In this document: positions 1 to 64,000 of the stretch, one piece after another
How positions within the stretch are numbered: the stretch's first letter is position 1
How the letters are laid out: each line of letters starts with the position of its first letter
DNA from: Octopus vulgaris
Lineage: Eukaryota
Assembly (NCBI GenBank): GCA_951406725.2
Contig: OX597822.1
Location: forward strand, 75,144,001-75,208,000
DNA length: 64,000 nucleotides
Reading direction: 5' to 3'
Notes under the pieces: generated by a model
What the model was told of the DNA's origin: nothing
What the model saw: only the letters and a program-made list of their open reading frames with translations
Database searches by the model: none
Made by a program: the position numbers and the translations under genes

Positions 1-16
1 TATATATATATATGTA

Positions 17-67
<51 letters not shown>

Positions 68-549
68 GTGTATATAAATATTTATGTGTGAATATATATA
101 ACGTGTCTATGTCTACACAAATTTTAATTTATATGTATATATGAAAGTGCATATAAAATATTCCATTTATGCATACATGTGTGCACACAAACACACACAC
201 ACACACACACACATACACGTGTATATATGTATGTGTATAGAATGTAGTGTTCGTTTGTTTGATAGATTCAGCAAAATAAAGCACTCAACACGTTTGAAAG
301 ATATGAATATTTTTTATATACGGTGTCTTATTTGAGATAAACTATGTAAGTTTAATATCGGGTGAAAAATGTCTGGTTTGGTTTAGGTTAGAGTACTGCT
401 GGGCAATGCTAAGCCAAGTATCTTTATTCTAACATGAAACGTGAGTAGCTTGTCACAAACATAATACTGTATATTTGGAGAAAGCCTCAAGTTAGATCTG
501 GTCTAGAAGGAACAAAGCCAACTTCATAAGGACTAATTTGTCCCAATTC

Positions 550-720
550 AAGCGTAGTCGTGTACGCCTGCGCCTCTGGAGCCAGTGATCCAGGTTCGAA
601 TCCCACTGGGACCGCGAGAAAAAAGAACCTTCACACCTGGGTCGTCTGAGCGCTTGCCAGTGTACACAGCTGGAAATGGGTACTTGGCCCTTCTCAGAGC
701 TGCAGCACATGTCACACATT
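550..720 (+). mobile_element. degenerate tRNA-derived SINE fragment
   Basis: B-box-like GGTTCGAATCCC at ~593-604, followed by CCAGTGTACACAGCTGGAAATGGGTAC, which resembles conserved SINE central domains. Confidence 0.45.
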
Positions 721-916
721 TGGTGGACCTACTTTGTTGTTCAGTTTAAAACCAATGTTTTAAACATCCAGGCCAGTTCTCTTGGTTGGGCAGGGCTGGA
801 TTAACCATTAAGCAAAATTAGCACATGTTTAGGGTATCAGGGAAGAGAAGCACCAGTGAAATGATAAATGGTTTACAGCTCGAAAGAAATCACTTTAGAC
901 TTCATATTCTTCAGGC

Positions 917-1106
917 TATGTATGTATGTATGTATGTATGTATGTATGTATGTATGTATATATATATTTATGTATGTATGTATGTATGTATGTCTGTATT
1001 TATGTATGTATGTATGTATATATTTATGTATGTATGTATGTATGTATGTATGTATGTATGTATGTATGTATGTATGTATATATATATATATGTTTGAATG
1101 TATGTA
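917..1106. repeat. (TATG)n microsatellite
   Basis: Direct reading; explains the MYVC/YIHT ORFs. Confidence 0.95.
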
Positions 1107-1329
1107 TTGGAAATATAATTTTGAAGCGTTCATGGTGTCATAGTAAGGATCTGGTCAAAGACTTTGCAATTAAATATATGTAGGGGGAAAACTTTTCAAA
1201 TATAAATAAAGTTGAAGTTTACAAAAAACAAAACACATTATTTCCTATCGTACTGTTAGTTTTGTTCATTTAAAAAAAAATTTTATTTAATGGTTTACTA
1301 TTGTTTATATTTTGATATACCAACATACA

Positions 1330-1387
<58 letters not shown>

Positions 1388-1392
<5 letters not shown>

Positions 1393-1608
1393 TGACCACT
1401 ATGTGGTTCACTCTAGTGCTAAAAATAGCTTAGCTAATGGTATAGCCACACCATTAGCGGAGCTATTTTTAGCACTAGAGTGAACCACATAGTGGTCACT
1501 CTCCAATATTTATGTATAAATTTGTATTTTCCCTTGGTTTTTATGTGCTAAGCCACTTGGTGTTAAATTGATGGTATTATTAAATTAATATCAAATTTTT
1601 TCACCCTC

Positions 1609-1612
<4 letters not shown>
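1388..1612 (+). mobile_element. hairpin-headed PLE-like element (family D relative, no ribozyme retained)
   Basis: 54-bp inverted arms 1388-1441/1450-1503 plus a ~110 nt one-sided tail, inside (TA)n. Shares CTAGAGTGARCCACATAGTGRYCACTCTC and the ...TCACCCTYAT end with 23414-23943. Confidence 0.7.
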
Positions 1613-1639
<27 letters not shown>

Positions 1640-1642
<3 letters not shown>

Positions 1643-2515
1643 GGTGCGGTGAATAAACTGTTGTCTAAATTACGCAGAAATGAAAATAACACTGACAACT
1701 CATTTTAACTTATATTTACTAAAATTATATTAAAAAATACCTTAAAATACTAAAGAATGAATTTATTCAATAAAATCACCATTGGTTTCAACTACGGCCT
1801 CCAGACGACTTCAGAATCTCCTGAAACTCTTCTGGACGGTCCTCTTGTTTAGGTTGGTGAATGCTGCCATAATCCTTGCCTTCAGTTCATCTTTGGTGTT
1901 ACAAGGAGTTTTGTTGGTCTCTCGCTCAACTGCACCTCCACACATAATAATCAAAAGGATTGCGGTCTGGGGAGTTAGGTGGCCAGATGTTAGGGGTGAT
2001 GTGCAGAACTTGTCTGACAGCTACGACTGGGTTCTCCTGCTTGTGTGGCATGGTGCAAAGTCCTGTTGCCAGACATAGAGTCTTCCAGTGATCACCTGCT
2101 TGACTCAGAGCAGCGTAACCTCCTCCAGGCACTTCATGTAGGCCTCCCTGTTGAGTCTGAAGCCGTGAGGGAAGATGAAAGGAGGCATAACGTCACTATT
2201 GCTAGTGATCACTCCAGACACCATGATGTTGACTGGATGTTTGATTTTTATCACTCTCGCTACACATCCTCAGATTTCACTGTCCTCAGATTGACACCTG
2301 AACACTCTGAATTGTTTGTATTGGAGCTTCCAGCATGAATGTCAAGAAGTACAGCATGTCGTTTCCAAATTTCTGGCTGAGTGAATTGCATCATGGTGCT
2401 GTTTTTCTCACAGACAGTGCCCAACTGACCCTACTATACTGTGTAGTCACCAAAATCAAACAATGTGCATGCACGAAATTAAAAATATAAAATGGTGAAA
2501 TTTACCCATAGAACC

Positions 2516-2518
<3 letters not shown>
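1640..2518 (-). mobile_element. internally deleted Tc1/mariner element (DD37D/maT-like)
   Basis: Ends CAGGGT...ACCCTG flanked by TA. Minus-strand transposase motifs VWQQDFAPCH and WPPNSPDRNPFDYYVW, frameshifted. Confidence 0.85.
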
Positions 2519-2580
<62 letters not shown>

Positions 2581-2677
2581 TTTGAGGGAATAAAATCCAA
2601 ACTTACAAGGAAAAAGAATTCAATTTAGAAATACTAAATCAAATTCCACACAATATAATGAATATATTAAAATATTA

Positions 2678-2721
<44 letters not shown>

Positions 2722-2744
2722 TGTATTTCTCCATTTTCTTATTT

Positions 2745-2802
<58 letters not shown>

Positions 2803-2805
2803 CAT

Positions 2806-2874
<69 letters not shown>

Positions 2875-3129
2875 CATATATATATATATACATACATATA
2901 CATATATGGGGCCCCCAAGATCTTTAAAGTGTTTAAGAGCCTCTTTGCGTTTTAATTTGGCTCCAGGTTTGAACATAACACCTTCCCGTTGTCTGACATG
3001 ATGGTTATTAAAAGTGTCACATGCACCTCCCTTCTTTCTCAAACTTCACCAGCATATATTTTTAAAAAAACGCTCTTTGACTAATAACCTAGTAAACTGC
3101 TACTACAAGTTTCATAGTTGGGTCTAAAC

Positions 3130-5158
3130 ATGCAGGAGTCTTTTAAAAGCACTTATTAACTTAACCGGTTTCACTTATCTAAAATGATTTTCAAAAGTAA
3201 AGTGTGAGGTTTTGTGTATCCTCTGTGGTGTCAAAAATTAGTTTACATAAATGCATTCAAATCAGGTGAAAGAGTCTTTGACAATGATAAGAAAAGGTTT
3301 GAGGCTTTCCGTTTCCTTTGTGGTGAGTCCAAAAAATTGTTTACATAAAAACATTTGAATATACTAAAAAATATACTTGAACTGTCGACTGGTGTCGGAA
3401 AAACTAGGCAAAACTCAGAGTCCTACACACACACACACCCAACACGTATCCACACATAAACACAATTTCCCTATTTCCCAGGAGTACACATCGACAACAA
3501 ACACACACAGACACTCATATATACACACATATACGTATACCCATATACGCACTCAGACAGACACATACGCAGATACATACACACACACATAAAATACGAC
3601 ATATGCACACACACAGATACACACGCATACACACATGCACACACACACACACAAACGCAGCATCTCCATCCCCCGGTGGACACACACATATACAAACACA
3701 CACACACATACAGATGTGTGCACGCACATCCCGCCCAGATAAACACAGCACGTATACCTACATACACACGCATACACCGCTCTAACGAGCGCAACACACA
3801 TACACGTACACACACATGCACACACGCACATACATGTACACACATATGCACACATGCACACATATGCACACACAATGTAACACACAAACGCACGCATGCA
3901 CACCGCCCCGACAAACGTAACGCAAATATACACACACGCATGCACACACAGCACCATGACAAATGTAACACACACATACACATGCATACACACGCATACA
4001 CACGCATACACACACCACCCTGATAAATATAACACACATACACAGGCATATACACACACACACGCATACATGCGTACATACACACACTGCCCTGAAAACC
4101 GCAACACACATACATATACACGCACACACACAAACATGCATGCATCCATGCACGCACACATTCAGAGACTCACAAGTACACACACACAAATGGAACACCC
4201 ACACACACGCACAGAGACCTCCTCATCTGCATTCATCTCACTACCATTTTTTAACCCCAAGAGGATATCTCTAGCTGGTTAAAGGTGCACAGCTGCATCC
4301 AACATATTGTGAGCAGGGGAGTGAACTCCTACCACAAAAGGAAGATTTTTATACAGAAAAATTGCAACTCTGTTTATAACTGCCAAACTCCACCCAGATA
4401 CGGTACATTAACATATTCAAAACCTTGTTTCAATTGTCAACTACGTTGTGACCTGTGACCATCAATCACCCACACTGTTTTTACACCTGAAAACGAATAC
4501 TAGATGACAATGACATTTAAGAGATATATCATTAACATTTATTATTTTTGGATAAAATAAAGATTTTATACAGAAGAATTGAAACCCTTTTTATAACAGC
4601 CAAACTCCAACCAGATGCAAGGCCCTTAAAAATCAGATCCGAGAACTTTAAATGATCTGTTACATATTTTATCATTTTTATCTTCTTGTCAAAAACTTTA
4701 TTACTTAATCAGGATATATTCATGAAAACTAATTTTCTAATTTTTATCTTATCATTATAAAGAATTTTATTATCTGATCTGAATGTTTTAATGTAAACTA
4801 TTTCTTGAGTCATCTCAGAGGATACATATATTTTAATCTTCTTGTCAAAGACTCTATCACTTGATCGAGATATATTCATTTCAGCCAATTTTTTTCTTCT
4901 TATCATTATGAAAATATCTTATTACTGAAACTGGATGGTTTTCTGTAAATTATTTTTTGACTCATCACAGAGGATATGCAAAGCCTCAAGCCTTTTCTTA
5001 TCATTATCAAAGACTCAATCACTTGATTTGAATGCATTTTTGTAAACTAATTTCTAGCACAACAGAGGATACACGAAACCTCACATTCTGCTTTTGAAAA
5101 TCTTTTTAAATAAGTGAAACCAGTTAAGTTAATAAATACTTTTAAAAGACTCCTGCAT
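3130..5158. repeat. diverged ~180-bp inverted repeat enclosing ~1.7 kb
   Basis: 3130-3308 is a diverged reverse complement of 4980-5158. Confidence 0.75.
3420..4212. repeat. degenerate (CA)n-rich tract
   Basis: Direct reading. Confidence 0.9.
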
Positions 5159-5215
5159 TTTCAGATTCATTTTCTTATATTTTTACTCTTGCAGTAACAC
5201 CCAACTTTACTTTGT

Positions 5216-5247
<32 letters not shown>

Positions 5248-5257
5248 TACATACATA

Positions 5258-5812
5258 CATGGTGGCTGCCCCCTCGTTATCGAGTATGGCCATTGCACGA
5301 AGCTTAATCAATGTTGTTATCGTGCAATGCCTGTGCAAGAAGATTTTTGTTAAAGTGAGGAAAGGCTATGCATTGAGTCAATCCCACTCACTAAGCAACA
5401 GCAGCCATAATCCGAAAAGAAGAACAAGTCAACATCATCGGTAACCACTGAGCCGCAGGTTTTATGTCGGAGTTATCCCAGTTTCCTGAGTTACCTTCTC
5501 CTAGAAGGATGCCCTAACAAAGGCTAGGAGTCCTTCACTCCCAATGGTTTAACCGCGCGATCGGGTATTCAGTCCGATTATTTCTATGTCCCCGCGCATG
5601 ATACAGCCTTAAGGCATTTATTGGATGGCCGTTGACTCTCAAGAGTTCCTCCGCCCTTTGACGGGTTTTGTTTTTCATCCCACAGGGTGTCCAATAAACA
5701 CCTTCCTCACCAAGCAAGCTTGGTGGGGTTGCCGGTTTAGTTGCCAACGACCCAACCATGCAACAGGTTGTACTGGGTTACATGTTACCAGTAGCACTTG
5801 AAAGTGACCTGA
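5258..5812 (-). mobile_element. non-autonomous RTE-like LINE derivative (UTR-like sequence)
   Basis: GC-richer island between microsatellites. The plus strand has TTACCTTCTCCTAGAAGGATGCC...AAGGCTAGGAG, resembling RTE 5' regions; assigned from recall, no ORF. Confidence 0.4.
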
Positions 5813-6108
5813 CATAAACATACATACATACATACACACATACATACATACATATATATATACACACACACACACATGTATATACATATATACATACATG
5901 CATATGGGTATCTATATGTCTATGTGGTGCATATATATTTATTTTTTCACACACACACAAGCACATACATACACATGCACACACACACAAACAACAACAC
6001 ACAACACACACACATATATATAGAAACAGACAAACAGACAGAGAGAGAGTTGAATTGAGACAGAACAAAAGAGAGTGATAGCTGTGTGGGAATGTATATG
6101 CATATACA

Positions 6109-6518
6109 CTTTACTCTCTTTTACTTGTTTCAGTCTTTTGACTGTGGCCATGCTGGAGCACCGCCTTTAGTCGAGCAAATCGACCCCGGGACTTATTCTT
6201 TGTAAGCCCAGTACTTATTCTATCGGTCTCTTTTGCCGAACCGCTAAGTGACGGGGACGTAAACACACCAGCATCGGTTGTCAAGCAATGCTAGAGGGAC
6301 AAACACAGACACACAAACATATACACACACATACATATATATATATACATATATACGACAGGCTTCTTTCAGTTTCCGTCTACCAAATCCACTCACAAGG
6401 CTTTGGTCGACCTGAGGCTATAGCAGAAGACACTTGCCCAAGATGCCATGCAGTGGGACTGAACCCGGAACCATGTGGTAGGTTAGCAAGCTACTTACCA
6501 CACAGCCACTCCTGCGCC
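6109..6518 (-). mobile_element. SINE family S1 (tRNA head, CORE-like CTTGGGCAAGTG, internal microsatellite), full copy
   Basis: Near-identical to copies at 13207, 16789, 33947, 50937 and 58143. A-box TGGCTGTGTGG, B-box GGTTCAGTCCC. Confidence 0.9.
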
Positions 6519-6652
6519 TATATGTGCGTGAATGTGCATGTACATATAAATATCTCTGAATAATTAATAAGATACACAAATATGTGTGTGTGTATATGTG
6601 TAGAAGTATATATATATATATATGTACATTTTATCTATGTACATTATATATA

Positions 6653-6688
<36 letters not shown>

Positions 6689-6689
6689 G

Positions 6690-6693
6690 ATAT

Positions 6694-6754
<61 letters not shown>

Positions 6755-6787
6755 CAGATAGATAGATAGATAGAGAGACAGACAGAC

Positions 6788-6854
<67 letters not shown>

Positions 6855-6868
6855 TAGATTGATAGATA
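6690..6868. repeat. (GATA)n/(GACA)n microsatellite
   Basis: Direct reading. Confidence 0.95.
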
Positions 6869-7712
6869 TATGCATGTATGTATATATGTTACTATAGAAG
6901 AAAAGTCAGAAATCAAAAGCAAAAATATTAATGAGAGTCTTGAGGGAATTTCGTAGTCTTTGGTTGAGAACCATCTTCTGAAAATAGTTGAGAAATGTAT
7001 CAATGCTATTCTAATATTTTAATCTTGCACTATTGTCAAAGATCAGGAAGAATTCGGTCTTGAGGGAAAGTGCTATTGATAGTAATAGTCTTAATATCAA
7101 CTGACTTCCGAAATGCAACAACAACAACAACAACAACAGCAGCAGCAGCAGCAAAAGCAGCAGCAACAACAACAATGTCTGTTATAGGAAAAAAAAATAT
7201 GATAAATTGTTTTTTACTGAGTGTAATAATAACATATAATGCTGTACTATTTATTTTGGTATTTTTGTTGTATTTTTTAGGGTTTTTTTTTTTCCGAATA
7301 ATCTGTTTTAGCGTATTCTTGTATAGACATCACTTTTTTTTTTTTTTTGGTTTAACATTCTTGTGGTATCATATTCTAAAATGAGTGTCTCAAGAAATTG
7401 TGTTTGAGTGTATGTGTGTATGCATGTGTATATTTATATGTGTGTATGTGTATGTCTGTGTGTGTGTGTGTGTGCATGTGTGTATGTGCAATGTGTTCGC
7501 GTGTTTGTGAAAGCGCCATTTTACATGTAGGGGCAGGTATGGTTATATGGTTAATACTGTTTGGAACTTTCTTCATAACCCATTGGTTTCAGGTTCAATT
7601 CCTCTGTGTGACTCTTTCAGTAAGTGTCTGCCACTATAACCTTTTAACCCTAGGTCAGCCAATGCCTTGTGAGAGAATTTGGACAGTGGAAACCATTTGA
7701 AAGTTCATTGGA

Positions 7713-7754
<42 letters not shown>

Positions 7755-7756
<2 letters not shown>

Positions 7757-8063
7757 TGTGATTTCCATGACTGACCAGGCTAATAGATGCTGCTACACAT
7801 CGCTGATCACAATGCGCTTTGCATTATTTTAACCTTCAAATGACGCCACCTCGCTGCCTAAGTGAGCAGGTTAACAGAAGAAAGAGTGAAAGAAAGTTGT
7901 GGCGAAACAGTACAGCAGAGATCGCCCCCACCCCCACCCCCCACCCCGGCTAGAGCCTTGTGGAGCTTTAGGTGTTTTCGCTCACAATGCCCGGTCTGGG
8001 AATCGAAATTGTGATCCTACAACCATGAGTCCGCTGCCCTAACCCCTGGGCCATTACGCCTCC
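7755..8063 (-). mobile_element. tRNA-derived SINE (S3-related head, distinct tail)
   Basis: The minus strand begins GGAGGCGTAATGGCCCAGGGGTTAGG...TTCGATTCC. A tail fragment recurs at 45020-45127. Confidence 0.7.
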
Positions 8064-8079
8064 ACATATATATATATAT

Positions 8080-8345
8080 GTACTGGCTCCGGTGCCAGTG
8101 ACACATAAGAAGCACCATTTGAGCATGATCAATGCCAGTACCGCCTGTGGCATGTAAAAAGCACTCACTACACTCTTGGAGTGGTTGGCATTAGGAAGTT
8201 CATCCAGCTATTTAAACTTTGCTAGATCAGATTGGAGCTTGGTGCAGCCTCCCGGCTTGCCAGTCCTCAGTCAAAGCATCCAACCCATGCCAGCATGAAA
8301 AGCGGACATTAAACAACGACGAATATAATGATGATGATGATGATG
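8080..8345 (+). mobile_element. RTE LINE 3'-UTR fragment with (GAT)n tail
   Basis: Matches 21890-22079. Similar fragments lie at 8860-9090, 12205-12410, 12940-13190, 14160-14400, 16482-16623 (-) and 53000-53100. Confidence 0.85.
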
Positions 8346-8379
<34 letters not shown>

Positions 8380-9741
8380 AAAACATTCAAACACTAAGGT
8401 TTGAAATAAGATGTTACTATTGTTACATCTGTGGAAAAATTCTAAATTAATGGTATCAACAGTAGTAACATAGGTGGTTCACAGGCAAAAAGCATTAGTT
8501 AGTTACAAATTATAAATCAGTATGAAGCATGAGGATGCAGAAAAGCATCAACCTGCTAGAAATAACAGTTAAAGTCTCAATTAAACCACCATAAAGCACC
8601 AAAGGTAACAGAGAAATAACAGTAGGTGAGGAAACAGAAAGAATTAATATATTCAAAAGCACAATTATGAAAGATTATGGCATTTAGGACATCTACATGT
8701 CTGTGTTTTGGCTTTTAGAATTCTAATCCTTGAGCTTTTTCAGTGCAGACCACCCAGTAAAAATTCAGTACCATCACGTTATATTCCATTAATGTACTGG
8801 TCTTGTTTTGCGCCAAAAATACAGCACATGGTTTGAATGTTTTGTTTATAAATATTTCTGCACCGTTCAAGCATGGTTGATGCCAGTGCTGCCTGACTAG
8901 CTTCCATGCCAGTGGCACGTAAAAGGTATTCACTACACTCTTGGTGTGGTTAGAGCTAGGAAGGGCATCCAGCTGTAGAAGTTTTGCCAGATCAGACTGG
9001 AGCCTAGTGCAGCCTCCTGGCTTGCCAGTCCCCAGTCAAAACGTCCAACCCATGCCAGCATGGAAATGCAGACGTTAAGCGATGATGTTAATGAGTGTCT
9101 GTGTGTCACTATTTGTCATCCTATGCACTACTTGACTGGTGTTGGTTTGTTTATGCCCATGTAATTCAGCAGTTTAGGATAAGAAGCCAATAGTATAAGT
9201 ACCAGTTTTACAAAAAAAGAAGAAAAAAACAAAAAGATTTTCTACAGCTGGATGCACTTCCTGTCACCAACCCTCACCTCCTTCCAAGCAGAGGAATATT
9301 TTCTCCATGGTCAGATATGTTCTTGCGGAATATCAGAAATGAAGGAGACTGTTCATAAGACAGTTACACAATGTTAAAAGGACACACACACTCACAAATA
9401 CACACTCGCACACATACACACATGCACACGTATGCACACACACACACATGCACACACACACATGCACACACACGCATGCACACACACACATGCACACACA
9501 CACACACGCATACATACACATATATTAACATGATGGGTTTCTTTCAGTTTCCATCTACCAAATCCATTCACAAGGCCTTGTTTTCCTGGGACTATAGCGG
9601 AAGACACTTGCCCAAGGTGCCAAACAGTGGGATTGAACTTGGAACCACATGATTGTGAAGCAAACTTCTTACCATGGAACCTTGCCTGAGCCACATATAT
9701 ACATACCTACATGAACACACATACATCCATGCATAAATATA

Positions 9742-9773
<32 letters not shown>

Positions 9774-9814
9774 ACACATGCATACAAACATGCATACAGA
9801 TATATAAATATATG

Positions 9815-9847
<33 letters not shown>

Positions 9848-10056
9848 GTATACATACATACATATATATACACATACATGCATACATACATATATGTAAA
9901 TGTATATACACACATACATATATACGTGCATACATATATATATACATACACACACACATATATATATGTACATACATATATACATATATACACACATATA
10001 TATACACATACATTCATACCTATATATACATATATGTATACATACCTATGTTTATA

Positions 10057-10097
<41 letters not shown>

Positions 10098-10462
10098 TAT
10101 AGATACATATATACATATAGATATATAAATATATATAGATATATATACATATACATGTTTACATTATATATACATACATACATACATACATGCAAGCATG
10201 CATGCACACTCTTTCCATGTTCAGCATAAATAGCTGCGATGTCTTTGTTGAAGTAATTATTCTTTTACACCTGGACGCCCTCCATGTTGTTAGTCACTAA
10301 ACCATGAAGTAAAACTGGAAACTATTTAGTGTCTTTCAAACAAATTTTTAATTACATTTTGGTGCTGCACCTTGCATTAATTAAAGTAACCCTAACTTAA
10401 TTATTGGGTCTTTCTTTTTTTCTTTTCATTTGGATGATGCCTCGAAGTAATTAACCTCAATA

Positions 10463-10500
<38 letters not shown>

Positions 10501-10825
10501 GCGTGTGTGTGTGCATGTATGTGTGTGCATGTGTTTGTAATCATCACCATCATCATCACCACCACCACCACCAAGATCATCATCATCATCATTTTTATTG
10601 TCATCTTTTCAATGTCTGCTTTTCCATGCTCGCTTGGAGTGGATGGAATTTATTAAGGGAGATCTTCTGTAGCTGGGTGCCCTCCCTGTCACTAACCCTC
10701 ACCTGTTTCCAAGTAAGCTAATATTTCCTCATGGACAGACATGTTTTCCCAGGAGATTGGAAATGAATGACACTACCTGTTATAGCAGTGATACTCAAGA
10801 CAAAAAGATGAACCTAAACACACAT

Positions 10826-11010
10826 TCTTTTCTACTCTAGGCACAAGGCCCGAAATTTTGGGGGAAGGGGCCAGTCGATTAGATCAACCCCAGTATGCAA
10901 CTGGTGCTTAATTTATCGACTCTGAAAGGATGAAAGCCAAAGTTGACCTCGGTGGAATTTGATCTCAGAACATAAAGACAGACGAAATACTGACTTGCAT
11001 GCTAACACAC
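10826..11010 (-). mobile_element. SINE family S2 (GTCGACTTTGCCTTTCATCC central domain)
   Basis: Same family as 35460-35686 (-), 38460-38650 (-), 49587-49800 (+), 54930-55115 (+) and 62893-63105 (-). Confidence 0.85.
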
Positions 11011-11089
11011 TCACATCTACATGCAAATATCCATATCCACACATCTAACTAGCTATCTATTTATCTATCTATCTCCTCTCTTTCCCTCT

Positions 11090-11290
11090 CTCTGACCGTT
11101 CCAAGTTGCAGCATTCCATCACCATTGGAACCAAAAACTTTGAAGCCACCAGAAGAGAAAATGAAGAACTCAAACGACAAGAGAGGAAGCTCAACAATAT
11201 CAACCTCATCCTCCACCAACAATGCCATCAACACTTCTATGCAAGAATTAGTTCTACAGAGTCATGAATGCCATAACCATACAGGAAGCA
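11090..11290 (+). pseudogene. RTE/BovB-like ORF C-terminal remnant
   Basis: Translates SDRSKLQHSITIGTKNFEATRRENEELKRQERK, matching the BovB-type DR..W..I..G...FE..R...KR..RK motif. Confidence 0.55.
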
Positions 11291-11428
11291 TTTAGCAAAG
11301 AAGAAAATAAATACTCGGATATGAGATAAAGTTGCCACCAGCAATAATGTAATCATATTATATATGCCCCAGCATGGCCACAGCTCATGAGCTGAAACTA
11401 GAATCAATCAATCAATCAATACATATAT

Positions 11429-11577
11429 ACATTATTTACATTATTTACAATTGACAGATATTTGTCCTCATCTTGTTTGTTGTTAACACAACGTTTTGGC
11501 TGATATACCCTCCAGCCTTCATCAGATGTCTTGGGGAAATTTTGGACCTGGGTTCTCATTCCTAAGGTATTTTTTGA

Positions 11578-11611
<34 letters not shown>

Positions 11612-11753
11612 ATTATTATTATTATTATTATTCAGGTCACTGACTGGAATCGAACTTGGAATATTAGGGTTAGTAGCATATGGCATAGTGGTTAGGAGCA
11701 TGGGCTACTAACCCCAAGATTTCGAGTTCGATTCTAGACAGTGACTTGAATTA

Positions 11754-11815
<62 letters not shown>

Positions 11816-11990
11816 TCAAAAAATACCTTAGGAATGAGAACCCAGGTTCGAAATTTCAACAAAGACACCTGATGAAGGCTGGAGGGTATATCAGCCGAAA
11901 CGTTGTGTTAAGAACAAACAAGATGAGGACAAATATCCGACAAATGTAAATAATGTACATAATTCCTCATTTCCTAAATATAGAGCTGTA
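11429..11990. mobile_element. inverted pair of tRNA-headed hammerhead element (family A)
   Basis: Minus arm 11429-11677 and plus arm 11678-11990. The plus arm has A-box TGGCATAGTGG (11681), B-box GAGTTCGATTC (11724), (AAT)n, a hammerhead and an extra ~35 nt tail. Confidence 0.85.
11864..11909 (+). ncRNA. minimal type I hammerhead ribozyme (family A)
   Basis: gacac CTGATGA a ggctg-gagggtatat-cagcc GAAA cg TT gtgtt: stem I gacac/gtgtt, stem II ggctg/cagcc, palindromic ACGT stem III, GUU triplet. Confidence 0.8.
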
Positions 11991-12115
11991 GATATCCTTG
12001 TTGTTTCTATCTCTGGCTTGCATATTTTAATGGTTGCTCATCTCTTAAATATAGAACTATACATATAGATATTCATACATTCATACATACATACATACAT
12101 ACATACATATACATG

Positions 12116-12154
<39 letters not shown>

Positions 12155-12410
12155 TCATCATCATCATTGTTGTCATTTAACATCCGCTTTCTATATATAT
12201 ACATGCCTGACTGGCTCCTGTGCCAGTGGCACGCAAAAAGCACCCACTCTTGGAGTGCTTGGTGTTTGGAAGGACATTCAGCTGTAGAAACCTTGCCAGA
12301 TTAGACTGGAGCCTGGTGCAGCCTCCTGGCTTGCCAGTCCTCAGTCAAATTATCCAACCCATGCCAGCATGGAAAGCAGATGCTAAATGATGAAGATGAT
12401 AATGATGATG

Positions 12411-12441
<31 letters not shown>

Positions 12442-12554
12442 TATATATAATAGATGTGTATATATATGTGTGTGTGTATCCATTTTTTCATTTGTGTGTT
12501 TGAGCCCTAAACTGTGGCCATTATATTAATGTTATAAAATATAATATGATATTG

Positions 12555-12589
<35 letters not shown>

Positions 12590-13134
12590 CAGGCTTCTTT
12601 CAGTTTCTGTCTTCAAAATTAATTCCTGAAGCCTTTTCGTTGGTGCAGTGATATAGAACAAAACATTTGCTTGAGGTACCAGGCAATAGGATAGAACCTA
12701 AAACCATGTGGTTGGAAAGCAAATTTCTTAACTACATAGCCTTATATATATCCTACCTTATTTTATGTTCAAACTGGCCAGATCCAACCTCTCATACCTT
12801 CACTGCAATACCATTCTAAAAATAAACAATGACATTGATTTTTGAAGCTACAAGATAATGCATGATTAATCCAAAACTGGCCACTGTGAAGTGGTTGATG
12901 TCCATCTGTGAAAACCATGCCAGAACTAACCTAGGCTGAGCTAGTGCCATGTAAAAAGCACTCAGGCCACTCTGTAGGGTAGTCGGCATTAGGAAGAAGC
13001 ACCCAGCCATGAAAACCATGCCAAAAGAGACAATGAAGTATGGTGCAGTCTTCTGCTTAGCCAGCTCATGTCAAACCATCCAACCTACACCAGCATAGGA
13101 AGCAGACATTGAATGATGATGATGATGATTATGT

Positions 13135-13169
<35 letters not shown>

Positions 13170-13206
13170 GTGATGTTGATGATGATGATAATGAATGTGA
13201 ACAAAT

Positions 13207-13621
13207 ACTCTTTTACTCTTTTATTTGTTTCAGTCATTTGACTGTGGCCATGCTGGAGCACCGCCTTTAGTCGAGCATATCGACCCCAGCTCTTATTCTT
13301 TGTAAGCCTAGTACTTATTCTATTGGTCTCTTTTGCTGAACTGCTAAGTTACAGGGACGTAAACACACCAGCATCGGTTGTCAAGTGATGTTGGGAGGGA
13401 CAAACACAGACACACAAACATATACACACACATACATATATATATATCTACATATATACAACAATATTCTTTCAGCTTCCATCTACCAAATCCATGCACA
13501 AGGCTTTGGTCGGCCTGAGGCCTTAGTAAAAGACACTTGCCCAAGATGCCACACAGTGGAACTGAACCCGGAACCATGTGGTTGGTAAGCAAGCTACTTA
13601 CCACACAGCCACTCCTACGCC
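13207..13621 (-). mobile_element. SINE family S1, full copy
   Basis: Alignable to the other S1 copies. Confidence 0.9.
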
Positions 13622-13760
13622 TATAAGCATTATATTTGATAAAGTAATCTGAATGTTTAAGGGTTAATCGTTCAGATGAATGTTTCAAGCACTCTTGACT
13701 TTCGTCTTCCATTGTACACTTGAAGTTCTGTCTCTGATTTTTCAATTGCTGAGCTGGAAG

Positions 13761-14180
13761 GTGCTGGTGCCATGTAAAAAAAAGCACACGTGTTGGTGCT
13801 ACATATATAATGCACCCATGCTGGTGCCATGTAAAAAGCATCTGTGCTCATGCCACACATAAAGGACCCATGTTGGTGTCACAAAGATGCATCCATGCTG
13901 GTACCATGTATAAATCACCTGTGCTAGTGCCACGTAAAAGCACCAACACTTGGTGCCACACAAAGAGCATTCATGCTGGTGCCATGTAAAAGCACCCATG
14001 CATGATGCCACATGAAAAGCATCCATGCTAGCATCACGTGGAAAAACCCATGCTTGACTCCACATGAAAAAAAAACATGCTGGTGCCATGTAAAAGCACC
14101 CATGCTTGGTGCCACATAAAAAGCATTTGTGCTGGTGCCACATAAAAAGCATTTGTGCTGGTGCCACGTAAAAGGCACCT
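13761..14180. repeat. ~21-24 bp minisatellite (GCTGGTGCCAYRTAAAAGCACCCAT) derived from the RTE 3' UTR
   Basis: Roughly 18-19 diverged units that run directly into an RTE 3' tail. Confidence 0.85.
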
Positions 14181-14356
14181 GGTACATTTTGTTAAGTGGT
14201 TGGTGTTAGGAAGGGCATCCAGCTATAGAAACCAAGCCAAAGCAGCCTAATGGAGCCTGGTGTAGCTCTCCAGTCTTGCCATCTCCTGTCAAACCATCCA
14301 ACCCATGCCAACATGGAAAATGGATGTTACATGAAGATGATGATGACGACGACTAC

Positions 14357-14402
<46 letters not shown>

Positions 14403-14969
14403 GATTTTTATTGTTTTGTGTTTTAGAAAAAAAAAATTTGTAAATGTATTTGCTGATGTTATAGAGGTTTTGTGCTAAAAGCCTGTGGCCAACACTTCTG
14501 GCTAAATCTGAGACAGCCACCAAGCAATGCATTCAAACTTGCAAATGGTTATTTGCTAAATATACATGATGATCATGATGATGCTGATGATCATGATGGT
14601 GGTGATGATGTTGTTGTTGTTGTTGTTGTTTGTCTTCCTTTATCTGTCTGGGAGGAATAATGTTTTAATAATGCCAAGCTTTATTTATTACGTATATTTT
14701 TTTCTGCAAAATGAAATGTTTTCTTTATTTCTGTGTATTTACTTCATATTGCAACTGAATTTTAGATTGTTGTACACCTTTTTTTTTTTACTGGTTTTTG
14801 TCATTGGACCATGGCCATGCTGGGGCACCACCTTGAAGGGTTTAGCTGCAGAAATCGAGCCCAGTACTTACTTTTTTAAGTGTGGTGCTAATTTTCTTAG
14901 TCTGTTTTACTGAATTAAGGATATTAACAAGCAAACATGAGATTATATGTGTATTTGTGTATGTGTGTC

Positions 14970-15245
14970 TCCACTTCCATAGGTCTCGGTCTCTAGTCAT
15001 TTCCTTGGTGAGACCTAAAATTCGAAGGTCATGCTTCACCACCTCGTCCCAGGTTTTCCTGGGTCTACCTCTTCCACAGGTTCCCTCAACTGCTAGGTTG
15101 TGGCACTTTTTCACACAACTATCTTCATCCATTCTTGCCACTTGACCGTACCAGTGCAAACGTCTCTCTTGCAAACCACCACTGATGCTTCTTAGGTCCA
15201 ACTTTTCTCTGAAGGTACTTACACTCTGTTGAGTATGAACACTGA
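14970..15245 (-). pseudogene. RTE LINE ORF 3' fragment
   Basis: [22 protein letters not shown]...GRGRPRKTW, near-identical to the C-terminus of the 19581-21473 ORF. Confidence 0.9.
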
Positions 15246-15271
15246 CATTACATATATATATATGTATACAT

Positions 15272-15306
<35 letters not shown>

Positions 15307-15447
15307 GATGGGCTTCTGTCAGTTTCTGTTTACCAAATACACTCACAAAGCTGTAGTGAGCCCAAGGCTATAGTAGAAGACACTTGCCCAATGTGCCATG
15401 CAGTGGGACTGAACCCAGATCCATGTGGTTGGTAAGAAAGCTACTTA

Positions 15448-15502
<55 letters not shown>

Positions 15503-16102
15503 GACGACGGGCTTCTTTCAGCTTCTGTCTACCAAATCCACTCACAAATCTTTGGTCAGCCTGAGGCTATAGTAGAAGACACTTGCCCAAGGTGCCATGT
15601 AGTGGGACTGAACCCAGGACCATGTGGTTGGTAAACAAGCAACTTACCACACACTCACTCCTCTTTTTTCTTTTTTTATTCTACAAATATTGCTCTTTTT
15701 ATATTTTAATTTTAAAGCACTAGTCATTGATAAACCAGGAAAGAACAGTATTCAACATCCTCTTCCTGCAACTCTATTGTACCCATATACAAAACACTCA
15801 ACTTTCTATCATTGAAAGAGTCTGCCTATCTTGAATTCCTATTCCTGTAATGCTTGTTATCTCTGTACTCATTAACCTCATTCAAAAGACATTCATAAAT
15901 TGATTATAGTTCCTGTCATGTGCAGATCATTATTTTCTAAATCAGTTTCTCAAATAGTTCTTAATTATTGATAAACACACGCGTGTATAATTAAAAACTT
16001 ACATATTTAATAAAAATTTTAATTTATATATATACTTAATTATTATATGAATATAAATATATGTGTGTATACACACATGCATTCGTATGTGTGTGTGTAT
16101 AC

Positions 16103-16481
<379 letters not shown>

Positions 16482-16620
16482 CATCATCATCATCATCGTA
16501 TAACGTCCGCTTTCCATGCTAGCATGGGTTGGACGATTCAACTGGGGTCTGGCGAGCCCGAAGGCTGTACCAGGCCAGTCAGATCTGGCAGTGTTTCTAC
16601 AGCTGGATGCCCTTCCTAAC

Positions 16621-16681
<61 letters not shown>

Positions 16682-16688
16682 GTGTGTG

Positions 16689-16732
<44 letters not shown>

Positions 16733-16748
16733 TATATATATATATAAA

Positions 16749-16788
<40 letters not shown>

Positions 16789-16789
<1 letters not shown>

Positions 16790-17203
16790 GCGCAGGAGTG
16801 TCTGTGTGGTAAGTAGCTTGCTAACCAACCACCTGGTTCTGGGTTCAGTCCCACTGCGTGGCATCTTGGGCAGGTGTCTTCTGCTATAGCCCCGGGCCGA
16901 TCAATGCCTTGTGAGTGGATTTGCTAGACAGAAACTGAAAGAAGCTTGTCGTATATATGTATATATATATGTGTGTGTTTGTGAGTGTGTTTGTGTGTGT
17001 GTGTTTGTCCCCCTAGCATTGCTTGACAACTGATGCTGGTGTGTTTACGTCCCCGTCACTAAGCGGTTAGGCAAAAGAAACCGATAGAATAAGTACTGGG
17101 CTTACAAAGAATAAGTCCCGGGGTCGATTTGCTCGACTAAAGGCAGTGCTCCAGCATGGCCACAGTCAAATCACTGAAACAAGTAAAAGAGTAAAGAGTA
17201 AAG
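16789..17203 (+). mobile_element. SINE family S1, full copy
   Basis: Runs from GGCGCAGGAGTG...TGTGTGGTAAG to an (AAAGAGTA)n tail. Confidence 0.9.
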
Positions 17204-17210
17204 AGTATAT

Positions 17211-17272
<62 letters not shown>

Positions 17273-17275
17273 TAT

Positions 17276-17750
17276 CATGAAGATAATATGGACGCCACTC
17301 GGGCTCGTAAATTGAACCGTTATGTAAACCTCCTCGAGGAATGTGAAGACGCAGGCTCGAAAGCGGAACATTTTCCTATCGAAGTCGGATGTAGAGGGTT
17401 TGTTGGACACAGCGTGAGACGTCTGTTGTTATCGCTAGGCCTAACTCATCGTAAAGTCAATACCACCATGACTGATATCCAATCTACAATGGAGAAGGCT
17501 AGCCACTGGATTTGGTTAAAAAGAGACGATGAGCGATGGCTAGAAGGATATTGAGTTTAACTTTATAACTAGCTGATCTAGCAAGCGGGGCCTCATATCA
17601 GTGAGGGGGTGCCGGTGTGCATTGATGCCGTCGAGAGGTAGGCCCCGAAACGGCGCGCATTCTCTCCTGATGACTCCATACACTTGCTGGCTTCCGGTAT
17701 ACGGAGCTTTTGACTGGTAGCACTTGCATGTGCAAGTTGTTTTCAAGACA
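17276..17750 (+). mobile_element. 3' end of RLE-encoding non-LTR retrotransposon (HERO-like), inserted in (TA)n
   Basis: Open frame to the stop at 17554: RK..RY..L.EEC...G.....PIEVGCRGF...S...L..LG...EKASHWIWLKR, followed by a GC-rich 3' UTR. Confidence 0.8.
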
Positions 17751-17755
17751 TATAT

Positions 17756-17836
<81 letters not shown>

Positions 17837-18818
17837 ATATATATGTATATCAGGGGCGTGCAATGATCTTTCTGGCTGGGGAAATAATGCGCAAAATTTT
17901 CTGTCACATAGATTTTTGAATCAAATTGACATGTTCATATTATACATCTATTTTTAAATTTAAGAAAATCACATTTTATATTAAGGGTGTTCTGTTATTT
18001 GCAAAAGTATAAAATATTTGTTGAATAAACGCAGAAAACTACATGTGTTATCTTTTAACCATTTTTCTGATGGAAGCAGAATGTTAACTTGCTTCCCTTT
18101 TCCTATGTCAGTGTTACATAATGTGAGATTATATATATATATCATAGGTATTGCAAATTGACAGAAACTTAATCTAAGTGTATAAGAATTAATTAGCATC
18201 TAAAACTATCTGTTATCAGCTATTACTAGAAAAAAATTGTCTTTGTGGCATTTTTATAGGAAAAAATGTTAAAATGTTACACTGAAGGGGATGCAGCAGC
18301 TGCTGTTGCTTCCCTTATAAGATTTTTTTTTGTCGTCTGATGAAAAAATATAATAATAATATAATGAAAAATAATATAATTTCAATTTTGTTTCTATAAT
18401 TTTTAAGGGAAGCATTGCCTCACTTGCTTCCATGGACCACATGCTTATCATATATATGTGTGTGTGTATATATACACACACGCACATATAGACAGCCCTG
18501 TGAGCATATATGTATACAGTTATGTGCTTTTCCTACAGCATTAGAGCATTTTAGCTCTTATTTCTAGCAATGTAAATGTCTTGATGCCTTTAGTCGCATT
18601 TAGAGACAACTATACTTTTCCTTTATGATAACACATTGCGCATGGCTGTTTATATTAATTTTTCTATACACATTAGCGATTTGCTAAAATTATACATAAA
18701 TTTTTATGGGAAATGCATATATGCTGATGATCAATGAAGCCCAGGAATAGCCGAAGGGGTGGTTCTTACTGACAAGGCTACAGGGACAAACACAGGCACA
18801 CAAACATGCACATATATA

Positions 18819-18857
<39 letters not shown>

Positions 18858-18987
18858 ACAATGGGGTTCTTTCAGTTTCTGTCTACAAGCCTTGGTTGGG
18901 CCGAGACTATTGTAGTCTCAAGACTATAGTAGTGGGACTGAACCCGGAACCGTTTTGTTGGGAAACACTCTACTTACCACATTGCCA

Positions 18988-19020
<33 letters not shown>

Positions 19021-19022
<2 letters not shown>

Positions 19023-19362
19023 GGTAAAGACCCCCTTCGGTCATGAGTGACCATGGGTTTGCACCTAGAGAGTTACCCTCTGAGGCACAAGTCTGGGCAA
19101 GGTTGTTTTTATGGAAGACCAGTAGTCGCCCATGCATACCGGCCTCCCCTCTCCACGCCACCAGTGTTATCCAAGGGAAAGACAAAGGCCGATACAGCTT
19201 GGCACCTGTGACGTCGCAACTCATTTCTACAGCTGAGTGAACTGGAGCAACGTGATATAAAGTGCCTTGCTCAAGAACACAACACGCAGCCCGGTCCGGG
19301 ATTCGAGCTCACAACCTCACGATCGTAAGCTCGACGCTCTAACCACTGAGCCATGCGCCTCC
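19021..19362 (-). mobile_element. SINE family S3, full copy
   Basis: tRNA head GGAGGCGCATGGCTCAGTGGTTAG...CTCGAATCCCGG, then TTCTTGAGCAAGGCACTT. A second copy lies at 57417-57751. Confidence 0.9.
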
Positions 19363-19423
<61 letters not shown>

Positions 19424-19580
19424 CATATATATATACATATATATATACATATATATATACATATATATATATACATACATATATATACATATATATACAT
19501 ACATACATATATATACATACATATATACATATATATACATACATACATATATATATACATATATATATACATATATATAT

Positions 19581-21473
19581 ACCAAAGACTGGGACCAAAG
19601 ACTGGAGGTGTTTCGTGTTGCAAGACAGTGTGTGAGAGAGAATCGTGATGTGGTAGGAGAGAAGTGTGTTCGCATGGAAGATGGTTCACTTGCGCTAAAT
19701 GAGGATGCAAAGAGAGAGGTTTGGAGATGCCACTATGAAAGGTTGCTGAATGAAGAAAATGAATGGGATAAAGAGAGTCGGCCGAATGTTGACCCAACAG
19801 AGGGACCAGCTATCCGAGTTGATAGTTCTGTGGTAGCTAAGGCAATTAGAAGCATGAAGACAGGGAAAGCCCCAGGCCCATCAGGAATCACTGCAGAGAT
19901 GCTCAAAATGTCTGGTAGTGTCGGCTATAGCCTAGTCACCCATATAGTTAATCAGGTGATACACAAAGGGGTCATACCCAATGACTGGTGTAGCAGTATA
20001 ATAGTCAACTGCTACAAAGGTAAAGGTGATGCCCTAGATACAAACAACTACAGAGGTATCAAGCTGTTGGACCAGGTGATGAAGGTTACGGAGAGGGTCA
20101 TAGCCCAACTAATTAGAGAGAGAGTTAGTTTAGATGAGATGCAGTTTGGGTTTGTGCCAGGGAAAAGTACTACTGATGCTATATTCCTGGTAAGGCAGCT
20201 GCAGGAGAAATACCTAGCCAAAGATAAGCCCCTGTACCTGGCTTTTGTTGACATGGAGAAAGCCTTCGACAGGGTCCCCCGATCCCTTATCTGGTGGGCA
20301 ATGAGAAAACTAGGGATAGATGAATGGTTAGTGAGAGCTGTGCGGGCCATGTATAGGGACGCCGCTAGTAGGGTGAGGGTTGGAAATGAGTACAGTGAAG
20401 AATTCCGGGTAGAGGTAGGGGTCCACCAAGGCTCAGTACTCAGCCCCCTCCTATTTATCATAGTCCTCCAGGCAATAACGGAGGAATTCAAGACAGGATG
20501 CCCTTGGGAGCTCCTCTATGCTGATGACCTTGCTCTAATTGCTGAGTCGCTATCAGAACTGGAGGAGAAGTTTCAGGTGTGGAAACAAGGATTAGAATCG
20601 AAGGGCCTCAGAGTCAATCTAGCTAAAACCAAAGTCGTAATCAGTAGGAAGGTAGACAAATCACAAACACCTTCAGGTAGATGGCCCTGCTCGATCTGTA
20701 GAAAAGGTGTAGGTAGAAACTCTATAAGATGCACCAAGTGTAAGCTATGGACACATAAGAGATGCAGCAATGTCAAAGGAAGGCTAACTAGGAAGATGGT
20801 TTTTGTATGTGGCAGATGCTCAGGAACAATAAACACTGAAAATGCTCTGAGACCAACTTCTGTCACTTTCCAGGGAGAAAAACTAGAAATAGTTGATAGT
20901 TTCCGTTACCTAGGTGACCAAGTCAGCAGCGGGGGCGGGTGTGCTGAAAGTGTAACTGCTAGAGTAAGAATAGCTTGGGCAAAGTTCAGAGAGCTCTTAC
21001 CTCTGCTGGTGACAAAAGGCCTCTCGCACAGAGTGAAAGGCAGACTGTATGATGCGTGTGTACGAACAGCCATGCTACATGGCAGTGAAACATGGGCCGT
21101 GACTGCTGAGGATATGCGTAAGCTCGCTAGAAATGAAGCCAGTATGCTCCGATGGATGTGTAATGCCAGTACTCACACTCGGCAGAGTGTAAGTACCTTG
21201 AGAGAAAAGCTGGACCTAAGAAGCGTCAGTTGTGGTGTGCAAGAGAGACGTTTGCGCTGGTATGGTCATGTGGCGAGAATGGATGAAGATAGTTGTGTGA
21301 AAAAGTGCCACACCCTAGCGGTTGAGGGAACCTGTGGAAGAGGCAGACCCAGGAAAACCTGGGACGAGGTGGTGAAGCACGACCTTCGAACTTTAGGTCT
21401 CACCGAGGAAATGACTAGAGACCGAGACCTCTGGAAGTGTGCTGTGCGCGAGAAGACCCGGCAGGACAAGTGA
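19581..21473 (+). CDS. RTE LINE reverse transcriptase (N-terminally truncated) with internal PHD-type zinc finger
   Basis: Motifs [65 protein letters not shown]; C4HC3 finger at 20688-20819. The first ~76 aa of the listed ORF are microsatellite. Confidence 0.9.
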
Positions 21474-22079
21474 GTCCACAACCCGTGGCCTTCTACATGG
21501 GATGGAGCCAGCCTACGTATGCATACCTTCCCTTCTTGGGACACAAAACTCTACTTGTGAAGACGTGTTGAGGCAAGTGAGGATCAGAATCGAAATCGAT
21601 CAATGGAAATTGCGGATGTGCTACCAGTGCCGGTGGCATGTCGAAACTCTGCTTGTGAAGACCCATTGAGGCAAGTGAGGATCAGAATCGAAATCGATCA
21701 ATGGAAATCGATCAATGGAAATTGCAGATGTGTTACCAGTGCCGGTGGCATGTAAGAGAACCTTCCGTTTCGCGACCGTTGCCAGCACCGCCCCGTTTCG
21801 TGTTCGTTGCCAGCCTCGCCTGGCCCTCGTGCCGGTGGCACATAAAAAACACCATCCGTTCGTGGCCGTTTGCCAGCTCTGGCTGGCACCAGTGCGGGTG
21901 GCACGTAAAAAGCACCCACTACACTCACGGAGTGGTTGGCGTTAGGAAGGGCATCCAGCCGTAGAAACACTGCCAGATTTGACTGGGCCTGATGAAGCCT
22001 TCTGGCTTCACAGACCCCAGCAGAACCGTCCAACCCATGCTAGCATGGAAAACGGACGCTAAATGATGATGATGATGAT
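19581..22079 (+). mobile_element. 5'-truncated RTE-clade LINE with 3' UTR and (TGA)n tail
   Basis: Uninterrupted RT ORF, ~600 nt 3' UTR with internal duplications, microsatellite tail. The endonuclease domain is absent. Confidence 0.95.
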
Positions 22080-22233
22080 ATATACATATATATACATACA
22101 TACATATATATACATATATATACATATATATACATATATATACATATATATATATATACATATATATACATATATATATATATATACATATATATACATA
22201 TATATACATATATATACACATATATATATATAC

Positions 22234-22282
<49 letters not shown>

Positions 22283-22283
22283 C

Positions 22284-22319
<36 letters not shown>

Positions 22320-22380
22320 ATATTTTTATATATGAGGATAATATCGATATTTAAGTATCCATATTATCAAGTGGCCAGGC

Positions 22381-22435
<55 letters not shown>

Positions 22436-22902
22436 TATATTTATAAAAAATGAAGTTCGAAAATGCTGCTATATTATACAATTTTTATATATTATATATT
22501 ATATATTATACAATTTTTATATATACATTATAACATGTTTCAGTTCCTGAAATGAACCTTATCAAAAAAAGTTATATATAACAAAAGACAGCTCATGCCG
22601 TCAAACACAAGAAATTCATTTACAATACACAACGGAGTCAGACATCTTAAAGTTCAAATATAGTTTGAAGTAAGTTCATTCATGCTATATGTTCAAAGTG
22701 TTCGATGCAGTGGCCCACGGTGGCGATACGTATTCAATACAAAAAACAGATCAAAGTGGTGGAAAGCAGTCAATACAGAAGATTGATGTTCCCGAAAGAG
22801 CGAGGAATTCATTTTTACCTTGAGCAATTGTGATGACCCATGGTGGATGTTCGCTGGGTGATTCTAGTGAGTCTTGTGAATTGTTCGGGTTTTATAATGC
22901 CT

Positions 22903-23244
22903 GTTAGGTGGTCAGTCCAGTGTAGTGTGACGTCATCAACGTTTTGACCAATCGTTTCGTTAGGTGGCTTTAGTCAAGCAGAACGGTACGTCATCAACAT
23001 TCTGACCAATCGTGACCTATCGCTATATTATAACTGCCTCTTGTCTGTATCCTGTTTTGACCAGTCGTTTCGTTAGGTGGCTTAGTCAAGCAGGACGGTA
23101 CGTCATCATGATTCTGACCAATCACGACTTATAGCTGTATTAGATCTGCCCCTTTTCGTTAGGTGGCTTAGTCAAGCAGAACGGGACTTCATCAGCATTC
23201 TGACCAATCGTGACCTATCGCTGTATTATAACTGCCTCTTGTCT
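22903..23244. repeat. four diverged 55-115 bp units with CRE-like ACGTCA and CCAAT motifs
   Basis: GTTAGGTGG(C)TTAGTCAAGCAG...ACGTCATCA...TGACCAATCG occurs four times; duplicated at ~29206-29547. Confidence 0.8.
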
Positions 23245-23320
23245 ATACATATATATATATATACATATATATATATACATATATATACATATATATATAT
23301 ATATACATATATATATATGT

Positions 23321-24033
<713 letters not shown>

Positions 24034-24066
24034 CACATATATATATATACATATATATATATACAC

Positions 24067-24141
<75 letters not shown>

Positions 24142-24327
24142 GTTATCGCCATACTAATATGGCATTCTTATAAAATGGAAAGCGGACGTTAAACGATGAT
24201 GATGATGATGATGATGATATATATATATAGATATAGATATATATATATATATAGATATATGCATATATATCTATATATATATATATATATATATTTAGAT
24301 ATAGATATAGATATATATATAGATATA

Positions 24328-24401
<74 letters not shown>

Positions 24402-24483
24402 GGTCCCGGGTTGAGTCGGGGTTAACCACAGTAAATAAGGTACTCAATACATAGCAGAGTAAAGTAATTTATTTTATAGAAGG

Positions 24484-24534
24484 AACTTCTACAGGACTAG
24501 AACTGTTTCATTCAGATGAAATCTTCAGGAAGCT
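24484..24534 (-). ncRNA. type I hammerhead ribozyme (family C, left arm)
   Basis: Reverse complement: agcttc CTGAAGA tttcatctgaat GAAA cag ttctagtc ctg TA gaagtt. Confidence 0.75.
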
Positions 24535-24987
24535 GGCTGTCAAAATAAGGTCTGGTATTTAAACATTTAGGCAGATTTAATGGGGTGGTGGTGGGGGACG
24601 TTTTTCAGGTAAGTTGGTATTTAGGAGATAAACAGGGCACAAGCTATTGTTCTTAGGGGAGTGGTCAAAAGGCCAGAGAGTTTTTGAAATGACAAGAATC
24701 AGTGAGAAAATAAATAAATGAATAAATAGAATAATTGAATAGAATCAGATATATGGGATGGGGTTTTAGGTAAATTAGAAGACAATTGCTTTTTGGTGGT
24801 CAAGAGGAGGTAGTCAGTTTGTTATTGTTAAGTGGAGGGAAGAAATAGATAAATATACATGAAAAAACATATAAAATAAATATACATACAAACACACATA
24901 CATACACATGCGAATATACATATATATACATACATACGCACATATATATACATACAAACATATACATACATATATACAAATATACAT

Positions 24988-25060
<73 letters not shown>

Positions 25061-25405
25061 CATATACATATACATATACATACATGCACCTACATACACG
25101 CACACACATGCACATATATATATACATATATATATTGACCACCAAAAAGCAATTGTCTTCTAATTTACCTAAAACCCCATTCCATATATCTGATTCTATT
25201 CAATTATTCTATTTATTCATTTATTTTATTTTCTCACTGATTCTTCTCATTTCAAAAAACTCTCTGGCCTTTTGACCACTCCCCTAAGAACAATAGCTTG
25301 TGTCCTGTTTATCTCCTAAATACCAACTTACCCAAAAAACGTCCTCCACCACCACCCCATTAAATCTGCCTAAATGTATAAATACCAGACCTTATTTTGA
25401 CAGCC

Positions 25406-25456
25406 AGCTTCCTGAAGATTTCATCTGAATGAAACAGTTATAGTCCTGTAGAAGCT
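25406..25456 (+). ncRNA. type I hammerhead ribozyme (family C, right arm)
   Basis: agcttc CTGAAGA tttcatctgaat GAAA cag ttatagtc ctg TA gaagct: stem I 6 bp, stem III Acag/ctgT, GUA triplet, followed by AATAAA. Confidence 0.8.
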
Positions 25457-25571
25457 CCTTCTATAAAATAAAAAAAAAAAAAAATATATATATATATAGG
25501 GAGAGAGAGAGAGATAAATAGATAGATAGAGAGACAAACAGACACACAGATAGACAGACAGATATGTTCTT

Positions 25572-25952
25572 GTATTCTTTTACTTGTTTCAGCTATTTGA
25601 CTACGGTCAAGCTGGAGCACTGTCTTTCGTCGAACAATTCGACCCGAGAACTTATTCTTTGTAAGCTTAGTGCTTATTCTATCAGTCTTTTTTACCAAAC
25701 TGCTAGGTTACAGGGACGTAAACACACTAATATCGGTTGTCAAGCGATGGTGGGGGTACAAACAAAAACACACAAATACACATACACACATATATATACG
25801 ATGAGCTTCTTTGAGTTTCTGTCCACCAAATCGACTGGTCAGCTTGAGGCTATACTAGAAGACACTTGCCAAAGTTGCCATGTAGGAAGACTGTACCTGG
25901 AACTCACATAGTTGGGAAGCAAGCTTCTTACCACCCAACCACTCCTGTGCCT
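25572..25952 (-). mobile_element. SINE family S1, diverged copy
   Basis: Alignable to S1; duplicated at ~31875-32256. Confidence 0.85.
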
Positions 25953-25980
25953 CTCTCTCTCTAAATATATATATATAATC

Positions 25981-26044
<64 letters not shown>

Positions 26045-26205
26045 CGTATTTTTGCCATTTCAATATGGCTAACCCCTAAGGGTGGATGCTACTGTAGTTT
26101 TTAGCCCCAGGAGGACACACTCCTCCAGCTGGCCATAGACACACTATCTGTGTCCTGTCAGTATTTGCAAAGGGAAGTCATCCTTCCCGTCTTCAACTTA
26201 TGATA

Positions 26206-26250
26206 CACACGGACTCGAGTTTCGAGGTATTGACCTCTCGTCAGCGTGTG
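26206..26250 (-). ncRNA. type I hammerhead ribozyme (family B)
   Basis: Exact reverse complement of 26892-26936. Confidence 0.9.
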
Positions 26251-26558
26251 ACAATCATAGTTGTCGCCGAGAATTAGATTTCCTTCACAAATACTTATAC
26301 TTTTTCCAGCGTCCACTGTCGCTGATATTGAAAAAGTGAAATCAAACAATGATAAATATCAAAGTGAGTTATATACAGTAGCGGTAACACATCGTGACGT
26401 ATTTTTGCCATTTCAATATGGCTAACCCCTAAGGGTGGATGCTACTGTAGTTTTTAGCCCCAGGAGGACACACTCCTCCAGCTGGCCATAGACACACTAT
26501 CTGTGTCCTGTCAGTATTTGCAAAGGGAAGTCATCCTTCCCGTCTTCAACTTATGATA

Positions 26559-26603
26559 CACACGGACTCGAGTTTCAAGGTATTGACCTCTCGTCAGCGT
26601 GTG
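26559..26603 (-). ncRNA. type I hammerhead ribozyme (family B)
   Basis: Same motif with one C>T in stem II, giving a G-U closing pair. Confidence 0.85.
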
Positions 26604-26891
26604 ACAATCATAGTTGTCGCCGAGAATTAGATTTCCTTCACAAATACTGTGTCTATGGCCAGCTGGAGGAGTGTGTCCTCCTGGGGCTAAAAACTACAGT
26701 AGCATCCACCCTTAGGGGTTAGCCATATTGAAATGGCAAAAATACGTCACGATGTGTTACCGCTACAGTATATAACTCACTTTGATATTTATCATTGTTT
26801 GATTTCACTTTTTCAATATCAGCGACAGTGGACGCTGGAAAAAGTATAAGTATTTGTGAAGGAAATCTAATTCGGCGACAACTATGATTGT

Positions 26892-26936
26892 CACACGCTG
26901 ACGAGAGGTCAATACCTCGAAACTCGAGTCCGTGTG
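26892..26936 (+). ncRNA. type I hammerhead ribozyme (family B)
   Basis: cacacg CTGACGA gaggt-caat-acctc GAAA ctcgag TC cgtgtg: perfect stems I and II, palindromic ACTCGAGT stem III, predicted cleavage after C26930. Confidence 0.92.
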
Positions 26937-27337
26937 TATCATAAGTTGAAGACGGGAAGGATGACTTCCCTTTGCAAATACTGACAGGACACAGATAGTG
27001 TGTCTATGGCCAGCTGGAGGAGTGTGTCCTCCTGGGGCTAAAAACTGCAGTAGCATCCACCCTTAGGGGTTAGCCATATTGAAATGGCAAAAATACGTCA
27101 CGATGTGTTACCGCTACTGTATATAACTCACTTTGATATTTATCATTATATATATATATATATATGTGTATGTATATATATATATATATGTGTGTGTGTA
27201 TATATATATCTGTGTATAGTGAGGGTGCGTGGCTTAGTGGTTAGGGTATTCGGCTCATGATCGTAAGGTTGTGAGTTCGATTCCCGGTGACGCGTTGTGT
27301 CCTTGAGCAAGACACTTTATTTCATGATCGTAAGGTT

Positions 27338-28383
27338 GTGAAAGGCAGACTGTATGATGCGTGTGTACGAACAGCCATGCTACATGGCAGTGAAACATGG
27401 GCCGTGACTGCTGAGGATATGCGTAAGCTCGCTAGAAATGAAGCCAGTATGCTCCGATGGATGTGTAATGCCAGTACTCACACTCGGCAGAGTGTAAGTA
27501 CCTTGAGAGAAAAGCTGGACCTAAGAAGCGTCAGTTGTGGTGTGCAAGAGAGACGTTTGCGCTGGTATGGTCATGTGGCGAGAATGGATGAAGATAGTTG
27601 TGTGAAAAAGTGCCACACCCTAGCGGTTGAGGGAACCTGTGGAAGAGGCAGACCCAGGAAAACCTGGGACGAGGTGGTGAAGCACGACCTTCGAACTTTA
27701 GGTCTCACCGAGGAAATGACTAGAGACCGAGACCTCTGGAAGTGTGCTGTGCGCGAGAAGACCCGGCAGGACAAGTGAGTCCACAACCCGTGGCCTTCTA
27801 CATGGGATGGAGCCAGCCTACGTATGCATACCTTCCCTTCTTGGGACACAAAACTCTACTTGTGAAGACGTGTTGAGGCAAGTGAGGATCAGAATCGAAA
27901 TCGATCAATGGAAATTGCGGATGTGCTACCAGTGCCGGTGGCATGTCGAAACTCTGCTTGTGAAGACCCATTGAGGCAAGTGAGGATCAGAATCGAAATC
28001 GATCAATGGAAATCGATCAATGGAAATTGCAGATGTGTTACCAGTGCCGGTGGCATGTAAGAGAACCTTCCGTTTCGCGACCGTTGCCAGCACCGCCCCG
28101 TTTCGTGTTCGTTGCCAGCCTCGCCTGGCCCTCGTGCCGGTGGCACATAAAAAACACCATCCGTTCGTGGCCGTTTGCCAGCTCTGGCTGGCACCAGTGC
28201 GGGTGGCACGTAAAAAGCACCCACTACACTCACGGAGTGGTTGGCGTTAGGAAGGGCATCCAGCCGTAGAAACACTGCCAGATTTGACTGGGCCTGATGA
28301 AGCCTTCTGGCTTCACAGACCCCAGCAGAACCGTCCAACCCATGCTAGCATGGAAAACGGACGCTAAATGATGATGATGATGA
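27338..28383 (+). pseudogene. duplicated 3' part of the RTE LINE
   Basis: Identical peptide to the last ~146 aa of 19581-21473, plus the 3' UTR. Confidence 0.95.
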
Positions 28384-28538
28384 TATATACATATATATAC
28401 ATACATACATATATATACATATATATACATATATATACATATATATACATATATATATATATACATATATATACATATATATATATATATACATATATAT
28501 ACATATATATACATATATATACACATATATATATATAC

Positions 28539-28622
<84 letters not shown>

Positions 28623-28683
28623 ATATTTTTATATATGAGGATAATATCGATATTTAAGTATCCATATTATCAAGTGGCCAGGC

Positions 28684-28720
<37 letters not shown>

Positions 28721-29623
28721 CATATATATATACATATATATATTTATAAAAAATGAAGTTCGAAAATGCTGCTATATTATACAATTTTTATATATTATAT
28801 ATTATATATTATACAATTTTTATATATACATTATAACATGTTTCAGTTCCTGAAATGAACCTTATCAAAAAAAGTTATATATAACAAAAGACAGCTCATG
28901 CCGTCAAACACAAGAAATTCATTTACAATACACAACGGAGTCAGACATCTTAAAGTTCAAATATAGTTTGAAGTAAGTTCATTCATGCTATATGTTCAAA
29001 GTGTTCGATGCAGTGGCCCACGGTGGCGATACGTATTCAATACAAAAAACAGATCAAAGTGGTGGAAAGCAGTCAATACAGAAGATTGATGTTCCCGAAA
29101 GAGCGAGGAATTCATTTTTACCTTGAGCAATTGTGATGACCCATGGTGGATGTTCGCTGGGTGATTCTAGTGAGTCTTGTGAATTGTTCGGGTTTTATAA
29201 TGCCTGTTAGGTGGTCAGTCCAGTGTAGTGTGACGTCATCAACGTTTTGACCAATCGTTTCGTTAGGTGGCTTTAGTCAAGCAGAACGGTACGTCATCAA
29301 CATTCTGACCAATCGTGACCTATCGCTATATTATAACTGCCTCTTGTCTGTATCCTGTTTTGACCAGTCGTTTCGTTAGGTGGCTTAGTCAAGCAGGACG
29401 GTACGTCATCATGATTCTGACCAATCACGACTTATAGCTGTATTAGATCTGCCCCTTTTCGTTAGGTGGCTTAGTCAAGCAGAACGGGACTTCATCAGCA
29501 TTCTGACCAATCGTGACCTATCGCTGTATTATAACTGCCTCTTGTCTATACATATATATATATATACATATATATATATACATATATATACATATATATA
29601 TATATATACATATATATATATGT

Positions 29624-29725
<102 letters not shown>

Positions 29726-30006
29726 TTAATAAGGGTGAGAGAATTAGATACTAATTTAATAGTATACCTATTCAACACCGTTGAATAGGTATACTATTAA
29801 ATTAGTATCTAATTCTCTCACCCTTATCAATTAATTATAATTATGCTGCATTTATTTCTAAATGTAGTATCTGTTTCCGTGAAAGTTTGGCGCGCTGTTG
29901 GTAGGGGCATTTGAATTATAACGTCGGATGTAATCAATTGAACCACACGTGTATTTATCGTTATGGTAAAATCTGGCGTGTGATTGAGTGGATTTCATCC
30001 AGATAG

Positions 30007-30086
30007 TTTTGGCTGAGGAGCTACAAGTGAGTTATTGTGAGTAAAATTACATTTAATTCATTAATAGCGAAACAATTGTCCCAAAA
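30007..30086 (+). ncRNA. type I hammerhead ribozyme (family D, duplicate)
   Basis: Same sequence as 23704-23783. Confidence 0.85.
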
Positions 30087-30244
30087 TAATCTGTATTTTT
30101 GTTATTTTTTATTTGCCCAGTTCGTGTGAGCTAACAATCGTACTGACTTTCATGGGAAACATGTATTTTTGTGGTTGAAACCTATTGGATCTATTACTAG
30201 TGCTAGAGTGAGCCACATAGTGACCACTCTCTTATATTTATTTT

Positions 30245-30312
<68 letters not shown>

Positions 30313-30371
30313 CATATATATATATACATATATATATACACATATATATATATACATATATATATATACAC

Positions 30372-30446
<75 letters not shown>

Positions 30447-30628
30447 TCGCCATACTAATATGGCATTCTTATAAAATGGAAAGCGGACGTTAAACGATGA
30501 TGATGATGATGATGATGATATATATATATAGATATAGATATATATATATATATAGATATATGCATATATATCTATATATATATATATATATATATTTAGA
30601 TATAGATATAGATATATATATAGATATA

Positions 30629-30704
<76 letters not shown>

Positions 30705-30786
30705 GGTCCCGGGTTGAGTCGGGGTTAACCACAGTAAATAAGGTACTCAATACATAGCAGAGTAAAGTAATTTATTTTATAGAAGG

Positions 30787-30837
30787 AACTTCTACAGGAC
30801 TAGAACTGTTTCATTCAGATGAAATCTTCAGGAAGCT
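30787..30837 (-). ncRNA. type I hammerhead ribozyme (family C, duplicate)
   Basis: Same sequence as 24484-24534. Confidence 0.75.
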
Positions 30838-31291
30838 GGCTGTCAAAATAAGGTCTGGTATTTAAACATTTAGGCAGATTTAATGGGGTGGTGGTGGGGG
30901 ACGTTTTTCAGGTAAGTTGGTATTTAGGAGATAAACAGGGCACAAGCTATTGTTCTTAGGGGAGTGGTCAAAAGGCCAGAGAGTTTTTTGAAATGACAAG
31001 AATCAGTGAGAAAATAAATAAATGAATAAATAGAATAATTGAATAGAATCAGATATATGGGATGGGGTTTTAGGTAAATTAGAAGACAATTGCTTTTTGG
31101 TGGTCAAGAGGAGGTAGTCAGTTTGTTATTGTTAAGTGGAGGGAAGAAATAGATAAATATACATGAAAAAACATATAAAATAAATATACATACAAACACA
31201 CATACATACACATGCGAATATACATATATATACATACATACGCACATATATATACATACAAACATATACATACATATATACAAATATACAT

Positions 31292-31362
<71 letters not shown>

Positions 31363-31707
31363 CATATACATATACATATACATACATGCACCTACATACA
31401 CGCACACACATGCACATATATATATACATATATATATTGACCACCAAAAAGCAATTGTCTTCTAATTTACCTAAAACCCCATTCCATATATCTGATTCTA
31501 TTCAATTATTCTATTTATTCATTTATTTTATTTTCTCACTGATTCTTCTCATTTCAAAAAACTCTCTGGCCTTTTGACCACTCCCCTAAGAACAATAGCT
31601 TGTGTCCTGTTTATCTCCTAAATACCAACTTACCCAAAAAACGTCCTCCACCACCACCCCATTAAATCTGCCTAAATGTATAAATACCAGACCTTATTTT
31701 GACAGCC

Positions 31708-31758
31708 AGCTTCCTGAAGATTTCATCTGAATGAAACAGTTATAGTCCTGTAGAAGCT
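31708..31758 (+). ncRNA. type I hammerhead ribozyme (family C, duplicate)
   Basis: Same sequence as 25406-25456. Confidence 0.8.
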
Positions 31759-32284
31759 CCTTCTATAAAATAAAAAAAAAAAAAAAATATATATATATAT
31801 AGGGAGAGAGAGAGAGATAAATAGATAGATAGAGAGACAAACAGACACACAGATAGACAGACAGATATGTTCTTGTATTCTTTTACTTGTTTCAGCTATT
31901 TGACTACGGTCAAGCTGGAGCACTGTCTTTCGTCGAACAATTCGACCCGAGAACTTATTCTTTGTAAGCTTAGTGCTTATTCTATCAGTCTTTTTTACCA
32001 AACTGCTAGGTTACAGGGACGTAAACACACTAATATCGGTTGTCAAGCGATGGTGGGGGTACAAACACAAACACACAAATACACATACACACATATATAT
32101 ACGATGAGCTTCTTTGAGTTTCTGTCCACCAAATCGACTGGTCAGCTTGAGGCTATACTAGAAGACACTTGCCAAAGTTGCCAGTGTAGGAAGACTGTAC
32201 CTGGAACTCACATAGTTGGGAAGCAAGCTTCTTACCACCCAACCACTCCTGTGCCTCTCTCTCTCTAAATATATATATATAATC

Positions 32285-32344
<60 letters not shown>

Positions 32345-32348
<4 letters not shown>

Positions 32349-33453
32349 CGTATTTTTGCCATTTCAATATGGCTAACCCCTAAGGGTGGATGCTACTGTA
32401 GTTTTTAGCCCCAGGAGGACACACTCCTCCAGCTGGCCATAGACACACTATCTGTGTCCTGTCAGTATTTGCAAAGGGAAGTCATCCTTCCCGTCTTCAA
32501 CTTATGATACACACGGACTCGAGTTTCGAGGTATTGACCTCTCGTCAGCGTGTGACAATCATAGTTGTCGCCGAGAATTAGATTTCCTTCACAAATACTT
32601 ATACTTTTTCCAGCGTCCACTGTCGCTGATATTGAAAAAGTGAAATCAAACAATGATAAATATCAAAGTGAGTTATATACAGTAGCGGTAACACATCGTG
32701 ACGTATTTTTGCCATTTCAATATGGCTAACCCCTAAGGGTGGATGCTACTGTAGTTTTTAGCCCCAGGAGGACACACTCCTCCAGCTGGCCATAGACACA
32801 CTATCTGTGTCCTGTCAGTATTTGCAAAGGGAAGTCATCCTTCCCGTCTTCAACTTATGATACACACGGACTCGAGTTTCAAGGTATTGACCTCTCGTCA
32901 GCGTGTGACAATCATAGTTGTCGCCGAGAATTAGATTTCCTTCACAAATACTGTGTCTATGGCCAGCTGGAGGAGTGTGTCCTCCTGGGGCTAAAAACTA
33001 CAGTAGCATCCACCCTTAGGGGTTAGCCATATTGAAATGGCAAAAATACGTCACGATGTGTTACCGCTACAGTATATAACTCACTTTGATATTTATCATT
33101 GTTTGATTTCACTTTTTCAATATCAGCGACAGTGGACGCTGGAAAAAGTATAAGTATTTGTGAAGGAAATCTAATTCTCGGCGACAACTATGATTGTCAC
33201 ACGCTGACGAGAGGTCAATACCTCGAAACTCGAGTCCGTGTGTATCATAAGTTGAAGACGGGAAGGATGACTTCCCTTTGCAAATACTGACAGGACACAG
33301 ATAGTGTGTCTATGGCCAGCTGGAGGAGTGTGTCCTCCTGGGGCTAAAAACTGCAGTAGCATCCACCCTTAGGGGTTAGCCATATTGAAATGGCAAAAAT
33401 ACGTCACGATGTGTTACCGCTACTGTATATAACTCACTTTGATATTTATCATT
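32345..33453. mobile_element. family B inverted hammerhead array (duplicate)
   Basis: Hammerheads at 32510-32554 (-), 32863-32907 (-) and 33198-33242 (+). Confidence 0.92.
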
Positions 33454-33526
33454 ATATATATATATATATATGTGTATGTATATATATATATATATGTGTG
33501 TGTGTATATATATATCTGTGTATAGT

Positions 33527-33850
33527 GAGGGTGCGTGGCTTAGTGGTTAGGGTATTCGGCTCATGATCGTAAGGTTGTGAGTTCGATTCCCGGTGACGCG
33601 TTGTGTCCTTGAGCAAGACACTTTATTTCACGTTGCTCCAGTCCACTCAGCTGGCAAAAATGAGTTGTACTTGTATTTCAAAGGGTCAGCCTTGTCACTC
33701 TCTGTGTCATGCTGATTATCCCCGAGAACTACGTTAAGGGTACACGTGTCTGTGGAATGCTCAGCCATTTGCACGTTAATTTCACGAGCAAGCTGTTCCG
33801 TTGATCGTATCAGCTGGGACCCTCGTCATCGTAACCGGCGGAGTCTTTTA
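33527..33850 (+). mobile_element. tRNA-derived SINE (S3-related), full copy; truncated duplicate at 27221-27324
   Basis: A-box TGGCTTAGTGG, B-box GAGTTCGATTCC, TGTGTCCTTGAGCAAGACACTT...CCACTCAGCTG. Confidence 0.88.
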
Positions 33851-33946
33851 ATCTGTGTGTATATATATATATATATATACACACACATATATACATACAC
33901 ACACATATATATATCAATGTATATATTATATATATATTTACATATA

Positions 33947-34357
33947 GGCGTAGGAGTGGCTGTGTGGTAAGTAGCTTGGTTATGAACCACATGGTTCTGG
34001 GTTCAGTCCGACTGTGTGGCACCTTGGGCAAGTGTCTTCTACAATAGCCTCGGGTCAACCAAAACCTTGTGAGTAGATTTGGTAGACGGGAATGAAAGAA
34101 GCCCATTATATATATGTATATATATATATGTGTGTATGTGTATGTTTGTGTGTCCATGTTTGTCCCCGCCAACATCGTTTGACAACCGATGCTGGTGTGG
34201 TTACATCCCTGTAACTTAGTGGTCCGGCAAAAGAGACTGATAGAATAAGTACTAGGCTTACAAAGAATAAGTCCTGGGGTCGATTTGCTTGACTAAAGGC
34301 GGTGCTCCAGCATGGCCACAGTCAAATGACTGAAACAAGTAAAAGAGTAAAAAGAGT
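33947..34357 (+). mobile_element. SINE family S1, full copy
   Basis: Alignable to the other S1 copies. Confidence 0.9.
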
Positions 34358-34861
34358 GTATATATTTACACACACACACATATATATATATATATATTTA
34401 CATATATATATATACATATATATACATACACACACATATACATAAAGAAGTAGATGTAGTGACTGCTAAACATCGACAGAATCGTGGAAAGAGGGCGACG
34501 CAGGAAGATGTGGGAAGTAGTGAAGTTTGACCTCTAGATGTTAAGCCTCATGATGAAGCTGACAAAGGACCATAATGAATGGCAATGTGTTGTGCTTCAG
34601 AAGACTCGTCCATCGCAGTAAAACCTGAGGCCCTGCCAATCGTTCCCTTCAAAGTCTCATCTCCTTCACTACTGTAAATGGTACCAGTTATACCTTTTAC
34701 ACTTCACACTGTATCCTATTTACGGTCTTTTATTACCTCCTCCTCCTCCTTTCTCTTTCTGACTCCTCCTCCTTTCTCTCCCTGACTCTTCCTCCTTCTT
34801 GACTCTGATTTCCTTCACTCATCCCTCACCCCCACCCCCACCACTGTCACAGATGGAGAGT

Positions 34862-35212
34862 AGGATGTTGAAGAGGATGATGAAAATAACGACAATGATG
34901 ATGATGGTGATAGCAATGATGATGACGATGAGGATGATAATGATGATGATGATGACAGTGATGATGATGGCAATCATGATGACATTGGTAATGATGGTGA
35001 TAACAATGACGATGATGATGATGACAACGGTCGTGATGCTGATAATGGAAATGATAATGATGCTGATGCTGATGACGATGATAATTATTATGATGATGAT
35101 AGCAACAATGATGATGATGATAATGATAAAGGCAGTGACAAAGCTGATGATGATGATGATGATGAAGATGACGATGATGACAACGATGATAATGATGGTG
35201 TTGATGTTGATA
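34862..35212. repeat. degenerate (GAT)n tract
   Basis: Direct reading; source of the poly-Met/poly-His ORFs. Confidence 0.92.
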
Positions 35213-35459
35213 TTTGAGTCTCCTATTCCTTAACTGACAAATCACAAAACATTGAAACAATGCTACAATTTTTCTTTCTCATTCAGTTTTTATGGAGACA
35301 TTTTTGTTTTCATTTCATTATGCACGTTCATCATTTTTTATTTTACACAAAAACTCATTAATTTCACCAGTTTAATGTGATTGAAAGTTACCAGTCAGGC
35401 AATGCTTGCTTGCTGCCCGGCCAGTGCAGCAATGATCAGAATGGTATACATACCTATTT

Positions 35460-35686
35460 CTTTATTACCCACAAGGGGCTAAACACAGAGGGGACAAACA
35501 AGGACAGACATAGGTATTAAGTCGATTACATCGACCCCAGTGCGTAACTGTTACTTAATTTATTGACCCCGAAAGGATGAAAGGCAAAGTCGACCTCGGC
35601 AGAATTTGAACTCACAACGTAACGCAGACACAATACCGCTAAGCATTTTGCCCGGCGTGCTAACGTTTCTGCCAGCTCAACGCCTT
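35460..35686 (-). mobile_element. SINE family S2
   Basis: Head GGCGTTGAGCTGGCAGAAACGTTAG, B-box GAGTTCAAATTC and the S2 central domain. Confidence 0.88.
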
Positions 35687-35936
35687 ACATACCATGTGAA
35701 AACACGTGGCTTAGTGGTAAGGGTGTTGGACTCACGATTGTAAGATTGTGGTTTCGATTCTTGGACTCGGTGATGCATTGTGAGTGAAGGTAAAGCATGT
35801 GCACACCATCCACCAGATGAAAGTGAAACATCTGGTATTTTAAGCTTTTTGAAAATGGGGAGGTGATGGGTGGATGATGTGGGCAAAGGGAATTTGAGTG
35901 TTTCTTTAAGAAAAATTAAAATTAAAAAAAAAAAAT

Positions 35937-36121
35937 AGGTGCAGGAGCTGCTGTGTGGTAAGTAGTTTGCTTACCAACCACATGATTCCAGGTTCAGTCC
36001 CACTTCGTGTCACTTTGGGCAAGTGTCTTCTACTATAGCCTCGGGGCGACCAAAGCCTTGTGAATGGATTTGATAGACGGAAACTGAAAGAAGCCCGTCG
36101 TATATATGTATATATATGTGT

Positions 36122-36172
<51 letters not shown>

Positions 36173-36372
36173 AGCATCTGTGTTTGTTCCCCCCAACATC
36201 GCTTGACAACCGATGCTGGTATGTTTACGTCCCCGTAACTTAGCGGTTTGGCAAAAGCAACCGATAGAATAAGTGCTGCCCTGGGGTCAATTTGCTTGAC
36301 TAAAAAGGTGGTGCTCCAGCATGGCCACAGTCAAATGACTGAAACAAGTAAAACAGTAGAAAGAGTAAAGAG
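35937..36372 (+). mobile_element. SINE family S1, full copy
   Basis: Alignable to the other S1 copies. Confidence 0.9.
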
Positions 36373-37148
36373 AGATTTGTAATCTCTGTATTTTTATGTG
36401 TCAATTAAAAAAGAGAATTTGAGAAAAAAGTTTAAAATTACGAAATTGTTGAGGAGGGTGGAATTAAAATTTGAAAACATAATTTTTGGGCAAAATCATA
36501 TTCTCCTTTATCAAAGACATAGAAATCTACAAAAATTTTGGAAAAAAGTTTTTAAATCATTGGAAATGGTTGGTGTGCATGCACTTTACTTTTGCCATGT
36601 TATATTCTTGAGCAAGACAATTCATTTCATATCGCTCCAGTCCACTTAGCTATCAAAAATGTGTGACCCTGTGATGGACTGGCATCCCATCCAGGAGGGG
36701 AATATACATTCCTTGGAAACCAGGAGACTGGCCCTTATGGGTTGGCATGATTCGAGAAGGTAGCCTTTACCTTTCCCTTTTATACATACCGTGGTGATGG
36801 TGCTGTTTTTGTAACCAAAACAGAAGATTCTTCAAAATAGAATTGTTCTTTTTAAGTTGCAAAAATTTTTTAACTCCAGCTGGGGCAGATCTCTTTTATA
36901 GTGGCAGCTGACTTGGGATTGTGCAGCATGGCCTAATTCCTCCTTGTTGCCATTGTCAATGTCTTTGTCGTCTTTGTCGTCGTCATCTTTGTCATCGTCA
37001 TTGTCGTCATCATCATCATCATCATCATCAGAGCTGTGGCCATGCTGGGGGCACTGCCATTGATATAAATTTTCTTGCTTGAGCACAAAAGTCAGAAATT
37101 CATTTAGTTGAATCAATTACATGATAATATATAAACTTCTCCAACTGG

Positions 37149-37299
37149 TTTACATTATTTACTTTTGGCAGATATTTGTCCTCAACATTTTGCCTGATAT
37201 ACCCTCCAGCCTTCATCAGGTGTCTTGGGGAAATTTCGAACCTGGGTTCTCATTCCTAAGGTATTTTTTGATGTTATTATTGTTCTTCTTCTTCTTCTT

Positions 37300-37384
<85 letters not shown>

Positions 37385-37498
37385 TCACTGCCTGGAATGG
37401 TAGTCATTAAGAGCACCAGCTACTAACCCCAAGATTCTGAGTTCGATTCCAGGTAGTGACCTGAATGATGATGATGATGGTGGTGGTGGTGGTGGTGG

Positions 37499-37534
<36 letters not shown>

Positions 37535-37719
37535 CATTGAAAAATACCTCAGTAATGAGAAACCTGGTTCAAAATTTCCCCAAGATGCTTGATGAAGGCT
37601 GGAGGGTATATCAGTCGAGACGTTGTATTGACAACAAACTAGATGAGGACAATTATCCGTCAATTACAGATAATGTAAATAATGTACATAATTCCTAATA
37701 TCTTAAATATAGAACTGTA
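37149..37719. mobile_element. family A tRNA-hammerhead inverted pair (older, cores mutated)
   Basis: Same architecture as 11429-11990, inversion point ~37398. The plus core reads TTGATGA...GAGAC. Confidence 0.85.
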
Positions 37720-39150
37720 TTCTCCAACTAGGGTAATCATATTTTCCCTACTGCAAGACACCTGTACCTGTCCCTCTATCATCTTTTATCTCTCATCATG
37801 TGGCATAAAGCAGTACTATTCAAAGTGGTGGTCAATGGATCGGTGTCGGTCTACGAGCCATCAGCTGCCGGTTATGCAGTGCGTTTCCAGAAAAGAAACA
37901 AACATTATAAAATGCTTATAAAATGCTTATGTAATAATGTATTATTTGTTTACAAAATGAATATAAGATAAAAAAAAAAGTCAACTTTTATTACATTCAT
38001 TATATATATCTCACCTTTATTATATTCATTATATATATATCTCACCTACATGAAAACTGAAGGACACAGAACGCTTGTGTTGCGTAGCCAACTAGAAATG
38101 GTGTTTCTTGGGGCTAAATAACAGTAATATTCTTCCCTTTCCTGGGACTGCCACATTAAGTTGGCAACAAGCCATCACATTATATGTATCAGTTCCGGTA
38201 TAAATTAATATTACTAAGAAATATTACCAGTCCCTGGCACATTGGAAAAAAACTGCAGGTATGTCACATCAGATAGTTTGAAAAGCACTGGCCTAAGGTA
38301 CTTCCTTCAGTATTATGCACTCATTAGTTGAGATGGCTTGTCTTGTGAGTTTCCTTGTAACCTCACTGGTACTGGTGCCATGTAAAAAGCACCCTACATA
38401 CTCAGTAAATTGGTTGGCCTTTGGAAGGGAATACAGCCATAGAAATTGTGTCAAAGCAGAAAATTTGGGGGATGGGGCCAGTCAATTAGATCGACCCCTG
38501 TACACACCTGGTACTTAATTTATCGACCCTGAAGGGATGAAAGGCAAAGTTGAACTCGGTGGAATTTTTAACTATGAACCTAAGGACAGACGAAACATCA
38601 CTAAGCATTTCGACTGGCATGCTAACATTTCTGCCAGCTCACCACCTTTGATGTATATAGATATTATAAAGCATTTTGTTTGATAGTTAAACTTTTCTGC
38701 TACTTCATTGCTTCAATGTTTCTTACAATATTGATCACTTAGCTGAGAAACATTAGATACTACCAACTATCTTACATCAACTCTTGTATTCATAAGAAGC
38801 TGGCAACTGATTGGCCCAGTCAGTTGCCACTCACTATTAAATGTCTGATGAATATATTTTAATGAGACTCATAAATCAGAAATGCTTCAGAAATTATTTA
38901 TCTAACAACACTAGTTTGTTGTAGACATTGCGTTAATATATTTAACACCCATTATAACACAAATAAACGAGATAGAAAATCTTTCTTTTTTATGAGATCC
39001 ATAATGGATAATTTTGGGTAGTAAATTAGTCGACTTGTTTAGAGTAGGAGATAAAATGCATTGGAGTTATTGTCAAAGCTCTTCACTTTCTGAGTTCAAT
39101 CTCATTTGTTATACTTGTGGGGCTGATAAAACATGCTACAGTCAAATACT

Positions 39151-42100
39151 AGGGTCAATATAATGTCTTGGAAAAACTATTTGAGCTCTTCACTTCTGGG
39201 TTCAAATCTTACCACATTCACCCTTACCCGTCATCCTTGTGGGCCACAAGTACCAGGGTCAATATAATGTCTTGGAATAACTATTTGAGCTCTTCACTTC
39301 TGGGTTCAAATCTTACCACATTCACCCTTACCTGTCATCCTTGTGGGGCCACAAGTAATAGGGTCAATATGTCTGGGAATACCTATTTGAGCTCTTCACT
39401 TCAGGGTTCAAATCTTACAACTTACACTCTTACCTGTTATCCTTGTGGGGCCACAAGTATTAGGGTCAATATAATGTCTTGGAATAACTATTTGAGCTCT
39501 TCATTTCTGGGTTCAAATCTTACCACATTCACCCTTACCTGTCATCCTTGTGGGGCCACAAGTAATAGGGTCAATATAATGTCTTGGAATAACTATTTGA
39601 GCTCTTCATTTCTGGGTTCAAATCTTACCACATTCACCCTTACCTGTCATCCTTGTGGGCCCACAAGTACCAGGGTCAATATAATGTCTTGGAATAACTA
39701 TTTGAGCTCTTCATTTCTGGGTTCAAATCTTACCACATTCACCCTTACCTGTCATCCTTGTGGGGCCACAAGTACCAGGGTCAATATAATGTCTTGGAAT
39801 ACCTATTTGAGCTCTTCACTTCTGGGTTCAAATCTTACCACATTCACCCTTACCTGTCATCCTGGTGGGGCCACAAGTAATAGGGTCAATATAATGTCTT
39901 GGAATACCTATTTGAGCTCTTCACTTCTGGGTTCAAATCTTACCACATTCACCCTTACCCGTCATCCTTGTGGGGCCACAAGTAATAGGGTCAATATAAT
40001 GTCTTGGAATACCTATTTGAGCTCTTCACTTCTGGGTTCAAATCTTACCACATTCACCCTTACCTGTCATCCTTGTGGGGCCACAAGTACTAGGGTCAAT
40101 ATAATGTCTTGGAATACCTATTTGAGCTCTTCATTTCTGGGTTCAAATCTTACCACATTCACCCTTACCTGTCATCCTTGTGGGCCCACAAGTAATAGGG
40201 TCAATATAATGTCTTGGAATAACTATTTGAGCTCTTCACTTCTGGGTTCAAATCTTACCACATTCACCCTTACCTGTCATCCTTGTGGGCCCACAAGTAA
40301 TAGGGTCAATATAATGTCTTGGAATAACTATTTGAGCTCTTCACTTCTGGGTTCAAATCTTACCACATTCACCCTTACCTGTCATCCTTGTGGGGCCACA
40401 AGTAATAGGGTCAATATGTCTGGGAGTACCTATTTGAGCTCTTCACTTCAGGGTTCAAATCTTACAACTTACACTCTTACCTGTTATCCTTGTGGGGCCA
40501 CAAGTATTAGGGTCAATATAATGTCTTGGAATAACTATTTGAGCTCTTCATTTCTGGGTTCAAATCTTACCACATTCACCCTTACCTGTCATCCTTGTGG
40601 GGCCACAAGTAATAGGGTCAATATAATGTCTTGGAATAACTATTTGAGCTCTTCATTTCTGGGTTCAAATCTTACCACATTCACCCTTACCTGTCATCCT
40701 TGTGGGGCCACAAGTACCAGGGTCAATATAATGTCTTGGAATAACTATTTGAGCTCTTCATTTCTGGGTTCAAATCTTACCACTTACACCCTAACCTGTC
40801 ATCCTTGTGGGCCCACAAGTAATAGGGTCAATATAATGTCTTGGAATACCTATTTGAGCTCTTCACTTCTGGGTTCAAATCTTACCACATTCACCCTTAC
40901 CTGTCATCCTTGTGGGGCCACAAGTACTAGGGTCAATATAATGTCTTGGAATACCTATTTGAGTTCTTCACTTCAGGGTTCAAATCATACCACATTCACC
41001 CTTACCTGTCATCCTTGTGGGGCCACAAGTACTAGGGTCAATATAATGTCTTGGAATAACTATTTGAACTCTTTCTTTCTGGGTTCAAATCTTACCACAT
41101 TCACCCTTACCTGTCATCCTTGTGGGGCCACAAGTACCAGGGTCAATATAATGTCTTGGAATACCTATTTGAGCTCTTCACTTCTGGGTTCAAATCTTAC
41201 CACATTCACCCTTACCTGTCATCCTTGTGGAGCCACAAGTACTAGGGTCAATATAATGTCTTGGAATACCTATTTGAGTTCTTCACTTCAGGGTTCAAAT
41301 CATACCACATTCACCCTTACCTGTCATCCTTGTGGGGCCACAAGTACTAGGGTCAATATAATGTCTTGGAATAACTATTTGAACTCTTTCTTTCTGGGTT
41401 CAAATCTTACCACATTCACCCTTACCTGTCATCCTTGTGGGGCCACAAGTAATAGGGTCAATATAATGTCTTGGAATACCTATTTGAGCTCTTCACTTCT
41501 GGGTTCAAATCTTACCACATTCACCCTTACCGTCATCCTTGTGGGGCCACAAGTAATAGGGTCAATATAATGTCTTGGAATACCTATTTGAGCTCTTCAC
41601 TTCTGGGTTCAAATCTTACCACATTCACCCTTACCTGTCATCCTTGTGGGGCCACAAGTACTAGGGTCAATATAATGTCTTGGAATACCTATTTGAGCTC
41701 TTCATTTCTGGGTTCAAATCTTACCACATTCACCCTTACCTGTCATCCTTGTGGGCCCACAAGTAATAGGGTCAATATAATGTCTTGGAATAACTATTTG
41801 AGCTCTTCACTTCTGGGTTCAAATCTTACCACATTCACCCTTACCTGTCATCCTTGTGGGCCCACAAGTAATAGGGTCAATATAATGTCTTGGAATAACT
41901 ATTTGAGCTCTTCACTTCTGGGTTCAAATCTTACCACATTCACCCTTACCCGTCATCCTTGTGGGCCCACAAGTAATAGGGTCAATATAATGTCTTGGAA
42001 TAACTATTTGAGCTCTTCACTTCTGGGTTCAAATCTTACCACATTCACCCTTACCTGTCATCCTTGTGGGGCCACAAGTAATAGGGTCAATATGTCTGGG

Positions 42101-43225
42101 AGTACCTATTTGAGCTCTTCACTTCAGGGTTCAAATCTTACAACTTACACTCTTACCTGTTATCCTTGTGGGGCCACAAGTATTAGGGTCAATATAATGT
42201 CTTGGAATAACTATTTGAGCTCTTCATTTCTGGGTTCAAATCTTACCACATTCACCCTTACCTGTCATCCTTGTGGGGCCACAAGTACCAGGGTCAATAT
42301 AATGTCTTGGAATACCTATTTGAGCTCTTCATTTCTGGGTTCAAATCTTACCACTTACACCCTAACCTGTCATCCTTGTGGGCCCACAAGTAATAGGGTC
42401 AATATAATGTCTTGGAATACCTATTTGAGCTCTTCACTTCTGGGTTCAAATCTTACCACATTCACCCTTACCTGTCATCCTTGTGGGGCCACAAGTACTA
42501 GGGTCAATATAATGTCTTGGAATAACTATTTGAGTTCTTCACTTCAGGGTTCAAATCATACCACATTCACCCTTACCTGTCATCCTTGTGGGGCCACAAG
42601 TACTAGGGTCAATATAATGTCTTGGAATAACTATTTGAACTCTTTCTTTCTGGGTTCAAATCTTACCACATTCACCCTTACCTGTCATCCTTGTGGGGCC
42701 ACAAGTAATAGGGTCAATATAATGTCTTGGAATACCTATTTGAGCTCTTCACTTCTGGGTTCAAATCTTACCACATTCACCCTTACCTGTCATCCTTGTG
42801 GAGCCACAAGTACTAGGGTCAATATAATGTCTTGGAATACCTATTTGAGTTCTTCACTTCAGGGTTCAAATCATACCACATTCACCCTTACCTGTCATCC
42901 TTGTGGGGCCACAAGTACTAGGGTCAATATAATGTCTTGGAATAACTATTTGAACTCTTTCTTTCTGGGTTCAAATCTTACCACATTCACCCTTACCTGT
43001 CATCCTTGTGGGGCCACAAGTAATAGGGTCAATATAATGTCTTGGAATACCTATTTGAGCTCTTCACTTCTGGGTTCAAATCATACCACATTCACCCTTA
43101 CCTGTCATCCTTGTGGGGCCACAAGTACTAGGGTCAATATAATGTCTTGGAATAACTATTTGAGCTCTTTCTTTCTGGGTTCAAATCTTACCACATACAC
43201 CCTTACCTTTCATCTTTGTGGGGCC
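39151..43225 (+). repeat. 105-bp satellite, ~39 units, derived from a SINE S2 body
   Basis: The unit TTCTGGGTTCAAATC...CCTGTCATCCTTGTGGGGCC...AGGGTCAATATAATG aligns with S2 TTCTGAGTTCAAATTC...CCTTTCATCCTTTCGGGGTC...GGGGTCGAT. The array is followed by an S2 3' end (CCCCACAAATTTCAGGTCTTATG). Confidence 0.95.
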
Positions 43226-43411
43226 AATAAAACAAAATACTGTCAACTACTAGGATCAATGTCAGAGTTTGTTCTTTCCCCACAAATTTCAGGTCTTATG
43301 TCTCAGTAAGAAATTACCATTTTGGATAAATTAAATTTTCTTAATAGCTTATAATCCGTTTTTCTATTTGATTTTCAAGATTCTTAATGTGAACTTGTGT
43401 GTTGAAATAAG

Positions 43412-43775
43412 TTTTGTTGTATTTTGGGAGGGTCATTTTATTAAAATAAGCATAAGCACTGGTTGTATTTCACTTCTGTTATTATTATTAGTTAATTGAT
43501 TAACCATTTCACCAATTAACTAATCAGTTGTCTGATTAACTGTTTGGCCAATCAGTCAATTAGCTAGGCTTGTCAAAGTCCTTTCATCACCAGTTACAAC
43601 CTTATCAAAGGCATGCTTCCTCTATTCCAGGTCTGCTAATGATTAATCAAACAATCTATTAATTTAATTGGATAAATGGCCAACCAATTGACTAATGATA
43701 ATGATAAAAGAAGTGAAACACAACCAGTGCATGTGTTCAGTATTGGCATAATGACCCTCCCAAGATACAACAAAA
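43412..43775. repeat. diverged ~100-bp inverted repeat
   Basis: 43412-43509 versus 43674-43775. Confidence 0.7.
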
Positions 43776-44649
43776 TCTACAGCCATTTTTGTGAAACACT
43801 TTTGTATTAATGAAGACCATGCACTTGGTTTTGTATCAGATACATTCCAAAGTATAGGTATGTGAAGAAGACAACTGAACTAACAGGTGCCAACTGTTTC
43901 AACTCTGAAAATAATTTGAGTGAAGTGGTTGAACTGGGAACTGAAATCTCATTATAGACATGGCTTTCTGCCAACACTCTGTAATGCAGATAGAAATATT
44001 TTTTTATGGTACTACCTATAAGTCATAAATGCTGCAGTAAAATTTTGTTTCATCTCCTACATTTACGAGATATGGATGTATGAAATGTGCATGTCATAAA
44101 TGTTATGGATAAATATTATTTAAATTTGTTTTGTGACATCTCTTAGTCATAAATATTTGATATCTAATGAACATAGAATTTATGGGGTGATCATAAAACC
44201 GCTTAGATGAGACTCGCCGTTATGGGTTACAGTTGTTTACCTTTACTAACCTGAATATAAAAACCGATGAGATCTCATATAAGTCAGGGTTTTATAAATG
44301 TTTAGTGAAGTGGGACATTGCCGCAGAACTTTGCAGGCTCTGATGACATCGATAAACACGATATTAATAAAGAGATCTGTCTGAATGTCTGTAGGCAAAC
44401 ATTTGTCAAGAAAACAAAACAAAAAAAAAGAACAGAAAGTGCACAGGGGAGAAGAGATTTCAACAGGTGCCGGCGTGGCTGTGTGGTATGAAGTTTGCTT
44501 CCCAGCCACATGGTTCCAGGTTCAGTCCCACTGTGTGATACCTTGAACAAGTGTTTTTTGCTATATCCTTGGGCTGACCAAAATCTTGTGAGTGGATCTG
44601 GTAGACAGAAACTGAAAGAATCCCATCATGTGTGTGTGTGTGTGTGTGC

Positions 44650-44680
<31 letters not shown>

Positions 44681-44687
<7 letters not shown>

Positions 44688-44990
44688 ATAAGGGTAGAAA
44701 TTGATATTAATCAATTAAAACCAGTGCCCTAGCATTTTTTGAAAAAATCCGAAGATTGAAAATTTTTTTACATACAAAATTTAGAGGACTGACCACTAAA
44801 AATGGACAGCCTATATGTTAGATATAGACGTCAAATCGCCATTTTCCATGAAAACCTTTGGGTTTTTTGCTGAGTATTTTCTTGAGAACACATTCTTCAT
44901 GGGAAATGGCGATTTGACAGCTATATCTAGCTTATAGGCTGTCCACTTTTAGTGGTCAGTCCTCTAAATTTTGTATGTGAAAAAATTTTT
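44681..44990 (-). mobile_element. inverted-arm PLE-like element with one-sided tail (family D relative)
   Basis: Arms 44759-44853/44896-44990 and a ~78 nt tail ending ATTAATATCAATTTCTACCCTTATTTA on the minus strand; in (TA)n. Confidence 0.75.
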
Positions 44991-45147
44991 ATATATATAT
45001 ATATATATTATATATATTTTGGCCTGTTCGCTTAACCAGCGGGGTGGTGTCTTTCGAATGCTAAAACAATGCGAACGCATTGTGATCAGTGATGTGTAGC
45101 AACAACTGAGGGTCTGGTCGGTCACATGATCATATGATATATATATA

Positions 45148-45394
45148 TTGGGTTGGTGCATAATTATTGTGGCTTTTTTTCAACAAATTTTATTCAACAA
45201 AAACAATAGCAAAATGTACCAAAAACATCTTTAAATGATTATTCCGAGCATATTCACCATCTACTTCAATTACTGTTTCCCATTTGCTTGGCAGATGGTC
45301 AGGCCGTCATTTAAAGATGTTTTTGTTAAATATTGTTATTGTTTTTGTTGAATAAAATTTGAAAAAAAGCCGCATAAATTATGCACCAACTCAA
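45148..45394 (-). mobile_element. mariner MITE (internally deleted)
   Basis: TIRs TTGGGTTGGTGCATAAT/ATTATGCACCAACTCAA with TA flanks. Remnant DHLPSKWETVIEVDGEY of the mariner transposase C-terminus. Confidence 0.9.
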
Positions 45395-45408
45395 TATATA
45401 TTTATATA

Positions 45409-45607
45409 TTCTTTTATTTGTTTCAGTCATTTGACTGCAGCCATGCTGGAGTACTGCCTTTAGTTGAGCAAATTGACCCCAGTACTTATTCTTTGTAAGC
45501 CTAGTACATATTCTATTGGTCTCTTTTGCTGAACCACTAAGTTACAGGGATGTGAACACACCAATATCAGTTGTCAAGTGATGGTGGGGGAGAAACACAG
45601 ACACATG

Positions 45608-45682
<75 letters not shown>

Positions 45683-45836
45683 CAGGCTTCTTTCAGTTTC
45701 CCTCTACTAGATCCATTCACAACGCTTTGGTCAGCTCGAGGCTATAGTAGAAGATACTTGATGAAGATGTCACAGTGGGATTGAACCTGGAACCATGTGG
45801 TTGGTAAGCAAGCTACTTGCCACATACCCACTTCTG
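45409..45836 (-). mobile_element. SINE family S1, diverged full copy
   Basis: Alignable to S1, with many CpG>TpG changes. Confidence 0.85.
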
Positions 45837-46569
45837 TGTGTATATATATATATATATATTTGTGTATGTGTGTACATGTGTGTGTGTGTTCTTTGTGACT
45901 GTGTTAGTTCTCCCATTAGCACTTGACAAATAGTGTTGTTTTGTTTATGTCCCTATAACTTAGCAGTTTGGCAAAAGACACTGATTGAATAAGTACCAGG
46001 CTAAGAAAAAAGAAAAGCACTGGGGTAAATTCGTCTGATTAAAAACTCTTCAAGCTGGTGCTCTAGCCTGGCCACAGTCTAATGACTGAAACAAGTAAGT
46101 GATAAAACGTAAAAAGTAAAAGGCCATAGGGTTGAGATTCTAAATTGAAAAGACAAAATATAAATGGTTTGTGCATGGTCAGTTGATATCAGGGAATGAA
46201 GTAGTACAGGTAACGAGAGGAAGAGAGACAGGTGGGTTGGGTTGGGTTGGGTTGGGTTTACCTGGGTGAATATAGCAATTAACTAGTTAACTCAGAGGAG
46301 CAGAAGCTATGATAGTTGTGATAGAAAAGGAAGAGGAAGATGACAGCACACTACATATTTACCAAAGAGACCTTTGGAGATAGGCCTCACCGAGGCAATG
46401 ACAAGTGAGCGAGACCTTTGGAAATATGCTATGCTGAGACTGTAACTGTGGCCCATGCCAGTGCAGCATAACCAGCCCATTTAAGAGAACCCTTCAATCT
46501 TTGGGCAATAAACTGCACTTACGAAGACCTGTTGAGGCAAGTCAAATCATTGTGTGTAAGATATATGAG

Positions 46570-48060
46570 GACAGATTTATGTTTATAAAAACAGATATAT
46601 AATAACAGATAATAACTTAATTTATCATTATAGAACCTTCTTTTCTATAATGTGATTAAATAAATCCACCTTCAGCTTCACCAACTGCTTCTATGTGAGA
46701 TCTAAATCATCTACATGCTCGAATCAAGTGGTCCTAGGTCATTTTGAACATTACTCTGACTACGGCAGCTTTCATAGAATCTTTGGTGTTATGGGCGTGT
46801 TCATTGACCTCTCTCTCAACAACGCTCCACATGTAATAGTCCAATGGATTGAGATCTGGTGAATCAGGAGGCCAAATGTTAGGAGTTATGTGATCATGAA
46901 AATTTTCAGCCATCCATTCCTGTGTTACTAGAGCCATGTGTGATAGTGCAGAGTCTTACTGAAACACATATGGCCTTCCATTGCATACACTGTCTATCTA
47001 GGGCTTAATTATTTCCAGGACCTTAATGTAGGCGGCAGAGTTAACTCTAAGCCTTGTGGAAAGAAGTATGGAGACATCACATGTCCATCATTGCTGACAA
47101 CCCCTAAGTCCATGATAGTTGCAGGAAATTTTGTATGCATAACATTTGGAACTTCAGAAGGGTCAGCAAAAAACCATGTTAACTTTTTGATCTTGGTCGA
47201 AATTTTTCTTGTTTGAGAAAAACCAAATCAAATCTTTGCTGGATTTTTCAGTTTGCTTAAGAGCCTTTTAGATCTGACATAGAGATTTTCTTTTGCTTTT
47301 TCTGACAAATTGACCTTTCCTCAAATTCACCTGGATAAATTCAGGTGTTCTGATGATTTCAGAGTATTTAGAATGCTTTTTATGCTTTGATACTGATGAT
47401 ACATTTTCATCTTCAGTCTCTAACTCATTACAAACTTTGTAGACGAAAGACCTAGCAACTTTTAAAAATCGAGATATTTCTAAATCACTATGCTCAGCCT
47501 TTATAACTACAATAACAGCATGCCTCTCCATTTCTTGAGTAAGCTGAGGGTCTGCCATTATTTTCTGAAACAAAGATTATTCAGAGTTAGCAAAAAGAAA
47601 TTGACCTTACCTCATCATATAAGAATTATATCTGATGTCTTTGTGGACAACATTTCTGACTGTTCCTTCTGACACATAGAGATCTTTTGCAACTGACCTT
47701 GTGGACTTTCTGGGATTGTAATCAAGGTCTGTTGAACTTGCTGGATAAATTCAGATGTTCTGGTGATTTAAGAGCATTCAGAATGCTTTTTATGCTTTGA
47801 TCCTGGTGATACATTTCCATCTTCAGTCTCTAGCTCCTTTCAAACTTTGTAGACAAAAGACTTGGCAACTTTTAAAAATCGAGATATTTCTAAATCGCTA
47901 TGATCAGCCTTTATAACCACAATAACAGCATGCCTCTTCATTTCTTGGGTAAGCTGAGGGTCTGCCATAATTATTTTCTGAAACAAAGATTATACAGAGT
48001 TAGCAAAAAATGTAGCAATGACCCAAAAAAGGTATGTCCTCAAATACCTTATGCAAATTG
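46570..48060 (-). mobile_element. decayed Tc1/mariner (DD37D/maT-like) transposon with internal ~410-bp-offset duplication
   Basis: WPPDSPDLNPLDYYMW motif. The N-terminal HTH-like segment (EISRFLKVARSFVYKV) is present twice, at 47331-47597 and 47741-48010. Confidence 0.85.
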
Positions 48061-48083
48061 TATAGAGAAAGAGAGAAAGAGAG

Positions 48084-48293
48084 AGAGGTCACAAATGTGA
48101 CAGGGGGTGCTGACTAGCACCAAATTATGCTAAAATAAGAGTTAAATTATCTCCATAGCCACAATGGCTTCGGAGTTAATTTAACTCTTATTTTAACATA
48201 ACTTGGAGCTAGTCAGCATCCCCTGTCACTTTTCTGACCTCTATTAATTTTGCCTTTAGGTTCTAATAGCTATTAAGCCACCTTCTTCATTTA
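48084..48293 (+). mobile_element. hairpin element with one-sided tail
   Basis: ~75-bp arms spanning 48084-48242, plus a ~50 nt tail abutting (TA)n. Confidence 0.7.
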
Positions 48294-48300
48294 TATATAT

Positions 48301-48541
48301 ATTTATAAATACCAGAGTGAGAACATAAATGCAAAACAAGGTAGAAAAAATAGTACTCGAATACCGAAGGTAGAGGAATATACTTTTTTATTAAAGCTGC
48401 AAAAATATCACAAAAAACTGTGACACAGAGTTTCATGTTCCCATGCGTTGGACAGTTGTGATCAGGACTGTGTAACAAATGGGAACATGAAACCCTGAGT
48501 CACAGATTTTTGTGATATTTTTGCAGCTTTAATAAAAAAAG
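48301..48541 (-). mobile_element. inverted-arm element with decayed hammerhead
   Basis: Arms 48383-48444/48479-48541 and an ~80 nt tail. The minus strand reads ctgt CCAACGC atg-ggaa-cat GAAA ctctgtg TC acag. Confidence 0.65.
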
Positions 48542-48624
48542 TGTGTGTGTGTGTGTGTTGTAGTTAGAGAATTTTTATTGGCTCAAATTCTTTCTTAAAA
48601 CTAGACTTCAAATTCTTACATGAT

Positions 48625-48921
48625 ACTGGAGAAGTTCTTAAGCAGATCAGGCCGAAAATGTCGCTAGAAGCTAGGATCACCAAGCATAGATTAGCATATT
48701 TTGGTCATATTATGCGGAGAAAATCCCTGGAGAAGGACATCATGCTCGGAATGGTCAGTGGCAAGAGAGGAAGAGGCCGACCAAGAACCCACTGGCTTGA
48801 CACCATCAAGAGTGATACCGGAATGGATATGGCCAATCTGAAAGAAGCGGCCCAGGATAGAACTGACTGGAGGACACTCATCCATCGAGTAACCGAGAGT
48901 CGACTTCAACTGAGCGGATAG
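48625..48921 (+). pseudogene. RTE/BovB-type LINE 3' ORF fragment (second RTE family)
   Basis: SLEARITKHRLAYFGHIMRRKSLEKDIMLGMVSGKRGRGRPRTHWLD...AAQDRTDWR. Confidence 0.9.
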
Positions 48922-49509
48922 ATAGACTGGAAGAGTCAAAAGTATGTCACTTCATTCCATCTTTGCTAGAACTTGGATATCAGGTATTAATTGATATTTT
49001 TGATTAAAAAGAATAATGCAGCTGTTGATTATATTTGTAGATCAGAGACTGAAGTGTGATGGTGAAAACTCTTTGCCAGTCATTTGCATGTTCTTCCTCA
49101 GGATGTCGTCTAGGATATATTTGTGCATGCAGCAGTAGAACTGTCCTTGGTGTGGGACCAATATTTAAATTGTGAGTCACACTTGAATTATATAGATTCA
49201 GGAAATAATCAGGGCTGGATTATTTTCTGAACCCAAATACAAAGGATAATCTTTAAGATGTAGTTTCCACTATGCTATATTTGTGGAGTTGCCAGAAATG
49301 ATTATTGAAGATTGTGAAGCCTTGTTATTTGAAGCCATATTAAGAGTTTTAATTGCGTGTTGATCAAGACTAGAGTGGAAAAGTACAAGATGGTTTCGTT
49401 GATGAGAGCATTAAATGTGTCCAACTGTTATTAAGAGAGATTAAAGTGTCATGTTGACTGTGAAGTTGGAGAGCAGATTTGATATGAGATGTCTAGATTA
49501 CACTTTAAT

Positions 49510-49560
<51 letters not shown>

Positions 49561-49586
49561 AGGAGCAAGCACTATTAGAAGTGGCA

Positions 49587-49800
49587 AAGGTGGTGAGCTG
49601 GCAGAATTGTTAGAACGTCTGGTAAAATGCTAAGTGGTATTTCGTCTGTCGCTATGTTCTGAGTTCAAATTCTGCCAAGGTTGACTTTGCCTTTCATTCT
49701 TTTGGGGTCAATAAATCAAGTGCCAGTTGAGTACTGGGGTTGATCTAATCAACTATTCCCCTGCCCCAAATTTCAGGTCTTGTGCCTATAATAGAAAGTC
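49587..49800 (+). mobile_element. SINE family S2
   Basis: Full head, central domain and 3' end. Confidence 0.85.
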
Positions 49801-49879
49801 ATTCATGTACAAAAAGAAGACTTTGGGTGATATAATCAAACCTTAAAACTCATTAGAATTTAATGAGGATTAGCAAGAA

Positions 49880-50085
49880 TCCTATCTTTCATACTGCTAT
49901 TGGAGAGGAAACTTCCAGTTCGTGAGATGAGAGACAATAAAGCCCAAATGCAAACAGTTTAGCTAAGAGGTTCTCTCGACACATATGGCTAAACATTTTT
50001 CATGTGATGAACTCATTTGAATGGCATAAAAGGAAAGCTTTCTGGTTATTCGGTTCTACAGAATCCGTATTGGTGATTGCTGACA
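49880..50085 (-). pseudogene. decayed CR1/L2-group LINE RT fragment
   Basis: The minus strand reads NHQYGFCR ... NLLAKLFAFGL ... SFLSNSS, with stops and frameshifts. Confidence 0.5.
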
Positions 50086-50936
50086 AGGGAGAGAGAAAAA
50101 TTCTGTTGTCTTATTCTGTGTTTAGTCTGTGACTATTCTGGGGTTAGTCAAACAAATCAATCCTAGTACTTATAATTCTTGTATTTATTCTATTGGTCTT
50201 GTGTGATGACCCACTAAATTATCGGGATGTAATCAAACCAACACTGGTTGTCAGGTGGTGGAGGTGGGACAAGCATACACACACACACAACATATATGTG
50301 TAAGACTGGCTTTCACATAGTTTCTGTTTTAAAATTCAGTCACAAGGCATTGGCTGGCCTGGGGCTACAACAGAAGATGCTTGCCCAAGGTGCTATGCAG
50401 TGGCACTGAATCTGAGACCACATGGTCACAAAGCACGCATCTTAACCACATAGCCATGCATGCACTTACATGTAATTTCTAATTTTCAGTTTCTGCAGTT
50501 TCACTCTTATATCACTTCTGATGAGCCAATAATGAAAGTAGCCTCTACATGGTCACTCCCTCTGCAAGAAATAACAGTCAATTCTCCCACAAAGCACCAC
50601 TTCTAACCAGGTCAGTAGGAAAGGACACATTGGATAACATAGATCAATATATACTGCCTGAAATATAGACGGAATGGTCACAGGTGGAATGTCTTTGATC
50701 ACAGGTCTAATCATTTAGAGCTCACCTGAGCTAAACAAAAGATCAATAGCACTTACATGTTTAAGTAAGCCATGAATACCACAACATCCAATTTATTATT
50801 ACCCCAAAATGAGCTCATGTTTTTATATTGCACTAACTTACTAGCTGCCCTATCGAGTGGCTTTTAAGCTAGTTCCTGTGCAGGGCTCTTCATTGGGCCT
50901 TGAGCCCAGTAATGCCACTTCATGCATTGAGTACAT

Positions 50937-51169
50937 ACTCTTTTACTCTTTTACTTGTTTCAGTCATTTTACTGCGGCCATACTGGAGCACTGCCTTTAG
51001 TCGAGCAAATCGACGCCAGAACTTATTCTTTGTAAGCCTAGTACTTATTCTATCGGTCTCTTTTGCCGAACTGCTAAGTTACGGGTATGCAAACACACCA
51101 GCATCGATTGTCAAGCGATGTTGGGGGGACAAACACAGACACACAAACACACACACACACACATATATA

Positions 51170-51213
<44 letters not shown>

Positions 51214-51377
51214 CGACGAGCTTCTTTCAGTTTTCGTCTACCAAATCCACTCACAAGGCTTTGGTCGACCCGAGGCTATAGTAGAAGACACTTGCCCAAG
51301 ATGCCATGCAGTGGGACTGAACCTAGAACCATGTGGCTGGTAAGCAAGCTACTTACCTCACAGCCACTCCTGCGCCT
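50937..51377 (-). mobile_element. SINE family S1, full copy
   Basis: Alignable to the other S1 copies. Confidence 0.9.
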
Positions 51378-51589
51378 ATATTAAATTTTATTAAACTTTG
51401 CTTAAATTATTAAGCAATGAACAATTTTTGTTAAAACAATGATATAATATGTTGACTTGAACTTATTGTAAAGCTTCATGATAAATTACATTTTTTTGTC
51501 TTCCCATTCGGGGGTCAGTACAATTTTACAATTTGTTTTCTGTCTAACCTCTTTCTTTCTCTCTCTCTCTTTCTGTTGATTGTTTTCAA

Positions 51590-51900
51590 CCTTCACCATC
51601 ACCAGTACCACCACCACCATCGCCACAACAACTGGCATACACACACCGTTCAGACTTCTGATGCCACCACCATCAACACGTTTGACTTCGCCACCTTCCT
51701 CTACATCACCACCACCACTGTCTTTCACATCCCTTACTATCACCGTCATGCTTGACCACCTCAGCTACCACCACCACCACCACCACCACCACCACCACCA
51801 CCACCATCACCACCACCATCGCCTCCACCTCTATCACAACTACAGCTCATACAATTACCATCACCCCATTACCATCTCAACTGTCAATCTACAACCGCCC
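51590..51900. repeat. degenerate (CAC)n tract
   Basis: Direct reading. Confidence 0.85.
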
Positions 51901-53333
51901 TCACTGTCTCTATGCCTACTATTACTCTCACCCCAGCAAGAGGAGTAGAAGAAGTGTCATTGAATAGCAAGAGAGGGAGTCAAAGTGTGACACACTGACA
52001 CACATGAATTTGTTTTGGCATTTATTATTATAGATTATGTGATATGATTTATTTTTAGATGCATCTGGAATAATTTCATTGAATTCAAGAGTTGCAGTTT
52101 CAGTTCAGTGATTATGAAAACTTTGTGCTTGTTAGAGGCACTCATTCCATTATGCTTTGTGAAGTTTCAGTTATTGTATACAGAAGGGAGCCATTCTCAG
52201 CATGTTGGTTGACCTGCTAGAAATAACAGCTAAGACTCCCTCAAGTCAAACCCTTCTATTGCTTTAAAAATGGTAAAGGACATATTAGATAACATGTCCC
52301 TTATTATTAATTTTAATCTAAAAACACTGGTTGGTCATGATTGGAATACTCCTGATCATAGACTTTTTACTCTACTGCGGTCAACCCCAGTCTCAGTAGA
52401 CTAGCTGGGGTGGGAATGATGGTGGCAGTCTACCCTAGCTGATATTTTTATGTGGGTGGCAGTTTTAGGTATGCTGTATATAAGGCTGTATTGCGGGTAG
52501 GGGGCAGGAAACTCAAGGCCTGCCCCAGACAGTATAAACTGTAGCTAGACTACTGGCTGACCTGGAGCTAAACAACAGCAACAGTTTACAGCCAGGCAGA
52601 CTGAGCCAAGTTTTAATGATAAGATCCACATTTCTAATCTGTCAGCTGCTTATCTGATATTGTGTCAATGCATATCTCTGTTGACACACCATGACACAAC
52701 ATAAAATCATGCCTATCTCCCCTCCCCTCGAAATATTTAAAAGGTAGGAGTGAAGGGAAGGACAAAAGTATCTTTATCTTTTACTTGTTTCGAGCATTGG
52801 TCTGTGGCCATGCTGGGGCATTTTCCTGAAGGATTTAGTTGAATAAATCAATCCCAGCAGTCTTTTTTTAAAAGTCTGGTTCTTATTTTCCAGCAGACAT
52901 TTTTGCCAAATCATTATGCTTGAGGGATGTAAATAAACCAGACCCAGTTAATAAGCAGTGAGGAGACAAATACAAACACACACACAGATAAACACTCTCC
53001 AGAACAGACAATGGAGCCTGGTGGGACCCTGGCTTTACCAGCACCGGTCAAACTGTCCAGCCCATGCCAGCATGGAAAACGGTTGTTTGATGATAATGAC
53101 GACATATATATTCTTTTAGTCTTTTGACAGTGGCCATGCTGGAGCAATTCCTTTTAGTTGAAGAAGTCGACCCCATGACTTATTTTTTGTAAGCGTAGTG
53201 CTTATTCTATTGGTCCCTTTTGCCAAACTGCTAAGTTACTGGGACATAAACACACCAACATCAGTTGTCAAGCGATGGTGGGGGAACAAACACAGATACA
53301 CAAATACATACATACATATATACACACACATAC

Positions 53334-53375
<42 letters not shown>

Positions 53376-53927
53376 ATGGGCTTCTTTCAGTTTCTAAAGC
53401 TTTGGTCGGCCCAAGGCTATAGTAGAAGACACTTGTCCAAGGTGTCATGCAGTGGGGCTGAACCCAGAACCATGTGGTTGGGAAGCAAGCTTCTCACCAC
53501 ACAGCCCTGCCTGCACCTATATATATATATATGATGGGCTTCTTTCAAAATAATAAGTCCTGGGGTTGATTTGTTCACCTAAAGGCAATGCTCCAGCATG
53601 GTCACTTTCAAATGACTGAAACAAATGAAAGAATAAAAGAATAAATCCCAATCCTGATATTATAATAAATTTCTTTTCATTTCCTATTATGTTTTATGGG
53701 AAAAAAGAAATCTACTGGTGGTGCTCCAGTATGGCCACAGCTTTAGGGCTAAAACTTATAAAAGACTAAAAGAATATTTCGACAGATATTTGTCCTCATC
53801 TTGTTTGTTGTTAACGCAACGTTTCGGCTGATATACTCTCCTGCCTTCATTAGGTGTCTTGGGGAAATTTCGAACCTGGGTTCTCATTCCTAAGGTATTT
53901 TTCAATGTTATTATTATTATTATTATT

Positions 53928-54481
53928 GAGTGAGAGAGTAGTTCATGCTATCAAAGTGACACTGGGGTAAAATATACGAAGCCCAATATACCCATCATGA
54001 CTACCCGTCTGATAAAGGTACACCAGGCACATGCATCACAACCATATGTGCGCGACATGGTGATCTCATATCAAGATAAACAGCACATGACCTTGCAGGT
54101 GGGGCCCAGTTAGAATTTTCTTCAGGTTGAGTAGCCCATCCCGCTCAAAAGGTCCCTGAATAAGGGTTGTTTAAGGATGTTGAAAGAACCACCCATGTTT
54201 CCAGAGGTGAATTATTCAAACCCCAAAGACTCCCTCTCAACACATGGCTATGATGCTCCCCCACTACTTCTGCTCGTGATCAGAGATGCACATATCGTCA
54301 GCCACTAAGGGACATGCTCAACTGGTTAAGGTCAAACAACTGACAAGCAAATCTGTGGTATTGAGCAGAATATTTGCTGTAGCCCATCTTTTATACCAAG
54401 ACAAAACAATGTACATGATAACACTTCCAATCAGTTAAGATCAGAAGCCATGAGAGCCACTGCCTGGTACTGCATCAGGGC

Positions 54482-54483
<2 letters not shown>
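53928..54483. mobile_element. 556-bp unclassified insertion within (ATT)n
   Basis: Splits the (ATT)n of the family A arm; no ORF and no clear TIR. Confidence 0.7.
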
Positions 54484-54536
<53 letters not shown>

Positions 54537-54689
54537 CTCCTGTTCCATAAAAACAATAATTTTTCATTTTACTATTAGTAAAATGAAAAATTATTATTAT
54601 TAATATAATTATTATCATTATTCAGGTCACTGCTTGGAATCAAACTCGGAATCTTAGGGTTCCAAGCAGTGACCTGAATAATAATAACA

Positions 54690-54734
<45 letters not shown>

Positions 54735-54781
54735 TTGAAAAATACCTTAGGAATGAGAACCCAGGTTAAAAATTTTCCCAA

Positions 54782-54826
54782 GACATCTGATGATGGCTGG
54801 AGGGTATATCAGCCGAAACGTTGTAC
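54782..54826 (+). ncRNA. minimal type I hammerhead ribozyme (family A, weakened stem I)
   Basis: gacat CTGATGA t ggctg-gagggtatat-cagcc GAAA cg TT gtac. Confidence 0.6.
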
Positions 54827-55149
54827 TAACAACAAACAAGACGAGGACAAATATCCCTCAAATATAAATAATGTAAATAATGTACATAATTCCTCATTTC
54901 TTAAATATAGAAGTGATGGAAACATTTGCACGCTAGGTAAAATGCTTAGCAACATTTGCATCCATCTTTACAGCCTGGGTTCAAATTTTGCCCAAGTCAA
55001 CTTTGCCTTTCATCCTTTTGGGGTAATAAATTAAAGAACAGTTAAGCATTGGGGTCGATGTAACTGATTTAAACCCTTCATCAAACTTGCTGGCCTTGTG
55101 CCAAAATCTGAAACCGATATATGTCATGTATTGTAGAAATATAAACCAG

Positions 55150-55545
55150 TAGTGGCTGTGTGGTAGGATGCTTGCTTCCCAACCACTTGACTCTGGTTTC
55201 AGTCCCACTGCATGCAAGTGTCTTCTAATATAGCCTCAGGCCTACCAAAGCCTTGTGAGTGGATTTAGTAGATGGAAACTGAAAGAAGCCCGTCGTATAT
55301 ATGTATATATATATATATATGTGTGTGTGTATGTTCGTGTGTCTGTGTTTGTCCCCCTAGCATTGCTTGACAACCGATGCTGGTGTGTTTATGGCCCCGT
55401 CACTTAGTGGTTTGGCAAAAAGAGACCGATAGAATAAGTACTGGGCTTACAAAGAATAAGTCCCAGGGTCGAGTTGCTCGATTAAAGACGGTGTTCCAGC
55501 ATGGCCGCAGTCAAATGACTGAAACAAGTAAAAGAGTAAAAGAGT
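55150..55545 (+). mobile_element. SINE family S1 (followed by a second 3' half to ~55765)
   Basis: Alignable to the other S1 copies. Confidence 0.85.
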
Positions 55546-57005
55546 ATATATACATATGTGTGTGTTTGTGTGTTCCCTCCATCGCCATCGCTTGACAACC
55601 GATGTCGGTGTGTTTATGTCCCCCCTAACTTAGTGGTTCGGCAAAAGAGACTGACAGAATAAGTACCAAGCTTACGAAGAATAAGTCTTGGGGTTGATTT
55701 GTTTAACTAAAGGCAGTGCTCCAGCATGGCCAAAAATCAAATGGCTGAAACAACTAAAAGAATGATATATATGTACACACAGACACACATATACGCGCGT
55801 GCGTGCATATGACCAGCTTTTTTTAGTTTCTGTGAAGCAAACCTGCTCACAAGGTTTGGGCTATTTTGGAGCTATAGTGGAGGACAATTACCCAAGGTGC
55901 TGAGCAGCGAGACTGAACCTGAAACCACATGGGTCAGAAGCAAGCTTCTTAACCACACAACCGTTCTGTTCACACACGCGCACGACTGACTTTCAACACA
56001 TTTTCTTTCTACCATATTTATTCGCAAAGTATTGATCGGAAACCGAGGCTGTTGTAGAAGACATCTACCCAAAGTGCGGCGCTGTGTGACTGAACCCGAA
56101 ACCACGTGGCTGCAAAACTATTTCCTATACCACACTGCCACCCCTACCCATCTACCCTGAGTAGAAAACAAAAAAAAAGACAGAACAGAAAAGAAAAGAT
56201 GGTGAGAATTAGAACGTTTTTGATCATAGTTCTATTTGATCAGGAATGACCAAGGGTTAAACAGCCACAGCAACAGCTATATAAACAAAAGGATAATATT
56301 ATGCTTTTATATATATCATATATATCACATATACATATATATAAACATGTATGTATACTGATTAATCTCCTTAACTCTAAGCTATTCATAATCTTCCGCT
56401 TCGGTAGATCGATCACGAGAGTAATTTCAGCTGAGTACTGCAGCAAAACAATAAAACAACTCAGTTGTATAGCTTAGAAATTTTGTCAAATAAGATAACA
56501 TTCTGTATTGCGAATTATATTAAATGTTTGTTCATTGTACCGATGTTAGGGTATTTACTAATTTCTTTAGATTTTTAAATGTTTCTCCTCTGTTCTTCGT
56601 TTTGCTGACGCAGCGTTGAATTAAGTCATCGAGAGTTAAGTACCTTTATTGTTTGGGAAGCGATCAGAGCAGCGGACGTTGGCAGAGATCTCAAGAGTAA
56701 ATAGTTTTCGTGATCACGTGTGTGTGTGCGGTGAGGGCTATACGGATTTTTATGTTTATTAGTCATAATAGCTTCGTAAGGGGATATTCCCCATTCGCAA
56801 TTTTTTTGGTTAACTGCTCTCAGCAAGTATTTCCTAAGTATTTCTCAGAAGTAAACGCCTAGATTATCTTACCCCAACTGGACGAAGGTAAAGAATACGC
56901 ACATCCGGTATTTAGGGTTAGGGTGAGGGTTACTCCGAAAACGGGCAGCATGCGTATTCTTTACCTACTGCTGCTGCTGCTACTACTACTACTAATGCGC
57001 GCGCG

Positions 57006-57042
<37 letters not shown>

Positions 57043-57219
57043 AAAATAAGCGAAACAGGCGCGCGAGTGAGTTGGAAGCAAATATACATCTACGTTCATA
57101 ACGCTAAGTTACGGGGACGTAAACACACCAACATCGGTTGTCAGGCGATGATGGGGACAAACACAGACTGAAACTGGAACTATGTGGCTCACACATCCAC
57201 GCCTGAGCTTATAGAATGT

Positions 57220-57277
<58 letters not shown>

Positions 57278-57278
57278 A

Positions 57279-57398
<120 letters not shown>

Positions 57399-57416
57399 AG
57401 AGAGAGAGAGAGAGAG

Positions 57417-57751
57417 TGACCCCCTTCGGTCATGAATGACCATGAGATTGCACCTAGAAAGTTCTCCTCCATGACACAAGTCTGGGCAAGATTGTTTATG
57501 GAAGACCCGCAGTCGCCCATGCATACCAACCTCCCCTCTCCATGCCACCGGTGTTATCCAAGGAAAATTCAAAGGCTGATACAACTTGGCACCAGTGACG
57601 TCACAACTCATTTCTACAGCTGAGTGAACTGGAGCAACGTGAAACAAAGTGTTTTACTCAAGAGCACAACACGCAGCTCGGTCCGGGAATCGAGCTCACA
57701 GCCTTACAAATCGTAAGCTCGACGCTCTAACCACTGAGCCATACGCCTTCA
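57417..57751 (-). mobile_element. SINE family S3, full copy
   Basis: Homologous to 19021-19362. Confidence 0.9.
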
Positions 57752-58142
57752 CTATGTGTATGTGTTGTGTGTGTGTGTGTGTGTACAAAGCGTAACCCAT
57801 CTCTGACTGCATTTCCTCGTAACTTTCATGAAAAATGGATATTTTTCAATGAAACTTCCTACTGATGGTGTAGCTTCCAATTATATGCAAATTTGTTATG
57901 AAAAACGTTTCCGATAGTGGGGAGAGGAGCTTCGGCAAATTTACATGATTCGGTTTTGTTTCCTCATAACTTTCAGAAAAATGGGTACTTTTTCATGAAA
58001 TTCTTTACAAGTACCTTTCAGATGATGTTGCTTTCGATTATATCGGAATTTAGCATTAGAAAGTAAGAAGAAAATTGGTGGGCTCGCACACATATATACT
58101 GACACACCCCTCAGATGTCTATATAATTGCTTGTTGAAACAT

Positions 58143-58300
58143 TAGGAGTGACTGTGTGGTAAGTAGCTTGCTTACGAACTACATAGTTCCGGGTTCAGTG
58201 CCACTGCGTGGCACCTTGGGCAAGTGTTTTCTACTCTAGCTTCGAGCCGACCAAAGCCTTGTGAGTGGATTTGGTAGACGGAAACTGAAAGAAGCCCGTC

Positions 58301-58363
<63 letters not shown>

Positions 58364-58576
58364 TGTGCTTGTGTTTGTGCCCCCAACATCGCTTGACAAG
58401 CGATGCTGGTGTGTTTACGTCGCCGTAACTTAGCGGTTCGGCAAAAGAGACCGATAGAATAAGTACTAGGCTTACAAAGAATAAGTCTTGGGGTCGATTT
58501 GCTCGATCGACTAAAGGCGGTGCTCCAGCATGGCCGCAGTCAAATGACTGAAACAAATAAAAGAGTAAAGAGAGTA
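58143..58576 (+). mobile_element. SINE family S1, full copy, CpG-intact
   Basis: Alignable to the other S1 copies. Confidence 0.9.
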
Positions 58577-58899
58577 ATTCTAATATAAACCTACCTCCTC
58601 AGCGTTTAGCGATGTATGCATATGTGCGTGCGTACACGAGTGTGTGCGTCTGAGTGCACATGTATTTGTGTACAGATCCTATTAGCTATGGCTGGTTATG
58701 AGTCGCAAATTTGTTCTTGGATTCTGTTCAGCAGTAACTGCGCCATTCGCGATTGAGAAAAGCAACACGAGAGTGACAGAGGCTCTATTGCAGAGGTAAC
58801 ATCAGTGCGTGGTTATTTGGCCTGTCGGAACAGTTGTGTATCCTTCCATCTCGTACGAGGATCTCCCAAGATTCCGTAACGATCCCGAACTCCACCATG

Positions 58900-59800
58900 T
58901 CTCTCATTCAAATGTCACGTAGCACAATAGAGGACAGCCAGTAAATCTTACTCTCCATACTAGCTCTCCATAGTTTTGGATACAGTCTTTCTCCATATCG
59001 CAGACGTGGCTCAGCCTGAGTAATCTTCGCTACCTGAGCAACATGTATAATATTCAGGAAATCTAGAGCGAGACAAGGCTTTTGTATTGTACACTATTTC
59101 TGGACGAAACCCCAGCAAATGGTTTCCTGAAGATTTCCGCATTGGAACCATTAGCACTGACTAGATCTCATCCTAGTTAGGTATGCCGACATCATGGATG
59201 TTCTCCATAGACGTTCCTACAATACTATAGACTGCGTCACAAAACACTCCTTAGTTTATTGAAGGATAAGGTAACATTATAAGAAGTTCCACCGTACGAA
59301 GTAACAGGCAGCCCTTCGCAACAGTTCCAGCAAGTTGTCCCAGCTTGACATCGGGCGATAGTTGGTAGAGTAGTAACGTAGCTAGTGTGCCGCCTGGGGA
59401 AGCCTTTTATATTGTTCCCTCTCCCTACTACAAGTCGAACCCAAAAGTGCCGCCCCCTTAAAAGTATCGCCCGGAGCGGACTGTTCCACTTATCCTCTTC
59501 CGCTAGCTATGGTACTGTTGCAGACACTTTCGGAAGACGGCCTCGCAATTGGAAGATCGCATCTCAGTGAAGCGGGAAACCTCGTAGGACACTATGCGTC
59601 ACGTGGCCGTGATTATCTATGGGAAAATATTTTGATAACATGTGACTGGTTTAAAGAGACGATTCAAGTCGTTGAAGCAAAGGGCACCGTCCATGCTGAG
59701 CACAAGCAACAGCTACCAAGCGATCAGCTATCAAGAAGTTGCAGATTCACTGGTTTACCAGGACCAAGGTTAAACAGAATGCTGGACGTTGTACCAAACA
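58900..59800 (+). pseudogene. possible heavily decayed Gypsy LTR-retrotransposon remnant
   Basis: Only short frameshifted motifs, such as a gag-like FW..P..WF near 59098; no LTRs seen. Confidence 0.3.
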
Positions 59801-60292
59801 GTATTGGACAGAGTGAAACATTCAGACAGCCGCACTAATAACGAACATTAGAAGAATGGACGAATGCATAAAAAAATACTTAAATCAGTTATGAATAAAA
59901 CAGTCCCTCTCTGCCAAATTTTCCTCCCGAAAAACAATCCCGGTTAGAAGACAGCGGATAAAGAAGTGATAAGAAATCTACTCCTACCTCTTTTCCAAAA
60001 TCAAAACCGTTCCCACCTCACCTCAATATTTGACACCATATTTACAGCCACATTTTTCATTCGTTTTATTTTTCCAACCAACTTTTCTCATTGTTGTTTT
60101 TCTTTTCTCTCTTTCTTCTGATGAACGACTTCCGTCCGAAGCTTCAAAACGCTTTTCCCGTCTGTTTAAGAGCTAACCTAATACAGTTGTTAAAACTCAT
60201 CTCTCCCGCGTTCATTATTCTTTGTTCTCATTGTCTTCTTTATATGTGTGTGAGTATATGTATACACACACACACACATATTAAAATATGCA

Positions 60293-60342
<50 letters not shown>

Positions 60343-60371
60343 CATGCATATATATACATACACACACACAC

Positions 60372-60415
<44 letters not shown>

Positions 60416-60594
60416 ATACGCACACACATATAGTTACAGATGTGGCTGTGTGGTAAGTAGCTTGCTTCCCAACCACATACTTCCGGGTTCAGTCCTACTA
60501 CGTGGCACCTTGGGCAAGTATTTTCTACTATAACTTCGGGCCGACCAACGCCTTGTGAGTGGATTTGGTAGACGGAAACTGAAAGAAGCCCGTC

Positions 60595-60687
<93 letters not shown>

Positions 60688-61261
60688 TATACATTTTTCT
60701 ACACATTTTATTATAATTCCGGATACTATAATAAAACGTGATACTCTGATACTTAATTATATACACATATACAGTATATTATTGTTGTATGTTACAATAG
60801 CGAAAGATTCTCTTAGTCATAAACGGTTTGGATTAATATTATTTGAGATATATAGATATATTTCGATAGCTGTAGATTACACTTATTTTGTCCGTTAAAA
60901 TTTTGTTGTTGTTTTTTTTAATTGTAATTGATATGTAATTGAATAGTTAACGCTCATCTTTAAACTCTGGCTCTGATAAGACTTATATATATATATATAT
61001 AAGGGAATTATTTATATATTAAAAAAATGTACATAAGTCGAAACAAATTATTGGCTTTTTGATGTTTTAATAACTGTTTATGTTATCTTATATTATGTTA
61101 TATCATAATATAAATAAATAATTGGATTGTCACTTGTATCTCTCTATATAATTTTATCTTTGTAATTTGCATTACACCCATATTTATATGGTATTCAACT
61201 GACGTACCAGTGAATTGGTTGTTTCACAGACCGCTTTGTTGGAAGTATTTTCCTTAGTTTG

Positions 61262-61313
<52 letters not shown>

Positions 61314-61853
61314 TACGTGTGTGTATGTGTGTCTGTGTTTGTCCTCCCGCCATCACTTCACAACCGATGTTAGTGTGTTACGTTCCAGTAACTTAGCGAT
61401 TCGGGAAAAGGGGCCGATAGAATAAGTACCAGGCTTACAAAGAATAAGCCCTGAAATTGATTTGTTCGACTAAAGGCGGTGCTCCAGCAAGGCCGCAGTC
61501 AAATGACTGAAACGAGTAAATGAGTAAAAGAGAATATATTGTATGCACACGCATATATCAGGGACAATGAAAGGAATAATAAATACAAGATCAGTTCTTG
61601 ATTTATTGATGAATAGTTGGTTTATTTGCGCTGCCGGAGAAGTTGGAGTGCGTCTCATATGTCCATGAATCTGTTATACCATCGAATACGGTACTTTAAC
61701 TTCCAGTTGTTGCTTGAGAGGAGAGACAGGTTGGAGAGAAAAACTCTGTTGTATAGTTGGCCGCATCGTTTCCGTTAACTGTTTTGAGAACTAACCTATA
61801 CCATTTGGAGTAAACCGGTACCTATTGAAGACTGTGGTATTAATGTCCTACAC

Positions 61854-61920
61854 CAGTGGTTCCCAAACTATGAGTCGCGACCCACAGATGGGTCGCGAAC
61901 GGAATCTTAGTGGGTCGCAA
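61854..61920 (+). mobile_element. hAT/Charlie-like left terminus
   Basis: CAGTGGTTCCCAAAC followed by GTCGCGACCC/GGGTCGCG subterminal palindromes; no partner TIR found. Confidence 0.6.
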
Positions 61921-62249
61921 AGAGTTATAAGATTACGCATTAGCTTTGATTAACTGCTGTCTATCGAGATAGTTCAAGACTTATGTTTTCAATACAGACT
62001 TGTTGTTTTATCAAGCAGTAGGCTTTTTCACGAACTTAACAAATCAGAGGTTGTCATTTTTTCAAGTTATTTATTCGTACGTAATCGTAAAAAGGAAAGG
62101 TCTGTTTTTACCTATTTATAGAGAACTTTAACTAGGCAAAGTATAACACTGATCGAGCCGATAACAGTTACTACTTCAAGGTTTTGTATTAGTGTTAGCA
62201 TTTACACATAGGGTATTTACATATCGTGTAGGACCTTACACGATGTCAC

Positions 62250-63860
62250 TTTTGAAAGCAAAGATAACAGTCTCACAAAACTACTCACGGTTTCTATCAT
62301 TCCGAGAGACTAGGGTAACACTTTCAGTAGTATTTCTTGAGAGGTGTTGAAGATCGTTCTGCAATTTTTTGGCCTTGTAATATATCCTCTCTCAGTGATA
62401 ACTAGAAGCTGACCAGTGCCAAATCGAAGAAAACATTCGCAGACTGAGTTACCGAGGCATCTCTATTTAGTGTAAATCTCGTGTTGGAGAGACGTGCAAA
62501 CAGTTTGCTTGAGCAAGTGCTGTCAATCGAAAGCTCTGTATATCGGCTGTCAGAAGGTTTCAAGGGTCATCAGGAGAGAATGTACCCTCTATCAAGGCCT
62601 TCTCCTGGGAGACTTTACTGCGCACCGGCTCCTATCCGCCTACTGGATCGATTGACTAGTATCCGATCTTAGATATCTAAACTCATCAGTAGGTATAATT
62701 TTAGGGATGACCGATAGGATTTACTTGAAATCACAACCCCGCCACCCAAAAACGTCAAGATTGTGACTCCACTTATAAGTGTAGCGTTACCTTTGAGATC
62801 TTGTAACGTGCGATTGAGAGCTTGTAATACATCTCATTCTTTCAGGTTGGCTTACTCCAGAACCCCTACTAGTGCAGATCCTTTACCAATATTGGTTTCA
62901 GAATTTGGCACAAGGCCAGCAATTTATGATGAGGGGTTAAATTTATTCCATCGACCCCAGTGTTCAAATGGTACATAATTTATCGACCTCTAAACGATGA
63001 AAGGCAAAGTCGACCTCGGCGGAATTTGAACTCAGAACGTAAGGACGGACGAAATGCCGCTAAGTATTTCGCTCGGTGTGTTAACGATTCTGCCAGCTCG
63101 TGCCTTCTCAATTGCTAATATTGCACTGTCATTGTGCATGGTTGATTACTCTCAAAAACAGAATAATGTGTTCCGTCACAAATGAGCTAAGTTCTCAGCA
63201 GTTCCTGATGAGACTTCAACAATAGCAATCTACTTCAGTAAGCGAACTTTGTCAAAATTAGTTGATCAAAAATGTTTTGCCTGTTCTATCTAAATCACCA
63301 GGAAAAATTTATTTCTCACAAATCTGATGTCACTGTTGATTGATCTGACACCGAGTGATATTAGGGCCACAACCTAAATCCTCGGTGAAAATCCTCGGAA
63401 TGTCTGTTTCGGCAACCGACGGCTCCTCGGTCGTTCTGTCCCTGCGTCTGCGGACAATTTGCGGCAAACAGGATGTCTCTACATGCGGGATTGTTGGAGA
63501 CCGCTTGTGAAATTCATATTTCCACGAAACTTCTTCCACTGCCATGGTTCGAGATGCCTCGAGGGTGGTAGAAGAAGCCGACTCAGCCCGCCCAGGGTGA
63601 ATGTCGCTACAAGTACAAGTATGTAAGTACCAAATTTGCTGTAGATCAGTTGGTGATCAGACACAGAAAATAACAGCGAAGATGTTTCTCATCTTGATTG
63701 CAGACTACAACACGGCAACCGCTTTCAATATAACGTTCCAGCTTGCTCTATTTTTCAACGAGGCATCTTCTGGAGGAAAATTCGCAATATACTCCACTGA
63801 CATATCAACCAGCAATTTTGATTTTCTGGATTGAGGTTGAACTCCGAACACTGTGCAAGA
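62250..63860 (-). pseudogene. possible heavily decayed Gypsy gag-pol remnant
   Basis: Minus strand: gag-like IANFPPEDA...LKAV near 63750 and RT-like KLFARLSNTRFTLN near 62490, in the correct order. Many stops; interrupted by SINE S2. Confidence 0.3.
62893..63105 (-). mobile_element. SINE family S2, CpG-intact
   Basis: Full head and central domain. Confidence 0.88.
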
Positions 63861-64000
63861 TCAGTCTGAGAAGTAAATATCCATCTATCCATTTTTCTCT
63901 GCCTACTAATCCCCCTAAGAGGGTCGTGGGGTAGAGTCCTCAAGAACTCCCTCTATATGGTCCTATCAGAATCGCTATCGTCATTAGGGCGGTGAGCTGG

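What the first reader, a model, noticed from the sequence alone, without database searches (positions are those of the whole stretch)
24399..25484. Family C: 335-bp inverted arms each ending in a hammerhead plus AATAAA
Seen: agcttc CTGAAGA tttcatctgaat GAAAcag..ctgTA gaagct. Stem III is a true hairpin rather than a palindrome. The two differences between the arms within the motif fall in loop III or create a G-U pair in stem I, so the fold is preserved. Stem II is weak, with a U-U closing pair. The minus copy has a ~70 nt tail, while the plus copy ends in a poly(A) run. Inference: a monomer-competent hammerhead in a PLE pseudo-LTR-type end; the locus could also form a long dsRNA hairpin.
Basis: partly seen in the sequence, partly recalled or inferred. 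Interest (0 to 1): 0.7.

Follow-up and report, generated by a model that had tools for sequence, protein, structure and literature searches.

The report
Head-to-head Hydra-clade Penelope retrotransposon ends
The two mirror-image arms are the truncated tail ends of a common Penelope-like jumping gene inserted back to back in a TA repeat; each carries a hammerhead-shaped motif that is likely a self-cutting RNA of a published type, so the locus is ordinary apart from an unusually long loop in the motif, whose effect is untested.

Summary
In detail: 336/338-bp arms, 97% identical, each with a type I hammerhead motif (predicted cut after 25450). The locus is one insertion of a Penelope-like retroelement (PLE): a 737-bp 5'-truncated copy with a 68-nt tail, joined head to head to a 338-bp tailless copy, in (TA)n. 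In other genomic copies the arm follows an RT/GIY-YIG ORF with the Hydra-clade motifs. Hydra hammerheads are published (PMC8557442, File S2); the U-U closing pair, ACAG/CUGU stem III and GUA site are normal there. Relatives covary strongly; within the family there is no two-sided change, but all five subfamily-level changes fall in free positions. The one deviation is an 8-nt loop III (relatives 0-3), apparently a 6-nt duplication that keeps a central palindrome and strengthens both monomer and dimer folds. Monomer competence is unproven, and the arms would bury the motif in dsRNA. The poly(A) run is private to this copy. In 26 of 28 head-to-head pairs exactly one end is tailed, which fits priming from two fixed sites; the pattern is published qualitatively and this scan noted it on other DNA. 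Verdict: new family of a known clade; low interest.

The parts
24399..25135 (-). 5'-truncated PLE copy (737 bp): microsatellite-like 3'UTR, unique 3'UTR, hammerhead motif, AATAAA, tail
24399..24466 (-). 68-nt tail; the same sequence precedes the ORF in full-length copies (5'UTR)
24468..24473 (-). AATAAA at the short (tailless) terminus position; here read through into the tail
24484..24534 (-). Type I hammerhead motif, Hydra type; one private G-U pair in stem I
24804..25135 (-). Apparent spacer: further 3'UTR of the minus copy, (CA/TA)-rich
25135..25472 (+). Inverted, further truncated, tailless copy (338 bp), joined head to head with 1-2 nt overlap
25406..25456 (+). Type I hammerhead motif; predicted cut after A25450 (GUA); private change in loop III
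25447..25465 (+). Predicted 8-bp hairpin over the cut site and the 3' strand of stem I, competing with the active fold
25467..25484 (+). AATAAA plus 15-nt A run, private to this copy
24320..24398 (.). (TA)n target, left flank; no target duplication discernible
25485..25498 (.). (TA)n target, right flank
30702..31787 (.). Second copy of the whole locus in a 6.3-kb tandem duplication (motifs at 30787-30837 and 31708-31758); ends approximate

Best explanation
The locus is a single head-to-head insertion of two 5'-truncated 3' ends of a Penelope-like retrotransposon with Hydra-clade protein motifs, likely made when the element's RT/GIY-YIG enzyme cut a (TA)n target and primed cDNA from both broken ends at two fixed start sites about 68 nt apart. 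Shown: repeat identity, cis linkage to the ORF, two fixed termini, tail = 5'UTR, one tail per pair, conserved hammerhead architecture. Inferred: one cDNA started at the downstream site (tailed copy, 737 nt), the other at the upstream site (tailless copy, 338 nt); both stopped early and were joined at their ends. The hammerhead is inherited cargo from the pseudo-LTR. In full-length tandem transcripts it is likely a weak, dimer- or protein-assisted cutter; at this locus it is likely inert, because a read-through RNA meets the antisense arm first and would zip the motif into dsRNA. The 8-nt loop III likely arose by a 6-nt tandem duplication in an ordinary CAG-NN-CUG stem III.
For: 40 of 40 scored hits (of 1012 candidates) are 94-100% identical to the arm. 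The arm lies downstream of an RT/EN ORF in L031 and of the ORF's 3' end in L032-L034, L036, L037. A sister subfamily has an open 713-aa ORF with RWR, DKT, YRDD, CxCX5C, YIG, CxxC and CxH and no GxKF/Y, matching the Hydra definition. The tail runs into the ORF in all copies classed T>BODY. 57 of 77 related metagenome loci carry the same hammerhead type in sense, 2 antisense, 0 in 20 shuffles. With a sequence-only anchor, nine stem positions pair in 51-55 of 55 motifs with several pair types; 0-1 of 2000 shuffles reach that. In 115 family copies the five subfamily-level changes lie at N7, loop II (3) and loop III (1). One tail per pair in 26 of 28 pairs. Mates are closer than non-mates (median 7 vs 14 differences; a rare shared variant in 7 of 8 pairs vs 46 of 938). 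Run X15 shows contig ends into (TA)n at both termini (21 and 65 contigs). Two RT start sites, cleavage and extension of both strands, and a protein-assisted ribozyme are shown for another PLE (PMC11167929).
Against: No tree with published Hydra sequences was built. Pfam gave no RT or GIY-YIG hit for P0001, only GIY-YIG in 1 of 3 homologues scanned, and the PDB profile search found nothing, so the domain calls rest on motifs. Units are 4.3-7 kb, longer than the '<3 kb' typical of Hydra. No two-sided change within the family. 2 of 28 pairs look tailless at both ends. The window pair is the one pair of 8 without a rare shared variant. Gene conversion between arms could also make mates alike. PMC3846280 prefers self-priming on an antisense template for inverted junctions.
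Confidence: 0.85

Rival explanations
1. The family's hammerhead is a competent monomeric, co-transcriptional ribozyme: the longer loop III lets it cut alone in a brief window before the downstream hairpin displaces stem I.
For: Loop III is 8 nt here against 1-3 nt in 25 of 25 published Hydra families and 0-3 nt in 50 of 51 metagenome motifs (the one 16-nt case looks mis-parsed, and one search found no long-loop candidate). Stem III hairpin -1.4 kcal/mol vs median +2.1, range -1.3 to +6.0. P(stem I) 0.91 at the motif's end, 0.04 nine bases later.
Against: P(stem II) 0.00-0.01 and P(stem III) at most 0.12; the active fold lies about 3 kcal/mol above the MFE. The dimer duplex is also strengthened (-12.8 vs median -7.5), and one subfamily extends the palindrome (-15.2). 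Metazoan PLE hammerheads tested so far were weak or needed protein. The folding model also disfavours most relatives (median gap 4.5 kcal/mol), so it cannot decide.
Confidence: 0.25
2. The inverted structure arose by fold-back self-priming (on an antisense template) or by later DNA-level inverted duplication, not by priming at both target ends.
For: Proposed for rotifer Penelopes (PMC3846280). Mates resemble each other. Some short pairs have near-palindromic junctions.
Against: Plain copying of one arm should reproduce the same terminus, yet 26 of 28 pairs differ at their termini, each landing on one of two fixed sites followed by (TA)n.
Confidence: 0.2
3. A non-autonomous foldback or DNA-transposon-like element with 335-bp terminal inverted repeats, or a host-selected hairpin RNA gene.
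For: Long inverted arms at both ends; predicted MFE of the 1086-nt locus -624.5 kcal/mol.
Against: Interiors of other pairs are PLE 3'UTR and ORF of variable length; the ends are asymmetric; many copies occur without a mate; the arms differ at 9 sites with private changes.
Confidence: 0.04

Closest known systems
Hydra clade of C-terminal EN+ Penelope-like elements (Craig et al. 2021, PMC8557442; passages, supplement parts 2-3 and supplement search hits read)
   Same: RW[K/R], DKT, CxCX5C, CxxC/CxH, (TA)n target, inverted 5'-truncated copy at the 5' end, tail often at one end; hammerheads with U-U at 10.1/11.1 (14 of 25), ACAG-NN-CUGU stem III (4 of 25), GUA site (11 of 25); counts made by hand from File S2.
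   Different: Not one of the listed families (Hydra-1_Obim has another N terminus and another hammerhead); 8-nt loop III; 68-nt tail rather than 30-40; long microsatellite-rich 3'UTR.
Poseidon of Anolis carolinensis, PAc (Frangieh et al. 2024, PMC11167929; parts 1-2 of 4 read)
   Same: Tail defined by two RT start sites; AT-rich target; both strands cut and extended; hammerhead at the pLTR-ORF junction.
   Different: Other clade; minimal hammerhead overlapping the ORF start, whereas here motif and tail lie upstream of the ATG; strict one-tail-per-pair pairing not counted in the parts read.
Metazoan PLE minimal hammerheads (Cervera and de la Pena 2014, PMC4209133; parts 1-2 of 4 read)
   Same: Type I motif in pLTRs; dual motifs 100-700 bp apart on opposite strands already noted.
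   Different: Those have a G10.1-C11.1 pair, long stem II and minimal palindromic stem III; a large helix III was reported for fungal and protist PLEs.
Adineta Pen2a (Arkhipova et al. 2013, PMC3846280; passages read)
   Same: [quoted passage not shown]
   Different: Penelope clade, 31-bp tail, target duplications; explained there by self-priming.

Membership tests
EN+ Penelope-like elements | Single ORF with RT and C-terminal GIY-YIG endonuclease linked to the repeat | tested here: met
   L031 (frameshifted, window-type arm in cis) and L081 (713 aa open, sister subfamily); YRDD 347, YIG 603. By motif and by eye against the published alignment; Pfam silent on P0001.
EN+ Penelope-like elements | pLTR repeated before and after the ORF; inverted truncated copy at the 5' end; optional tail | tested here: met
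Hydra clade | RWK-type motif, DKT instead of DKG, GxKF/Y not conserved | tested here: met
   RWR 38, DKT 116, no G.K[FY] (definition)
Hydra clade | CxCX5C linker; CxxC and CxH in the EN; no CX2-5CxxC | tested here: met
   CNCHDKTTC 567, CDLC 667, CMH 695; CX2-5CxxC absent. Absence of CCHH judged by eye.
Hydra clade | Insertion into (TA)n | tested here: met
   Most termini listed are followed by (TA)n; a few by (CA)n or other sequence
Hydra clade | Generally short (<3 kb) | tested here: not met
   pLTR-to-terminus 4.3-7 kb owing to a microsatellite-rich 3'UTR; the paper gives this as a tendency, not a diagnostic
Hydra clade | Phylogenetic placement of the RT | not tested
   Published sequences could be read in the supplement but not handed to the tools
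Type I hammerhead ribozyme | Core CUGANGA / GAA / NUH with three stems | tested here: met
   Rfam models do not detect it
Type I hammerhead ribozyme | Covariation of stems across homologues | tested here: met
   Across 55 motifs from related elements; within the family only conservation, no two-sided change
Type I hammerhead ribozyme | G10.1-C11.1 pair of canonical hammerheads | tested here: not met
   U-U in 115 of 115 copies; shared with 27 of 55 relatives
Type I hammerhead ribozyme | Self-cleavage | not testable with these tools
   Only contigs, no raw RNA reads
Non-LTR retrozyme | Tandem non-coding units each with a hammerhead | tested here: not met
   Two inverted truncated copies that trace to a coding element (definition)

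The most novel reading that the evidence does not exclude
A 6-nt duplication turned a dimer-only Hydra hammerhead into a dual-mode ribozyme that cuts as a monomer only in a short co-transcriptional window and is then shut by its own downstream hairpin; and the one-tail-per-pair rule records an asymmetric PLE dimer copying one RNA from two start sites onto both ends of the break.
Probability: 0.2. Interest if true: 0.5.

Novelty: new member of a known kind. Interest (0 to 1): 0.22.

Why it matters
The locus itself is retrotransposon debris. The family has two modest uses. Hydra-type hammerheads with a U-U closing pair were predicted but, in the papers read, not assayed, and this long-loop form allows a clean monomer-versus-dimer comparison with its short-loop relatives. 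Near-intact young elements with two sharp termini and a near-strict pairing rule give a ready test of how PLEs make inverted insertions, a step still unexplained.

Tried and rejected
Rfam: no hammerhead hit on the motif. RNA evidence: no RNA holder on record was listed; all laid runs were contigs, which cannot show cleavage ends, strand or editing. The depth peak over motif and tail appears equally in X15, so it is not read as expression. A>G differences match paralogue variants (e.g. 24485 is the family-majority base) and are not read as editing. Poly(A) as a retrotransposition mark: rejected. AATAAA as a clade-wide signal: 7 of 54 related motifs vs 8.6% background, rejected. A shared tail hairpin (seen in this family and one sister family): 3 of 54 vs 2% background, not general. 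A downstream anti-stem-I hairpin as a general feature: 1 of 54, not general. An alternative GUC cut site inside loop III was rejected by hand: no matching stem I. The MAFFT alignment was not used (one row on the wrong strand, long-loop rows out of register); one search replaced it. PDB profile search: 0 hits. The paper on dimeric small PLE hammerhead variants (DOI recalled) is not held, so its variants were not compared. Literature searches for an assay of Hydra hammerheads or for a counted one-tail rule found only the papers cited; bioRxiv supplements and subscription papers were not visible.

Full report
Observation. The arms are at 24468-24803 (minus) and 25135-25472 (plus), with 9 mismatches and 2 gaps in 338 columns. 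Each holds a type I hammerhead motif at 24484-24534 and 25406-25456; a descriptor of equal strictness found none in 200 shuffled windows. The predicted cut falls after A25450. Rfam does not detect the motif. The locus lies between (TA)n tracts and recurs in a 6.3-kb, 99.6% tandem duplication. The sequence between the arms aligns to other copies up to 25135 (314 of 320 bases with L034; the purely microsatellite-like part scores 318 and 360 against two copies but only 219 against a third, with controls up to 229). So the minus copy is about 737 bp and abuts the plus copy directly.

What it belongs to. The arm is a dispersed repeat: 1012 candidates, the 40 scored ones 94-100% identical. In fetched loci it follows an ORF or the ORF's 3' end, and a copy of the motif plus tail precedes the ORF, which is the pseudo-LTR layout. 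The ORF with a window-type arm in L031 is frameshifted; a sister subfamily (L081) has an open 713-aa frame. It carries RWR, DKT, YRDD, CxCX5C, YIG, CxxC and CxH and lacks GxKF/Y and CX2-5CxxC, the features given for the Hydra clade (PMC8557442, passages), and by eye it fits the published Hydra alignment. 1080 of 7993 scored candidates are homologous at E<=1e-20. Against: Pfam names no RT or GIY-YIG domain in P0001, no tree was built, and the units are longer than typical Hydra elements. The listed octopus family Hydra-1_Obim is a different family. That the genome is a cephalopod's is my impression from its repeats, not a tested result.

The hammerhead. File S2 of PMC8557442 lists hammerheads for 25 Hydra families; by my hand count 14 have U-U at 10.1/11.1, 4 have ACAG-NN-CUGU, 11 cut after GUA, and all have a loop III of 1-3 nt. 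In 77 related metagenome loci the same type occurs in sense in 57, in antisense in 2, and in none of 20 shuffles. Anchored on sequence alone, 55 motifs pair at nine stem positions in 51-55 cases each with several pair types, and 0-1 of 2000 partner shuffles reach that; 10.1/11.1 does not pair more than chance (U-U in 27). That shuffle ignores relatedness, but the best-ranked proteins of this group are only about 40% identical to the query. In 115 full, ungapped genomic copies the nine core positions show 5 non-majority cells in all; the changes that mark subfamilies sit at N7, three loop II positions and one loop III position; two stem I edge positions also vary in 4-5 copies, partly at truncation junctions; there is no two-sided change. 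The 24 nt upstream are only 11/24 identical between the two main subfamilies (hand count), though a 3'UTR swap could explain that.

What is different. Loop III is 8 nt. The sequence reads as a near-tandem 6-nt repeat, which suggests a duplication in an ordinary stem III (inference). The majority loop keeps a central CUAG. The computed stem III hairpin is -1.4 kcal/mol (relatives: median +2.1, best -1.3) and the self-duplex -12.8 (median -7.5); the plus arm's private change weakens the duplex to -6.0. The active fold is about 3 kcal/mol above the MFE, stem II is hardly populated, and nine more bases allow an 8-bp hairpin over the cut site that drops stem I from 0.91 to 0.04. The model disfavours relatives as well, so monomer competence is neither shown nor excluded. 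Tested metazoan PLE hammerheads were weak or protein-dependent (PMC4209133; PMC11167929). At this locus a transcript from either strand contains the antisense arm before the sense motif, so a long duplex is predicted to bury it (inference).

The ends. Copies end at two fixed sites: at the AATAAA, or 68 nt further on, nearly always followed by (TA)n; contigs of run X15 show the same two ends. Long A runs occur only in this copy and its twin, 2 of 36 scored tailless, so the poly(A) is best read as local slippage. Head-to-head pairs with both ends resolved: 19 and 2 from coordinates, all with one tailed and one tailless end; two of them (C8, C22) share a junction and are counted once, giving 20. 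I then fetched 14 loci whose far end was unknown: 6 followed the rule, 2 looked tailless at both ends (one runs into non-TA sequence, one is an 82% match), 6 stayed unresolved. Total 26 of 28 (binomial about 1.5e-6 at p=0.5, my arithmetic). Two convergent pairs, both tailed, were left out as not head to head. One pair of a sister family follows the rule too. Mates are closer than non-mates, as expected from one template or from conversion; the window pair shares only subfamily variants.

Mechanism. For an anole PLE, the protein cuts AT-rich DNA, extends both strands and starts reverse transcription at two internal sites whose distance is the tail (PMC11167929). Applied here (inference): both ends of a break in (TA)n primed cDNA, one at each start site; both copies stopped early and were joined. 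A tail on one of the inverted pLTRs is published (PMC3846280; PMC8557442); a count of it was not found in my searches. Earlier notes of this scan report the same rule in other families of this genome; I had counted it before reading them, and they are not used as evidence.

Verdict. A real feature, correctly read as a PLE hammerhead end, belonging to an unlisted family with the marks of the published Hydra clade. The U-U pair and 4-bp stem III are the clade's norm; only the longer loop III is unusual, and its effect is untested. Interest 0.22.

Noticed in passing
window 26038-27147 and 32342-33453: A second tandem-plus-inverted repeat with canonical palindromic-stem-III hammerheads (26206, 26559 minus; 26892 plus); Rfam Hammerhead_1 32.2 bits, below the gathering score of 34.
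   Followed up: no
window 21033-27324 / 27338-33630: 6.3-kb tandem duplication at 99.6% identity; real or assembly artefact not tested.
   Followed up: no
window 19350-21470 (+): Open frame with an RT motif (YADD), resembling an RTE-type LINE (label recalled; not scanned).
   Followed up: partly
window 39143-43226: Satellite array of about 105-bp units, about 94% alike.
   Followed up: no
window 23420-23530 and its duplicate near 29730: Near-perfect palindrome of about 110 bp directly after a (TA)n tract.
   Followed up: no
window 6083-6520 and about ten other places: Dispersed repeat of about 440 bp, 75-90% alike, one copy just right of the finding (25568-25952).
   Followed up: no
L083-L086, L100: Sister family with Hydra-like N-terminal motifs, about 49% identical there, with many open 727-aa frames; hammerhead with A-A at 10.1/11.1, 2-bp stem II, 72-nt tail, AATAAA at the short end.
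   Followed up: partly
L032 2800-6900: A different PLE (779-aa frame, RVT_1 hit) nested in the microsatellite-like 3'UTR of this family.
   Followed up: partly
L130 and L125: Two convergent (tail-to-tail) pairs, both ends tailed, 222 and 367 bp apart.
   Followed up: no
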